Part shown: piece by piece, positions 1-50,363 of the stretch | Layout of the letters: every line of letters begins with the position of its first letter | Position numbering within the stretch: position 1 is the stretch's first letter | From: Promethearchaeota archaeon | GTDB taxonomy: Archaea; Asgardarchaeota; Lokiarchaeia; Sigyniarchaeales; SOKP01 | Direction of reading: 5' to 3' | Length of the DNA: 50,363 nucleotides | NCBI GenBank assembly: GCA_018238625.1 | Contig: JABCSY010000018.1 | Location: 1-50,363, forward strand | Notes under the pieces: model-generated | What the model saw: the letters and a program-made list of their open reading frames with translations, nothing else | Told to the model about the DNA's origin: nothing | Database searches by the model: none | Translations under genes and position numbers: made by a program

Positions 1-92
1 GGTTAGTTGTTGATGAACATCTGATATTATTAATTAATACAATTAATGTTTTCCTAAAATCTTTTGCTCTAAATAAACAACGTCAAATTTGA
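1..92 (+). CDS. possible 3' end of an unidentified gene (partial)
   Basis: Frame from position 3 is open (LVVDEHLILLINTINVFLKSFALNKQRQI) to TGA at 90-92; too short to identify. Confidence 0.35.
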   Translation, partial: LVVDEHLILLINTINVFLKSFALNKQRQI

Positions 93-140
93 AGAGCGTG
101 ATTTTAGCATTTATGAAGCTAAAGTAAAACGATTTTGGAA
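62..140. repeat. 79-bp direct repeat, copy 1
   Basis: ttttgctctaaataaacaacgtcaaatttgaagag…aaagtaaaacgattttggaa recurs at 573-651 with 3 mismatches. Confidence 0.95.
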
Positions 141-143
141 ATA

Positions 144-425
144 TTAATTTAGTTTATATAAATTTGTTAAATCTTTTAAATTTCCAAAAGCCGAAATCTT
201 CCAAGCTTCATGATATTCTGGATATTCTTTAATATAAAGATTTCTTGTATTTCTAAAGGAATCCCTCATTTTTCCTATCGATCTTAATTTTCCCTTAATA
301 GATTCTTTTATTCTCTTGTGTTCCACATATTTAAGAATATTAGTAAGATTTCCCTCTATTACAAGTAGATCATGTATAATATGCTCTAAAGTGTCATAAA
401 AATCTATAAACTCTCTTTTATTCAT
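144..425 (-). CDS. hypothetical protein (93 aa)
   Basis: ATG-started ORF with protein-like helical composition, lying between the two 79-bp repeats. Confidence 0.55.
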   Translation of the reverse strand: MNKREFIDFYDTLEHIIHDLLVIEGNLTNILKYVEHKRIKESIKGKLRSIGKMRDSFRNTRNLYIKEYPEYHEAWKISAFGNLKDLTNLYKLN

Positions 426-572
426 AACAAAAATAAATCCATATATCCATTTTTCTATTTTTCCATCTAATTAAACTTGTAAGATTTTCTCAATACAAAA
501 GATGATATTAAATTTTTTAATGTTTTTGATTAATTTTTATATTTCTTATTTTATGAGTAAACTATATGTTTT

Positions 573-651
573 TTTTGCTCTAAATAAACAACGTCAAATT
601 TGAAGAGTGTGATTTTAGTATTTGTGAAGCTAAAGTAAAACGATTTTGGAA
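573..651. repeat. 79-bp direct repeat, copy 2
   Basis: 76/79 identical to 62-140. Confidence 0.95.
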
Positions 652-715
652 GTTTTTGTATGGGATTATAAAATATAATAAATTTTCTTAGATTTTTTAG
701 ATTTTTTTTAATTAT

Positions 716-1156
716 TCATTTTAGTTCTAAATATTGAAGACGTGAGTACCCCTTTTTTATGAAGTCATAATCAAGGAGCTCGATTTTTTCTGGAATGATC
801 TTCAAGAGGAGCTTTCTTTTTCCTCGGACTATTTTTTGAACTTTTTCAAAATCATCGTCCCCTTCTCTCAAAAAAATCAACCTCTCTTTACCAGAAGCGG
901 TAATTTGCATCCCTTGGATTTTACCGGTATCCATAGGCGTATAGATTCCAATACTGACTTTTGGATTTTCCTCGATATTTTTTACCTTTCTACCCGGAGC
1001 AGGACCCACATAAATATTAAAATCGTTAGATTTCTTATCCATGTAGAAATCCATTGGCGTGGCGCGAGGTACGTTATTCGAACAAGTGCAGAGTACAATT
1101 ATCTTTCTTTTTTCTAAAAAATCCCGTATTTCCTTTTTTAGCTCTTCTTCAGGCAT
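716..1156 (-). CDS. pyridoxamine 5'-phosphate oxidase-like FMN-binding split-barrel protein
   Basis: VLCTCSNNVPRATPM and RKVKNIEENPKVSI motifs; start moved to ATG 1156 (MPEEE), with GGTGA upstream. Confidence 0.8.
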   Translation of the reverse strand: MPEEELKKEIRDFLEKRKIIVLCTCSNNVPRATPMDFYMDKKSNDFNIYVGPAPGRKVKNIEENPKVSIGIYTPMDTGKIQGMQITASGKERLIFLREGDDDFEKVQKIVRGKRKLLLKIIPEKIELLDYDFIKKGYSRLQYLELK

Positions 1157-1275
1157 TATTTTTCCAATAATAGATTCACCTTGATGCAATTAATATGAAT
1201 TATAAGGATTTTTTAAAAAAAAGGTTATGGAAGGATGAAAAATTTAATTGATGAATCCGGCTTCTTTTTTTTAGA

Positions 1276-1881
1276 TTAAAGGAATGATTGATTGAGCAAG
1301 AATTCTAAATTATTATCGGTGAGAGTTATGAAATCTTTTGTAATTAATTCACACGACTCTTTCGCTCCATCATGTATCCAATTGAGAATAGAATTCAGAT
1401 AACCTGCTGTATAAAACTCAGAAATTCTCTCTTTCGAAACCCTTATTTTTGAATCATCTGGTTGGATTAGATTCAGCAATAAAATGAAGAATTTTTTGAT
1501 GGTACTAAAGATCAGGTTATGTTTTGAAATAATTGACTTACTTTCGCTTAATTGAATATATAATTTCGAATAACGTTTAAAATATTTCACGGTTTCCAGC
1601 AATCCTTCCCAATATTTTTCAATTAGTTTATCATTTTCAATACCCTCTTCAAGATATATCTCATTCTTCCACGCTTCTATTAGATAATCTTCTAATAAGT
1701 CACTTTTATCAGAATAATGAGCGTAGAATGTTGTCCGATAGATCATTGCTTGTTTAGAGATCTGTTGGATTGAAATATCTTTTAAATCCTTCTTTTCAAG
1801 CAATTTTGCGATTGCTTCTCGAAGTAGATATTTGGTTCTTTGAACTCGTAAATCTTCATTTTTTGATTGTTGATCTTCCAT
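1276..1881 (-). CDS. TetR/AcrR family transcriptional regulator
   Basis: DLRVQRTK…ISIQQISKQAMIYRTTFYAHYSDK helix-turn-helix; start moved to ATG 1881 because the upstream extension runs through promoter repeats. Confidence 0.9.
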   Translation of the reverse strand: MEDQQSKNEDLRVQRTKYLLREAIAKLLEKKDLKDISIQQISKQAMIYRTTFYAHYSDKSDLLEDYLIEAWKNEIYLEEGIENDKLIEKYWEGLLETVKYFKRYSKLYIQLSESKSIISKHNLIFSTIKKFFILLLNLIQPDDSKIRVSKERISEFYTAGYLNSILNWIHDGAKESCELITKDFITLTDNNLEFLLNQSFL

Positions 1882-1977
1882 ATTTCTATACAACTCTAAT
1901 TTCTTTTCATACTTTCTTGTTGAATTAAGATTTATGTAGATACAAGTAAAAATGTTTTTACAGCCAGCAATTAATTT

Positions 1978-2056
1978 TGTTTTAATGCAACAATGTGGGG
2001 AAAAACAAAATGGTGTTTTAATGCAACAATGTGTCATAAAACAACAATGTTTTTAA
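1978..2056. promoter_or_regulatory. candidate TetR operator array in divergent promoter
   Basis: Perfect 20-bp direct repeat tgttttaatgcaacaatgtg at 1978-1997 and 2014-2033, plus AAAACA…TGTTTT dyads. Confidence 0.55.
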
Positions 2057-2100
2057 ATATATAAGGATTATTATAATGTAAACATCTTGGAGAAAAAAAA

Positions 2101-3099
2101 ATGAAGAAAATGAAGAATCATATTACGATTCCATATAGAGAAGTTAATCACGGTAGCTTTGATGAGGAGTGGCTTCCACATAACAAAGTTTCTGGTTGGT
2201 GGTATGTTACAGGTTATTTAACTGAGGAAGGAAATTCAAACCTTTACTCTTATCAATATACTCTGCTTAAAGTGAGAAGATATGGTTTCACATTCTATGT
2301 ATCAATGATTGGATTTACAGATTTTCAAACCAAGGAACACTACTATCATCAACGATTTGGATTTCAGGGAAAAAAAATTTATGTGAACAAAAATGAGGCT
2401 GTCTTTCTTCCTTATAGTTCACTGACTAAAAAAGAAGACATTTTTAACATTATATTAGAAACTGATAAGATTAGTCTTAACTTGACCCTAAATAAAGGGA
2501 AGGGGGCTTTTTGGCATGCTGATAATGGAGTTTTAGTAATGGGAAATAAAAAGGATAAAAAACAAAGGACTGTATACTATTCTTATCCTAACATGCCAAC
2601 GAAAGGAATAGCTACTATAAAAACAAACGAAAAGAAACTTAATTTGACTGGAAGCTCATGGTTAGACCGACAATGGGGTTCTTATGATCTGGTTGACGCG
2701 TCTACCCATTGGGAGTGGTTTTCGTTACGGTTTTTTGATCAAGAAGAGATAATGCTATTTGCATTTCCTCAACATCCTTATCTGGATGGAACATACATAA
2801 CACAAAACCGAGTGAGTGTTCGAGTTAGAGATTATGAGCTTTCTCCTGTTGAATTAGTAGAAGTTGATGGATTAGAGTTTTCTAAGGGCTGGAAACTAAA
2901 GATACCAGGAATAAAAGAAGAGGAATACACAATTCAACCCCTCTTGGATGGACAATTGAACCTTGCTTACTATGAACTACTAGCAAGCATTTTCAATACC
3001 AAGAATGAACTAGTAGGATACTGTTTTGTTGAACTCTTACCTGGAGTAAGAAATCCTGACAAAAAGATTAAAGCTTTAAATCTATTTAAGAGAAAATAG
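2101..3099 (+). CDS. AttH/CrtC-like lipocalin-fold protein (putative hydratase/hydrolase)
   Basis: WWYVTG, YYSYP, GSSWLDRQWG and WEWFSL motifs typical of the family. Confidence 0.75.
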   Translation: MKKMKNHITIPYREVNHGSFDEEWLPHNKVSGWWYVTGYLTEEGNSNLYSYQYTLLKVRRYGFTFYVSMIGFTDFQTKEHYYHQRFGFQGKKIYVNKNEAVFLPYSSLTKKEDIFNIILETDKISLNLTLNKGKGAFWHADNGVLVMGNKKDKKQRTVYYSYPNMPTKGIATIKTNEKKLNLTGSSWLDRQWGSYDLVDASTHWEWFSLRFFDQEEIMLFAFPQHPYLDGTYITQNRVSVRVRDYELSPVELVEVDGLEFSKGWKLKIPGIKEEEYTIQPLLDGQLNLAYYELLASIFNTKNELVGYCFVELLPGVRNPDKKIKALNLFKRK

Positions 3100-3306
3100 A
3101 CCCTTAATTCACTTAATAGACATCAGAAATCTTCGGTAAAAATGTAAACAATGGTATCGCTCTATTAACGAATACGATAAGGAAACTCAATTAATCCTGT
3201 TTGATAAGCAGTTGGTTATTCTAGTAATTTATTTCCTGAATTTCCGTAATAACGAGAAATACTACAAAAATTCCTATTTTTTTTTATATTTATATGTAGA
3301 ACATTA

Positions 3307-4449
3307 TTAAAGTTGGCTTATGTTAGAGTGTGGAAATTCTGTTCCATCAATTGCCGCTTGAACGTAAGGAGAGATTGGCCCTCGTCCTAAAGCCATAATC
3401 CTAATTTTCGAGCCTAACATTGGATTTATGGAAGTCCCAAATTTGAGAGAAGCGTCTTCAGGAATTTCGCTTGAGACTGTCGAGATAATTTTATCTATTT
3501 GGGATAGAGATAGCTGGTGGTCTCCCGAAACTGAAACTATACAATTATCGACTTTTTTAGTATCTGGTTCTAAAAGGGGGTTGTGAAGCGCTAATCTCGC
3601 TTTTTTTATTAAATCGGCTTCGGCCCCTAAAGATTCTGTGATACCTATTAAACCAGAAGGGTATTGCCCTTTTTTTTGAATTACTCTTCTCACATCAGCG
3701 TAATCAATGTTGATCAAACCACAATTGTTTATCAAATTAATAATTTCGTTAATACTTCTAATTAAAACCTCATCCATTATCTTAAAGCCAGTTAAAATGG
3801 GGAGCCTTTGATTGAAGCGTAGAAGATTATCATTTGGGACAGGGATTAATGTATCAGAATATTTTAGAAGTTCTTCTAAACCTTTTTTTGCTCTTAGGCT
3901 TCGTTCAGTCCCTTCAGATGAAAAAGGCACCGAGCAAAACGATACTACCGTAGCGTTGTTCTTTTTTGCTTCCCTCGCAACTATAGGTGCTGCACCTGTG
4001 CCTGTGCCCCCTCCCAATCCAAACGTTAAAAAAACCACATCTGCGTTTAAAACTTGCGAAAGTCGATTGACATCTTCTTCTGCAGCGGTAGTTCCAACAC
4101 TAGGATCGTTACCTGAACCTAACCCATTACAAGTTTCCTTTCCTATTAGTAGTTTTTGATTAGAATTTGAATAATATAAATCGTGAGCGTCTGTGTTAAT
4201 ATTTATAGTTTCAATAAATTCAGAACCCATATCTCCCATTCTTGACACCGTATTGTTTCCGGCACCACCAATTCCAACTACAATAGATTTTATCTTTAAA
4301 ACTTTTAGTAAATCCGAAAGATATTTATCGCTATCTAAATTAGCGGAGCTGTTAGAATTTACATTTTGACGGGCAATTTCGTTAAATCTAGACCTTACTG
4401 ATGTTCTTGATTTCGCGAGATCGCTTAAATCTAATTTATCATTATTCAT
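3307..4449 (-). CDS. ftsZ: cell division GTPase FtsZ
   Basis: VVGIGGAGNN, NTD, GGGTGTG signature, PFSSEG, T7 loop GLINIDYAD; ATG start at 4449 preferred. Confidence 0.95.
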   Translation of the reverse strand: MNNDKLDLSDLAKSRTSVRSRFNEIARQNVNSNSSANLDSDKYLSDLLKVLKIKSIVVGIGGAGNNTVSRMGDMGSEFIETININTDAHDLYYSNSNQKLLIGKETCNGLGSGNDPSVGTTAAEEDVNRLSQVLNADVVFLTFGLGGGTGTGAAPIVAREAKKNNATVVSFCSVPFSSEGTERSLRAKKGLEELLKYSDTLIPVPNDNLLRFNQRLPILTGFKIMDEVLIRSINEIINLINNCGLINIDYADVRRVIQKKGQYPSGLIGITESLGAEADLIKKARLALHNPLLEPDTKKVDNCIVSVSGDHQLSLSQIDKIISTVSSEIPEDASLKFGTSINPMLGSKIRIMALGRGPISPYVQAAIDGTEFPHSNISQL

Positions 4450-4940
4450 AATTATCAACCACAATTAGGAGCAATTTGCTATATAATATTGAGTAATATA
4501 TCCAAATAATATAAGAAAGTATTATTCATGTAATATCTAAAATCGGTTCGAATCTATTTTATTTTAATATCACGACCATATCATTACTCTTCAAATATTA
4601 CTGATATAACATTTGAATAGTACAAAGAGAATATAATAAAATTAAAGAAATGCTTGATGTTTATATTTTTATTCCTCCCTTTTTTTTTTTCTCACAATTT
4701 TCATAATTTACGACAAATTTACAGGTTTATATATTACACCAATTTTCATAACAGAATTTTAATTGTAAAATAAGAAAGAAGAAGAATTGTTTAAAAAATG
4801 ATTAAAAATAAAGATTTTCATAATGCAACCTATAATTCAATCGAATTTCCACTTGTTCGTGTGAATAAAAGAACTCATTTAAAAGTAAATAAATTTATAA
4901 GACTGAATTTTCATTAAATATATGTTCGGGGTTAAATATT

Positions 4941-5180
4941 ATGGAAATTGAACTAAATAATAAAACAACTGATAAGACTTTCAATGATTCTGATAATGAG
5001 AATCTAATCAAGGTGAGAGCTATAATTAGTTGTCCATCTGGAGATTATATAAAAAAGTTCAGAAATCAATTTCCTAGAAAAGATTTGGAGCTTATGGTGG
5101 TGGCTTTTAAGATATTCGATTTCATGACTTGTACTAAATGTGGAGAACTGTTAAATCTTAATTTAGAGTTCGAAATTTAG
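4941..5180 (+). CDS. small hypothetical protein with degenerate zinc-ribbon (CPSG…CTKC)
   Basis: ATG ORF with purine-rich upstream sequence; one CxxC and one CPSG knuckle. Confidence 0.65.
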   Translation: MEIELNNKTTDKTFNDSDNENLIKVRAIISCPSGDYIKKFRNQFPRKDLELMVVAFKIFDFMTCTKCGELLNLNLEFEI

Positions 5181-5252
5181 CTAATATAAACAAATTTCTT
5201 CTATAACTCGTTCTAAAAATTAGCAGAAACTTAATTTTAGGTTTTAAAAAAA

Positions 5253-6563
5253 TTAGATATTAAGTTGAATTTGTCCGTAAGTCCCACCACCACCTGGTGT
5301 ATATTCAATTTTATTTGCTCTTATTGCTTCAATGACAGACGCAACCCCTTCGTCAACTTTAACGATTTTTTCCATAGGGGTTTCTATTAAAACCTCAAAT
5401 TCGGTTCCAAGTTCATTTATTATTTTATTATAAGCATCTAAAACTGTCTTGCTATTCGTGCTTTTAATATTTTTAACGGATCGTATTATGTCAAATAATG
5501 GTACGGCGTTAATGTATGGCGGTCTATGGTTAGGGTGTATTGGTTCTGGTGAAGTGGAAATAACTTCAATTCTTTCACTTACACCTAATTTAATTTTAAT
5601 GTTTTTATTGAACTTTTCCTTACAAGCGGGGCATGTCACTTTTCCTTTAGCAATATTGTTGATATACTCCTTTCTTGCCTTCGTTGGATCGTTTGCGAGA
5701 ATATTTACAAAATCTTTCGTTATTGAATATTGATTAAATAAAGAACTACCTTGCTTTTTTGTTTTCTTGAATATAATTCTTCTTCTACATTTATGGCAAA
5801 ACATATTAAAGTATTTTCCTATTTTGGGATGAAGTCCTACATTTAATTCAATTTTGCGTTGATTTTTTCGCTCGATTGCTAAAACTAATTCTTCGTAAGA
5901 GGGATTTTCCATTTTGAATTTATTAAATTCTCTTCCTAAAGCGCGTGGCCCTTCAGAATGGGCATCACTATTGCTAAGAAAAGTTACATTTTTAAGGCAA
6001 TCTAATCTATCAGCTAAATCTGTGTTGGCAGATAACCCTAATTCTACAAATTTGACTTTTTTTTCGGCATCTTGATAACAATCTTTAAGAGTCTTAAATT
6101 TGTTTTGCCGAAAAATTGCTTTGAAGGGGGTAAAAGCGTGTGCGGGTCCGATCATTGCCCCAAAATCAGTGATTATGTCCACTAATTCAGCAGGAGGTAA
6201 GTTCACTCTCGGACGTCCGCCCCACTCATTTAGAAGATTTTTCGAATAGGGTTTAATTTTTTTTTGAACTTCCCTTACGGTTGAAAAGTCAGGGAAAAAT
6301 ACTACTTCGTGAACGCTTTCGATATCTTCAATTTCAGTTTGTAAAATAAAGAATTTATCTTTATATGAGAATGATCCGTCATTATTCTTCTTTAAATTCT
6401 TTTCTAAATACTTCAGCCAATCAGGTTGCAACACATCTCCAGTTCCAAGGATATCGAGTCCTTTTTTTTTGCAAGTCTCAACCATGGTATCTAAATTTAG
6501 GTTCTTAGATACTGCTATTGAATGTGGTGAGTGGATATGTAAATCTGTATTAAAAAAATCCAT
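5253..6563 (-). CDS. PHP-domain endonuclease Q family protein
   Basis: DLHIHSPHS, GTGD, GPAHAFTP, ELGLS, SNSDAHS, two CxxC, IKLGVSERI, PGGGGTYG. Confidence 0.9.
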   Translation of the reverse strand: MDFFNTDLHIHSPHSIAVSKNLNLDTMVETCKKKGLDILGTGDVLQPDWLKYLEKNLKKNNDGSFSYKDKFFILQTEIEDIESVHEVVFFPDFSTVREVQKKIKPYSKNLLNEWGGRPRVNLPPAELVDIITDFGAMIGPAHAFTPFKAIFRQNKFKTLKDCYQDAEKKVKFVELGLSANTDLADRLDCLKNVTFLSNSDAHSEGPRALGREFNKFKMENPSYEELVLAIERKNQRKIELNVGLHPKIGKYFNMFCHKCRRRIIFKKTKKQGSSLFNQYSITKDFVNILANDPTKARKEYINNIAKGKVTCPACKEKFNKNIKIKLGVSERIEVISTSPEPIHPNHRPPYINAVPLFDIIRSVKNIKSTNSKTVLDAYNKIINELGTEFEVLIETPMEKIVKVDEGVASVIEAIRANKIEYTPGGGGTYGQIQLNI

Positions 6564-6621
6564 AATTATTAAAATTTAAATTTTAATCAAATAAAAAGTT
6601 TAATTCAAAAAGAATAAGCAA

Positions 6622-7734
6622 TTATTTATTTTCTAATTGCCACTTAGAACGCCTTTCCTTCCATTCATTAACTTTCTCGGGTTGCCCTAAATTCTGATAA
6701 CAAAGAACCATAGATTCCCAAAAATCTATATCAGAAGGATCGAGCGAGATACCTTTTTTAAAATGTATTAAAGCCTTTTTAAAATCATTCTTTACATCGC
6801 AATAAATTTGGCCTAATTTCTTGTGAGTATTAACGTTATCTGGGTCGACTCTGAGAGTGTTTTGAAAATAAATTATGGCGTTATCAAAATCTTTTAAAGC
6901 GCTATAGCTAATTGCTAAATTTTCATATAATATCGCGTCGTCTGATTGTAGGTTCAAAGCTTGTTCATAACATTCTACCGATTCCTTGAAGTTTTCTTTA
7001 AAAGTGTATGATAATCCTAAGTTATTCCAAGCTTCTACGAAATAAGGGTTGAGTTCTGTTGCCTTTTTGTAGCAGTCGATTGCTAAATCGTAATTATTTT
7101 GTTCATAAACAACATCCCCTAAATCAAACCATAATTCGGCGTTATGTGGATCGAGATCAAGCGCTTTTTTATAGTGCCTAATCGCTTCCTCATAATTTTG
7201 AATGTTATAATAAATAATCGCAAGATTATTGTACAATAGCGGTTCGTCGGGGTTAATGTTTAGAGCCTTTTCATAGCACTTTATTGCCCTATCGTACTGC
7301 TCGTTTGCTTTATAAATTAAAGCGATACTATTCCAAATATCAGTGTATCCCGGATCATATTCTAAAGCTATTTTATAAAATTTTAACGCTTTGTCGTATT
7401 CTTCTAAGTCTTCGTGCGCAAATCCTAAGTTATAGTAAGCAACTGCGTCGTCTGGTTCGATCTTAAGTGCTTCTTGATAGCATTTTATTGCTTCTTTATA
7501 CTGACGCATCATACTGAACGCTAAGCCTAAATTATTCCAAACTTCGGAAAAATAAGGGTTAATTTCGATCGCTTTTTGATATGACTCTATTGCATAATCA
7601 TACTTGTTTTCGTCGTAATATGCATCTGCTAAATTAATCCACGCATCAGCGTCGTTAGGATCTAATTCAGTTGACTTCTTATATCGCTCAATCATTTTAC
7701 AATTCAGATATTTCTTAGAAAAAAAATGTTTCAT
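6622..7734 (-). CDS. tetratricopeptide repeat protein
   Basis: About 10 tandem 34-aa TPR units (AWxNLG…AIxxYxKALxxxP); alternative start at 7695. Confidence 0.95.
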   Translation of the reverse strand: MKHFFSKKYLNCKMIERYKKSTELDPNDADAWINLADAYYDENKYDYAIESYQKAIEINPYFSEVWNNLGLAFSMMRQYKEAIKCYQEALKIEPDDAVAYYNLGFAHEDLEEYDKALKFYKIALEYDPGYTDIWNSIALIYKANEQYDRAIKCYEKALNINPDEPLLYNNLAIIYYNIQNYEEAIRHYKKALDLDPHNAELWFDLGDVVYEQNNYDLAIDCYKKATELNPYFVEAWNNLGLSYTFKENFKESVECYEQALNLQSDDAILYENLAISYSALKDFDNAIIYFQNTLRVDPDNVNTHKKLGQIYCDVKNDFKKALIHFKKGISLDPSDIDFWESMVLCYQNLGQPEKVNEWKERRSKWQLENK

Positions 7735-7774
7735 TCCTATTATTTTTTTGGAAATTTAAAAAGTTTATAAATTA

Positions 7775-8011
7775 CTAGTCAATAATTATCATTTTATCTT
7801 GAACTTGATCAGTTAGGAGAATTCTTAGGTAACTTTCATTGTTTCTGAAATTTACTTCTTCTAATTTACCCTTTACTAACACACTTTCACCATTGATTGC
7901 TTATTCGCAAAATCTTCCTCTAAACGAGTTAATTTCATTAAGATTCTTTAAATTTATATTCTCTGAAATAATTTTACTCTCTAAAACTTATAGACGCTCT
8001 ATTTATAAGAG
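7775..8011 (-). pseudogene. 3' remnant of the nucleotidyltransferase gene at 12327-13367
   Basis: Aligns to ~12327-12565 (…GKLEEVNF…YLRILLTDQVQDKMII); contains TAA in place of CAA (Gln) and a 1-bp deletion. Confidence 0.85.
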
Positions 8012-8012
8012 C

Positions 8013-8288
8013 AACTACCTTGCTTTTTTGTTTTCTTGAATATAATTCTTCTTCTACATTTATGGCAAAACATATTAAAGTATTTTCCTATTTTGGGATG
8101 AAGACCTACATTTAATTCAATTTTACGTTGATTCTTTCGCTCGATTGCTAAAACTAATTCTTCGTAAGAGGGGTTTTCCATTTTGAATTTATTAAATTCT
8201 CGTCCTAAAGCGCGTGGTCCTTCAGAATGGGCGTCACTGTTGCTAAGAAAAGATACATTTTTGAGGTAATCTAATCTATCAGCTAAAT
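8013..8288 (-). pseudogene. internal fragment of the EndoQ gene
   Basis: 276-bp ungapped copy of 5744-6019 with 11 substitutions by my count; lacks both ends of the gene. Confidence 0.9.
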
Positions 8289-8350
8289 TTTATAAATTTA
8301 AAATTATTTTATAAAATTATTTTAATAATTAAAACAAATTAAGAATCGAT

Positions 8351-9406
8351 ATGGAACTTCAAGAATTATTAGCAAAAGGATCTCGGGAATTAGAGTTCAA
8401 GTCCTATAAAGAAAGGCGATTGAAACCAAATCACGTCCGAGCAGAAGCGATATTAAGTGGAATAAGTCATGGCACCGAGTTAAACTTTTATCGAGGTACT
8501 GCCCCATTTTATAATAAAATCTTTGATATGAAACTACGAGTGTTTTTGGAAGGCCACAATTTTTCATCATATCCTATAAAATCAGGGTATGAATGGTTAG
8601 GAAAAATAATAGCGATTGGAGAAAGAGTGAATAATTTTAAGGTAGGAGATTTAGTTCACTTGCCCCTTGGTCATCGCACCACGCATACTTTTGCTGATGA
8701 CTGGCAAACAAATTATGGCGTGGTAAAGCCGTTACCAGAAGGATTTAATCCAGATGATAGTATCTTTTTAGCCTTAGCGGGAGTTGGCTTACAAGCGGTT
8801 CATGATGCTCACATAAAAGTGGGAGATAGAGTTGTTGTTTTTGGGTTGGGAACGATTGGGTTATTTACAATCCAACTTGCCCGATTAAATGGTGCCACAT
8901 GGATTGATGCCGTTGATCCCATACCTGCAAGGAGGGCTCTTGCAAAGAAACTTGGAGCAAATGAAGTTTATAACCCTATTGAACAAAACATTGGAAAAGA
9001 GATCAAGAGTTTAGGACCAGAAGGCGGACCAGATATTGCAATTGAGGCATCTGGAAATTATAATGCGCTTCATGATGCCATCCGAAGCGTTCGAATGGCT
9101 GGTACGGTCGTTGCTGCAGGGTTTTACCAAGGAGATGCTGTAGGGCTTCGATTAGGGGAAGAATGGCACCATAATCGAGTGACAATGTATTCAAGTATGG
9201 GTGTGTGGAAATGTCCTCACCGAGATTATCCTTCTTGGAATAGAGCGCGCATTCATGATACCATTAAAACATTGTTCCAAGAGAAAAAATTGAAAGTTGA
9301 TGGTTTCATAACTCATAGAATACCCTTCCAAAAAGCTTCGGAAGCTTATGAGCTCATTGATAAAAATCCTAAGGAAGTGATTAAAGTAGTTCTTACTTAT
9401 CAGTAA
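8351..9406 (+). CDS. medium-chain dehydrogenase/reductase (zinc-binding ADH superfamily, sugar/polyol dehydrogenase-like)
   Basis: SGISHGTE, GYE, VFGLGTIG Rossmann motif, IEASG, ITHRIPF. Confidence 0.85.
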   Translation: MELQELLAKGSRELEFKSYKERRLKPNHVRAEAILSGISHGTELNFYRGTAPFYNKIFDMKLRVFLEGHNFSSYPIKSGYEWLGKIIAIGERVNNFKVGDLVHLPLGHRTTHTFADDWQTNYGVVKPLPEGFNPDDSIFLALAGVGLQAVHDAHIKVGDRVVVFGLGTIGLFTIQLARLNGATWIDAVDPIPARRALAKKLGANEVYNPIEQNIGKEIKSLGPEGGPDIAIEASGNYNALHDAIRSVRMAGTVVAAGFYQGDAVGLRLGEEWHHNRVTMYSSMGVWKCPHRDYPSWNRARIHDTIKTLFQEKKLKVDGFITHRIPFQKASEAYELIDKNPKEVIKVVLTYQ

Positions 9407-9455
9407 TGCTTGATTATAAAAATTAAATTTTTTTAAAATCTTATCGTGATATAAA

Positions 9456-10457
9456 ATGAAATTAAGAGTTGGTTTGATAGGAGCTGGAGGTTTTGGAAAT
9501 CTTCACTTATCTGGCTATAAGAAAAATGAAAATTGTGAATTAGTAGCAGTTGCATCCCGAACGGAACAAAGTGCTACAAGAGCATCTGGAAAATTTAACA
9601 TACCCAAAGTTTATTGGGGAGAAGATTGGCGAAAGATGTTAAGAGAAGAAAAGTTGGATGTCGTATCAATCTGTTCTCCAAATTATTTACACACCCCCAT
9701 GACCATTGAAGCAATAAATAATAACGTAAATGTATTATGCGAAAAACCCATTGCTATTTCAATGAAGGAATTAGAAGAAATTGAAAAACTATTACAGCAA
9801 AAAAACTTGATTTTTTTTTCCTCCTTTCAAAAAAGATATAACCCATTGATGGTTTACATTAAAAAGATCATTGAAAATGAAGTATTGGGAAAAATTACTT
9901 TGGTTAGATACTTTTTTAGCCATTTAGGACCTTATACCTCTTGGAGACCTTTATCTCAGCAGAAATGGTTTTTTGATTCTGAGATGGCTGGAGGTGGTGT
10001 GTTGTTGGATCTTGGCGTTCACTGCATAGATACCCTCCGGTATTTATTGGGCGAATTTACAGAAATTGAAGGGTATAGTCAGAATACTTCGTGCAAGAAT
10101 ATAAAAAATGAGGACAATTGCAATGTGCTCTTTCGTTTTCGCAATGATACTATTGGGTTTGTAAGCGTTTCATGGTGTAATGAACCCGCTGAAGTTATTG
10201 AGATATTTGGAACCAAAGGAATCTTGAAGATAGATCTACACTCAAGTGAACCTCTCTCCTATATCTCTAGGAAACTAAAAAGAAGTGAATATATCAAGGA
10301 TGCATTGGCTTATGAACCTGGAAGTGGAAGGACACAACATTCATTGATTGACCATTTTATAGATTGTGTTTTAAACAAGAAACAAGAACATCCTAATTTT
10401 AAGGACGGTAAGAGAGCAACAGAATTCGCCTTAAAAGCATATTCATTTAAAAAATGA
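9456..10457 (+). CDS. Gfo/Idh/MocA family oxidoreductase
   Basis: GLIGAGGFG, VLCEKP, GGGVLLDLGVH. Confidence 0.92.
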   Translation: MKLRVGLIGAGGFGNLHLSGYKKNENCELVAVASRTEQSATRASGKFNIPKVYWGEDWRKMLREEKLDVVSICSPNYLHTPMTIEAINNNVNVLCEKPIAISMKELEEIEKLLQQKNLIFFSSFQKRYNPLMVYIKKIIENEVLGKITLVRYFFSHLGPYTSWRPLSQQKWFFDSEMAGGGVLLDLGVHCIDTLRYLLGEFTEIEGYSQNTSCKNIKNEDNCNVLFRFRNDTIGFVSVSWCNEPAEVIEIFGTKGILKIDLHSSEPLSYISRKLKRSEYIKDALAYEPGSGRTQHSLIDHFIDCVLNKKQEHPNFKDGKRATEFALKAYSFKK

Positions 10458-10645
10458 ACTGAAGTAGTAATTAAAAATATTTTTTGGATGGATTAATGAA
10501 ATTATATTGATTCTGGAAAATTGTATATATTATATAACCATTTCCTATAGCGCTCCAAATCTAACAATGAATTTTAATGTCTCTTTGTAATTTTTCTATT
10601 TAATTAGTAGGTAAATTTTAACTTCTAAAAAAAAAAATATAAATT

Positions 10646-12034
10646 TTAAAGATTTAACTCTTTTAACTTTTCTTTGATCTCCATTGTTTTTTCGGGTGTT
10701 AATTTGTAAACAAGAATGAAAATAACCAATGCTATTAGTGTTAAAATCATTGGAATTAACGCCGTGTGCACTAGAATTCCAAACTGTGCTAATTCAGTTT
10801 GAACATCAGAAGTCGCGTCAAACCCCGTTAATATGTGCGTGATAGTAAAAATTAATCCTTGGATAACAAGTGCTAATCTTAAGAAAAAGGTACGCACTCC
10901 CATAAAAGCGCCTTCTATGCGGTGACCCGTTTTAACAGTAGCTTCATCAATTGTATCTGCAAGAGCCGCATCTTGGCCAACTCTTAATGCTCCTCCACCA
11001 ATACCAAGTAATAATGCCGCAAAAGCATAACCCATAACGCCATGTACGAACATAAACGGTAACAAGAAGATTGTGTTAAGAAATACACCTATAATTAACA
11101 TTTTTCGGTTATTTTTAATCTTTTGAGCCAAAAGTAACCAAAAGAAAATAGATCCTAAAGCCCCTAAGATAAATGCGGCCATGAAAATTATAGAAGTTCC
11201 CGCTTCCTCTAATAATATGTACTTAGTCAGGTATTGAATGGACGCAACAAGACTTACTCCGATTAACGCATCCATGAGGAAGACTAAATTCAGGGCTAAA
11301 AAATTCTTTGAGGATAGCACGATTTTGAGAGCTGCCAAGAACGAAACCATTTCTTTGTTATCTTGTTCACTGATATATCTATCCTTCATCTCTTTTGTTT
11401 CGATGTGTCCCGGTATGATCGTAAAAAACAGAATTACGCTAATACCAGCGATGACCCAAGCCATAGTTGCGTATGATTGGCGATCTCCGTATGTGACAAG
11501 CAGGGGAGGGATAATGGAACCCAGCGCTAATCCGACTAGGATCAATGCCCTACCAATTGTCCCTACCTTTCGCCTGTCAGCATCTAAACGAAACCTATCA
11601 GGAAACAAAGCTGCATGATTCAATGAAAAAATCGAGACGAACAATTCATAAAGGCAAAGAAAAAATACAATCCATATGAATAAAACCCATTCTCCACTCA
11701 CGGGATCTATATTTGGTGGAGCGAATATAGCAATAATTAAGAGAATGGCGGGAAAAGCAGAAAGCATTATCCAAGGAAACCGTTTACCATACCGGCTCCA
11801 AAACTTCTTGGGACGATCAGCGAGATACCCTACAAGAGGATCGTTTATAGCATTCCATATAGCATATATTGTATAGGCAAGAGTAACGATCCAGATATTT
11901 AATCCCACCTCCGTTTCCCAGAATATAAAGAAAAAAGCTCCGAAAGCTATTCCAATTGTTTGAATTAATAAATCTGCCATGCTATAGGAGATTATTAAAA
12001 GATTCGATTCCTTTCGTTCTAATTTTTTTGACAT
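10646..12034 (-). CDS. MFS transporter, glycoside-pentoside-hexuronide (GPH) type
   Basis: About 12 hydrophobic segments; WNAINDPLVGYLADR…GKRFPW; LADTIDE…EGAFMG. Confidence 0.9.
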   Translation of the reverse strand: MSKKLERKESNLLIISYSMADLLIQTIGIAFGAFFFIFWETEVGLNIWIVTLAYTIYAIWNAINDPLVGYLADRPKKFWSRYGKRFPWIMLSAFPAILLIIAIFAPPNIDPVSGEWVLFIWIVFFLCLYELFVSIFSLNHAALFPDRFRLDADRRKVGTIGRALILVGLALGSIIPPLLVTYGDRQSYATMAWVIAGISVILFFTIIPGHIETKEMKDRYISEQDNKEMVSFLAALKIVLSSKNFLALNLVFLMDALIGVSLVASIQYLTKYILLEEAGTSIIFMAAFILGALGSIFFWLLLAQKIKNNRKMLIIGVFLNTIFLLPFMFVHGVMGYAFAALLLGIGGGALRVGQDAALADTIDEATVKTGHRIEGAFMGVRTFFLRLALVIQGLIFTITHILTGFDATSDVQTELAQFGILVHTALIPMILTLIALVIFILVYKLTPEKTMEIKEKLKELNL

Positions 12035-12171
12035 TTTTATATTAACTCTTATTATTTAATTGTGTGTGTTTTTAGTTTATTTAACTTTTTAAAAAAAAAA
12101 TAAATTATTAGTTTAGATTCTTTCTAACTAATATATAAATATTACATGATTGAAATCAAACATTGCATTTA

Positions 12172-12245
12172 GCATCTCCTAAATTAATCCACGCGTCTGC
12201 GTCTTTTTAGTCTAATTCGGTTGATTTCTTATATTGTTAAATCAT
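12172..12245 (-). pseudogene. 5' remnant of the TPR gene
   Basis: Reads MI*QYKKSTELD*KDADAWINLGDA versus MIERYKKSTELDPNDADAWINLADA in the intact gene; two in-frame stops. Confidence 0.85.
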
Positions 12246-12326
12246 TTTATAAATCAGATATTTCTCAGAAAAAAATGTTTTATTCCTATTTTTTTTTTTT
12301 TGGAAATTTAAAAAGTTCATCAATTA

Positions 12327-13367
12327 CTATTTATCGATTATCATTTTATCTTGAACTTGATCGGTCAGTAAAATTCTTAAGTAACTTTTATCGTTTTTGA
12401 AATTTACTTCTTCTAATTTACCATTAACTAGCACATTTTCACCATTGATTGCTTGTTCGCAAAATCTTCCTCTAAACGAGTTAATTTCAATAAGAGCTTT
12501 TAAGTCTACGTCTCTGCAATTAATATTACTTTCTAAAACTTTTAAAAGCTCTATTTTATAAGAACAAGGAGTAAAAATTGAATTGGTTGATTCAATAACT
12601 TTTGCTTTTATTTTTATCCGCCCTAAGTTCTTAAATTTGTAATCGTAATAAGTTCCTTTCCAAGCTTCGGGACTTTTAATATATCTTATAAAAAAATCGA
12701 TTCCATGAAATTTTCCTTGGTGTAACTTTCTTTTTTCGCTTTTTAAAAACTCTTCGAAGTTAATATCAGACCCTCCGACTCTCCATTTATAATGAGTTTT
12801 ATATTCCTCTAAATTATACATACTACAATTGTTTGAAGCTTGAAAAATATTTTTTAATTTATCTTGAAATTCTAAACTAACTTGAGTACCATAAATGACT
12901 ATATCAATATCTGAGCTTTTTTTGTCTAATCCAATCATAGGAGACCCCGATATCCCAATAGAATTTTCTGGAATATCACCTTTATCAATTAAAAGTTCAC
13001 ATAGATTTTTAGACTGAATTTCTGTTTCTATTAAATCATTTTTATCTTTAAGCTTTTTAAAATAGGCTCTAGGGGTGTAAATTTGTTTTATATCTTCTAA
13101 TTTTACTCCTTGAAGTTCTAAATCAAAATTTTTCGAAAAGAATAGATGTTGAGGATAATGCTCTCTTAATTTTGAGTATCTCTCATCGAGCGAATAGATT
13201 TTTTTAAATTTAATGTCATCCTTTATTCTATCTCCATTTTGATCAGGATAAAATCTTAAAAAACAAATCTTACGATCATTAGGGTGATGAATACCTTTTA
13301 TATCAAAAAATAGATGGTTTTGTTTTGTTTCAAGGTAATCTCCTTCAATTCCTTTTGGAATTTTCAT
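12327..13367 (-). CDS. archaeal predicted nucleotidyltransferase
   Basis: IGISGS…SSDIDIVIYG polymerase-beta-type motif; N-terminal FDIKGIHHP…FLRFYP. Confidence 0.8.
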   Translation of the reverse strand: MKIPKGIEGDYLETKQNHLFFDIKGIHHPNDRKICFLRFYPDQNGDRIKDDIKFKKIYSLDERYSKLREHYPQHLFFSKNFDLELQGVKLEDIKQIYTPRAYFKKLKDKNDLIETEIQSKNLCELLIDKGDIPENSIGISGSPMIGLDKKSSDIDIVIYGTQVSLEFQDKLKNIFQASNNCSMYNLEEYKTHYKWRVGGSDINFEEFLKSEKRKLHQGKFHGIDFFIRYIKSPEAWKGTYYDYKFKNLGRIKIKAKVIESTNSIFTPCSYKIELLKVLESNINCRDVDLKALIEINSFRGRFCEQAINGENVLVNGKLEEVNFKNDKSYLRILLTDQVQDKMIIDK

Positions 13368-13387
13368 AGGTATCCCAAACTCATTTA

Positions 13388-14470
13388 TTAATATTTTGAA
13401 GGGGTTTTTGATTTGATTTTATATTTTGGAATCTCTTTTATTTTTCTTAACTCTCTTTCAAAATCGCGCTTTTCTCTGAGAAATCTCTCTTTATCGCTTT
13501 TTAATTTTTCTCTTTCTCTTCTAATTGCCTGCTTTTCATTCTGTATCGTCGATTTTTCTTTTTCCAATTGTTTAGATTCATTTTTTAATTTTTTAAGTTT
13601 ATTCTCTAAATTACGAATTTTATGTTCTAAAGAATAAAAAGTATCTTCTGCTTTAGGAACTTTTCTTTCTAATTCCTTCAATCTTGCTTCTTGACCTTTT
13701 TTCTTTCTTTCTAATTCTCTTACGTCACGATCTGCATTCTCTTTATACTTGCTTAATCCTTCTTTTTTTTTATCAACTTCACGAGATTGAAGATTTAAAT
13801 CTTTTTTTTTATAGCGAACTTTTTCTTTTTCATCTTTTAATTTTCTTTTCTCATCTTCAATTCGATTTTTTTCATCTATTATTTCTCTTCTCAAACTATT
13901 GGTTTCTTTGGTTAGATTATCTCTTTCTCTCGTTAAATTCTTAATTTCATTTCTCAAATCCATTAATGTGTTTTCCAAATTTTCAATAGTTCTTTCTAAC
14001 GCATTTTCTCTCCGTTCCATACCGGGTATTTTAGTTTTAATTTCCTTAATTCTATCTTTTGCTCTTTCTTTATCTTTTTCTAAATATTTTTTCTCACTCT
14101 CTATCTCGTCTTTTAATCCTTGTAGTTTCTCTTGATATCGTTCTAAGTTAGCATTTTTTTGATCTAGATTATCTCTACTTTGCTTTATTTCATTTCTCAT
14201 AGTTTCTAATTCATTTTTTAATTTTCCATGTTTATTTTGTAGGTCTCTCACTTGAAGTTCTTTTTCTTTTCTTTTCTTTTCTAAATCTTCAATATTTTCG
14301 TTGTATCCTTCAAATCTTTTAATAACCTGTTCCCATTCGTTTTTCTCTTTGTTCAATTTAGCTGTTTCTTCCTTAATTTTTTTGAGTAATTTAGCATCTG
14401 GAATTACATCTAATTGCTCTTCAGGTGTTTTTTCTCGAATTTGATATTTAGGAATGTGTTTATCGTTCAT
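13388..14470 (-). CDS. long coiled-coil protein with matching N- and C-terminal motifs
   Basis: About 310 aa of E/K/R/L-rich heptads; IPKYQIREKTP at the N-terminus and IPKYKIKSKTP at the C-terminus. Confidence 0.85.
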   Translation of the reverse strand: MNDKHIPKYQIREKTPEEQLDVIPDAKLLKKIKEETAKLNKEKNEWEQVIKRFEGYNENIEDLEKKRKEKELQVRDLQNKHGKLKNELETMRNEIKQSRDNLDQKNANLERYQEKLQGLKDEIESEKKYLEKDKERAKDRIKEIKTKIPGMERRENALERTIENLENTLMDLRNEIKNLTRERDNLTKETNSLRREIIDEKNRIEDEKRKLKDEKEKVRYKKKDLNLQSREVDKKKEGLSKYKENADRDVRELERKKKGQEARLKELERKVPKAEDTFYSLEHKIRNLENKLKKLKNESKQLEKEKSTIQNEKQAIRREREKLKSDKERFLREKRDFERELRKIKEIPKYKIKSKTPSKY

Positions 14471-14643
14471 GGTACTTGTAAAAACTCATATAAATTTTTA
14501 AATATATTATATAATTTTTCACTCTAAAGTGTTTGTAATTTACTTTTAAGACAATTTTTGTTGTCGATTTATATATTATCATTTCCATTATTTCTATAAG
14601 AGAAATATTAAATTTAAAATTCTAAACTAATGGTGTTTGTCTA

Positions 14644-15021
14644 ATGGATTTTGAGGAAGATTTTAACGAGGAACTTGACGAAGACTTAGATGAAGAATTA
14701 GAGGAACCTTCTACAAAGGCCCCCACGGAAGAAGTTGCAGTTAAAACTCCAGATCAAAAAATCTCACAAGAAGGAAAAAAGATTTCAGTGTATTTTCTAT
14801 CAACCATAGGACCTGGTGAGAAAAAACAAAAATTACTTGTTTTCACGGGCAATCTGGTGGGAGATATCAAGGAGACTGTAGCAAATTTGTTTGCTTTAGA
14901 TCCTGCAGATTTTCATTTATCTTCGGGCGGCGTAACCATGGATGAGGATAACCAGTTAAGTGATTATAATGTGGTTGATGGAGATGATATATTACTAATT
15001 CCAGCTAGCGTAGCTGGTTGA
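14644..15021 (+). CDS. ubiquitin-like protein A (acidic N-tail, C-terminus …IPASVAG)
   Basis: Beta-grasp pattern: VGDIKETV helix, FHLSSGGVTMDEDNQLSDYNVVDGDDILLI resembles ubiquitin [30 protein letters not shown]; adjacent to E1/E2. Confidence 0.85.
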   Translation: MDFEEDFNEELDEDLDEELEEPSTKAPTEEVAVKTPDQKISQEGKKISVYFLSTIGPGEKKQKLLVFTGNLVGDIKETVANLFALDPADFHLSSGGVTMDEDNQLSDYNVVDGDDILLIPASVAG

Positions 15022-15073
15022 ATAAATTGGAAAGATAGAGACAATTTAGTAATATTTTTTTCATTTTTCACTT

Positions 15074-15862
15074 CTATTTTTTTCTTGATGGAATTAGCGC
15101 AATTTCGTCATCATCGTCAATAGCATAATCTTTTATTAGAAGAGTTTCATCTAATAAAATCCCCCCAGATGATAATAGAAAACCTTCTAGATTATAATCA
15201 AATAATATTCCAACTTTTTCTTTTATGACACTTACTAATTCAGACGTTTCAATTATGAGAATCTTAGTTTTCTCACCTGGTTCGACTAATGACCTTATAT
15301 AAACACGTACTTTCTCATCCATCCCAATAGTTTGCAATGGTGGGTTGTATATCACTTGTTCCTCAGTTAAGCTCTTGGTTTCTAACATGTCTTCAATTAA
15401 CTGTTTTCTCTCACCGGCATCAAAATACAACATTTCCCTAATAAAAAATATTTTGTCCATTTTTGATAATCCTAAGAGATCAATTTTAGCTATTTCTTCT
15501 TTATTAAAAATAGTAAAAATATAATCATCCATCGATTCTATTTCCTCGAATGATTCCACTGCATTGGCATAATTATCAATTAAAGGCATTGCATCAAAAT
15601 AATCCTCAAGTAGAGCACTAGTTTTTTTCTTACTCAGTTTTTGCTTAGGAAAAGATTTAATATCTTTCATCTTCACATTGGGGGTATTTTTAGATTGAAC
15701 AACTGTGTAGATAGTGCTTGTGGATAGCACAGCAACACTACCAATTGTTAAAAAGAGATATATTGGAACATTTTCTACTTGTAAAAAGATAAGAATCAAA
15801 TAAACAAATGCTATCCCTACGTAAAGAGTTATGAGACTTAAGACTCTAAAATTCTTCCTCAT
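15074..15862 (-). CDS. two-TM membrane protein with C-terminal ubiquitin-like domain
   Basis: Two N-terminal hydrophobic helices; last ~80 aa align with the two free Ubls (PGEK, IKE, LSSGG, DE, KDY, LIP) but end SRKK. Confidence 0.85.
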   Translation of the reverse strand: MRKNFRVLSLITLYVGIAFVYLILIFLQVENVPIYLFLTIGSVAVLSTSTIYTVVQSKNTPNVKMKDIKSFPKQKLSKKKTSALLEDYFDAMPLIDNYANAVESFEEIESMDDYIFTIFNKEEIAKIDLLGLSKMDKIFFIREMLYFDAGERKQLIEDMLETKSLTEEQVIYNPPLQTIGMDEKVRVYIRSLVEPGEKTKILIIETSELVSVIKEKVGILFDYNLEGFLLSSGGILLDETLLIKDYAIDDDDEIALIPSRKK

Positions 15863-15946
15863 GATTTTTATGATAAATTTTATTCAAATTTCTAATATAT
15901 AATTCAAAATATAAATCCCATTGGAATAAGTTTGAAATTTTGATGC

Positions 15947-16618
15947 TCACTCACCTAAAATTGATTCTCTTATCTTATAGTATTTCTCTGCATTGATTTT
16001 AAAAGAAACCTTTTTATTTTCTTTTTCGATTGTTACTAAATCCAGATTTTTTAATATTTCAAGATACTTTTTTATCGTATTATAATTCTTTTTTAATCCA
16101 GTTGAAATTTCAGTACCCTTTAATGTTTTATTTTCTTTAATCATAAAATCAATTATTTCTTGTACAATATTTCGTTTTAAATAAAAAAATAACATATCGT
16201 ATTCTGGATTTGAATCGTATTCAAAGATTATTTTTTGATTGCCAATTTTTTTTGATCTAGTAAATCTAAATTTTTCAAGGCAGGATAAATGCCATAGTGT
16301 TTGATTGCTTCCAATATTAATGGCTTTCATTATTTCATTAATATTTGATGGATTCTTTCTAATATAGTTATAGATCTCGTTTCTAATGGGGTGCTCTATA
16401 ATATTGTTTTTCATTAATTTTGTTCCAGGAACTAAAATTCTTTTTTTAATTAGATTTTTAATTATAAGTTCAATACTATTTTTATTTAGATAAGGGTTAG
16501 ATTTTACTCTATTATTGATAAATACAACAATATCTTCTATTGAAAAGAAAGGTTTCTTTTTCAAATATTCCCCTATTAAATCACAAACAATAGATTGAAG
16601 GTTATCCGGAGAGCTCAT
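15947..16618 (-). CDS. multi-domain winged helix-turn-helix regulator
   Basis: RNEIYNYIRKNP…WHLSCLEKF and EISTGLKKNYNTIKKYLEILKNLDLV wHTH repeats. Confidence 0.8.
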   Translation of the reverse strand: MSSPDNLQSIVCDLIGEYLKKKPFFSIEDIVVFINNRVKSNPYLNKNSIELIIKNLIKKRILVPGTKLMKNNIIEHPIRNEIYNYIRKNPSNINEIMKAINIGSNQTLWHLSCLEKFRFTRSKKIGNQKIIFEYDSNPEYDMLFFYLKRNIVQEIIDFMIKENKTLKGTEISTGLKKNYNTIKKYLEILKNLDLVTIEKENKKVSFKINAEKYYKIRESILGE

Positions 16619-16886
16619 AGGCTTATATTTTTACTATGTTAAAAGGTCTGAACTTATTAATCAAATCTTCTTTCTAAACAGTATTCTCACCAATAAATAT
16701 TAATAAATTGTCATTCAATTTATAAATATATGTTCTTAGGAACTCTAATTAATATATTATTTCGTTTTCTTTTTAAAATTAATAAAACTTCAAAATCATT
16801 CCAATGGGTTTTTTAATATCATTTTAACATCATATTATTAAATTCTTAAAAAAAAATAAATTAAAAAAATAGATAAAGTGATTTGA

Positions 16887-17222
16887 ATGAGTTTTGAAGA
16901 CGATTTTGATGAAGAATTAGAACCAGTTAAATCTAAAACTCCATCAACAAGTAAAACACCCTCAACAGGCAAGAAGTTGACTCTATATTTCATGTCAACT
17001 ATTGGTCCTGGTGAAAAGAAGGAAAAGTTAACGGTGAACGACGCTAATAATGTAAGTGACATCAAACAAACATTAGGAAATTTATATGGACTTGATCCTG
17101 AAGAATTTCATCTTTCCTCTGGAGGAAGAACAATGGATGAGGATAGTCAATTAAAAGATTATAGTGTTAGCGACGGCGACGATATACTTTTAATTCCAGC
17201 AAGTACTGCTGGATACTTTTAA
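16887..17222 (+). CDS. ubiquitin-like protein B, pro-form (C-terminus …IPASTAG-YF)
   Basis: About 70% identical to Ubl A over the 82-aa core; first gene before E1; GTGA upstream of the ATG. Confidence 0.88.
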   Translation: MSFEDDFDEELEPVKSKTPSTSKTPSTGKKLTLYFMSTIGPGEKKEKLTVNDANNVSDIKQTLGNLYGLDPEEFHLSSGGRTMDEDSQLKDYSVSDGDDILLIPASTAGYF

Positions 17223-17248
17223 ATATTTCTTTTCATAAAATTTAATAT

Positions 17249-17282
17249 AAGGGCATTAAGCCCTTCAATTTTTTTATTTTTT
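17249..17282 (+). terminator. hairpin plus T-tract between Ubl B and E1
   Basis: aagggc-attaa-gccctt followed by aatttttttatttttt. Confidence 0.55.
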
Positions 17283-17300
17283 CAATTAATAATAATAATA

Positions 17301-18551
17301 GTGATAATATTGGATAAGGAATCAGATTTTTTTGCCAAAGGAATGACAGTGGAAGAGAGAGATTTGTATGATCGCCAATTTCGTTTGGAAGGATGGTCTC
17401 AGAATTTGGTAAAAGACTCAAGAGTGTTAATTGTAGGCATTGGTGGGTTAGGTTGCGAAATTGCTAAAAACCTAGCCATGTTAGGTGTGGGCCATTTAGA
17501 TCTTGTTGATTTAGACATTATTGAGCATTCCAATTTGAATCGCCAACTTCTTTTTGTTGATGCAAAGTTAGGAGAACCAAAAGCTATTGTGGCGGCTAAT
17601 AAGCTAATCAAGATTAATCCTAATGTTACTGTAAAAGGATATCATACTTCCTTAGAAAGGTTAGATCCTGCTTTATATCATGCAGCTGATGTTGTTATTG
17701 GAGGTCTTGATTCAATGAATGCTCGTTTGAACCTAAATGCGCAATGTATAAGATTTAGAAAACCATTAGTGGATGGAGGTACATCTGGTTATCACGGACA
17801 TATGTATTCAATCTTTCCGTATCGGAATGCTTGTTATGAATGTAATCCACTACCAGTAGGAGAGAGTGATGAAATGGCGGCTTGTACAGTGGTAGGTATC
17901 CCCCGAAAACGGATTCATTGTGTTTTTAAAGGAGATATGGCGTTTAAAGAAAAATTTGATAGAGATCTGAACCCAAAAAATATAAAAGATATTGAATTTA
18001 TCCAAAAAGTCGCAAATGAATTAGTGAATAAGCATAATTTCCTACCAGAATATACTTCTGATGATATAGTTAAAATCATTGATCGTCATGATCCTGGGAT
18101 CATTACTATTAATGCAGTTATTTCTGCTTTAGAATCACATGAAGCTGTGAAAATCTTGCATTGGAAAAGAGGTCATAAGAGTTTAGGACGGCCCATTTCA
18201 AGTTATGTTATATTTAACGGAATGACAATGAAACTGTATCATATTGAAAAGAAGAGAAATCCGGAATGTTCTCAATGTGGTAAAAATGTAAGGCGTGTTG
18301 CTATAAAAATGAAAGCTCAATCACCCTGTATGAATATAATTAGAACATTGCAAAAAAATGGATATGAATTAGATCCTGAATTTGAACCAGTTGTTACCTT
18401 ACAGGATTTCAATGATATCATGGTTTTAGATTTAGAGCAAAATGTAAGCGAAAATGGTTTAAGAAATTACGAATTTCTAACCGTTGTGGGTTTTAAGGGT
18501 GGAGATATTTATGTTACATTAAAATTAAAACAAAAATTAAATCAAAAATGA
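17301..18551 (+). CDS. ubiquitin-like activating enzyme E1 (Uba2/Uba3-like)
   Basis: LYDRQ, VGIGGLGCE, DLDIIEHSNLNRQLLF, GLDS…AR, CYEC and CSQC zinc ligands, catalytic Cys in ACT…P…HCV. Confidence 0.95.
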   Translation: MIILDKESDFFAKGMTVEERDLYDRQFRLEGWSQNLVKDSRVLIVGIGGLGCEIAKNLAMLGVGHLDLVDLDIIEHSNLNRQLLFVDAKLGEPKAIVAANKLIKINPNVTVKGYHTSLERLDPALYHAADVVIGGLDSMNARLNLNAQCIRFRKPLVDGGTSGYHGHMYSIFPYRNACYECNPLPVGESDEMAACTVVGIPRKRIHCVFKGDMAFKEKFDRDLNPKNIKDIEFIQKVANELVNKHNFLPEYTSDDIVKIIDRHDPGIITINAVISALESHEAVKILHWKRGHKSLGRPISSYVIFNGMTMKLYHIEKKRNPECSQCGKNVRRVAIKMKAQSPCMNIIRTLQKNGYELDPEFEPVVTLQDFNDIMVLDLEQNVSENGLRNYEFLTVVGFKGGDIYVTLKLKQKLNQK

Positions 18552-18615
18552 TTTTTGAGAAAAATCTATTAAATAAAAAGTATAAAAAAAAAGTATAAAA
18601 AAAAGGGTTGAGAAA

Positions 18616-19143
18616 ATGAGTATAAGAACCAGTCGTGTTTCCCGAGATTTTGCGGGATTAAAAAAATTGCTTAAACAAGGTACTATTATCCAATTAAAAC
18701 CATTTAATCCGAAAAAAAAGAGTATTGATCATTTAGCAATCACAATTAAAGGTCCTAAAGGTACAGCTTATGCAGGGGGATTGTTTAAGTTAGAAATGAG
18801 ATTCCCTGCTCAGTATCCTAAGCAACCTCCTTTCGTAAGATTGCATACTCCAATTTGGCATCCAAATTTTTGGGCAAAACCAAGTGAATACAAAGGACAG
18901 AGAAATATTTGCTTAGCTTTAGTAGATCCTTCTTTAACGGGTAAAAAAGGAGGATGGAGTCCTTCAAAAACAGCAAATACTGTTGTTCAAGCAATAATTG
19001 CCATGTTAAACACCCATGGTAAATATGTTAATCCCACTGATGTTTTTAATAAAAAGGCAGCTATAGAAATGATGAAAGATCCGAAATTTTTTGATAAGAA
19101 AGTAAAAGCGTTAACAAAGAAGTATTGCAAGGATAAATGGTGA
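18616..19143 (+). CDS. ubiquitin-conjugating enzyme E2 (UBC fold)
   Basis: GPKGTAYAGGLF, FPAQYPKQPP, IWHPN, ICL catalytic Cys, WSPS. Confidence 0.95.
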   Translation: MSIRTSRVSRDFAGLKKLLKQGTIIQLKPFNPKKKSIDHLAITIKGPKGTAYAGGLFKLEMRFPAQYPKQPPFVRLHTPIWHPNFWAKPSEYKGQRNICLALVDPSLTGKKGGWSPSKTANTVVQAIIAMLNTHGKYVNPTDVFNKKAAIEMMKDPKFFDKKVKALTKKYCKDKW

Positions 19144-19150
19144 ATTAATA

Positions 19151-19939
19151 ATGAATAGTGATGATAATGCGCTCAGAGATGCAATAAAAAAGAAAATTAA
19201 GGAAAAAATTAAAAAGGAATTACTTGAAGAAGTATATACCGAATTACAACTTGAAGAATTGCAGGAAGAATTAACCACTGAAATTATTAGAGCAAAGCCT
19301 TTAGTGCATTCAAAAGAATTTAAAGCCAATCTTGAGCCAATTCCTATGGAACCAATCAAAACTGTAGCTAAAAATGATAAAGTTGAAGTATCTATGACTA
19401 TAAAATCTATCCTTAAGATCGCTAGCCATTCATTAAAATATGCACATTCTAAAATGCGAAGAGAGAATTGGGTTGAAGTAATAGGGTTGCTTGCTGGAAA
19501 ATACGACAATAGAAAAGGAATTCTTCATGTTGAAGATGCGTATCCGATGGGGCATGGTACAGCAGTTTATGCTGAAATCAAAGATTATAAAAATTATGTT
19601 AGAGCCTACAATGATATAAAAAAAAATAATCTGTCTATTTGTGGATGGTATCATTCTCATCCTTCTTATGGATGTTTTATGTCGCGAGAAGACTTAGGAA
19701 CTCAAGCAAGATATCAAAAATTATGGGATAAAGCTATTGCGCTTGTTATAGACCCATATCAGATTAACGGGAAATCTTTAGGTTTTGAAATTTATCGTGC
19801 TAATTTTAAAACAAAAAAATGGTTTTCAATTCCATTTGATATTAAGGGGCATTTAGATGTGAGAATGTTACCAGAAATTTTAGAATTTATAAATCCTATT
19901 ATTGAAGGAAAACCAGTTTATTTAGAATATGATGAATAA
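19151..19939 (+). CDS. JAB/MPN+ metallo-isopeptidase (Rpn11/CSN5-like)
   Basis: EVIGLL plus GWYHSHPSYGCFMSREDLGTQ JAMM motif; ALVIDP. Confidence 0.95.
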   Translation: MNSDDNALRDAIKKKIKEKIKKELLEEVYTELQLEELQEELTTEIIRAKPLVHSKEFKANLEPIPMEPIKTVAKNDKVEVSMTIKSILKIASHSLKYAHSKMRRENWVEVIGLLAGKYDNRKGILHVEDAYPMGHGTAVYAEIKDYKNYVRAYNDIKKNNLSICGWYHSHPSYGCFMSREDLGTQARYQKLWDKAIALVIDPYQINGKSLGFEIYRANFKTKKWFSIPFDIKGHLDVRMLPEILEFINPIIEGKPVYLEYDE

Positions 19940-19970
19940 TAATGAATAGTTTTAAGGTGAAAATTAAACT

Positions 19971-21089
19971 ATGGTAAAAAAAAAAGTGTTAAGGATAATA
20001 GCTATTTTTTTCCTAATAATTGGCTTAACTCATGGTTTAATCTCATATTCTTTAACTATTTTTTTTACTTGGTTATTAATCGGATTATGGATCATATTTA
20101 CAATAAGGATTTTTGAAAATATCAAGCACCACCGTGAGTATAATTCACCGCATAATACTGCATTTTTTGTAATTCTCCCATTATTTATCGGGATTTTTTA
20201 CTCCATATGGGGGTCTTTTACGGGTATATTGGGAGAAAGTCTTATTGATGGCGTGTATTTTAGTTTTTGGAGTCTAATTTTTGCTTTTCCATTCGTAATG
20301 TATGGTTTATATTCTTTATATCGTTGTTTTAAGAAATATAATATAATCTATTTTGGAAAAAAATCAGTAAAAGCAAGGGCGTTGGGATATATTCTATCAA
20401 TCTCAGTTCTTATTTTTATTATTACCTATTGGATAACTTTGTATAGTTTTATTGAATTTCCTCCAGTAGACTTAAATCTCCTATTACTTTTCATAGCTAT
20501 AGTTTTAATATTAATTGTTTTTGGATTTACATCTAATACTGGTTCATCAATACCAACATTAACTCGGGATTACATTGCCGAACGTACTAGAAGGATCAAT
20601 AATTTGACCACACCTTCAACCCAGAGACAAAGAGTACGCACAACACGCACAACTAATACATCTCCATCAACTAGAACAACTACACGTACAACAAGATCTA
20701 GAACTCAATCGTCAAGAACAACTCCTACATCACATAGACAAACGGCAAGGACTAGAACAACAAATACTACTAGTGTTAAACCAACTTTAAAAGTTCGTGA
20801 TCTAAATAAATATAAACCAAGAGCATCATATCTTACAGTAGATGATTTCAAATGTATATTTTGTTTTAATTTACCAAAACTTCCTGGAGATAGAGGAAGA
20901 GGAATTGTTGTATGCCCAAATTGTAGATATCCCGCGCATGCTGATGAATTTAAAGATTGGATGCGAACTTCAAACCTCTGTTCACGTTGTAGTGCTACTA
21001 TACCATCAAGTTTTAGGCGTAATCCTAGAATTATATCTGTAAAAAATTATATGATAATCTATCGACATTTTTTAAAGAAGAAAAGATAA
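19971..21089 (+). CDS. polytopic membrane protein with Thr/Arg-rich linker and C-terminal RING-variant finger (putative E3)
   Basis: About 6 hydrophobic segments; CIFC-x16-CPNC-x4-H-x2-E-x3-W…CSRC; last gene of the E1-E2-JAB run. Confidence 0.75.
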   Translation: MVKKKVLRIIAIFFLIIGLTHGLISYSLTIFFTWLLIGLWIIFTIRIFENIKHHREYNSPHNTAFFVILPLFIGIFYSIWGSFTGILGESLIDGVYFSFWSLIFAFPFVMYGLYSLYRCFKKYNIIYFGKKSVKARALGYILSISVLIFIITYWITLYSFIEFPPVDLNLLLLFIAIVLILIVFGFTSNTGSSIPTLTRDYIAERTRRINNLTTPSTQRQRVRTTRTTNTSPSTRTTTRTTRSRTQSSRTTPTSHRQTARTRTTNTTSVKPTLKVRDLNKYKPRASYLTVDDFKCIFCFNLPKLPGDRGRGIVVCPNCRYPAHADEFKDWMRTSNLCSRCSATIPSSFRRNPRIISVKNYMIIYRHFLKKKR

Positions 21090-21103
21090 GTAAATAAAAA
21101 TTA

Positions 21104-22060
21104 TTACGACAATTTTATAATTTTTCTCAGCTCACCAATACTAGTTTTTAACTCAGAAAAAACATTATGGGGGTGAATTGATTCAAAACTTTCAATTTTA
21201 AAAGTTATTTTAAAATCATCTTCTAGGTTTGGAAAATCTCTTAAAATGAAGTTTTTTGCCATTTCTCTTACTACATCTTCAGAAAATAGCGGTTTTAAAT
21301 GAGCAATTCTGACAAGTTTGGCTTCTTCAGGTCTTTTCAGAACAGACTGTATTTTTCCACTCATCGATTCTTCAATAATATCAATTATATCTAACACATC
21401 TATCTTATTGCTATTTAAATCTTTTATTTGAACAATTATAGTTCCATTTGAACGTTGATTATGAGAGCTAAAAGGTAGGATGTTAAGAAGAGTTTTAACC
21501 ACATCATCAGAAAGGTTAAGATCTTGCCTATTTTTAATAATTTCCTCGGCGTATTCTTGGCTCATTTCCTTAGCACAGGGGCAAACCGTCATACCAACGG
21601 CACTGGCTCCAATGTAATAACTAAAGTCGACTTTGCCTTGTTCTTTCTTCTTTGCTTTTACAAATGAGCTAATCTCATATGCTTTCTGGATGGTTCTCTG
21701 ATGCTCGTCTTTACATTGAACAATTATTTTTCCTTCTAATTTTACATGAATCTTTTCGGTATATGGATGCCGTTCTAACAATTTTCTAGCGATCCTATCT
21801 CCAACTAATTCAACTGATGGAGTGGGTTTAAAAATTACTTCATTTATAATTTCTTCAATAGTTTCTGAGGTTCGCGACATATGTATGCCACGCTGTTGAG
21901 CTGGCAAAGAGATTAAGGCAGATATTTTGGGGTAAAAAGAAAACCGTTTATTTTCATGAATAATCTCAACTTTCTTTTCTACTCCCACGATCCCAACTTT
22001 ATCGATTGGAATATCAACTATCGAACCAGAGCCTTGTAAATCTTTCTTAAACTGATGAAT
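21104..22060 (-). CDS. mptA: GTP cyclohydrolase MptA/FolE2 family
   Basis: QRGIHMSR, GMTVCPC, SHNQRS, LKRPEE, ESIHPH; frame extends upstream through conserved DLQ…IPIDKVGI to an ATT at 22060. Confidence 0.9.
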   Translation of the reverse strand: MHQFKKDLQGSGSIVDIPIDKVGIVGVEKKVEIIHENKRFSFYPKISALISLPAQQRGIHMSRTSETIEEIINEVIFKPTPSVELVGDRIARKLLERHPYTEKIHVKLEGKIIVQCKDEHQRTIQKAYEISSFVKAKKKEQGKVDFSYYIGASAVGMTVCPCAKEMSQEYAEEIIKNRQDLNLSDDVVKTLLNILPFSSHNQRSNGTIIVQIKDLNSNKIDVLDIIDIIEESMSGKIQSVLKRPEEAKLVRIAHLKPLFSEDVVREMAKNFILRDFPNLEDDFKITFKIESFESIHPHNVFSELKTSIGELRKIIKLS

Positions 22061-22171
22061 TAATTAACACCGATTTTTTTGCTCGTTATTTATATGAGGT
22101 ACCAATTTTTATAATTTTTATAATATATTATATTTATTTTATTTATTTTATAAATAAAATTTGAATTAAAT

Positions 22172-23344
22172 ATGACTAAAACTGCGATATATAGCAAATA
22201 TGGTCTAATTGGAGACGATTTAGAGCTAAAAAAAAATATTTCAATAGAAGTAGATAAAGAAGGAAAGATTATTACAATTTCTTGCGATAATATTACGAAT
22301 AACATTGATATCTCGAGGAAAGAACGAAGTACTTTATTAGTTCCAGGATTAATTAATTCCCATATTCATATTGGCGATAGTTTTGCGAAAGAGGAGGGAT
22401 TTAATAAAGATTTAATCGATGTTGTTGCCCCTCCAAATGGACTAAAACATAAATTGTTAGATATAATCGCAAATGAAACTAAAATTGAAGGGATAAAAAA
22501 AGCAGTTTTAGAAATGCTAGCAAATGGCATAACATTCTTTGTGGACTTTCGAGAAAATGGGTTAAAAGGTGTCGATCTTTTAAAAGAAACTTTAAAAAAT
22601 TCTCCCATCAATAAACTCATTTTAGGAAGGGATAATAATTCAGTTGATGTGGAAACTGTGTTTAAAAATGCAGATGGCTTAGGATTTGCTAGTTATAAGC
22701 ATCTTTCACCTAAAATCAAAGAAAAATTAAGTAGTTTAAAAAAAAATTATTTAAATAAAATTATAGCGTGCCACGACGCTGAACTCTCAAGAAACGAGCC
22801 ACTTTTTAACGAAATAATAAACGATGATTTAATTGATGTAATTATACATGGTACTCATTATACAAGAGAAGATTTAGAGAGAATAAAGAGTAAAAATATT
22901 TCTTTAGTTTTATGCCCTCGATGTAACGGTTATTTTGGAGTTGGATTTCCACCAGTAAACGGAATTATAAACCTAAAAATTCCTGCAAGTTTAGGGACTG
23001 ATAATGTAATGGCAAATACGATTGATTTGTTCGAAGAAATGCGCTATCTATATAGAATTTCTCGTGTTTTATCAACTGATAAAAGTAATAATAATCTTTC
23101 TTCAAAAGATTTGTTGAAAATGGTAAGCATTAATGCTGCTAAAAATTTTGGGTTAGAAAATGAATTTGGGTCAATTTCAGAGGGAAAATACGCTGATTTT
23201 TTTTTACTAAATTTATCTGATCCGAACTATTATTCATATAAGATTAATCACAAAAACATTTATCGGATTATTGTTCAAAGATCAAAGTCTGAAAATATCA
23301 GAAAAACATTTATTAAAGGTGAAGTAGTATTTGAAAGGAAATAA
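22172..23344 (+). CDS. amidohydrolase-family metal-dependent hydrolase/deaminase
   Basis: PGLINSHIH, CHDAE, IHGT, LGTDN, GSISEGKYAD. Confidence 0.88.
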   Translation: MTKTAIYSKYGLIGDDLELKKNISIEVDKEGKIITISCDNITNNIDISRKERSTLLVPGLINSHIHIGDSFAKEEGFNKDLIDVVAPPNGLKHKLLDIIANETKIEGIKKAVLEMLANGITFFVDFRENGLKGVDLLKETLKNSPINKLILGRDNNSVDVETVFKNADGLGFASYKHLSPKIKEKLSSLKKNYLNKIIACHDAELSRNEPLFNEIINDDLIDVIIHGTHYTREDLERIKSKNISLVLCPRCNGYFGVGFPPVNGIINLKIPASLGTDNVMANTIDLFEEMRYLYRISRVLSTDKSNNNLSSKDLLKMVSINAAKNFGLENEFGSISEGKYADFFLLNLSDPNYYSYKINHKNIYRIIVQRSKSENIRKTFIKGEVVFERK

Positions 23345-23999
23345 GCATCCTTACGTAATTTTGAGCGCTGCCATGACAATTGATGGTAAAATTGCTTCTA
23401 AGATAGGAGACCCAGATATTTCTGATGAAGAAGACTGGAAAGCCGTACATAAACTAAGAACAGAAGTAGACGCAATTATGGTTGGTAAAGGGACGATATT
23501 AAAAGATAATCCAAAGCTTCATATCAAATATTACGATCATAGCGGATATTATCGAATTGTGTTAGATAGTACTCTTTCAATACCAATTGATTCAAATGTG
23601 ATAAAATATAAACCAGAAACTTACCCTACGATCATTTGTATAACTGAAAATGTTCCATTGGAGAAAATAAAAGAATTCGAATTAAAAAACATTAAGATTA
23701 TAAAATCAGGTAAAAGGAGCAGAGTTGATGTGGTTAAACTAATGTTAATTTTATATCAAAATGGTATTAAAAAGATTCTATTAGAGGGAGGAGGCAATTT
23801 GAATTGGAGTTTTATTAAAGATAATTTAGTAGACGAAATAAGACTAACAATTGCTCCTTGGATCGTTGGCGGTATTGATGCTACTAGCCTAGTAGAGGGG
23901 GAGGGTTTTTCAAAAATGATTGAAAGCCCTAGATTTATCTTATCTGATGTGGATCATAGAAATAATTACGTAATTCTAAAATATAAAAAAGGAAAATGA
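23331..23999 (+). CDS. arfC: 2,5-diamino-6-ribosylamino-4(3H)-pyrimidinone 5'-phosphate reductase (RibD C-terminal type)
   Basis: AMTIDGKIA, HKLR…DAIMVG…DNPKL, LLEGGG, LVDE. Confidence 0.9.
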   Translation: MKGNKHPYVILSAAMTIDGKIASKIGDPDISDEEDWKAVHKLRTEVDAIMVGKGTILKDNPKLHIKYYDHSGYYRIVLDSTLSIPIDSNVIKYKPETYPTIICITENVPLEKIKEFELKNIKIIKSGKRSRVDVVKLMLILYQNGIKKILLEGGGNLNWSFIKDNLVDEIRLTIAPWIVGGIDATSLVEGEGFSKMIESPRFILSDVDHRNNYVILKYKKGK

Positions 24000-25108
24000 C
24001 GGAAGACATTAAAAAAGTAAAAGAATTAAAATCTTTATCAATCAGAAAGCTAAAAGAAAAAGTTAATGAAATAAAAAATGAGTTAGATAAAGAAGAACAA
24101 AAAATTATAACCTTTTCTAAGAATTTCACCCTTTCCCTTTCTAACTATTGTCAAAATCAATGCGGATATTGTTTTTATAATCATAGGATCGCTAAGGAAA
24201 CAGGGGAAAAGAATGTTGTGTTAATTGAAGATGAAAAAGTTGATTTGATCACTCAAAATGCGGCAAAATATGGATGTAAGGAAGCTCTATTAATGTCGGG
24301 TGAACTTCCAGATAGCTTTCAAATAGTTCAGAAAGAGTTAAAAAAAAGAAATTTTGGAGATTTCCTACAATTTGTTAAAAATCTAAGCACAAATCTATTA
24401 AACGTGAATTTTTTACCCCATACCAACATTGGCATGCTTACATTTGAGCAATTAAGATGTTTAAAGGAATATAACGCTAGTATGGGTTTAATGTTAGAGA
24501 GCACTTGCAAAAATCTTTTTAAAAGCGGTGGAGTTCACGAAAATTCGCCTGGCAAAATACCTGAAAATCGAATCGAACATATTGAAAGTGCGGGAAAGCT
24601 AAAAATTCCCTTCACTACGGGTTTATTATTGGGAATTGGAGAGAGTTTTGAAGATAGGATAAAAGATCTGTTTTTAATTAAGGAAATCAATCTTCAATAT
24701 GGTCACATACAAGAAGTTATCATACAAAACTTTATAGAGAAAAAGGGTATACGATATAATCCAAGAACCCCCATAACTATTGAAGAAACCCTCAAAACGG
24801 CTGGAATCGCAAAACTAATATTTGAAAACGAGATTGCCATTCAAGTACCGCCTAATTTAATCCAGAATTACGAAAAAGAAGCCATCGAAATGGGCGTTGA
24901 TGATTTTGGTGGAATATCCCCTTTTACTTTAGATTATATCAACCCAGAACATCCTTGGCCTAAAATTGATTATTTAAAAAAGATTTGTGAAAAAAAAGGG
25001 TATAAACTGGAAGAAAGACTCCCAATATATAAAAAATTTATCAATAAAAAGGGATTCTGCTCCATAAATATTAAAAAAACCATAGATAATATTAATCAAA
25101 ATGTCTGA
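23996..25108 (+). CDS. cofG: FO synthase subunit 1 (radical SAM)
   Basis: ITFSKN, CQNQCGYC, LPHTN, SMGLMLE, FTTGLLLGIGE, HIQEVIIQNF, QVPPNL, NPEHPWP. Confidence 0.93.
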   Translation: MTEDIKKVKELKSLSIRKLKEKVNEIKNELDKEEQKIITFSKNFTLSLSNYCQNQCGYCFYNHRIAKETGEKNVVLIEDEKVDLITQNAAKYGCKEALLMSGELPDSFQIVQKELKKRNFGDFLQFVKNLSTNLLNVNFLPHTNIGMLTFEQLRCLKEYNASMGLMLESTCKNLFKSGGVHENSPGKIPENRIEHIESAGKLKIPFTTGLLLGIGESFEDRIKDLFLIKEINLQYGHIQEVIIQNFIEKKGIRYNPRTPITIEETLKTAGIAKLIFENEIAIQVPPNLIQNYEKEAIEMGVDDFGGISPFTLDYINPEHPWPKIDYLKKICEKKGYKLEERLPIYKKFINKKGFCSINIKKTIDNINQNV

Positions 25109-26225
25109 AATATATAGTCACATCAAACCAGATATTAAAAAAATTCTCAAAAAAGCGGAAGATTCGGAAGAAATCAGTCAAGATGAGGCTCTTAAACTAT
25201 TAAAAGTTACAGGGAAAGAATTTTTTGCTTTGCAACAAATAGCTGATCAGATTTGTTTTGAGAAGAAAAGTAATCTTGTAACATTTATTATAAATCAAAA
25301 TATAAATTTTACAAATATCTGTTATCAAGATTGTAAATTTTGCTCTTTTAGTGTTTCAAATAAGGATAAAGAAAGTTTTTTACAAACTCATGAAGAAATT
25401 AGAAAAAAAATAATTAAGGCTAAAGATGCTGGATGTACGGAGGTTTGCATCCAAGGTGGAATAAATCCCGAACTTGATTTTGACTATTACCTAAAAATTT
25501 TAAAGATTGTAAAAGAAGTTGATGCTAAAATGCATACGCACGCTTTTTCACCTCAAGAAGTTTTTTATATGTCAAAATTATATGGAGCTTCTATTGAAAA
25601 TACATTAAAAGAATTAAAGAAAGCGGGATTAGATTCAATGCCCGGCACTGCCGCTGAAATTTTAGTTGATGATGTTAGGAAAATCATATGCCCCAATAAA
25701 TTATCAACATCTCAATGGATTAATGTGATAAGTACAGCTCATAAATTAAATATCCCTACTACTTCAACTATGATGTATGGTCACATCGAAGATTTACGAG
25801 ACAGAATCAAACACCTTGAAGTGTTAAGGGAGATTCAAAAAGAGACTTCAGGTTTTACTGAATTTGTTCCTTTGCCCTTTATTAAGGAAAAACCAATACT
25901 ATCGACCTTAACAGACTTCCCTTTAAAACCGAGTTTTGGAATGGCAGATTTGAAACTCTTCTGTGTAGCAAGAATATTTTTTAACAATTACATTGATAAT
26001 ATTCAATGTTCTTGGGTTAAATTGGGTCCAAAATTTGCTCAAGTATCTCTTAATTACGGAGTAAATGATTTTTCTGGGACGCTAATGGAAGAAAATATAT
26101 CAAAAAGTGCAGGAGCTGAATTTGGAGAGTATTTATCTCCAGAGGAAATGATTGAAATTATTAAAGCTACAGGAAAACGCCCAGCACAGAGAGATACGTT
26201 ATATAAAATCTTAAAATTTCACTAA
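25101..26225 (+). CDS. cofH: FO synthase subunit 2 (radical SAM)
   Basis: NINFTNICYQDCKFC, SMPGTAAEIL, FTEFVPLPF, NIQCSWVKLG, GTLMEENIS; overlaps cofG. Confidence 0.93.
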   Translation: MSEIYSHIKPDIKKILKKAEDSEEISQDEALKLLKVTGKEFFALQQIADQICFEKKSNLVTFIINQNINFTNICYQDCKFCSFSVSNKDKESFLQTHEEIRKKIIKAKDAGCTEVCIQGGINPELDFDYYLKILKIVKEVDAKMHTHAFSPQEVFYMSKLYGASIENTLKELKKAGLDSMPGTAAEILVDDVRKIICPNKLSTSQWINVISTAHKLNIPTTSTMMYGHIEDLRDRIKHLEVLREIQKETSGFTEFVPLPFIKEKPILSTLTDFPLKPSFGMADLKLFCVARIFFNNYIDNIQCSWVKLGPKFAQVSLNYGVNDFSGTLMEENISKSAGAEFGEYLSPEEMIEIIKATGKRPAQRDTLYKILKFH

Positions 26226-28084
26226 ATTCTATGATCTTGCAAAAGACTTAAGACGTAACGTTGTGTAATTAAATCTGAACTTACTTTTCCTAAAACCTTT
26301 CCGTCCTTAACAACTGGCATAGCAGAAATTTGATATTGTTCTAATTCACGTACAATGTCTAGCATAGTATAATCCGGGGAGGCTGTTATGACATCTTTAG
26401 TCATAATTTTTTCAACGGTAACATCACACACCCCATCAGCAGCAGCTTGGGTTATATCCCAATCGGTTGCAACTCCTATAAGCTTACCTTTTGAAAGAAC
26501 GGCAACTATACCAGAACTTTCATCTATCATTAACTTTGCAACATCTTGCATGCTACTGTTCATATCTATTGTTGGAGTCGGAACCATTATATCCTTAGCA
26601 GTTCGTTGGCTTTCTTTTGCTGAAAGTCGTTGGATGCTTACACGCTGCGCAGCTGTACAAGGTAGCATGTCTGGGTTAGCTGCTAATAAATCAACTAGTT
26701 CAATCATGTTATGGTGAATAACATTTTCTCTATATTCCTCTCCCGCTATTAGGCGTTGTTTTGATAGTTTAGCAAATTCATCTTCGTGATCCTTCAGCCA
26801 TTTTTCTACTGCTTCAGGATTTCCTAGCATTTCATCCGGTATTTGAAGGTTTTCAGGTGTCTTGATAATATGTTCTTGAGCGGCAAAAATTACGCCCCCT
26901 GAATTAACTAAATAATCGTTAGCTATCATTACTCCTTTTTCGCCATACACTATTTGCTCCATGCGGGTTCTAGCTGCCCTTCTATTGGGATCTGGAGAGT
27001 AAGTATTTGCACCTTCAATAATTACTGACCATTTTCCCATTCGATCGACCAACATCGATGCCTCATCAGAAGAGCGTACGCCTAAATAATTAAATATTGG
27101 AGCAGCAGGTACCATACAAAAAGCGTTCTCAAGAAGTAAGTTATTAGCGTTTGTAGAATATTTGGTTGGATGTTTATATCCCTCGGGTGCAACCTTATCT
27201 TTAAAATATGTATTAGTAACTAAGCCAAAGTTTTTCCATAAACCGAAAAGTTCTTCAATTGGAAGCCCATTTTCATTATATAAATAACCTTCCAAATCAC
27301 TTATACCTATTACTTTAGCAGCAGAGATTCGTTCTTTTAGTATACGTGAAGCATGTGCTCCAACAGCTCCAAAGCCTTGAATGATTACCGTAAGATCACT
27401 CTCTTCGGGTATTTCTAAATTAGCAAATTGAGGTAGAACTCTCAATCGTGGCAGTATTTTCAATAAAGTCTGCAACGCAATCACAACCCCTCCCGCTGCG
27501 CCCCCTAATTCATCTATTCGATTACCCCCCATATCGGCTGGTTTAGATACAGCGCTATCCAATCCATTTTCTATAGCAACTAATTTCATATCAGCATCTT
27601 TAGTTCCAACATCTGGACCTGGAACATAAATATCTTTATATTGTCGTATCAAACGGGCAAAACCGCTAACTATTTTGTCGTGTTCTTCAGGAGAGATAGT
27701 TCGCTCAGCCACAATACCTGATTTTCCACCCCCATAAGGAAGGTTAGCGGCTGCGTTTTTTAGAGTCATGCCTCGAGCTAAATTATGTATATCAGCGGGA
27801 GTTATGTCTGGTAACATTCTAATACCACCCATAGACGGCCTTCCCATAGAAAGATTATCGACAACTAAATATCCCCCAATTTCTAATTGTGAACTCTCAT
27901 CCCATATACAGGCTACAAGTTGAGGGCCAAGTCTATCGCTTACAATTCCTAACCTTGATAAAAGGTGCTCATCAACATTAGTAAATTCTAGATAACATTT
28001 CCCTTTATCTTTTTTAAGTCTATTTTTTAGAGTAGCTTCCGGAAGATGCTCGCGAAGATAAACATCCATCTTTTTTGGAATCAT
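26222..28084 (-). CDS. Glu/Leu/Phe/Val dehydrogenase with C-terminal CBS pair
   Basis: GGIR, GMTLKNA, GGGKSG, GPDVGT, QGFGAVG, EGAN, NSGGV; TAKDIM and VEKIMTKDVIT…AMPVV CBS domains. Confidence 0.88.
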   Translation of the reverse strand: MIPKKMDVYLREHLPEATLKNRLKKDKGKCYLEFTNVDEHLLSRLGIVSDRLGPQLVACIWDESSQLEIGGYLVVDNLSMGRPSMGGIRMLPDITPADIHNLARGMTLKNAAANLPYGGGKSGIVAERTISPEEHDKIVSGFARLIRQYKDIYVPGPDVGTKDADMKLVAIENGLDSAVSKPADMGGNRIDELGGAAGGVVIALQTLLKILPRLRVLPQFANLEIPEESDLTVIIQGFGAVGAHASRILKERISAAKVIGISDLEGYLYNENGLPIEELFGLWKNFGLVTNTYFKDKVAPEGYKHPTKYSTNANNLLLENAFCMVPAAPIFNYLGVRSSDEASMLVDRMGKWSVIIEGANTYSPDPNRRAARTRMEQIVYGEKGVMIANDYLVNSGGVIFAAQEHIIKTPENLQIPDEMLGNPEAVEKWLKDHEDEFAKLSKQRLIAGEEYRENVIHHNMIELVDLLAANPDMLPCTAAQRVSIQRLSAKESQRTAKDIMVPTPTIDMNSSMQDVAKLMIDESSGIVAVLSKGKLIGVATDWDITQAAADGVCDVTVEKIMTKDVITASPDYTMLDIVRELEQYQISAMPVVKDGKVLGKVSSDLITQRYVLSLLQDHRI

Positions 28085-28238
28085 GATTTCTTTCCTAATA
28101 TTTTCTTATCTTAATTTAAGTAATACTTCAATTGATAATAATTTAAGATTGATTTTAAGGTATAATTATTTTAGGATAGTTTTACTTATATGGATTTTTA
28201 AGTGTAATTAATTACTTGATGTACGAGATAAAATAGAA

Positions 28239-28529
28239 ATGGTAACGATAATAGCAACACTTAAAGTAAAAGAAGGCAAACTCGATGAAGCAATTGAAGT
28301 TTTGAAGAAAATAGGCCCTCAGATAAAAGCTTCGGAGCCAGGAACTTTAGAATACATTCCTCACACAGTCGCAGGTCGTAAATTTAAAAATACGATTATT
28401 TTTTACGAGAAATACGAAAGTGAAGAAGCAATGAAAACACACATGGCTAACTTAGCTAAAGCAACTGCGAAATTAGTTCCGTTATTAGAACCCGGAATGG
28501 ATTTAAAAACTTGTTTTGAAATAGTTTAA
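28239..28529 (+). CDS. antibiotic biosynthesis monooxygenase (ABM) family protein
   Basis: IIATLKVKEGK, SEPGTLEY, FYEKYESEEAMKTH. Confidence 0.85.
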   Translation: MVTIIATLKVKEGKLDEAIEVLKKIGPQIKASEPGTLEYIPHTVAGRKFKNTIIFYEKYESEEAMKTHMANLAKATAKLVPLLEPGMDLKTCFEIV

Positions 28530-28549
28530 AAAATATATTTTTATTTTTT

Positions 28550-30124
28550 TTAATTGTCTTGAATAAAAGGTTTGCCAAAACTCAAGCACAATTCTGCTCT
28601 ACTTAACTCCCGTCCTATATAATAAATATGAGCCAAACTGTTAGTTAAGTTTAATTCAAGAATTTTTTTACCAAGTGCTTCCGCACTACTCCCTATTAAA
28701 GTCTTAAGAAGAATATTATCGTTAGAAAAAAACATAACATAGATTTCTTTAGCGTAATGGTTTACATAGAATTTAAAATATCCTTTTTTATCGGGAGTAT
28801 AGCCAAGATCGTATTTGTTCACAAGAATAGCTTTCGTTTTATTAATATCGGGTATTTTTTGACTTGTTTTTCCTTTTGCTTTAAAAATATTAATGCCGTG
28901 ATTTATAGGAGGTGTTTTTTTGAATTTTGAGACATAATTTAGTTTCACGCTCTCTTTAAGTTCGGCTACCCCACCCATTAATTTAGTGCTATGCTCAACG
29001 GTAAATAATATCCCCATATCCAATTCAATTGCGATGCTTGCCAACAACCCATTTATTCCCACTGAATCGATATCCATAAGCTCTACTACGTTAGAAACGC
29101 CAAAGAAGAGAGGTAATTCCAATTTCCTATTTTTTTCTTTTAAAACTTGCTTTTTATACAAGAAATATGCTTCCAAAGAATTGCAGATCCCTGGAACGAT
29201 GGGAGTCTCTAATAGTGGATCGGCAATCAACTTTTTAAATCCTTCTTGTCTCAATTCTTGCGTTAATTTAAACAAATTTTTTACTCTTCTTTCTGGTTCT
29301 TTAGGGAAATAGGAAGACTTGATGTTTGTTGGTAATATTACAATAGGTATATCTCTAGGAATACTTAAGAGATCCTTATAATTTCCAAGATCTAAACTTA
29401 GGATCATATCCACGCCTTCATCAACAGCAGCCAAAATTTCACTTTTTTCCATTGAATCGACACTAATTAAAACATTAAACTTATTTCGTATAAGATTAAC
29501 AATCTCTTTTACCCTCTCTGGATATAGTTTGTTTGCTACGCATCCAATATCAATAATATCGGCACCAGATTCGATATAATGTTTTGCTTTTTTAATTATC
29601 TCTTGATTACTTTTTTCTGGACAATTAACAATTTCGGCAATAATCGGAGGAGGAAGATTACGTCCAATCACAATATCTGAGATTTTTTTGTTGATATAAA
29701 AAGTATGGAATCCAAGATCGTTCTTAGCTATTTCGATCTGTTCCTTAACAATTTCTTCATATATATTTTCGCAAGAAATCTCCAATAACTTATTTGCTGC
29801 AACTTTATTCGATAATTTGATAGTTTCCAAATGTTTTATAATCATAGGAAGGTCGGAAGCGAATTCAGGACCTTTCTTTATGTCTATTGAATATTGCTCC
29901 TCTATTTTTGTAGTATCCCACTGAACGAATCCCGGAAGGAGGATTAACGCGTATTCACTTAGAGAAACAACTTTTATAATATCTTCAACAATATCTTCCG
30001 ATAGAAAAGCAGAAATAGTTATGGGAGCTTTAACTACGTCAATCTTGTATTTTTTAATAGGCTCTATAACGTTCTTTATGATTGGATAACTATTTATCCC
30101 AGTAATAATTAAAATTTTCTTAAT
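28550..30124 (-). CDS. dihydropteroate synthase-like protein (methanopterin-associated)
   Basis: IIAEI, GADIIDIG, ISVDS, ADPLL, FFGVSNVVELMDIDSVG, C-terminal DKKGYF…HIYYIGREL; frame is open upstream (KILIITG…LLPG…KGP) to ATT at 30124. Confidence 0.88.
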   Translation of the reverse strand: MKKILIITGINSYPIIKNVIEPIKKYKIDVVKAPITISAFLSEDIVEDIIKVVSLSEYALILLPGFVQWDTTKIEEQYSIDIKKGPEFASDLPMIIKHLETIKLSNKVAANKLLEISCENIYEEIVKEQIEIAKNDLGFHTFYINKKISDIVIGRNLPPPIIAEIVNCPEKSNQEIIKKAKHYIESGADIIDIGCVANKLYPERVKEIVNLIRNKFNVLISVDSMEKSEILAAVDEGVDMILSLDLGNYKDLLSIPRDIPIVILPTNIKSSYFPKEPERRVKNLFKLTQELRQEGFKKLIADPLLETPIVPGICNSLEAYFLYKKQVLKEKNRKLELPLFFGVSNVVELMDIDSVGINGLLASIAIELDMGILFTVEHSTKLMGGVAELKESVKLNYVSKFKKTPPINHGINIFKAKGKTSQKIPDINKTKAILVNKYDLGYTPDKKGYFKFYVNHYAKEIYVMFFSNDNILLKTLIGSSAEALGKKILELNLTNSLAHIYYIGRELSRAELCLSFGKPFIQDN

Positions 30125-31220
30125 TTAAATCACTCAATAGTTTTTCTTTATCAAATGGAATAAAAATATCGTCTAAAATTGAGCCCTTAGCTTCTTTGAT
30201 CTTTAAATTGCTTACTATTGGTTCAAATTCGCCCCCCAGTAGACCATTTGCTATGAATGCTGCACCTTGGGCGGCACGCTTGGATAAGCTACTATAAGAG
30301 GTCATCAATTTAACGGGAACACCGATGTCTATACTATTTATAATTTTATCTTTTATGTAATGTAATTCTGAACCTCTTCCCGCCAATAATATTTCGTATA
30401 TTTTATCTTTGCTTGAAAAAGATGAAGAAATTCCGTAAATCGCTTTAGTTACATCTGAGATGTATGCGTTAAGAGCCATCTTCGTCTGTTCGTCTTTTTT
30501 AGCTAGTAAAATTATTTCTTTTAAGCTTAAATCTTCGTATCCAGCAATAAAAGACACTCCTCCCTTGTAAATGTTTTCTTTTTTAATGTGTTTAATTAAA
30601 TAAGCTAATTCTCCATCGAGACTTCCACAGGCTCTAAAACCCATAATGTTAGAGCCCCCAATTCCGTCAATAATTTGTCCGTTTTCAATAGCTAAAACGG
30701 CTGTAAATCCGTAACCAATTTCTACCATAATGAAGTTAGATTTTTCTGGACCAATATTCAACCTTTCCATTTGATCTCGTATGCCCGTAACAGCAGTACA
30801 TAGTTTATCTGCGGTCCCAAGGTCAATTTTATTGATTTTACGATGTCTGGGTACGGTTGGTAAATGTTTAACACCAGGTACAATAACTCCGGGTATGTTT
30901 TCCGCTTTTATCAAACGAAGGACTTCTCCTAGACCGATTAATTTATCCTTCTCTTTTTTATTAAATTTTAATAATGTAAAAAAAATATCTTTTTCAGTTA
31001 TATCTTTAATATTTTTCAACGGTAATCCAAAACCGCTAGGTGCTACTATTAAATCAACGTTTCCAATTGATTTTATGATTGATATAGCTTTATGTGGTTC
31101 TTTCATTAGTTCCTTTGTGGGAATAGAAGCATCTAGGATAATTTCATTGTTTTCCAAACCAAAAAAATCCCAAGAAAGAGAGCCAGGGTCAATTCCGATT
31201 ACCTTATACACAATAATCAA
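30120..31220 (-). CDS. DUF1464 family ASKHA-fold (butyrate kinase-like) protein
   Basis: IGIDPGS, APSGFGLP, NKIDLGTADK, GQIIDGIGG, LDGELAY. Confidence 0.82.
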   Translation of the reverse strand: MIIVYKVIGIDPGSLSWDFFGLENNEIILDASIPTKELMKEPHKAISIIKSIGNVDLIVAPSGFGLPLKNIKDITEKDIFFTLLKFNKKEKDKLIGLGEVLRLIKAENIPGVIVPGVKHLPTVPRHRKINKIDLGTADKLCTAVTGIRDQMERLNIGPEKSNFIMVEIGYGFTAVLAIENGQIIDGIGGSNIMGFRACGSLDGELAYLIKHIKKENIYKGGVSFIAGYEDLSLKEIILLAKKDEQTKMALNAYISDVTKAIYGISSSFSSKDKIYEILLAGRGSELHYIKDKIINSIDIGVPVKLMTSYSSLSKRAAQGAAFIANGLLGGEFEPIVSNLKIKEAKGSILDDIFIPFDKEKLLSDLN

Positions 31221-31375
31221 TAAATCTTTTAATTTACTAATTATAAAAGTTCAATAATTCTTTTTATTTTAATGGTTCTTCTTTAAAATTAAAAAGTTAT
31301 TATTAAAATATAAAGAATTAAAAATCTTGGAAGTATTCTAATTTATACAAATTAATACATTAAATATCTAAAGTA

Positions 31376-32107
31376 ATGTCATCTAGATTTCAAACAAATC
31401 CCAAATCTATAGGCTTAAAAGAAGATTACTTGTACGAAGTTTTAGCAACAACTTTCTCAATTAATAACAACAAGATCATACCAAATACGGCATGCATGGG
31501 TATAAGATTAATAGATGATAGCTCGATAAAATTGCGTCCTTATCCAAACACATCTACGTACAAAAATTTGAGAAGTAATAAACTTATCACGCTCAATTTT
31601 GTTGACGACATTTATCTTTATTCTTTAGCTTCATTAAAAGATTTTAAACGATCTAAGAACATCAAAATTTTTCCAGAAGAATTTTACGACTATTATAAAT
31701 TAGAGAATAAAGAAAATATTCACTTAAATTCAGAAATAGTTTCATTACCTTATATAAAGCAAGCATGGGCAATGATCGCTTGCGTATCTATGGGCGAAGA
31801 GCAGATCGCTAAAGATGACAATTTAGGAGAATCGAAGGTTATTGAATTTACCCTATCAATCATTTCTTGCGATAAATTTAACGATTCTTTTAAGATTTTT
31901 AATAGAGCAGAAAATTTAGCCTTGGAAACTATTATTTTAGCAACTAAATTAAAAGTTGCTGAAGAAAAAAAAGACAAATCTTTAGTCCAAAAAATTGAGC
32001 AAAAAATAGAAGATTATTTTGTCGAAATACAAAGATTTGGAAAAAACTTAAGTGCTTTAAAAGCAGTAGAACATGTTAAGGACTATATTAAAAATTTAAA
32101 GGATTAG
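31376..32107 (+). CDS. DUF447 family protein
   Basis: YEVLATT…PNTACMGI…TYKNL; FNRAENLALETIILATK. Confidence 0.75.
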   Translation: MSSRFQTNPKSIGLKEDYLYEVLATTFSINNNKIIPNTACMGIRLIDDSSIKLRPYPNTSTYKNLRSNKLITLNFVDDIYLYSLASLKDFKRSKNIKIFPEEFYDYYKLENKENIHLNSEIVSLPYIKQAWAMIACVSMGEEQIAKDDNLGESKVIEFTLSIISCDKFNDSFKIFNRAENLALETIILATKLKVAEEKKDKSLVQKIEQKIEDYFVEIQRFGKNLSALKAVEHVKDYIKNLKD

Positions 32108-32499
32108 TTTTTAGTCGTTATTTTATCAATAAACATCAAAGGATATCTGAGGTCTTCAACCCACTCTACTTTTGCCGTGATTTCAACTGATTTATATTCG
32201 AGCACAACTGTCGCGTTTATGACTTTTCCAGTAATCTCATCGTACTCAAATTCGGTTGATTTATCCCCTTTGATTTTTTCGCGGTCAATGTTAATTTTAA
32301 CAGATTTTACATATGGTTGACATGAGATTGCTGCTTCTATACCTTTTTCGATAGAATCAATAACCTTCGTATTTGAAGATATTGGTATCCCACATAAAAT
32401 ATGATAAAGAGCTCCTAATTTTATACCTATTTCGAAACTAGCTCTTTCTCTTAAACTTACATTGGAAGAAAAATAGACTTTTTCTTTATCGTTGGACAT
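32104..32499 (-). CDS. mptD: archaeal dihydroneopterin aldolase
   Basis: RERASFEIGIKLGALYH, QPYV, LRYPLM. Confidence 0.88.
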   Translation of the reverse strand: MSNDKEKVYFSSNVSLRERASFEIGIKLGALYHILCGIPISSNTKVIDSIEKGIEAAISCQPYVKSVKINIDREKIKGDKSTEFEYDEITGKVINATVVLEYKSVEITAKVEWVEDLRYPLMFIDKITTKN

Positions 32500-33512
32500 T
32501 AAACATCATCTAAAAATTCAATTTTTGCTCCACAATTATTAGGTTTGCATATGTAAATATGGCCAATAATATTATTCAGGCGCATTTGAACATTTTTTAA
32601 AAGTTTATTCGCATCTTCATCAGATTCAACAATTCCGACTATGCTTGGTCCGAAAGAAGACATTCCAAATGCTTTAACTCCAAAGTCTTCAAAAAGAGAT
32701 AGAACATTTTTGACAATATCATGTTGTAGAGATATCTCTATTTTCTTGAACCCGATACGTTGTATTCTTTTTAAACCTTCACCAAAACATTCCAAATCTT
32801 CGTTAATAATTCCAGGAATAACTTTCATCAAAATTTGGTGCGAAACTTCATTAACTTCTTCCTTTGGGATTGGAGCATGACTTTGAAAAATGCTTATTTC
32901 TTCGTCTCCGTAAGCTCCTTTTTTAACATTGGGTATAACTAATACAAATCTCCAATGTTTGGGTATTGGATATCTCATAATCGTAAGAGCTGGATCGGCT
33001 GTTGTTGAAGCTGAGGAAGGTAAGAACGATTCTTTCTCTTTTCCTTTACCAAAATTATGTCCTGCATCAATTATAAAGCCACCTTTCTCAAAACCTCTCC
33101 ACCCAATTCCTGATGTTCCGCCTCTTTGAACCAATTTTGTTAATTCTTGTACGGACACGCTCTTATTTTTCAGCTTAGTAATAGCAATTGCGATTGCTAA
33201 AGATAATTGAGTTTTAGAACCCAATCCTACATGACTTGGATAATATCTTTTAAGATTAAAATGAAAGTTTTTATTATTTATATTATATGCCTTGAAAATT
33301 TTCGATGCTTGTTCGTTAATTACTTCTATTGATTCTCGATAATACTTGTGAGCTTCAATTTTAAATTCTTCTGCGTGATTTGTCGCTTCAAAAACTACAT
33401 TAGGACGGTCTAACATGAGACCAATTCCACCATCAACTCTACCAGTGTATCCATTCTCGTCGATTAAGGAAAGGTGGATTCTACACGGGGTTGTAATTCT
33501 TATTTTTACCAT
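32499..33512 (-). CDS. mptG: beta-ribofuranosylaminobenzene 5'-phosphate synthase
   Basis: TPCRIHLSLID, GRVDGGIG, HVGLGSKTQ, RGGTSGIG, GGFIIDAGH, GMSSFGP. Confidence 0.92.
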   Translation of the reverse strand: MVKIRITTPCRIHLSLIDENGYTGRVDGGIGLMLDRPNVVFEATNHAEEFKIEAHKYYRESIEVINEQASKIFKAYNINNKNFHFNLKRYYPSHVGLGSKTQLSLAIAIAITKLKNKSVSVQELTKLVQRGGTSGIGWRGFEKGGFIIDAGHNFGKGKEKESFLPSSASTTADPALTIMRYPIPKHWRFVLVIPNVKKGAYGDEEISIFQSHAPIPKEEVNEVSHQILMKVIPGIINEDLECFGEGLKRIQRIGFKKIEISLQHDIVKNVLSLFEDFGVKAFGMSSFGPSIVGIVESDEDANKLLKNVQMRLNNIIGHIYICKPNNCGAKIEFLDDV

Positions 33513-33607
33513 TTTTAGTTAAGCTTTAAAAAAATTTAAAACTAAGATTATGAATTTTCAAAATAATATAAATATAATATAAATATAAATTGGGGTAGAA
33601 ATAAGAT

Positions 33608-35746
33608 TTAGAAACTTGAAAATATTCTAAATCCAAAATTTAAAATACCCCCAATCAATAAGGCTACACCTATCTCTAATAATGAAACTTGGATCGCGTA
33701 TTTCCAGCTAGTTTGTTTAGCAATAATAACAATGGTAGCGAAACATGGGATGTACAACATCGTAACCAAACAAAAATTAATCATTTGGAAGGGCGATAAT
33801 AATTCTATTAAAGGAATATTAATACTGTTAGCTAAAACAGCTAACAAAACTAAAGTTAACTCCTTCCTTAAAATTCCGTATATTAGAAATACTCCAGTTA
33901 TTGGCGGAAGTCCTAGCCAGAAAAAGGTTATAGGACTCAAAATGACATTTATTGGCTCTAAAGCATTAAAGATTAATAAAATTTCTAAAAGAATTCCAAG
34001 AACAATTATAATTGGCAAAGCCTTATATACAAACTCTCTTGTTCTAACCCATGTTTGTTTAAGAATAACTTTAGAATTTGGCATCCTGTATTCGTGCATT
34101 TCCATTATGAGTTCTGTGCATTGACCAGGCATTATTTTATTTAGAATTCGACCTATTAAAAAAATAACACCAAAATTAATTAAAAACAAAATGGTTACCC
34201 AGAAAAATCCCACATATCTCCCTACTAATCCTAAAACAACAGTCATTACTGCTGCGCATGGTACAAGAGAAGATAATACGACAGATAATTTTTTTTCTCG
34301 TTCAGTTTCCATAATTCTACACCCCGCACATGCAGGGACATTACAACCAAATCCTAAAATCATTGGAATAATTGTTTTTCCGTGGACACCGATAGTATGC
34401 ATAGTTTTATCCATTAAAAATGCTGCTCGAGGTAAGTAACCAGAATCTTGTAAAATTTCTATTATTAAAAAGAAAGGCACGACATATACTAAAACACCGC
34501 CTATACCACCTAGAAATCCTCCCAGCCCGCCGTCCCAAAATATCTTAACTATTAAATTTTCTTCTCCAAAAGAATTGTAAATAAATTCACTCCATATCGT
34601 ATATAGCTCATCTATTAATCCACTGAAAAAATCTCCAAAAGAAAAAGTAAATAAATAAATACCAAATAATACAGCAACTAAAATAAGATAACCAAAGATT
34701 GAATGAGTAGTAAGATGATCGAATACATCAGCGAGTCTGACTTTCTTTTTTCCTTTATGTGGTTTTATTGCTAAAGTTTTATCGTATATATCATGAATTT
34801 TGTTGTAAATTTCTGACGATATTATCGTATGAACATCTTCTCCGTGAATATCTTCCAGTTGATTTCGAAACTCATCGGCAGTTTTTATAATTTCATTATT
34901 TTTAAAACTACTTTTAATTTCTTCATCATTTTCCAATAACTTTATTGCTAAAAACCTTGGAGGGTACTTAATTAGGGCAGAAGATAGTTGAGTATTATTA
35001 ACCTCTATAATTAATTTACTAATACACGACTCAACTTCTTTCCCAAAGGAGAGCACTTCAGATAACTCAGGAAATTCAAAATTATTTTTCACTTTACTAT
35101 TTACTTTTACTTTGTCGTGAATATGTTCTGTTCGATAATAGTTGTGAGAATGATGGTCTTGCTCATCTCGGGTTTCTCCGTTGTAATGAGTATGAGGGTG
35201 CTGAAAAACGACCATTTCAATAGCTTCTTCTAAGAGTTGATGGACGCCTGTACCATGTACGGCAACTACAGGGAGTACGGGCAATTTAAAAATGTTTTCC
35301 AACGCTTTAAAATCAATTTCCATATTCCTTCTTCTTAAAATATCCATTTGGTTAATCGCAATAATTAATGGAACTTTTAATTCTAATAACTGAAACGTAA
35401 AAAATAAATTTCGTTCTAAATTCGTGGCATCAACAACATTTATGATAACATCAACATCATCGGAAACTATATATTCTCTACTAACTATTTCCTCTAAGGA
35501 GTAGGTAGAAAGAGAATAAATGCCAGGTAAATCAACGATATTAAAATGATATCCTAAAAAATCAAGATGGCCTTCCATTTTCTCAACTGTTTTACCGGGC
35601 CAATTTCCTATGGTTTGGCTTAACCCTGTAAGTTGGTTAAAAATAACTGATTTTCCTACGTTTGGGTTTCCTGCTAAGGCGATATTAATTGTATCCTTAT
35701 ACATTCCTTTATTTTTTAGTTTATTATTTGGGCTGTGACCACTCAT
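33608..35746 (-). CDS. feoB: ferrous iron transporter B
   Basis: GNPNVGKS, GNWPGKTVE, DLPGIYS, DSGYLPRAAF, GFGCNVP, YIPC. Confidence 0.96.
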   Translation of the reverse strand: MSGHSPNNKLKNKGMYKDTINIALAGNPNVGKSVIFNQLTGLSQTIGNWPGKTVEKMEGHLDFLGYHFNIVDLPGIYSLSTYSLEEIVSREYIVSDDVDVIINVVDATNLERNLFFTFQLLELKVPLIIAINQMDILRRRNMEIDFKALENIFKLPVLPVVAVHGTGVHQLLEEAIEMVVFQHPHTHYNGETRDEQDHHSHNYYRTEHIHDKVKVNSKVKNNFEFPELSEVLSFGKEVESCISKLIIEVNNTQLSSALIKYPPRFLAIKLLENDEEIKSSFKNNEIIKTADEFRNQLEDIHGEDVHTIISSEIYNKIHDIYDKTLAIKPHKGKKKVRLADVFDHLTTHSIFGYLILVAVLFGIYLFTFSFGDFFSGLIDELYTIWSEFIYNSFGEENLIVKIFWDGGLGGFLGGIGGVLVYVVPFFLIIEILQDSGYLPRAAFLMDKTMHTIGVHGKTIIPMILGFGCNVPACAGCRIMETEREKKLSVVLSSLVPCAAVMTVVLGLVGRYVGFFWVTILFLINFGVIFLIGRILNKIMPGQCTELIMEMHEYRMPNSKVILKQTWVRTREFVYKALPIIIVLGILLEILLIFNALEPINVILSPITFFWLGLPPITGVFLIYGILRKELTLVLLAVLANSINIPLIELLSPFQMINFCLVTMLYIPCFATIVIIAKQTSWKYAIQVSLLEIGVALLIGGILNFGFRIFSSF

Positions 35747-35832
35747 TTTTTAAAACTTCCCATCTTTTTTTAATGAATTCCTCTTAAGAAATTTATATCA
35801 AAACAATCCAATTTAATCTTATAACGCTATTA

Positions 35833-36144
35833 TTAAGTACAAGAATTGTTACGACTTACTACAATGCGGGATGCTAAACCTCTACCTATGACCAGCGAGG
35901 AGCCTTTAACCTTTATTTCTATTGGCCCTCTAAAAGGAGCATTTTTCATTTTTTTCACTTTTACTCCTGGTACAATCCCTAAATTAGCAAGTCGTGTTTT
36001 TGCCCTATATCCAGCATTTACACTTAATACTATAACTTCCTCTCCGCTTGCGCACTCAGTTAGATATGTTGTGAGTCGAGTTCCTATTTTGTGACTTATT
36101 CTACGATGTCTAGGCTGTCTAGGATTATGTGGTTGGAATGGCAT
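35833..36144 (-). CDS. feoA: ferrous iron transport protein A
   Basis: RLANLGIVPG…APFRGPI…IGRGLA; directly upstream of feoB. Confidence 0.92.
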   Translation of the reverse strand: MPFQPHNPRQPRHRRISHKIGTRLTTYLTECASGEEVIVLSVNAGYRAKTRLANLGIVPGVKVKKMKNAPFRGPIEIKVKGSSLVIGRGLASRIVVSRNNSCT

Positions 36145-36576
36145 TATTTTTTTTTGTTAAAGTTTTTATTACCAATTAAAAATAAAGATTCTACTTATTT
36201 AAACCTTTTAGTTTTAGTTAATTAGTAGAAAAAATTCTCTCAAAAGAACGATATTTGTTTTTGATTTAAAGAAATGTGAAACCAAAATCTTAAATTTTAA
36301 TAATTTAATCCATTATTATCTAAATATCGTTAATAGTATTAACTTAATTTCTTAAAAGGCATAAAAAAACGGATCAAAATTTGTATTATTAATACAAACA
36401 AACAAATATAAAAAAAGTTAACTTATATTGTTATTTGTAGTCGTGGTTTTGTATTTTTTAGACAATGATGTAAAACAATTGAGCAAGTTTTTATAAAGAT
36501 ATTTTATATATTTTTTATAGGGTTTACTAAATTATTTGGATTAATGAGAAATATTGAAAAAAATTAAATTTAGCGC

Positions 36577-36981
36577 TTGAGGTGCAATATTATAATAAAC
36601 ATTTTTATCGTTGAGGATGATCACTCCCTTAGGTTACTTTATGAAAAAGCTTTAAAATTAAACGGTTATAATGTCGTTGGCTCTGCTAAAGATGGCGAAG
36701 AGGCCGTAAGTATGTACAATTGTTTTTCTACTAAACCAGATATTATTTTAATGGACCACAGGATGCCTATTAAAAATGGAATAGAAGCAACAAAAGAAAT
36801 TTTCCAAAACTCAAGCGATCTAAAGCCAAAAATTATATTTATAAGCGCCGATCGCTCAATTAAAGAGACAGCACTTTCGATAGGGGTTATAAGTTTTAAA
36901 AACAAACCTTTTTCGCTCGAAAGGTTATTTAATAACATTGAAAAAGCCGCTTCTTTGGAAAAAATTGAAATTCACGGATAG
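36577..36981 (+). CDS. single-domain response regulator (CheY-like receiver)
   Basis: IVEDD, DIILMDHRMP…NG, ISA, KPF; true start may be ATT/ATA at 36589-36592. Confidence 0.92.
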   Translation: MRCNIIINIFIVEDDHSLRLLYEKALKLNGYNVVGSAKDGEEAVSMYNCFSTKPDIILMDHRMPIKNGIEATKEIFQNSSDLKPKIIFISADRSIKETALSIGVISFKNKPFSLERLFNNIEKAASLEKIEIHG

Positions 36982-37138
36982 TATTTTTGAGTTAAAATAA
37001 TTTTACCAAATGGTTTTTTTCTAAGTAGACGGTTTTAAGAGCAAAGATTTTTTTGTTAATTATTGCTATCATTCTTAAAAATAAATTTTCAAATCTAACA
37101 TCAATCTAATTATAAAAATATCTAATAGGTGTAGAGTT

Positions 37139-38515
37139 TTGAGCGACTTAGAAGGTTTAACAAGAAGATTATTAAGACAAAAAAAATCTGACGAAGAAAT
37201 TCTTAAGAGGTTAGTACAAGAATACTCTGATTTTAAGGATATTGATAAAGAGTCAGCTTATACGCTTGCGAATGCTGTTCTAATAGAATGTAAGAAGAGC
37301 GATATATCAAAAATTACAGAACCTTTCATTAAAGAATTATTAGACGTTAATAAAGCCAATGTGACGGTGGGAAAGCAAGGAGTAGGGTGTAGAGGTGCTG
37401 GGGACTTTTTTGTTCATAAATTGATAGCTGAACTATCGGAAACGAATCGAAAACCATTTTTATCTCCTAGTTCATTAGACGATGCTGGAGCTGTAAAACT
37501 ATCGGATATTAAAGGTTTTGAAGGAACGGAGGAATTAATAATTGTCTCTAAAATGGAGGGCATCCATAGCCGGCTCAGCGATTTTCCATTTATTTGCGGG
37601 TTTCATGTTGCTCGGGCGTGCTTGCGTGACCTATTGGTCAAAGGAGCAGAACCAATTTCCATTATGATTGATGTCCATTTAGGAGACGACGCCGATGTAG
37701 GAAAATTGTTTGACTTTATGGCTGGAATTTCGGCAATAGCAGAGCTTTCATGTGTACCAATTACTGCCGGTTCTACATTAAGAATAGGGGGGGATATGGT
37801 TATTGGAGATCGTTTAGTAGGAGGAATAAGTGCCATCGGACTCGTTCGAAATAATTTGTTAGCGAGACGCAACATCCAAGTTGGCGATAAAATATTGATG
37901 ACAGAAGGAGCAGGAGGTGGAACTATAACGACTACAGCAATATATTCGGGAAACCATAATGCTGTAAACGAAACGATGAATATAAAATTCTTAGAGGCTT
38001 GCAATGTCTTACTAAATAAAGAATACCTTAAAGACATAAGGGCAATGTGTGATGTTACAAACGGGGGTCTTAGAGGAGATTTATATGAAATAAACTACGA
38101 AGCGAAATCAGGCGTAACAATTTATGAAGACCGTGTACGAGGACTTGTTAATCCCGTAGTGTTGGAGTTATTAGAAAAAGTAGGAGTTGATTACTTAGGT
38201 GTATCATTAGATGCGCTTTTAATTTACTGCTCAGACAGTATATCGGATCAGATAATTGCTGATTTGGCAGAAATAAATGTTAAATGCGCTGAAATTGGCT
38301 ATGTAGACAATTCCAAACAAGTTACGATGGTTTACGAAGGAGAAGAAAAAAGATCAATTCTCCCTCGATTTCGAGAATCCGCTTACACTAAAATTAAACA
38401 AGAAATAGGGGAAGAAACTCCTGAATTGAAGTTAGAAATGGAAAAGAAAATTGAAAAAGCGGCAGTAGAAGCCTTGAGAAAGAGAAAAACGATAATTGAC
38501 TATATTAATAAATAA
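37139..38515 (+). CDS. AIR synthase-related (PurM/HypE/SelD superfamily) protein
   Basis: DDAG, EGIHSRLS, RDLLVKGAEP, MCDVTNGG. Confidence 0.82.
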   Translation: MSDLEGLTRRLLRQKKSDEEILKRLVQEYSDFKDIDKESAYTLANAVLIECKKSDISKITEPFIKELLDVNKANVTVGKQGVGCRGAGDFFVHKLIAELSETNRKPFLSPSSLDDAGAVKLSDIKGFEGTEELIIVSKMEGIHSRLSDFPFICGFHVARACLRDLLVKGAEPISIMIDVHLGDDADVGKLFDFMAGISAIAELSCVPITAGSTLRIGGDMVIGDRLVGGISAIGLVRNNLLARRNIQVGDKILMTEGAGGGTITTTAIYSGNHNAVNETMNIKFLEACNVLLNKEYLKDIRAMCDVTNGGLRGDLYEINYEAKSGVTIYEDRVRGLVNPVVLELLEKVGVDYLGVSLDALLIYCSDSISDQIIADLAEINVKCAEIGYVDNSKQVTMVYEGEEKRSILPRFRESAYTKIKQEIGEETPELKLEMEKKIEKAAVEALRKRKTIIDYINK

Positions 38516-38544
38516 GATTTTACTAAAGTCTAAAACTTCATATT

Positions 38545-39870
38545 TTAATCCTCTTTATTGAGAGAAAGGATTTCGTTTAAAGATCCAGACCTAAATCCTT
38601 CTAAATCAATCGTAATGTAGCAAAATCCTAATTGTTTGAGTTTAGTTTTAATTTTTTTAATATTTTCATTAGTTATAACTTTCATAATGTCTTCAGGCAT
38701 CAGCTCAATTCGTGCTAGTTTTCCTTCGTGTAATCTAACTCGAAATTGATTTAAATTATATGTGTTTCTCAAGAACATTTCAGCCTCTCTAATCATATCT
38801 AATTTTTCCTCGTTGATCTCTTGATCGTAGGGTATACGCGACGAAAAACACGCCATTGAAGGTTTCGATTGTACTTCTAAGTTAAAGTGTTTGCATATCT
38901 CTCTAATCTCTTGTTTGTTAATCTTGAAATCTATATAAGGAGTAGTAATATTTAATTCTTTCAAAGCTTGCATTCCTGGTCTATAATCTGAAAGATCGTC
39001 GATATTTGATCCATCTAATATTAAATCGAAATTCCTTTCTTCCTTGATTTTTATTATATCCTTATACAAACCTGTTTTACAAATATAACACCGGTTTTTA
39101 GGATTAACCCTAAAATTTTCATCTTTTAAAGGATTACGCTCGACTATCAAGTGCGTTATGCCGTATTTATTTGCAAATTCGCTAGTTAATTTAATTTCTT
39201 CGTCAGGATAAAGTATTGATTTCTCAGTTACAAGTAGCGTTTCTTTTGCGTATTTATTTGAAAGAAAAGCAAGTAAACTACTATCAACTCCTCCTGAAAA
39301 CGCCACAACGACTCTTGTATCCATAAAAAAAGCGATTAGATTATTTAGTTTCGTTTCTAAACTTTTTGATAAATCAATTTTATTACTTGAATTTTTCTTA
39401 TTAGCTCTTTCTTTGATCTTATTATAATTTTCTTTGTTGTCCGAAGGAGGGTGCGGTGTGGGAGGGAGTGGGGGAGGATGTAGAGAAGATGGTTTATATA
39501 GACTTTTATGTTTAGAATATTTTTTGGATTTAGTTTTTAATAATCTTGATGTGAGACCATCAAGAACCATACCATCTTCTGTTATAACACCATTTAACTT
39601 AAGCTTTTCCTTGTTTTTCTCGACATCATCTGTTGGGTTAATCATAAACATACTTTGTGGGCAATTTATCATGACCTCGCTCGATAAACGAATGACGTGT
39701 CCACAACCACTACACGCATGCGTATTAAGAGTTCCATCTACTAATTCATTAATTAATGATGAATCAAACATTGTATTTACACTTGCATAATATATCATTA
39801 TGTCAATAGTACCGCATTTAGGGCAAATAACTTCTCTTCGCGAAAGTCGTGTCATTTGTATTTCTATCAA
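38545..39870 (-). CDS. larE: CpXC-like zinc domain fused to LarE-type ATP-dependent sulfur transferase
   Basis: N-terminal CPKCG…ASVN…LNTHACSGCG; Pro-rich linker; SGGVDS PP-loop, CYICK, DYRPG, CFSSRIPY, GFRSGSLN. Confidence 0.85.
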   Translation of the reverse strand: MIEIQMTRLSRREVICPKCGTIDIMIYYASVNTMFDSSLINELVDGTLNTHACSGCGHVIRLSSEVMINCPQSMFMINPTDDVEKNKEKLKLNGVITEDGMVLDGLTSRLLKTKSKKYSKHKSLYKPSSLHPPPLPPTPHPPSDNKENYNKIKERANKKNSSNKIDLSKSLETKLNNLIAFFMDTRVVVAFSGGVDSSLLAFLSNKYAKETLLVTEKSILYPDEEIKLTSEFANKYGITHLIVERNPLKDENFRVNPKNRCYICKTGLYKDIIKIKEERNFDLILDGSNIDDLSDYRPGMQALKELNITTPYIDFKINKQEIREICKHFNLEVQSKPSMACFSSRIPYDQEINEEKLDMIREAEMFLRNTYNLNQFRVRLHEGKLARIELMPEDIMKVITNENIKKIKTKLKQLGFCYITIDLEGFRSGSLNEILSLNKED

Positions 39871-40091
39871 ATAATTAGAGATTTCCTATAATCTAGAAAA
39901 AATGTTTAATAATTTATAATCCTTCTTTTAGAACTTCTAAAGTAAATTTCTAGCTTTTTTTCAAATTGTCAAATAATTGCAAAATAAGTACTATAAAATG
40001 TAATAAGCTCTCAAGTTTTGATATTAGGTTCTTAGAAAAATCCTTGCCTATTCTAAAGATTTTTCAAATTATAAAAAATGAAAACATTTAA

Positions 40092-40140
40092 ATATAGTAT
40101 TTTGTTAATACTATATAAGAAACAGTATTGATAAAATACT
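40092..40140. promoter_or_regulatory. tandem AGTATT-N5-AATACT palindromes, candidate PadR operators
   Basis: atatagtatt-ttgtt-aatactatat (40092-40116) and agtatt-gataa-aatact (40124-40140) just upstream of the PadR gene. Confidence 0.65.
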
Positions 40141-40175
40141 ATACTGAAAAATCAATAAAAATAAAATAAATAGAG

Positions 40176-40727
40176 TTGAAAAATATGATAAAACGTGTGA
40201 GAGAATTAGACTCAAAGGCTTTAATCGCTTCAAAATCTTTTCGAGATTACGTTGAAAAACAAGAAACTGAAATTAATCGTGGATTAAGTTCACTTTGTAT
40301 ACTATCCATAATTATACAAGCCGGTGAGGACGGTTCACATGGTTATCAAATCTTAAAAGATTTAACTGACCAAACAAATGACATGTTAGTCATTGTAGAA
40401 GGTACTTTATATCCAATTCTTAGAAAGTTAGAATCTGATGGGATAATCGAATCTAAAAAAGAAGAAACTGGTAGAAAAAGAAAATTTTATAACATAACCG
40501 AATATGGAGAAAAAATATACTATTATCTATCAGGATTTTTTTCCAAACTTACTGAAGCAATAGCGCCTTTATTCGACGTAAAAGTAAATTTAAAACAAGA
40601 GAAGTACCTTTATTGTCCAATGTGTGCTAATAAAATAGATCTTAGTAGCGAAGAACTCCGATTTTGTGACGTATGCGGTCACAATATAGAAAAAGAATTA
40701 AATACAAGAGGTTTAAAAAATGAGTGA
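40176..40727 (+). CDS. PadR family regulator with C-terminal double-CxxC zinc ribbon
   Basis: HGYQI, EGTLYPILRKLE, RKFYNITEYG; CPMC…CDVC. Confidence 0.92.
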   Translation: MKNMIKRVRELDSKALIASKSFRDYVEKQETEINRGLSSLCILSIIIQAGEDGSHGYQILKDLTDQTNDMLVIVEGTLYPILRKLESDGIIESKKEETGRKRKFYNITEYGEKIYYYLSGFFSKLTEAIAPLFDVKVNLKQEKYLYCPMCANKIDLSSEELRFCDVCGHNIEKELNTRGLKNE

Positions 40728-41766
40728 AAAAATTATGGAAAAAACAATTAAGGATTATTTAAAAGAAGTGAAGGCAAAACTACCTGAATGGATAAAAGAC
40801 AAGAAGGAACATAAAGATATTCTGGCTGAACTCGAAGAACACATTTGGAGTAAAGCAGAGGAATTGTCAGAAACTGGACATCCTACAGAGAATTCAGTGA
40901 AGTTAGCAATAACTCACATGGGGACTCCAGAGAGTATTGCTAAAGAATATAAGCGTCGTGGAACGCCAAAAGTATATATAACCGAAGAAATGTGGCCATT
41001 ATACACGAAAGTTTTGTTGATAGTGTTCTCAGTCATAGTCGCTATAAACATAGTTACTCAGATAGTTTTAGATTTAATCCTTGGAGGCGAACCTTTCTTA
41101 GAGGTTCTTGGTTCACTAATTATGGCTATTCAAGGAGGGTTAGTAACATCTTTTATTATTATATCCATTGTTTTCGTATTACTGTCGATGGAAGGCTATT
41201 TTCCTGAGGATTTTAAATCTAAAAAAGACTTAATGAAGGAGAAACTTTTAGCTGAAACTGCTGAGGAGAAAGGTTGGCCAACTTCCCAGAAAACGGGTAA
41301 ACCGTTAAAACCATTTATAAAACCAATCGGTGAAATTATTGGAGGCGGTTTTTTAATACTAATTGGATGCCTAGTCCTATTTCAGCCATTTCTTATAGAT
41401 TTAATGGATGTACAATTTCTTATATTGCTTCGCATTTTTGGAGCTTTAATAGTTGCTGAGGGGGCGTTAGGCCTTACGAGAGGAATTATTGGTAATCGAC
41501 AACCTAGTACACACCAACTTATTCACATCATCACGATCGTCGTTAAGTTGGCACCAATACCATTACTGTTAATCTTGATGAATCAACCTGAAATCTTCCC
41601 ATTATTGAATTGGGATGATGTCACTGAATCATTTGTTAATATAGGAATTGCTCCCGAATTCTATGGCATTTATAGAAATATAATCGTTTTCTTAATTGTT
41701 GGTTCCGTACTATTACTAGCAGAAGATATGTACAAAATATTCAAATTACAAAATTATAAAGTATAA
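40720..41766 (+). CDS. membrane protein with N-terminal HAAS-like helical domain
   Basis: IKDYLKEVKAKLP…ELEEHI…MGTPESIAKEY followed by ~6 TM segments; overlaps PadR. Confidence 0.8.
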   Translation: MSEKIMEKTIKDYLKEVKAKLPEWIKDKKEHKDILAELEEHIWSKAEELSETGHPTENSVKLAITHMGTPESIAKEYKRRGTPKVYITEEMWPLYTKVLLIVFSVIVAINIVTQIVLDLILGGEPFLEVLGSLIMAIQGGLVTSFIIISIVFVLLSMEGYFPEDFKSKKDLMKEKLLAETAEEKGWPTSQKTGKPLKPFIKPIGEIIGGGFLILIGCLVLFQPFLIDLMDVQFLILLRIFGALIVAEGALGLTRGIIGNRQPSTHQLIHIITIVVKLAPIPLLLILMNQPEIFPLLNWDDVTESFVNIGIAPEFYGIYRNIIVFLIVGSVLLLAEDMYKIFKLQNYKV

Positions 41767-41889
41767 ATCAATTTCTTTTTTTTTTATTTTTATTAACATT
41801 TATCGTTAGTTCTATTTTTTAGAAAATTTTGGCTAATTTAGAGCGTTTTAGAGTAATTTAGAACTACAATTGTTTTTCTTTACATAAAT

Positions 41890-42627
41890 CTAAGCTGACT
41901 TAAAATTTTTTAATATAAGGAGCGATTCGGGGATTAACCAAAGAAAAGCTGCAAGAAGCATCATCCATTCAAGAAAGGGTCTTGTCACTGAATTAGGTGG
42001 AAATAAAAATAGAACACTTGCTGTAAATGGACCTACCATCATATATAGCCCTAAAAGTCTCGGAAACATTGTTTTTTTTAACTTAAATAGGATAGCTATG
42101 CCATTAAATAACGCTCCAAAAGCTAATCCTGCGAATACTATAATTGAAAAAGTAAAATGTAATCCCAACTCGGTAGTTCTATCCTCGCTAAATAATCCTA
42201 TCCCAAATAATCCGACTGCTCCTGATAGAAGTGAAAGCAAACCAAAAAACGCGTGTAAATCGATGTATATACAAAAAATTCTTTTAAAAATAGAATTATT
42301 TGAATTAAATATAATATTTTTTGTATCTGAAACTATTATTTTTGCTATGTAGAAAAAGACAGGCACTAGAAAGCAGGCAGTTATCATTGCTATAGAGTCT
42401 AAAATGAAAGGAGTGGGAGTATAACGAATTGACCCTAAATCACTAATGTAATTGTCAATTATGTTATAACTTTCTGGACCAAAAAAAAACGCGATTATTA
42501 CCCCAATAAGAAGTCCAGGTAAAAAAGTAAATAAACTTACATAAATACATATTTTAATTAATTTTTGATTCAAAAAACGGTTAAAAAGACTATTGATTTT
42601 TATAAATAATGAATTAATCTGACTCAT
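41890..42627 (-). CDS. DUF998-like multi-pass membrane protein
   Basis: YNIIDNYISDLG, GIGLFSED, LH, EW motifs; ~6 TM. Confidence 0.7.
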   Translation of the reverse strand: MSQINSLFIKINSLFNRFLNQKLIKICIYVSLFTFLPGLLIGVIIAFFFGPESYNIIDNYISDLGSIRYTPTPFILDSIAMITACFLVPVFFYIAKIIVSDTKNIIFNSNNSIFKRIFCIYIDLHAFFGLLSLLSGAVGLFGIGLFSEDRTTELGLHFTFSIIVFAGLAFGALFNGIAILFKLKKTMFPRLLGLYMMVGPFTASVLFLFPPNSVTRPFLEWMMLLAAFLWLIPESLLILKNFKSA

Positions 42628-42701
42628 TTACTTTTGTAATTTATATTTGTGTTTAAAATTTATCTAATAATAAAAATAAAAAAAAAAGTAAATGAAGGTC
42701 T

Positions 42702-43922
42702 TTAATAAGCCTTCTTTAATTTTGAATATTTTCCTACTTTGAAGAAATTTCCAATCATTCCACCCATAATGCCTAAAATTATTGCAATAATAACCCAGAA
42801 ATAAACGATGAAAATGATGTTTGTTGGATCGGCTGGTATAGCTGGAATATTACCTCCTGAAAACAGAGAAATCGGGAATATCTCTGGTTGGTTTATAAGT
42901 AGCACAAATAAAGGAATATAAGCTAAGTTATAGATGGCTCCAATTACCAAAAAGACTTGTTGTCCCGTGTAATTACTAACGCCAATTACAAGGCGAATTA
43001 GACTAAATAACCCACTTACAAAAATTAAAAATCCCATCATCTTAAGCCATTCTAGAAAACCAGGTTGCATTAATCCCGCAACCGCAAACGGTTGGATTAT
43101 TAGAATTAAGCCAAAAATTATCCCCGCTAAGGTCCCAAATATTAGTTCTCCTATAGTGACCGGTTGAGTTTTACCGATCTCTCTTTTTAGTTTAGCTTCT
43201 TCCACTTTCTGTTTTCGAAGTACTTTAGCCGTTGCTAACTTCTCTTTTTCTATGGCTTTTATTTCAATTTTCTTCTCTTTCGCACGATGTTTAGCTGCTA
43301 CCATTTTTTCTTCTCGAAGTACTCTAGCTTCTTGTATTTTTTGTTTAGTATATATTTTTGATTCTTCCAATTGTTCTTCGTTAAAATTGAAAGGGAAAAG
43401 TATGGCCAAACGCTTGGGAATTATTCCAAAATCTTCGGGTAAGAAACCTTCCATAGAAAAATAAACGAATACTATTGTAATTACAATTGCGGAGATTAAA
43501 CATCCAATCCAGATTCCATTTAGCATCCCTCCTAATACTTCCCACCAATTCTTAAAAAAAAACTGAAAAACTGCGCCTAAAACGTTGACAAAAAACACAA
43601 CTCCAAAGAAAAAAAACAAAGATCTTAAATAAAAATCGACGAGTTCTTGTGTAATGTAGAACCTTGGCGTACCTCGGCGCTTATATAATTTTGCTATGCT
43701 TTCGGGAGTCCCCATTCGCATGATCGCTTCTTGTACATCTGCGTCAGTTAATGATTCGCCTCCAGAAATTGCTCTTGCCTCGTTATAAAGTTGCTGTTCT
43801 AAATCGTATAATATGTTCTTTAATTCTTCTTCTTTCCATTTCAACCATTCTGGAAGTTTCTGTTTAACTTGAGCAATGTAATTTTTAACAAGTTTATTCT
43901 CAAAATCACTCATATTGTCCAC
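42702..43922 (-). CDS. membrane protein with HAAS-like domain, paralog of 40720-41766
   Basis: Shared KLPEW, MGTPESIAKxYKRRGTP, SMEGxxPEDF, NQPEIFP. Confidence 0.82.
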   Translation of the reverse strand: MDNMSDFENKLVKNYIAQVKQKLPEWLKWKEEELKNILYDLEQQLYNEARAISGGESLTDADVQEAIMRMGTPESIAKLYKRRGTPRFYITQELVDFYLRSLFFFFGVVFFVNVLGAVFQFFFKNWWEVLGGMLNGIWIGCLISAIVITIVFVYFSMEGFLPEDFGIIPKRLAILFPFNFNEEQLEESKIYTKQKIQEARVLREEKMVAAKHRAKEKKIEIKAIEKEKLATAKVLRKQKVEEAKLKREIGKTQPVTIGELIFGTLAGIIFGLILIIQPFAVAGLMQPGFLEWLKMMGFLIFVSGLFSLIRLVIGVSNYTGQQVFLVIGAIYNLAYIPLFVLLINQPEIFPISLFSGGNIPAIPADPTNIIFIVYFWVIIAIILGIMGGMIGNFFKVGKYSKLKKAY

Positions 43923-44113
43923 TTTATTATTTAATCACACTTTTATTAGATAATAATTCAATATTAATAGCAACTAATGATAATATTCTATTAAAAAAAA
44001 CGGAGACCAATTTTAATTTTTAAATATTACTTCGTATCAAAATGTAAGAACACATTAAATGTTAAAGAATTAGGTCTATGACCACATAAGAACAAGATTA
44101 GATTAACAGAAAA

Positions 44114-45538
44114 ATGGATAATAATTCGAGAAATTCCAAGGAAAAAACAAATAGGCGAAAATTCGGTGTTCATTTAACTTCAGTTGAAATATTCAATAAA
44201 TATATTTTTCCTGAAATTAAAGATCTATTAGAAAATTACTTATGGGTTGATCTGTACGCTGGTGAGGGTAACTTAATTTTACCTATTTTAAATGAAATCC
44301 CCTACGACAAGCGAGAAAGTTTTTTCCGAGGTCATATTTTTTTGTTTGACATTCAAAAAGATATGGTTCAAAAGTGTATTTATAATGCTGAGGAATATGG
44401 AATTTCTAAACAAATCGCAGAAAAAAATATCAAAAAACGTGATAATCTTGAAAGCTTTCCTCAAATTTTAAAACGAAAAAAATTTCCTATTTTTCACATT
44501 ACTAATCCACCATACCTATATTTAGGTTACATTAGGAAGCGCTACGAAACCCAGAAGTTTCTTCAATATTTTAAAAAAGAAAATAAGGGTTATCAAGATT
44601 TATATCAAATCGCTATGATTAATGACTTGCGTAACGAAGTTGAGAATCTGATCTATGTGATTCCTACTAACTTCTTATATGGCGCAACTATTTCAAATAA
44701 ATTCCGTTTAGACTTTTTAAAATATTATAATATTCTTAAAATGATAATTTTTGAAACAAAAATCTTTGAACATACGGGTTCAAATATTTGTATTGGTTTT
44801 TTCAAGAAGAAAAAAGTTCCGCAAGATGAGTTTCAGACATTTACAGGGTTAAAGACCAAAAAACAAAATGATATTTTGAAGATGGTTTACAGTTTAAACC
44901 CCAAATATAAATACAGAGCAGGTTCCAAATTTGACGAATTTTTAGAGAGTTATAAAGCGGCCAATCCATTAATAGTTAAGTATTATTTATTGAAAAAAGA
45001 AGTTTCGCAAAATAATGGTGCTTTTGAGATCGAAGTTATTGACGCGAACCAGTACAAAAACAATCAATATGTAAAATTAAATATTAAAGTAAATGAAAAG
45101 TTGAAGCGGATAATTGAATCAAATATTTTGTATGTTAGGACTGTAGACACAGGTTCCTATAATGGGCGAGCAGGATTGGAGCAAATAAGAGAGGATTTCG
45201 GTGTTAGTGCGATTTACGTGTCCCAAAAAACCTATAGAACCCATCCGATCCAAATCTTCTTGGAACCAAATATTTCCATAAAAGAGCAGTTTCTCTTAAG
45301 AGATTATTTTAATTTTATTTTAGAGCAATTTAGACTCAAATTAGACAGCGAGTTTTTAACAACCTACAAATACTCTCAAGCAGAATACACGCGAAAATAT
45401 TTAGGTTTAAATCAAACGAGAAAATTGATTGAAACATTCCCCTATAGAAAGCTCACTTCAGAAAAAAATCAAGAGTTGAAATCCTTAATTACTGGTAAAG
45501 ATTTTGAAAGAATTTTAGATTTTTTAGAAAGCATATAG
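44114..45538 (+). CDS. N6-adenine DNA methyltransferase
   Basis: Motif I DLYAGEGNL, motif IV ITNPPY, DLY, IPTNFL. Confidence 0.82.
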   Translation: MDNNSRNSKEKTNRRKFGVHLTSVEIFNKYIFPEIKDLLENYLWVDLYAGEGNLILPILNEIPYDKRESFFRGHIFLFDIQKDMVQKCIYNAEEYGISKQIAEKNIKKRDNLESFPQILKRKKFPIFHITNPPYLYLGYIRKRYETQKFLQYFKKENKGYQDLYQIAMINDLRNEVENLIYVIPTNFLYGATISNKFRLDFLKYYNILKMIIFETKIFEHTGSNICIGFFKKKKVPQDEFQTFTGLKTKKQNDILKMVYSLNPKYKYRAGSKFDEFLESYKAANPLIVKYYLLKKEVSQNNGAFEIEVIDANQYKNNQYVKLNIKVNEKLKRIIESNILYVRTVDTGSYNGRAGLEQIREDFGVSAIYVSQKTYRTHPIQIFLEPNISIKEQFLLRDYFNFILEQFRLKLDSEFLTTYKYSQAEYTRKYLGLNQTRKLIETFPYRKLTSEKNQELKSLITGKDFERILDFLESI

Positions 45539-45549
45539 TTTAATCAAGC

Positions 45550-46425
45550 TTATAAAATGCTAGGAAAAAGAAAGGTAATTAACCCCAGAAATGCTCCAAT
45601 TTTTAACAGTAAACTAATCCTTTTAAAATCTTTTCTTTCTAATTTCGTAGTAAGCATTAAAAAAATTGCGTAAAATACATCAATAAAACCAAAAACCATT
45701 AAAATAATAAATAGGATTGGATTTAGAATGTTAGTAAAAATAGGTAAAATAAAAAATATTATTGCTGTAATTGAAAAAACTAAGGAGATATAGATAGATT
45801 TTCTAATTCCAATCTTAATAGCTAATGTTTTTACCCCATGATTTTTATCTCCTTCAATATCTTCACAACCTTTAATAATTTCTCGAGAAACTAAAAGAGA
45901 GAATGCTGTTATAAAGAAAAAATAAATGAAAGGAGGAATAGATGAATTGTTTAATACCGCTCCATAAACCATGCCAATTGAAAAAGAAATTCCTACAGCA
46001 ATATTTCCAAAAAATCCACTTTTCTTACCCCATTTTGCGTATACCCATCCAATGAACCCAAAAAACGACGCTAACACGATATTTAATAAACCTAGATTAA
46101 AAAGAATACTATGCAAAATGCTAAGAGCTAATCCGATAATAAGATAAATTGAAAAGAGTAATTTCGCTTGCTTTAAATTTATTGAACCTCTTGGAATAGG
46201 GCGTTCTGGTCTATTGATTTTATCTATTTCAATATCGTAAATGTCATTGATAATCATTCCTGCAGCCGCGATAAAAATGTATGTAAAAACGCCTAAAATT
46301 ATATTAATTAATAACTTATCTAATGGAATGCCTAAACGGGTATTTAATAAGCCAATAATTACTGTTAAAGCCCCCATTAAACAGTTTATAGGTCGTATAA
46401 TTTCGATAGCGTCTTTAAATCTCAT
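45550..46425 (-). CDS. digeranylgeranylglyceryl phosphate synthase (UbiA family)
   Basis: IRPINC, NDIYDIEIDKINRPERPIPRG, REIIKGCEDIEGD. Confidence 0.9.
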   Translation of the reverse strand: MRFKDAIEIIRPINCLMGALTVIIGLLNTRLGIPLDKLLINIILGVFTYIFIAAAGMIINDIYDIEIDKINRPERPIPRGSINLKQAKLLFSIYLIIGLALSILHSILFNLGLLNIVLASFFGFIGWVYAKWGKKSGFFGNIAVGISFSIGMVYGAVLNNSSIPPFIYFFFITAFSLLVSREIIKGCEDIEGDKNHGVKTLAIKIGIRKSIYISLVFSITAIIFFILPIFTNILNPILFIILMVFGFIDVFYAIFLMLTTKLERKDFKRISLLLKIGAFLGLITFLFPSIL

Positions 46426-46436
46426 ATTAAAAACAA

Positions 46437-47267
46437 TTAAAGAATTTTTTTGTAATTATTCTTACGACTTTTACCAGATTTCTTTATTTCTTCAATGATA
46501 GCTTTTAAAGAGTTCCCATCGTCTTTTAATACTTGGTTTTCTAAAAATGTTCCCATTACGATGATGTCTGCCCCCGCTTCAACGAACATTCTAGCGTCTT
46601 CTATACTACTAACACCTCCACCCACAATTATTGGAATGCTTAACATATTTGAACAAAGCTTAATAATTTCGGTGGGAAGACTTTCACTACCGGACCCCGC
46701 TTCTAGATATATAAGCTTAAAGCCAAAATATTCAGCCGCTAATGAGTAGGCAGCAGTTAATTTAGGTTTTTTTCTTGGAAGTAATTTGGCTCTACTTATC
46801 CATCCCGCAGTACCTCCAGGCTCGATAATTAAATATGCTGTGGATATTATTTCAAGGTTAGCCAGTTTCACCGTATATGACGCAAGCGCTTGTTGCCCAA
46901 CAATAAAATAAGGATCTTCAGAATTTAAAATAGACATAAATAAAATAGCATCAGCTTCTTTTGAAACGTTTCCGATACCTCCTGGAAAAATTATAATTGG
47001 TAAATTTACTTTTTCTTTAATTGCCAATATTGTCTCATCAACAAATCTTTGGTCAAAAACTGTACTTCCACCAATTAAAATGGCATCAGTTCCTGCTTGT
47101 TCAGCAAAAAATGCCATTTTTCCTGCTCTGTTGGGACTTTGCTTAGTGGGATCTGGATCTATTAAAGAAAAATGAAGTGTACCATCGCTATTTATTTTAT
47201 TAATTAAATAATCGTAAGTGCTCGTCTTCAAGATATTTTTAGTCAATGCATCAACCATAAAATTCAC
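46437..47267 (-). CDS. geranylgeranylglyceryl phosphate synthase
   Basis: SLIDPD, ILIGGST, IIFPG, ADAILFMS, YLEAGSG, IVGGG. Confidence 0.93.
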   Translation of the reverse strand: MNFMVDALTKNILKTSTYDYLINKINSDGTLHFSLIDPDPTKQSPNRAGKMAFFAEQAGTDAILIGGSTVFDQRFVDETILAIKEKVNLPIIIFPGGIGNVSKEADAILFMSILNSEDPYFIVGQQALASYTVKLANLEIISTAYLIIEPGGTAGWISRAKLLPRKKPKLTAAYSLAAEYFGFKLIYLEAGSGSESLPTEIIKLCSNMLSIPIIVGGGVSSIEDARMFVEAGADIIVMGTFLENQVLKDDGNSLKAIIEEIKKSGKSRKNNYKKIL

Positions 47268-47276
47268 TAATTATAA

Positions 47277-48671
47277 TTAATTTACTTTTTTAGTATTTAC
47301 TAGTGTTTTCTTAATTTTATCATAAACTTGTGTAACTCTACTTTTCCATTCTTCAAATTTCACAATATCATTTGGAAAGTTCTTGTATAGTTTTGAAATT
47401 TCGTTCATCCTTATTCTGAGGAAATTTAAATCTAATAATAGGTTTGACTTAGAGAGCCCTTTAAACGCCTTTGTTACCATATTAAGCAACGATAAATCCA
47501 TTCGTCCAGTTGAAGAGATTTCAAGAATTTCTTCTCCACTTAGTAAATCATTTTGCAAAGCAAAATTTAGTTCGTCGTTGGATAGAACTTGGAGAGTCAT
47601 TCTTAGCAAATCTAATGAAGCAAATTCCGCGCCGATACGGGTCATTACGCTATAATTATAACCCCATAATGAGTTAATTGAGTAATCTTCTTTTTCAATA
47701 GCGGCTAAAGCATTGTTGGCAGCAAAAAAGCCTCCTCTCATTGAAGGATCGATCCCACCTCCGTGAAGTGGATTAACTTGGCAAGCGGCGTCTCCAACGA
47801 GCATTATACCATCGTCTGCGCACGACCAAATAGGCCTTCTAACGGGCACTACGCCCCCTCCAGAAGAAATAACTTCATACTTTGAAGTTTTAATATATTC
47901 TTTAAAAACATTTTGTTGATATAGGTTTTTTACTTTACCTTTGTAATCCATAAACGTCCCTAAACCAATATTTACGGATGATTCATTTCTTGGGAAATAC
48001 CAAATATAACCTCCCGGTGCTTTTTCGCTATTTAAGGTTATTGAAATATATTCAGGATCTTTAATGTTTAGGTCTTGAGGAGAGAATTTTACAATTTCCC
48101 TATAGCAAAGAATGCAATCTTCCTTTAAAATCTCTTTCTCGATTAAAGCGCTTTTTACCTTCTTTCTTATTGGAGAATAAAAACCAGATGCATCAATTAC
48201 AATTTTAGATTTTAAATCTAATTTCTCGCCATTTTTTAGCTTTACTTTTACTCCAGTAACGAAATTTTTGTTATATAATAAATCTAAAACCATCGTTTTA
48301 TCCATAAACTGCTCTACGCCGGCATCTAATGCTTCGTTAAGTAGTCTTTGCCCAAACTCTATTCTATTAACAATATAACCCGCTTGTTTTGAATCAGTTA
48401 AATCGATACATTTTTTTAGGTCAGGGGAATATAATTTTGCGCCTTTGATACGACACGAAAGCTCTTCTCCTTTTGGACGGTTAATGCTTAAAAAATCAAA
48501 AACATCTGTTCCAACAGCGTCTCCGCAAATTTTATCACCGATTTTATTTTTTTCCTTCCTGTCGATAAGGCAAACTTTTAAACCTTTTTCAGCGGCAAAC
48601 CGAGCTGCTGTACTGCCTCCCGTTCCCGCTCCAACTACGATTAAGTCAAAAAAATTCTTTAAATTTTCCAT
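47277..48671 (-). CDS. geranylgeranyl (digeranylgeranylglycerophospholipid) reductase
   Basis: VVGAGTGG, KICGD, PGGYIWYFP, VGDAA…NPLHGGGI. Confidence 0.9.
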   Translation of the reverse strand: MENLKNFFDLIVVGAGTGGSTAARFAAEKGLKVCLIDRKEKNKIGDKICGDAVGTDVFDFLSINRPKGEELSCRIKGAKLYSPDLKKCIDLTDSKQAGYIVNRIEFGQRLLNEALDAGVEQFMDKTMVLDLLYNKNFVTGVKVKLKNGEKLDLKSKIVIDASGFYSPIRKKVKSALIEKEILKEDCILCYREIVKFSPQDLNIKDPEYISITLNSEKAPGGYIWYFPRNESSVNIGLGTFMDYKGKVKNLYQQNVFKEYIKTSKYEVISSGGGVVPVRRPIWSCADDGIMLVGDAACQVNPLHGGGIDPSMRGGFFAANNALAAIEKEDYSINSLWGYNYSVMTRIGAEFASLDLLRMTLQVLSNDELNFALQNDLLSGEEILEISSTGRMDLSLLNMVTKAFKGLSKSNLLLDLNFLRIRMNEISKLYKNFPNDIVKFEEWKSRVTQVYDKIKKTLVNTKKVN

Positions 48672-48744
48672 TTTGATTTTCTTTCTTTTTTAGATGATAA
48701 CAATAGCTCTAATGATAATAAAAAATAAAAAGTTAGATTTAAGA

Positions 48745-49485
48745 TTAAATTAATGTTAATAGAAAAATTATTAGCGTTGTAAAAATAGGTACTGTCAGAT
48801 CATCATAAGTACTAGGAGAAGCTAATTCTATTATTGTTGCTAAAGCACTGGTAATTAGTGAATATAAAAAAGCAACTTCTAATGTAATATGTATTTGTGT
48901 TATTGGAATTAAAACTCCTATAAATGTAAAAGCAAAGAGACAAAGTACAAATCCACTAATAAAAAATACTAACGAACCTTCCAAAGATCTCGTAGTGCTA
49001 AGCCATGGAAGGTTTATTTTATGTTTTCCGTATTTTTTGCCAACAATCGATGCAAGGGTATCTGAAATAATCATTAACAGAATTCCAGCAATTGGGAAAT
49101 ACAACTGCTCTGGGGCTATAATGACAAAAATCGTGATCAATAATAAGATCGATAGACAGTAATTAAATGGCCCCGTTAACCGGCCTGCTTTTTCTTCTGC
49201 TTCTTCTCCTATTGAATCGTACAAATCTCTTAACTGTTTTACCTTACTTTTTTTTGAACTCAAAAAAGTTAAAATTGTCATTGAACTAGCCAATAATACA
49301 GCCCACCATGGCCAAGAAAAAAATGGAGTTATTAAAATACTTAACCCAGCAAATAAATGCACCATCTTACGAGCTTGGAATTTAGTGATTTTATCTCTCT
49401 TCTTCAATTGAACTGGTATTAAAATAGTTGCAAAAACATAAACAAATGTTAATAGTAAAAGCAGTAAATCAAATAAAATATTCAT
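48745..49485 (-). CDS. CTP-dependent polyprenol/diacylglycerol kinase family (phytol/dolichol kinase-like)
   Basis: RKMVHL, SDTLASIVGKKYGK, RSLEGS, DDLTVP; multi-TM. Confidence 0.85.
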   Translation of the reverse strand: MNILFDLLLLLLTFVYVFATILIPVQLKKRDKITKFQARKMVHLFAGLSILITPFFSWPWWAVLLASSMTILTFLSSKKSKVKQLRDLYDSIGEEAEEKAGRLTGPFNYCLSILLLITIFVIIAPEQLYFPIAGILLMIISDTLASIVGKKYGKHKINLPWLSTTRSLEGSLVFFISGFVLCLFAFTFIGVLIPITQIHITLEVAFLYSLITSALATIIELASPSTYDDLTVPIFTTLIIFLLTLI

Positions 49486-49734
49486 AGATAGTCGGTCCTT
49501 TTAATAATTATTATTAATAAACCAGAGAAAGCTTTTTTTATTAAAAATAAAATCCCACTCATTCGAATATTAAGTGTTACAATCTCAAAAAGAATGGTAT
49601 TCTTTGTACAATTTTGGATCTTTTTGAAAACTTATAAATACTACATTATCTAATCTACATACACCATATTTCAAGTGAAAATATCATGACAGAACAACAA
49701 AAAATGAAATTTTCTGATTCGATCACAAAAAAAA

Positions 49735-50363
49735 ATGTTTTTCTATACTCTTGGTGGTATAAGTAGTGGGTTAATGTTCACGATGTGGGGGCAAATTCAA
49801 TTTTTTGCGGTAAATTTTCTATTAATTCCAACAGCAGTAATTCCGTTGATCTATTTAATATATTCGATTGTAGATGGTCTAAACGATCCAATAATTGGAT
49901 ATTTAGCTGATAATTCTAAGAAATTTACTTCAAGATTTGGAAAGAGATTCCCGTGGATTATTGGAGGCTTAATTATAGGTCCAATTTTTCTAATCTTAAG
50001 TTTTATCCAAATTTCTCCTGACATTCTGATATCTGTAATTTGGCTAACTGTTATTATGGTGGTATATGATACTTTTATGTCGTCAAGGGAGATTAATGAA
50101 ATGGCTTTATTTCCCGATTTATTTAGGGAAGATTCCCATAGAAGAAAGGTAATCGTTATAGGAGCAATTATAGGGGGTATAGCAACAATTTTTATCAATG
50201 TCTTAATACCTAGATTCATATCGTCAATTGGATATTTAGGAACGGTATTTCTTGTTGTTGTTTTTGGTTACATTTTAGCCATTCCATATAGTTCTGGAAT
50301 TCGAGAACCTAAAGAAATGAAGGAATTTCGGGCAGAATTGGACAGTTCAAAAAAGGGTTCATC
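49735..50363 (+). CDS. MFS/GPH family transporter (partial, runs off window; missing from ORF track)
   Basis: Open frame MFFYTLGG…DGLNDPIIGYLADN…FGKRFPW…ALFPDLF, paralogous to 10646-12034; possible true start 49686 via a slip in the A9 run. Confidence 0.85.
   Translation, partial: MFFYTLGGISSGLMFTMWGQIQFFAVNFLLIPTAVIPLIYLIYSIVDGLNDPIIGYLADNSKKFTSRFGKRFPWIIGGLIIGPIFLILSFIQISPDILISVIWLTVIMVVYDTFMSSREINEMALFPDLFREDSHRRKVIVIGAIIGGIATIFINVLIPRFISSIGYLGTVFLVVVFGYILAIPYSSGIREPKEMKEFRAELDSSKKGS

Follow-up and report, generated by a model that had tools for sequence, protein, structure and literature searches.

A probable ubiquitin-type conjugation gene cluster of Loki-type Asgard archaea with Ala-Gly-ending tags and a putative membrane-seated E3

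The ubiquitylation operon described in Caldiarchaeum subterraneum comprises a pro-ubiquitin, an E2-like protein, an E1-like protein, the small RING finger protein srfp and an Rpn11-like JAMM protease (PMC5654768, PMC6043591). Among Asgard archaea, classical Gly-Gly ubiquitin clusters of the Hel-, Odin- and Heimdall-types are reported to adjoin ESCRT genes (PMC9192718, bioRxiv 10.1101/2023.07.25.550441), and Asgard catalogues already count the cluster analysed here as the Lokiarchaeal "Ub region" (PMC9192718). The suggestion of an earlier note on this DNA that the locus may be an undescribed archaeal modifier class is not supported as it was worded. We found no paper on the membrane ligase or the anchored ubiquitin-like (Ubl) protein of the cluster, nor on the Ala-Gly end or the conserved N-terminal arm of its tags. 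The cluster is a variant of a known system, and this variant seems to lack a detailed description in the literature.

The locus occupies positions 14644-21089 of a 50,363-nt stretch of DNA (the window, meaning the whole stretch analysed). It is a genuine protein-tagging gene cluster of the ubiquitin type, strongly conserved in Loki-type Asgard archaea. As far as the published accounts of the Caldiarchaeum operon go, both hold the same five functions in one compact cluster, with a beta-grasp tag, a single-domain E1, a UBC-fold E2 and a JAMM protease able to trim precursor tails. In contrast to that operon, the Loki-type tag ends in Ala-Gly instead of Gly-Gly, carries a conserved acidic and K-x-K-T-P N-terminal arm and in most copies lacks a precursor tail; the RING domain is fused to a preceding block of about six membrane helices and a long linker, and its sixth ligand position is occupied by Glu; the JAB gene lies inside the operon and runs in its direction; and further genes encode a winged-helix protein, a coiled-coil protein, a second tag and a membrane-anchored Ubl. 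We consider it probable that the locus encodes a full conjugation system of the ubiquitin type, dedicated to its own tags, in Loki-type Asgard archaea, and that it has diverged as a sister from the classical Gly-Gly ubiquitin operon of Asgard archaea and Caldiarchaeum.

Gene content and conservation of the cluster

The ORF listing of the locus contained all eight ORFs, at the positions and on the strands stated for them (Table 1). The core operon is compact and runs from UblB through E1, E2 and the JAB protease to a polytopic membrane protein that has a RING-like zinc domain at its C terminus, with gaps of 78, 64, 7 and 31 nt, so that the JAB gene starts 8 nt past the end of E2. The winged-helix gene is divergent from this operon, and the anchored Ubl gene follows downstream of it in the same orientation. 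The components of the cluster are established by sequence, from which we infer all of their activities.

Table 1. Features of the locus and of the adjoining coiled-coil gene (positions in the window)
Feature	Position	Strand	Length (aa)	Evidence
Lys/Glu-rich coiled-coil protein	13388..14470	-	360	Pfam coiled-coil-type matches only, all under cut-offs
UblA, free ubiquitin-family modifier	14644..15021	+	125	ORF; PF00240 19.2 bits (weak)
Membrane-anchored Ubl protein	15074..15862	-	262	PF00240 18.9 bits (weak), residues 194-256; hydropathy
Tandem winged-helix (ArsR/HrcA-type) protein	15947..16618	-	223	HrcA_DNA-bdg E 8e-07, HTH_5 E 2.1e-06
UblB, free ubiquitin-family modifier, core operon gene 1	16887..17222	+	111	PF00240 31.6 bits, over cut-off
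E1 activating enzyme	17301..18551	+	416	ThiF 191.4 bits; one adenylation domain
E2 conjugating enzyme, HPN motif and Cys99	18616..19143	+	175	UQ_con 91.6 bits
JAB/MPN+ (JAMM) metalloprotease	19151..19939	+	262	JAB PF01398 55.5 bits; Prok-JAB 26.2 bits
Putative membrane E3	19971..21089	+	372	Hydropathy, conserved Cys/His/Trp, structure model, hhalign

A search of species genomes returned 169 relatives of the locus E2, and the best 80 were kept. All eight genes were found in the same order in 55 of these 80 loci (52 exactly, three with one gene called as two ORFs), a contig or locus end cut the cluster in 21, and four had the core operon without adjacent accessory genes. The gene arrangement, which recurs in the same order in 55 of these best 80 loci, is far beyond chance. 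The core Ubl-E1-E2-JAB-membrane-RING operon was also present in all five loci examined from other families (f7, f28, f15, f13 and f16). The cluster is conserved, and the proposal of a self-contained Ubl, E1, E2, E3-like and JAB set is supported. Over 400 genomes of the phylum, the Ubl was found in 194 and the RING-domain profile in 210; family by family the two tallies run in parallel (Ubl versus RING: f1, 119 and 115 of 134; f13, 25 and 30 of 31; f16, 19 and 19 of 22; f3, 8 and 8 of 14).

Tags and enzymes

The AlphaFold model of the UblB domain (pLDDT 89.5) adopts a beta-grasp fold, and its top Foldseek matches were NEDD8, Caldiarchaeum ubiquitin and ubiquitin (TM 0.82-0.87; 0.82-0.86 to the Caldiarchaeum structures 6fj7, 6fnn and 6fno). 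Profile comparison of the tag matched the same three proteins, and its Ala-Gly aligns exactly with Gly75-Gly76 of ubiquitin. The tags are ubiquitin/NEDD8-like and not UFM1-like, so that the idea of a new modifier class does not hold. UblA ends in IPASVAG with nothing after the Gly, and UblB in IPASTAG followed by YF and the stop. This Ala-Gly end is genuine and does not vary within the family: it was present in 59/59 UblA orthologues from close loci, exactly C-terminal in 47 of them, and in 73/73 UblB orthologues, of which 50 stop there and the other 23 extend past it by 1-7 residues, in unrelated tails. With eight of eight distant Ubl ORFs added to these 132 close tags, the count rises to 140/140 over several families.

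The acidic tails that had been ascribed to the modifiers turned out to be N-terminal arms (MDFEEDFNEELDEDLDEELEE... and MSFEDDFDEELE...), not C-terminal tails. The UblA arm is long and acidic, with FDEE repeats and a KTP motif, and UblB has an acidic FDEEL arm with a KSKTPSTSKTP motif. The three Ubl domains are paralogous, as had been proposed, those of UblA and of the anchored protein being 70% and 41% identical, respectively, to the UblB domain. A K-x-K-T-P motif is common to the Ubl arms and to both ends of the neighbouring coiled-coil protein. The motif is short, and K[ST]KTP has 6 occurrences genome-wide in ORFs of at least 80 aa where about 2.6 are expected, so that its meaning rests on conservation rather than on statistics. 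The conserved arm, together with the motif in the coiled-coil protein, suggests a common docking or acceptor site.

The gene set and the intact motifs of E1, E2 and JAB, observed before, were confirmed, and the catalytic residues of E1 and E2 lie at the codons that the earlier note had named. The E1 has zinc-type Cys pairs at 178/181 and 323/326, and its candidate catalytic residue, Cys195 (codon 17883), aligns in register with the Cys of the SAE2 stretch '...GCTIRNTPSEPIHC...', which we take to be the SAE2 catalytic Cys; its C-terminal region may be a ubiquitin-fold domain. When compared with solved relatives, the E1 scored best against SAE2/UBA2 (2.1e-38), followed by UBA1 (about 1e-35), UBA3 (1.6e-34) and UBA5 (about 7e-14). 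Cys99 of the E2 (codon 18910) is in register with the Cys of UBE2R2 and other E2s, and the protein is 81-94% identical across the 80 related loci (best 80 of 169). The JAB protein carries an intact H-x-H-x7-S-x2-D motif, read directly as H-S-H-P-x7-S-x2-D, and is a probable tail-trimming and deconjugating enzyme.

The putative E3 and the accessory proteins

Both the putative E3 and one Ubl protein are predicted membrane proteins by hydropathy, in line with the earlier reading. Membrane segments were called with a Kyte-Doolittle script (window 19, threshold 1.6) and topology with the positive-inside rule. The putative E3 consists of about six hydrophobic helices (residues 1-194; hydrophobic stretches 1-49, 61-87, 91-113 and 132-194), a linker rich in Ser, Thr and Arg and, at the C terminus, a RING-like zinc domain, and had no Pfam family over cut-off; among the matches listed, 120 homologues likewise had no precomputed Pfam domain. 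The zinc domain follows the pattern C-x2-C-x16-C-x2-C-x4-H-x2-E-x3-W-x6-C-x2-C, in which Cys, His and Trp are conserved over 49 sequences. It has seven clear ligands, not eight, the remaining position being Glu in most sequences and Ala in one distant locus (L100). Its structure model (pLDDT 77.6) retrieved mostly RING and U-box E3 domains in the Foldseek and VIA lists; the best Foldseek E was 1.2e-2, with no match at E <= 0.001, and the best VIA Z was 7.8, a value that can reflect mere common arrangement. The structure-based case for a RING fold is therefore moderate. Alignment by hhalign with the small RING protein encoded in a classical Asgard cluster gave a probability of 94.5% (E 7.8e-8, 55 columns), and at the profile level the domain and the small RING E3 found in the classical Gly-Gly operons of Asgard archaea are homologous. 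Membrane helices and RING-like domain were fused in all five distant loci.

The anchored Ubl protein is composed of an N-terminal hydrophobic hairpin (residues 4-55), a middle region and a C-terminal Ubl domain. It ends in IPSRKK, without Gly, none of 61 orthologues had an Ala-Gly or Gly-Gly terminus, and no Pfam family was found over cut-off. It is, as predicted from its sequence, a two-helix membrane protein that is non-conjugatable. The winged-helix protein, which has ArsR/SdpR-type NCBIfam matches under cut-off and paralogues elsewhere in the same genome, is probably a transcription regulator; its gene is syntenic only in close loci, and both it and the anchored Ubl gene are restricted to the window's family. 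The coiled-coil gene is syntenic in 57/80 related loci (best 80 of 169), and in the distant loci L100 and L101 it directly adjoins the Ubl gene. The end motifs of its product, N-terminal IPKYQIREKTP and C-terminal IPKYKIKSKTPSKY, are conserved, in L100 too. The protein is a candidate, either as partner or as substrate, and we assign it to the system tentatively.

In the HRD1 ERAD ligase complex, Hrd1 is polytopic with a C-terminal cytoplasmic RING and works with Usa1/Herp, a type of partner that has a two-helix membrane hairpin and also a ubiquitin-like domain that cannot be conjugated. The present pair, a polytopic C-terminal-RING protein and a hairpin-anchored non-conjugatable Ubl protein, is alike in architecture only: homology of the membrane parts is not apparent in sequence (no Pfam match), the anchored Ubl protein has a domain order reversed with respect to Herp and the Ala-Gly system differs from HRD1 in having a tag, an E1 and an E2 dedicated to it. 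The ERAD- or UFMylation-like logic once proposed comes down to an analogy of architecture; the UFM1-system features that were looked for were not found. No Cdc48, Derlin or proteasome gene was found within the window.

SUMO-2/3 N-terminal arms carry a SUMO consensus site, and the flexible arm of the Ala-Gly tag, whose short Lys-containing motif is found again in a candidate target, is alike; SAE2 is also the best solved relative of the E1. However, the E1 matches UBA1 and UBA3 almost as well as SAE2, the tag fold matches NEDD8 and ubiquitin first, and the acceptor role of K-x-K-T-P is only putative.

Separateness from Gly-Gly systems and other readings

The cluster could be merely a canonical Asgard ubiquitin system, in which Ala-Gly is a neutral variant, the membrane domain an incidental fusion and no separate pathway exists. 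Every part is homologous to parts of the classical operon, Ala-Gly aligns with Gly-Gly position by position, and the surveys mentioned above file the cluster with the ubiquitin regions. However, one genome (G067) retains both an Ala-Gly cluster (L104) and a classical cluster (L108), the latter comprising an E1, an E2, a small RING and a ubiquitin that ends in RTTGG-FPN, and this coexistence makes them paralogous systems. For ubiquitin, E1, E2 and RING, L108 has genes of its own, each homologous to its counterpart in the Ala-Gly cluster: the E2s are 32% identical over 120 residues; the ubiquitin domain is 24% identical to the Ala-Gly tag, with Ala-Gly aligned to Gly-Gly, and lacks the conserved N-terminal arm; and the RING protein is small and soluble (111 aa, zf-RING_2 25.3 bits) whereas that of the Ala-Gly cluster is membrane-fused. 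L108 has small-GTPase-like neighbour genes, and no ESCRT gene was found within the window. Nor would neutral drift predict an Ala-Gly end in 140/140 tags, and the membrane fusion is kept in all five distant loci. We consider the canonical reading unlikely. The window's own genome has a second E1/E2 pair and a Ubl ending in QAGG elsewhere, the second, paralogous E2 being 38% identical to the locus E2; in genus g2 the second E2 was present in 5/5 genomes, the Ala-Gly Ubl in 1/5 and the RING domain in 0/5. All in all, these results support a pathway distinct from the Gly-Gly systems, as the earlier note had held.

An archaeal forerunner of the UFM1 system, with a single-Gly modifier acting at the membrane, would account for the lone terminal Gly behind a small hydrophobic residue and for a membrane-associated ligase. 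A UFL1-like ORF is present elsewhere in the genome (contig C193; PF09743, 63.5 bits), and Ufm1 homologues are reported from nine Asgard clades, in an account whose proteins may be other than these tags (PMC12962969). This reading is very improbable: the tags match ubiquitin in Pfam, not Ufm1; genome-wide, the search for Ufm1 (PF03671) gave nothing above noise and that for UFC1 (PF08694) no match; UFM1 was absent from the 60 profile matches listed and from the Foldseek matches listed to rank 50; the E2 has HPN and matches UQ_con; the E1 is much nearer UBA2, UBA1 and UBA3 than UBA5; and the protease is of the JAMM rather than the Cys type.

Bacterial Bil systems comprise a Ubl, an E1, an E2 and a JAB protein. 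An anti-virus defence system of the Bil/CBASS-Cap2 kind, which would tag invader proteins, has this same component set, and the E1 matched PADLOC 'E1-E2' weakly and in part (up to 56.8 bits, confined to the adenylation domain), the JAB gave a weak match (18.8 bits) and NCBIfam 6A-MBL cap2_3 matches were far under cut-off. We hold it to be just as improbable as a UFM1 forerunner, for the Ubls, the E2 and the membrane protein had no PADLOC match, the locus is single-copy with its E2 strongly conserved, and its neighbourhood is a fixed housekeeping one, not a variable island (FolE2-type GTP cyclohydrolase in 62/80, amidohydrolase in 66/80 and RibD_C gene in 63/80 loci, best 80 of 169). Least probable of all is a sulfur carrier of the ThiS/MoaD type with MoeB/ThiF, in place of a protein modifier. 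The E1 does match NCBIfam MoeB/ThiF models, all under their cut-offs, but against this reading stand a dedicated E2 with active-site Cys, a RING-like protein, a JAB protease, a tag of the ubiquitin family rather than ThiS/MoaD and a eukaryote-type Cys segment in the E1.

A dedicated ubiquitin-type system would operate as follows. UblA would be made ready for use, ending at Ala-Gly, and UblB would lose its two-residue YF tail, most likely through the operon's own JAB protease. Probably as a homodimer, the single-domain E1 would adenylate the terminal Gly and take the tag as a thioester on Cys195, from which it would be handed to Cys99 of the E2. The last protein, seated in the membrane, would hold its cytoplasmic RING-like domain on the long flexible Ser/Thr/Arg-rich linker; this domain would bind the charged E2 and so lead to tagging of lysines on membrane or membrane-proximal proteins, a modification that the JAB protease would reverse. 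The anchored Ubl would probably be a membrane docking site for tag-recognising proteins, and the winged-helix protein would probably control both divergent transcription units. Each biochemical step has precedent in accounts of Caldiarchaeum (PMC5654768, PMC6043591), with further precedent in the Helarchaeial cascade (bioRxiv 10.1101/2023.07.25.550441).

Contigs of RNA-seq metatranscriptome X19, which come from relatives and may include DNA carry-over, give a weak hint of cluster expression: they are 90-99% alike and cover the winged-helix gene, E1, E2 and JAB, and one of them bridges the E2/JAB junction (18714-19259).

Gene content and conservation of the cluster

Open reading frames were called in the window, contig C50 of an assembly that totals 4.29 Mb and has a G+C content of about 30% and an estimated contamination of 7.59%. 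Eight of them lie between 14644 and 21089 and match exactly the genes listed by the earlier note. The catalytic codons named there, 17883 and 18910, correspond to E1 Cys195 and E2 Cys99, and the motifs were confirmed as intact. In alignment with SAE2, E1 Cys195 falls on the Cys of the segment GCTIRNTPSEPIHC, the catalytic Cys of that enzyme, and both the HPN motif and Cys99 of the E2 align to UBE2R2. The metal motif of JAB, read from the window sequence as H-S-H-P-x7-S-x2-D, is likewise intact (pattern H-x-H-x7-S-x2-D). A hydropathy script predicted two N-terminal membrane helices in the anchored Ubl protein and about six helices in the last protein, whose hydrophobic segments cover residues 1-194 of 372. 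Because the linkers behind the membrane helices are rich in Lys or Arg, the Ubl domain of the former and the zinc domain of the latter should both face the cytoplasm according to the positive-inside rule.

Genes of the cluster, with their positions in the window and their Pfam matches
Protein	Position	Pfam match
UblA	14644-15021	PF00240, weaker match, 19.2 bits
Anchored Ubl protein	15074-15862	PF00240 in the C-terminal part, weaker match, 18.9 bits
Winged-helix protein	15947-16618	Two helix-turn-helix domains
UblB	16887-17222	Ubiquitin family PF00240, 31.6 bits, above cut-off
E1	17301-18551	ThiF, 191 bits
E2	18616-19143	UQ_con, 91.6 bits
JAB	19151-19939	JAB, 55.5 bits
Membrane protein with RING-like zinc domain	19971-21089	No family above cut-off

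A search of species genomes with the E2 returned 169 relatives, and the best 80 of 169, with E2 identities of 81-94%, were kept as close loci. All 80 belong to Asgard metagenome-assembled genomes labelled Promethearchaeota or Lokiarchaeota, except for one contig with a bacterial label. These loci bore out the gene order read from the single contig: the eight genes occur in the same order and orientation in 55 of the 80 loci (52 exactly, 3 with one gene split into two ORF calls). A further 21 loci are incomplete because the contig or the fetched stretch ends within them, and four (L054, L065, L070 and L078) contain the core operon (Ubl, E1, E2, JAB and membrane protein) without adjacent UblA, anchored-Ubl and winged-helix genes. 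In five distant loci, from families f7, f28, f15, f13 and f16 of the phylum, the core was present in all five and this accessory module in none; in one of them, L103, the E2, JAB and membrane-protein genes stand about 1.6 kb away from the Ubl and E1 genes. The JAB gene lies inside the operon in every close or distant locus that extends to it. Since the core occurs without the accessory genes in some loci, the cluster is made up of a core operon and a separable accessory module. The contig with the bacterial label, L016 (DATKTW010000176.1, Nanopelagicaceae bacterium), bears the archaeal cluster with an E2 identity of 91%, and its label is probably a binning or labelling error.

Across the phylum, the Ubl tag was found in 194 of 400 genomes, including 119 of 134 in the window's own family. 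The profile of the zinc domain of the last protein was found in 210 of the 400, a count that takes in weak matches near E 1e-6 in families without the Ubl, which may be other RING proteins. By family, the tallies of Ubl and zinc domain run parallel (119 versus 115 of 134 genomes in f1, 25 versus 30 of 31 in f13, 19 versus 19 of 22 in f16, and 8 versus 8 of 14 in f3), and genus g2 of the window's own family is mostly devoid of both (Ubl in 1 of 5 genomes, zinc domain in 0 of 5).

The cluster is flanked by housekeeping genes. Those upstream include genes for an FtsZ-family protein, a TPR protein, sugar dehydrogenases and a transporter, and those downstream an MptA-type GTP cyclohydrolase and a run of pterin/F420-type biosynthesis genes. 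Several flanking genes are syntenic in 51-66 of the 80 loci, with fixed flanks in 62-66. So constant a setting speaks against a mobile defence island, and so do the results of PADLOC: a reading of the cluster as a defence system of the Bil or CBASS Cap2-Cap3 kind was rejected, as PADLOC gave only partial E1 matches (at most 56.8 bits) and a weak JAB match, with none for the Ubls, the E2 or the membrane protein. No ESCRT, Cdc48 or proteasome genes were found within the 50-kb window. A nucleotidyltransferase-like gene at 12327-13367 (-), for which all matches were weak (DUF4269, Polbeta), keeps its place near the cluster in 51 of the 80 loci.

C-terminal end, fold and N-terminal arm of the tags

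The earlier note had read the modifiers as ending in Ala-Gly, and this end proved invariant. UblA terminates in ...PASVAG-stop, UblB in ...PASTAG-YF-stop and the third Ubl domain, that of the anchored protein, in ...IPSRKK. Among the close loci, Ala-Gly was found in all 59 UblA and all 73 UblB orthologues (132 of 132), and it was also present in 8 of 8 Ubl ORFs of the distant loci. Neither an Ala-Gly nor a Gly-Gly terminus occurred in any of 61 anchored-Ubl orthologues. Ala-Gly is the exact terminus in 47 UblA and 50 UblB proteins, and the remainder carry unrelated tails of 1-7 residues that, judged by their variability, look like disposable extensions and not like a conserved propeptide. The nearest Lys or Arg before Ala-Gly is a long way upstream, so that trypsin would leave a long tag remnant on a modified Lys.

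A profile of the Ubl family searched against the Protein Data Bank matched ubiquitin, a Bacteroides ubiquitin-like protein, Caldiarchaeum ubiquitin and the UBL domains of ubiquilin, and in the alignments Ala-Gly occupies exactly the positions of Gly75-Gly76 of ubiquitin. An AlphaFold model of the Ubl domain (pLDDT 89.5) gave NEDD8, Caldiarchaeum ubiquitin (CsUb) and ubiquitin as best Foldseek matches, with TM scores of 0.82-0.87. The proposal of a new modifier class was an overstatement: the tags belong to the ubiquitin family and are set apart by a fixed change from Gly to Ala and by an additional arm.

That arm is N-terminal, and it is there that the acidic stretches lie which the note had described as tails. 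All tag members have an acidic [FL]-D-E-[ED]-[LF] segment, of which UblA contains several copies, and between this segment and the start of the fold there are one or two K-T-P motifs, typically K-S-K-T-P; the tags of the distant loci bear the same arm. A genome-wide count of K[ST]KTP returned too few cases for meaningful statistics. The K-x-K-T-P core is common to the arms and to the two ends of a coiled-coil protein encoded beside the cluster at 13388-14470 (-), where the conserved motif reads IPKYQIREKTP and IPKYKIKSKTPSKY (IPKY-x-I-x-x-KTP). The gene of this protein is syntenic in 57 of the 80 loci and directly adjoins the Ubl gene in two distant loci, and its product is a candidate partner or substrate of the system.

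In the distant locus L101, of genome G307, the core operon has as its neighbour, at 11075-12829 (-), a gene for a protein of 585 aa in which a P-loop ATPase region resembles HerA (HerA_C, DUF87). The C-terminus of this protein is a Ubl domain of the Ala-Gly tag family ending in ...SSRAG, an architecture that looks like a cargo-fused tag.

A RING-like zinc domain in the putative membrane ligase

The most conserved part of the last protein is its final 95 residues, with the consensus, written for the window's sequence, C-x2-C-x16-C-P-x-C-x-Y-P-A-H-A-D-E-F-x-D-W-x6-C-S-R-C. The Cys, His and Trp positions of this zinc domain are invariant or nearly so in 49 sequences, and five distant homologues show N-terminal hydrophobic segments and a C-terminal zinc motif, as in the window's protein. 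The conserved Trp stands at what we take to be the position of the E2-contacting Trp in RING-H2 and RING-CH domains.

Structure comparison gave moderate matches. A model of the domain (pLDDT 77.6) was compared with solved structures by Foldseek; the best match had an E value of 1.2e-2, with none at E <= 0.001, and nearly all the entries listed were RING/U-box E3 domains or RING-like modules of larger complexes. The second-look aligner VIA returned similar RING/U-box entries with Z up to 7.8, in a range that, as the tool itself warns, may reflect a common arrangement only. Stronger evidence for a RING nature comes from profile alignment by hhalign to the small RING protein (111 residues) of L108, a classical Gly-Gly cluster: the probability was 94.5% and E was 7.8e-8 over 55 columns, with all Cys and His residues in register. 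The small RING itself matches Pfam zf-RING_2 at 25.3 bits, slightly under the cut-off. On these alignments, the putative ligase is a membrane-fused relative of a known small RING. The sixth ligand, His in the small RING, is Glu in the membrane protein; since this residue is Ala in one distant homologue, the second zinc site of the membrane protein is uncertain.

None of 120 listed homologues of the membrane protein has a precomputed Pfam domain, and those named at the source are called hypothetical. Given this lack of domain annotation, surveys based on domains would miss the ligase.

Relation to Gly-Gly ubiquitin and to other tagging systems

The earlier note held this locus to be a pathway of its own, and comparative evidence supports that view. 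One genome, G067, contains both cluster types, an Ala-Gly cluster (L104) and, about 90 kb away, L108, which encodes a ubiquitin ending in ...RTTGG-FPN (PF00240, 56 bits), a 342-residue E1, the small RING and a 170-residue E2. Identity between L104 and L108 is 32% for the E2s and 24% for the Ubl domains. In addition, contig C185 of the window's genome encodes another E1 (531 aa) together with a second E2; this E2 is a paralogue of the locus E2 (38% identity), is limited at E <= 1e-40 to families f1-f7, and is present where the Ala-Gly Ubl was not found, for example in genus g2 (5 of 5 genomes) and in genome G135. The coexistence of both clusters in G067 and the distribution of the paralogous E2 both argue for a separate Ala-Gly pathway. 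Judged from these gene sets, the phylum has at least three E2-based systems, among which the Ala-Gly cluster behaves as its own unit.

Some further observations concern the other two systems. Interleaved with the Gly-Gly cluster (L108, 76-10369), two ORFs with small-GTPase P-loop-like motifs and one RecA/KaiC-like ORF could be read from the sequence. The second E1/E2 pair was located in the window's genome at C185 19703-24359 and C91 7604-8221, and in locus L106. In several genomes, including both copies in the window's own, the second E2 match ends near residue 139 or has in-frame stops, which points to an inserted segment, a gene that is split, or heterogeneity of the assembly or of strains. 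Near-identical gene segments common to C91 43-3040 and C185 21903-23487 are consistent with strain heterogeneity or duplication in the assembly. The same genome encodes, at C7 33232-33423 (-), a stand-alone 84-aa ubiquitin-family ORF ending in ...MATQAGG (PF00240, 38.6 bits), with a ThiF-like gene about 8 kb away; this ORF may work with the second E1/E2 pair or in a sulfur-carrier route.

The closest known counterpart is the ubiquitylation operon of Caldiarchaeum and Asgard archaea. Both have a ubiquitin-family beta-grasp modifier, an E1 adenylation domain with a Cys in the eukaryote-type catalytic segment, a UBC-fold E2 with HPN and a predicted active-site Cys, a RING-type zinc finger (here homologous to the small RING finger E3) and, in one cluster with the cascade, an Rpn11-like JAMM protease whose metal motif is intact. 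In contrast, the tags described here end in Ala-Gly, whereas the modifier of that operon exposes a C-terminal Gly-Gly, and the E3, small and soluble there, is a 372-aa membrane protein here. The cascade as such is of a known kind, and ATP-dependent thioester transfer and the formation of isopeptide conjugates are predicted here from the genes. Rpn11-type trimming after Gly-Gly, loading of E1 and E2 and stimulation by the RING have all been demonstrated for the Caldiarchaeum operon (PMC5654768, PMC6043591), and a Helarchaeial Gly-Gly cascade has been reconstituted (bioRxiv 10.1101/2023.07.25.550441).

A likeness in logic to UFMylation had also been proposed. The tags share with UFM1 a single C-terminal Gly, a feature common to several unrelated modifiers and not diagnostic. 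The tags do not match PF03671 in Pfam, the only match in the genome being noise (E 0.16), and there is no match to PF08694 (UFC1) in the genome, the E2 having HPN and UQ_con; the E1 matches UBA5 at about 7e-14 compared with 2e-38 for SAE2, and is far closer to UBA2, UBA1 and UBA3. No UFM1 entry stood among the 60 listed profile matches of 410 at E <= 10, nor among the Foldseek rows listed to rank 50. The UFM1 reading was rejected on these grounds. Asgard 'Ufm1 homologues' have been reported (PMC12962969), in passages of the main text that give no protein names. Although the window's genome has no Ufm1 or UFC1 family match, a 790-aa open frame matching the E3 UFM1-ligase family (PF09743, 63.5 bits) is present on its contig C193 at 19294-20007 (+) (loci L089 and L090).

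Asgard ubiquitin systems are used to reconstruct the origin of eukaryotic protein tagging and, to our knowledge, the versions studied biochemically all use a Gly-Gly ubiquitin and a small soluble RING. The Ala-Gly cluster is widespread in the sampled phylum, and four differences bear on how it can work: the invariant Ala-Gly end, the conserved N-terminal arm of the tag, the membrane-embedded putative ligase and, in one family only, the membrane-anchored Ubl. In its core the interpretation in the earlier note is right, as the system is self-contained, linked to the membrane and distinct from its Gly-Gly counterpart; the claim of a new modifier class goes too far. The comparison with ERAD can be taken further in one speculative scheme. 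A polytopic RING ligase would act together with a membrane-anchored Ubl docking protein, as a pair resembling Hrd1 plus Usa1/Herp, and would attach the Ala-Gly tag to membrane or cortical proteins. The K-x-K-T-P of the tag arm and of the coiled-coil protein would be an acceptor or docking motif, so that tagging could be directed by the motif and chains could be built, as in SUMO. The likeness to an HRD1-type ERAD ligase (Hrd1 with Usa1/Herp) lies in domain architecture only, and neither membrane part, the last protein or the anchored Ubl, has a Pfam family above cut-off. We consider it unlikely that such a pair runs Ala-Gly tagging, with SUMO-like use of a motif and in parallel to Gly-Gly ubiquitin, in Loki-type Asgard archaea. 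If true, the scheme would give ERAD and other membrane-associated ubiquitin ligase systems a prokaryotic counterpart and possibly a forerunner. Should the pathway act at the membrane, membrane proteins would have come under ubiquitin-type control before there were eukaryotes. For the question of how membrane-associated ubiquitylation arose, the cluster is of real interest. With its five proteins it is a small system that can be tested, and there are cultured relatives of these archaea.

The cluster is already counted in published Asgard catalogues (PMC9192718). Searches of the literature available to us turned up no account of the Ala-Gly terminus or N-terminal arm of the tags, nor of the RING protein in the membrane or the anchored Ubl. 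The cluster may be shown in the first Lokiarchaeum paper and its supplements, or in those of PMC9192718.

In X19, the only run with a clear metatranscriptome label, contigs of 90-99% likeness extend over the genes for the winged-helix protein, E1, E2 and JAB, and one of these contigs bridges the E2/JAB junction. UblA, most of the anchored-Ubl gene and the membrane-ligase gene were not covered, which is not evidence of their silence. These contigs are those of relatives, cannot show a transcript and may reflect DNA carry-over, and give a weak hint of expression of the cluster. In each of 16 DNA runs from seven studies, at least a third of the sampled words of the stretch were present, and in 11 of these runs at least half; most of the runs come from marine or cold-seep sediment. 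The source name of one member of the Ubl family (P0099) is taken from the first Loki-type metagenome of marine sediment.

Follow-up and report, generated by a model that had tools for sequence, protein, structure and literature searches.

Two genes encoding paralogous ubiquitin-like proteins, denoted here UblA and UblB, lie on the forward strand of the window, that is, the whole stretch of 50,363 nucleotides that was analyzed. UblA (14644..15021) comprises 125 residues, with an acidic N-terminal arm followed by a ubiquitin-fold core, and ends in ...LLIPASVAG before a TGA stop. UblB (16887..17222) comprises 111 residues and ends in ...LLIPASTAGYF before a TAA stop; it is laid out as an N-terminal arm (MSFEDDFDEEL...VKSKTPSTSKTPS), a ubiquitin-fold core (residues 30-104), Ala108-Gly109 and a terminal Tyr-Phe. 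In the raw DNA, the last codons of UblA are Ala GCT (15013-15015), Gly GGT (15016-15018) and TGA (15019-15021), the stop following directly on the Gly, and this protein is hence "born mature". Those of UblB are Ala GCT (17208-17210), Gly GGA (17211-17213), Tyr TAC (17214-17216), Phe TTT (17217-17219) and TAA (17220-17222). BLASTP aligned the two proteins with 73 of 125 columns identical (E 1e-46) and Ala-Gly placed on Ala-Gly, and over the ungapped final 82 residues up to this dipeptide there are 58 identities, far above chance. The DNA and the two alignments confirmed what had originally been read from the sequence: cores identical at 58/82 positions, an aligned Ala-Gly, and two extra residues in UblB alone. 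In the tree and alignment, A and B proteins form separate orthologue groups (split support 1.0), with UblA in the A group, and fixed differences are found in the core: I-S-V in A versus L-T-L in B at strand beta-1, Gln versus Glu at position 46, and V-A versus L-G in the helix. As judged from the sequences, the paralogues are distinguished by these fixed core residues, by the length of the acidic arm and by the transcription unit, since UblA stands alone whereas UblB heads an operon of E1, E2, JAB and RING-like genes, before a conserved hairpin and T-run.

Profile searches and structure prediction identify UblA and UblB as beta-grasp proteins of the ubiquitin family. UblB scored 31.6 bits against the Pfam ubiquitin model (PF00240), above the cut-off of 25.4, which UblA, with 19.2 bits, did not reach; all 31 aligned family members matched this model at E <= 1 (best E 6.9e-9). 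Weak matches to Rad60-SLD at E <= 1 were obtained for 25 of the 31 (best E 3.3e-5; UblB, 21.0 bits for a cut-off of 23.8), and the ubiquitin model outscored Rad60-SLD in every case inspected. The AlphaFold2 model of UblB predicts a confident core (residues 30-104, pLDDT 85-89), with the beta-grasp order of elements (strand, strand, helix, strand, short helix, strand), and an N-terminal arm at pLDDT 50-59. The best Foldseek matches of this model are to Caldiarchaeum ubiquitin (6fno_D, 6fj7 and 6fnn_C), and ubiquitin variants, ISG15, SUMO and NEDD8 are also among the top matches; a comparison with ubiquitin 4auq_C (VIA) gave Z 14.6 and an rmsd of 1.1 A over 77 residues. When profile-aligned to ubiquitin, I103 falls on V70, which places A108-G109 on ubiquitin G75-G76.

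The C-terminal Gly-Gly of ubiquitin is absent, the terminal Gly being kept within an Ala-Gly that is found in all 120 homologues listed and in all 136 aligned cores (55/55 A, 65/65 B and 16/16 orphan sequences). An alignment of homologues had been proposed originally as a check on the end, and it showed a variable tail after an Ala-Gly that is invariant as a whole, its Gly included. In a wider set of 80 distant cluster representatives, 44 end in IPxxxAG; the other 36 were read as truncated or frameshifted fragments, membrane-anchored paralogues ending in IPxRK (seven), long multi-ubiquitin proteins that resemble eukaryotic ones, and true variants, of which there are four (IPAQI, VPAQN..., IPVSIAA and IPASSGGG...). 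The family also includes natural tandem proteins, P0121 with three units and P0123 with two, in which each unit ends in ...STAG and the next acidic arm follows directly, suggesting that cleavage after Ala-Gly occurs somewhere in the family. No description of this Ala-Gly modifier end was found in the literature.

The cluster that holds both genes is conserved in Promethearchaeota and includes a third Ubl with a membrane anchor, an E1 of the canonical type, a UBC E2, an Rpn11-like JAB protein and a RING/U-box-like membrane protein. The order of its genes is preserved among loci, 44 of 80 of which share the flanking GTP cyclohydrolase gene, and the Ala-Gly modifier is present in 119 of the 134 genomes of the family. 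The third paralogue, TM-Ubl (15074..15862, reverse strand, 262 residues), has hydrophobic segments in its N-terminal part, and its C-terminal Ubl domain ends in ...IPSRKK; TM-Ubl belongs to a long-branched clade of its own (56 sequences, with IP[S]RK as the end in relatives) and, lacking Ala-Gly, would not be conjugated through its C-terminus. Divergent from UblB lies a gene for a protein with two winged helix-turn-helix domains (15947..16618, reverse strand; HrcA_DNA-bdg and HTH_5/ArsR matches), found in 59 of 80 related loci and considered a candidate regulator. Divergent from UblA lies a gene for a coiled-coil protein (13388..14470, reverse strand), each end of which bears the "K-T-P" motif known from the Ubl arms (IPKYQIREKTPEE and IPKYKIKSKTPSKY); the motif occurs in 50 of 51 orthologues. 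In the same orientation as the latter is a nucleotidyltransferase-like gene (12327..13367, reverse strand), conserved with the cluster in 49 of 80 loci, whose matches are weak (DUF4269, E 1.8e-4, below the cut-off).

Downstream of UblB, on the forward strand, the neighbours named in the original prediction were all recovered by Pfam. The ThiF-family E1 (17301..18551; 191 bits) is of the UBA1/UBA2/UBA3 canonical type, with E 2e-38 against the SUMO E1 subunit UBA2 and 7e-14 against UBA5, and a Cys within ...AACTVVGIP, which we take to be the catalytic one, aligns with the UBA2 Cys in ...PGCTIRNTP. The E2 (18616..19143; UBC fold, UQ_con, 92 bits) presents HPN and the catalytic Cys in ...RNICLAL, as aligned to UBE2R2. 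The Rpn11-like JAB/JAMM metalloprotease (19151..19939; 55 bits) has Caldiarchaeum Rpn11-like CsRpn11 (6fju) as its closest solved chain (E 2e-16) and an intact JAMM motif, E...HxH...S..D, whose residues E109, H168, H170, S178 and D181 do not vary among 24 orthologues; it is a candidate enzyme for both trimming and deconjugation. The genome holds five further JAB-family genes, any of which could encode the trimming enzyme for UblB. The last gene (19971..21089) encodes a polytopic membrane protein with hydrophobic segments, a linker rich in Ser, Thr and Arg, and a Cys/His domain at the C-terminus (20787-21086), in which C23, C26, C43, C46, H51, C65 and C68 are invariant across 28 sequences. This domain gave no Pfam RING match and no PDB sequence match, and the structural matches shown for its model (pLDDT 90.5) are mostly RING or U-box E3 domains, the best with E just 0.009 and TM ~0.5; the predicted RING/U-box-like fold makes the membrane protein a candidate E3.

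The genome encodes in addition a second ubiquitin, which is of the Gly-Gly type and has an E1 and an E2 of its own. On another contig (C185), with no adjoining Ubl gene, lie a second canonical-type E1 (525 residues) and a second UBC E2, both of them paralogues of the enzymes in the operon (47% identity for the E1 adenylation core, 37% for the E2). This second E1 occurs in 133 of the 134 genomes of the family, in all 13 genera, including those where the UblB query matched once or never. The Gly-Gly ubiquitin is found in 111 of the 134 genomes, its full-length best matches being mostly 87-100% identical, and within the same genus one-residue tails (S, L or C) have been gained and lost among copies that are 99-100% identical.

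The two residues that follow Ala-Gly in UblB behave very differently from the dipeptide itself. Of 54 relatives' loci in which both genes are present, 31 lack tails altogether; a tail is found on B alone in 10, as in the window, on both genes in nine and on A alone in four. No two of the 13 A tails are alike; of the 64 B genes adjacent to E1, 41 have none, 10 have YF, three RLI, two TFK and two KLI, and six further tails occur once each. Tail length ranges in the family from 0 to 7 residues, and no single tail is as common as YF, which occurs in 38 of the 120 proteins listed. At the DNA level, the YF codons TAC TTT (17214..17219, forward strand) occupy the place of TAA ACT in tail-less relatives: tail-less B genes read GGR TAA ACT TAT ATA ATT, and YF genes GGA TAC TTT TAA ATA ATT. 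TAC TTT is identical in all 11 genes of the YF type, without a single synonymous change, whereas the codons just before it vary. The TFK tail corresponds to the YF DNA minus one base, and KLI and RLI to the tail-less DNA minus one base; as the codons show, the tails arise through loss of the stop codon or 1-nt frameshifts into conserved 3' DNA. That DNA, the spacer between UblB and E1 (17223..17300, forward strand), is conserved across 65 loci and contains a hairpin (AAGGGC-ATTAA-GCCCTT, 17249-17265) followed by a T-run. Across 64 sequences 94% of the cells of the hairpin pair, and three of its six base pairs change on both sides; the element looks like a putative terminator or attenuator, and the tail DNA would be conserved through a regulatory element.

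These observations can be integrated in a reading to which we assign a probability of about 0.7: Loki-type Asgard archaea have a modifier of the ubiquitin family in two paralogous forms of old origin, UblA and UblB, with Ala-Gly as the reactive end where ubiquitin has Gly-Gly, served by a pathway in which the JAB protein clips and the tail is a leftover. We infer every biochemical step of this pathway, on a base of observed sequences, fold prediction, family membership, conservation, tail origin and intact catalytic motifs. The canonical-type E1 of the operon would adenylate the terminal Gly and load the modifier on its own cysteine, from which the modifier would pass to the UBC-type E2, and the membrane RING/U-box-like protein would aid its ligation to lysines. 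The Rpn11-like JAB would remove the modifier, and the clipping of residues beyond the Gly would be a by-product of this activity. In the pro-ubiquitin of Caldiarchaeum, the C-terminal tail must be removed before E1 can use it, according to the part of the report consulted (PMC5654768); trimming is therefore most likely required for UblB, with its Tyr-Phe, but not for UblA, which would make one trimming step for UblB and none for UblA the probable situation in the window, with the JAB protein as the most likely enzyme. Tyr-Phe would be a leftover of stop-codon loss, translation having continued for two codons into the conserved DNA on the 3' side, and it would persist through constraint on the DNA, not through a need for the peptide.

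A different meaning had been given to Tyr-Phe in the original prediction, namely that it is a propeptide designed as a gate, UblB being inactive until released by the JAB protein and UblA always ready, one modifier thus regulated and the other constitutive. The JAB gene does sit in the UblB operon, YF is the most frequent tail, and the window's nearest relatives (L005, L006, L007 and L016) keep the same pattern of a mature A and a B with YF, which may reflect a lineage-specific use of this tail. However, all four combinations of tails exist in the 54 loci and the tail-less one is the commonest; frameshifts alter the tails and the DNA is retained; the YF codons lack synonymous variation, so that selection on the peptide, distinct from that on the DNA, is not apparent; JAB is kept, with nothing to trim, in all 26 tail-less loci that reach its position; and gain and loss of tails are seen as well in the Gly-Gly ubiquitin of this genus, which is unrelated. 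Because either gene may gain or lose a tail among relatives, Tyr-Phe seems to be a dispensable remnant and not an intrinsic switch, and a designed gate is unlikely. A tail on UblB and none on UblA is an unstable, probably near-neutral state and not what makes the paralogues functionally different. It could be instead that enzymes, not tails, tell the paralogues apart, UblB working with the operon E1 and E2 and UblA with the C185 pair. The fixed differences between A and B would fit, as would the existence of a second E1 and E2, paralogous to those of the operon and without a neighbouring Ubl gene, but the near-universal presence of this E1 shows no co-variation with UblA, and the conserved Gly-Gly ubiquitin is its more natural partner, which makes such a division of labour quite improbable.

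Two readings that draw the locus toward other known systems fare worse. UFM1 terminates in a single Gly, with a residue other than Gly before it, and its precursor is capped by two more residues; an archaeal UFM1-type pathway could be imagined from the single Gly, the two extra residues and the IP-x4-G spacing present in both. Yet the Pfam Ufm1 model matches none of the 31 family members at E <= 1, against 31 for ubiquitin; the operon E1 is far nearer UBA2, UBA1 and UBA3 than UBA5; the E2 is UQ_con with HPN; and in the genome itself, 98% complete, UFC1 found no match and the best Ufm1 match (E 0.16) stayed below the cut-off. The likeness, which had been pointed out originally, is then a coincidence of a short motif and superficial, since modifier family, E1 type and E2 type all differ, and the idea of a UFM1-type pathway is hardly credible; the accompanying statement that the system is not simply UFM1/UBA5/UFC1 agrees with all three family searches. 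A module for anti-virus defence, of the Bil or CBASS-Cap2 kind, in place of a housekeeping modifier system, is suggested by the bacterial Bil systems, which also combine Ubl, E1, E2 and JAB and leave an Ala-Gly remnant (PMC10557695, as far as its text was available), and by Cap2-type E1-E2 models of the PADLOC 2.0 library (dated 2023), which weakly match the adenylation core of the operon E1. However, this library returned nothing for UblA, UblB, TM-Ubl, E2 or the membrane RING-like protein and only a marginal match for JAB (E 2e-4), and the occurrence in 119/134 genomes, with one gene order and a GTP cyclohydrolase flank in 44/80 loci, is the behaviour of a core-genome system rather than of a defence island; defence is thus very improbable.

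Within the Ala-Gly modifier pathway that we favour, the nearest parallel is the operon of Caldiarchaeum subterraneum, which, in the parts of the reports consulted, comprises pro-CsUb, an E1-like, an E2-like and a small RING finger protein and CsRpn11 (PMC5654768, PMC6043591), the latter cutting pro-CsUb right after the Gly and also cutting conjugates (PMC6043591, PMC5654768). In both loci a ubiquitin-fold modifier lies beside an E1 of the canonical type, an E2 with the UBC fold and an Rpn11-like JAMM protease, and the best Foldseek match of UblB and the closest solved chain to JAB both come from Caldiarchaeum. The differences are nonetheless several: Ala-Gly here and Gly-Gly there; two conjugatable paralogues here, plus a membrane-anchored third; an acidic N-terminal arm of 30-45 residues with the K-T-P motif; a polytopic membrane protein as candidate E3 instead of a small soluble RING finger; and an unstable tail of 0-7 residues instead of the nine of CsUb. 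A Helarchaeial cascade of E1, E2 and RING E3 has been reconstituted in vitro, with a pro-ubiquitin in which Ser-Pro-Lys-Asn follows GG (bioRxiv 10.1101/2023.07.25.550441, available in part). It resembles the present system as an Asgard cascade with a short tail past the reactive Gly, but its modifier ends in Gly-Gly and is encoded with ESCRT genes; according to its authors, UEV-Vps23 is absent from Loki- and Thorarchaeia, and no mention of the Ala-Gly family was found in the portion of that text consulted. In the BilABCD system of Ensifer aridi, a bacterial anti-phage system of patchy distribution, the JAB protein BilC pre-processes the Ubl BilA to expose its terminal Gly, and the remnant is Ala-Gly (PMC10557695, same partial text); it offers a case of a functional, JAB-processed Ubl with an Ala-Gly end, although no sequence-family link to it is detectable here, neither Ubl nor E2 matching in PADLOC. 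As for SUMO, the weak Rad60-SLD matches, the predicted flexible, lysine-bearing arm and an operon E1 closest to UBA2 are reminiscent of it; the end, Ala-Gly, differs, and chain formation on the arm is hypothetical.

A tentative extension would be that two insulated ubiquitin-type cascades, Gly-Gly and Ala-Gly, coexist in the cells of Loki-type Asgard archaea, kept separate by Ala-Gly at the E1 and JAB steps, with the arm as a docking or chain-building site shared with the coiled-coil protein and the Ala-Gly cascade working at the membrane. SUMO has a flexible N-terminal arm that contains lysines and carries its own chain site, and the arm here, an acidic patch with a "K-S-K-T-P" motif, has been likened to it; placement at the membrane rests on the membrane RING-like ligase and the membrane-anchored Ubl. 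If true, this would provide an archaeal precedent for the eukaryotic split between ubiquitin and SUMO/NEDD8-like modifiers.

A gated versus a constitutive modifier amounts to ordinary variation of precursor tails and is of little importance. On the practical side, trypsin would leave on conjugates a remnant of 19 residues (DYSVSDGDDILLIPASTAG, as read from UblB after Lys90), and standard di-Gly remnant proteomics would thus miss Ala-Gly conjugates. The ubiquitin systems of archaea are regarded as precursors of that of eukaryotes, and their biochemistry to date concerns the Gly-Gly modifiers of Caldiarchaeum and of a Helarchaeon. A large Lokiarchaeial family with an invariant Ala-Gly end, an N-terminal arm, three paralogues of which one is anchored in the membrane, a membrane RING-like partner and, in the same genome, a separate Gly-Gly ubiquitin served by its own E1 and E2 would show that the diversification of modifiers, of the kind that separates ubiquitin from SUMO or NEDD8, predates eukaryotes.

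The two paralogous modifier genes of the window were found as the original prediction had described them: UblA (14644-15021, + strand, 125 aa) ends in ...LLIPASVAG and is followed directly by TGA, and UblB (16887-17222, + strand, 111 aa) ends in ...LLIPASTAG-Tyr-Phe, followed by TAA. The identity of 58/82 reported for their cores also proved exact, as it corresponds to 58 identical positions in the 82-residue stretch that closes with the Gly, and BLASTP gave 73 identical columns out of 125 (E 1e-46) with the Ala-Gly ends aligned together. The frame of UblA stays open past its TGA and read-through was considered, but relatives carry TGA, TAA or TAG at that same codon, which makes the UblA TGA an ordinary stop. 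The source organism is an Asgard archaeon of the Loki type, and those near-identical homologues that bear names come from Promethearchaeota MAGs.

When compared with the Pfam ubiquitin profile (curated cut-off of 25.4 bits), UblB scored over the cut-off, with 31.6 bits, and UblA under it, with 19.2 bits. At E <= 1, all 31 aligned family members matched ubiquitin, 25 matched Rad60-SLD (SUMO-like) and none matched Ufm1, and ubiquitin and polyubiquitin chains ranked first when the family profile was searched against PDB sequences. In this profile, UblB I103 aligns with ubiquitin V70, and A108-G109 fall on G75-G76, indicating that the C-terminal stretch has the length of that of ubiquitin. The AlphaFold2 model of UblB, based on 31 sequences (mean pLDDT 76), predicts a beta-grasp core spanning residues 30-104 (pLDDT 85-89), preceded by a disordered acidic N-terminal arm and ending in a floppy C-terminus. 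Its best Foldseek matches were the Caldiarchaeum ubiquitin structures 6fno_D, 6fj7 and 6fnn_C, followed by ubiquitin variants, ISG15, SUMO, Hub1 and NEDD8, and VIA-align superposed it on ubiquitin 4auq_C (Z 14.6, rmsd 1.1 A, 77 residues) and on NEDD8 1ndd_C (Z 13.9, rmsd 1.2 A, 73 residues). UFM1 was absent among the matches listed in these two fold searches, where it may still hold a lower rank. For the homologue P0099, stored in the ESM Atlas, only ubiquitin and Rad60-SLD clusters were retrieved, all of Promethearchaeota.

The genes surrounding the modifiers are arranged in the order nucleotidyltransferase-like, coiled-coil, UblA, membrane-anchored Ubl, double winged-helix, UblB, E1, E2, JAB and polytopic membrane protein, the two genes before UblA being encoded on the - strand. 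The E1 of this operon belongs to the canonical kind: it is most similar to UBA2 (E 2e-38), followed by UBA1 and UBA3 (about 1e-35), with UBA5 reaching only 7e-14, and one of its Cys residues aligns with the UBA2 Cys in ...PGCTIRNTP. The E2 contains the HPN motif, and one of its Cys residues matches the Cys of UBE2R2 in the alignment. The original prediction had likened the UblB end to that of UFM1 but held that this is not simply the UFM1/UBA5/UFC1 pathway, and the system is indeed no UFM1 one, as seen from the lack of Ufm1 matches in the 31 family members, from an E1 far closer to UBA2 than to UBA5 and from an E2 with HPN. Among solved structures, the operon JAB comes closest to the Rpn11-like protein of Caldiarchaeum (E 2e-16), and the JAB residues E109, H168, H170, S178 and D181 are invariant among 24 orthologues. 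The polytopic membrane protein carries a C-terminal domain (20787-21086, + strand) with six Cys and one His invariant across 28 sequences. The model of this domain (pLDDT 90.5) matches mostly RING or U-box E3 domains, albeit weakly (best E 0.009, TM about 0.5), and it gave no RING match in Pfam and no sequence match in PDB; the protein can be regarded as a candidate E3.

The cluster is widely conserved. Scanning one genome per species yielded 140 UblB relatives, and in the best 80 of these 140 loci the UblB-type gene is adjoined by E1 in 64, with E2 present in 61, JAB in 56 and the membrane RING-like gene in 54, in a gene order always identical to that of the window. A UblA-type gene likewise occurs in 54 loci, and 56 ORFs belong to the membrane-anchored type. 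In the remaining 16 of the best 80 loci, a lone UblB-like gene (orphan) lacks an adjoining E1. A match was found in 194/400 genomes of the phylum and in 119/134 of the window's own family, and the latter figure, together with the result of PADLOC, spoke against reading the locus as a defence island. One contig labelled as a Nanopelagicaceae bacterium (L014, record DATKTW010000176.1) holds a Lokiarchaeial UblB-E1-E2-JAB cluster with 83-91% identity to the proteins of the window, and it is probably mis-binned.

A tree of 192 cores, including the three of the window (55 A, 65 B, 16 orphan and 56 membrane-anchored), resolved two groups with a support of 1.0, one joining A with the membrane-anchored type and the other joining B with the orphans, implying that A and B are old, distinct orthologue groups. 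They also differ at fixed positions (UblB numbering): residues 31-33 are I-S-V in A and L-T-L in B, position 46 is Gln in A and Glu in B (100% conserved in each), position 61 differs as well, and residues 63-64 are V-A in A and L-G in B. The third paralogue of the window (15074-15862, - strand, 262 aa) has hydrophobic segments in its N-terminal part, and the Ubl domain at its C-terminus ends in ...IPSRKK, without Ala-Gly. It belongs to a separate, long-branched clade of its own, of 56 sequences, which are always convergent with UblA.

In contrast with its tail, the Ala-Gly end itself is invariant, which agrees with the homolog test proposed in the original prediction (Ala-Gly constant, tail variable): it was present in 120/120 listed homologues (the best 120 of 811), of which 36 had no residue after it, two had one, 57 had two and 25 had three, and it was also found in all the A (55), B (65) and orphan (16) cores aligned. 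Among 80 representatives of 50%-identity clusters, 44 have an IPxxxAG end (18 tail-less, 23 with 1-7 residues and three with longer continuations); upon reading of their sequences, four of the remaining 36 were assigned to real variants, seven to membrane-anchored paralogues ending in IPxRK, and the others to truncated or frameshifted fragments or to long multi-ubiquitin proteins of eukaryote-like type. Where a locus encodes both modifiers (54 loci), the two are tail-less in 31 cases, only B is tailed in 10 (the pattern of the window), both are in nine and only A is in four. The tail, hence, belongs to neither paralogue in particular. No two of the 13 A tails are alike and, among the 64 B genes adjacent to E1, 41 have none, 10 have YF, three RLI, two TFK, two KLI, and six other tails occur once each.

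The origin of these tails became apparent at the DNA level. Tail-less B genes read GGR TAA ACT TAT ATA ATT TTC TTC ATA and YF genes read GGA TAC TTT TAA ATA ATT CTT TTC ATA, so that the original stop of this stretch has given way to a sense codon and translation ends two codons further downstream. The TFK genes correspond to the YF DNA less one base (GGT ACT TTT AAA TAA), and the KLI and RLI genes to the tail-less DNA less one base (GGT AAA/AGA CTT ATA TAA). In all 11 YF genes, including that of the window, the tail is encoded by TAC TTT without any synonymous change, while the three preceding codons vary. These patterns of stop loss and one-base deletion, together with the conservation in 65 loci of the spacer of about 85 bases between UblB and E1 (17223-17300), indicate that the tails are translated from constrained non-coding DNA in the frame that a given mutation happens to leave, the DNA and not the peptide being conserved. 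JAB was found in 26/26 tail-less loci reaching its position, and each of the seven loci without a JAB match is cut by a contig end; this retention of JAB without any tail likewise points to the DNA, rather than the peptide, as the conserved item.

Within the spacer, a 6-bp hairpin (17249-17265) followed by a T-run was identified; across 64 sequences, 94% of the cells pair, and three pairs are altered on both sides. Its make-up suggests a possible terminator or attenuator setting the ratio of modifier to enzymes. Another hairpin, formed by the P-A-S-T-A-G codons (17195-17213), was discarded: pairing at third positions occurred in 27/64 versus 30.5 for shuffled partners and in 36/64 versus 31.7, with no excess of pairing over shuffles, and the hairpin arises simply from the palindromic nature of the codons CCN GCN ... 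GCN GGN. Regarding expression, the metatranscriptome library X18 contained contigs 90-99% alike over parts of 15330-16817 and 17376-19793, outside UblA and UblB, a degree of likeness indicating that they stem mostly from relatives; three further runs examined are probably DNA.

The original prediction had viewed UblB as a protease-gated modifier and UblA as a constitutive one. Part of this notion agrees with the precedent of Caldiarchaeum, in which, according to PMC5654768 and PMC6043591, E1 cannot activate the full-length pro-ubiquitin before Rpn11 takes off its nine-residue tail (Rpn11 cleaves conjugates as well). By analogy, the Tyr-Phe of UblB would have to be removed first, and only then would Gly109 be adenylated by E1, while UblA would be ready for E1 as translated; the trimming enzyme would most likely be the operon JAB, although five other JAB genes exist in the genome. 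The bacterial Bil system employs an Ala-Gly-ended, JAB-processed and conjugated Ubl (PMC10557695), so this end is compatible with conjugation chemistry. As a design, however, gating is unsupported, given that the tails swap among the 54 loci and that the DNA, not the peptide, is conserved. Moreover, random frameshifted tails are tolerated on a modifier that is otherwise strongly conserved, and in natural tandem poly-Ubl proteins (three units in P0121, two in P0123) the ...STAG runs straight into the next acidic arm, both of which argue from sequence that cleavage after Ala-Gly would be efficient and indifferent to the residues beyond it, the opposite of a gate. The UblB tail looks like an ordinary, unstable precursor leftover. 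Such instability is not peculiar to the Ala-Gly family: among six orthologues (L089-L094, 99-100% identical) of the Gly-Gly ubiquitin, a modifier of this genus unrelated to that family, three end in Gly-Gly and three add S, L or C.

Both modifiers share an N-terminal arm consisting of an acidic stretch, M-S/D-F-E-x-D-F-x-E-E-L, and a K-T-P motif (VKSKTPSTSKTPS in UblB), the latter being present in 80/80 B-type and 48/54 A-type ORFs. The same motif, as I-x-x-K-T-P, appears at either end of the coiled-coil protein (13388-14470, - strand; IPKYQIREKTPEE and IPKYKIKSKTPSKY) and at both ends of 50/51 of its orthologues, some having up to four copies, and it occurs in only 0-2 ORFs of each other protein of the cluster. 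A genome-wide acceptor consensus was rejected, as [IVLM][KRQNH][STEAK]KTP was found in 6/5504 ORFs versus 4-6 in five shuffles, and the motif is confined to the locus. Our guess is that it serves as a shared docking site or provides a chain or acceptor lysine. Other architectures were observed in P0121, P0123, P0124-P0130, P0138, P0142, P0148 and P0160, which comprise tandem poly-Ubls (2-3 units) and proteins of 250-570 aa that start with a roadblock-like part or a zinc-ribbon (YNCPKCK...) and continue with a K-T-P arm and a Ubl ending at or just past Ala-Gly; in principle, these could be conjugated whole. The tandem poly-Ubl P0121 itself is absent from the genome contigs searched, where its relatives are only L085 and L086. 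In L085 (1189-1590, - strand, and 1768-2714, + strand), which represents a distant lineage, E1-E2-JAB-RING-like is preceded by a tandem of two separate Ubl genes; one ends in ...HSTAG-stop and the other in ...VSTAG-FDF, and a small upstream protein contains ...HRIKSKTPDDE....

The cascade belongs to the known archaeal, eukaryote-like kind, represented by that of Caldiarchaeum and by the Helarchaeial system described in 10.1101/2023.07.25.550441. It differs in its invariant Ala-Gly end, its N-terminal arm, its paralogue trio with one membrane-anchored member and its membrane RING/U-box-like partner. In the portions of full text covered (among them PMC5654768, PMC6043591, PMC9192718, 10.1101/2023.07.25.550441, PMC10557695, PMC4571567 and PMC10936438), no description of the Ala-Gly end, the arm motif or the paralogue trio of Lokiarchaeia was found, although the sequences may appear in the supplementary operon figures and alignments that belong to PMC5654768 and PMC9192718.

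Elsewhere in the genome, beyond the window, a second ubiquitin-type set is encoded. Its modifier, an 83-aa ubiquitin-family protein ending in ...TQAGG (G000:C7:33223-33471, - strand, equivalent to L004 5221-5472), is the best ubiquitin match of the genome (39.5 bits), and the set further includes a second canonical-type E1 of 525 aa (G000:C185:19721-21295, in L087, + strand) and a second UBC E2 (G000:C185, about 23900-24330, in L087, - strand). Near-identical pieces of this E2 (...MWHPNIDSSIPPGKLNICLDLINPDLVGK...) were noted at L088 4686-5000 (- strand, contig C91) and L087 8902-9327 (- strand, at the end of contig C185), probably representing one gene split or duplicated in assembly. In comparison with the operon proteins, the second modifier is 17% identical, the second E2 37%, and the second E1 47% over its adenylation core. 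The second E1 was considered as a partner of UblA, but it is present in 133/134 family genomes and all 13 genera; being near-universal, it does not track UblA, and no co-variation was seen. The Gly-Gly protein, present in 111/134 family genomes with full-length best matches mostly 87-100% identical, is far more conserved among them than UblA or UblB. Next to a "true" ubiquitin, then, the genome appears to have a second and paralogous modifier system in the Ala-Gly cluster, whose Ala-Gly end, hypothetically, may help to hold the two systems apart.
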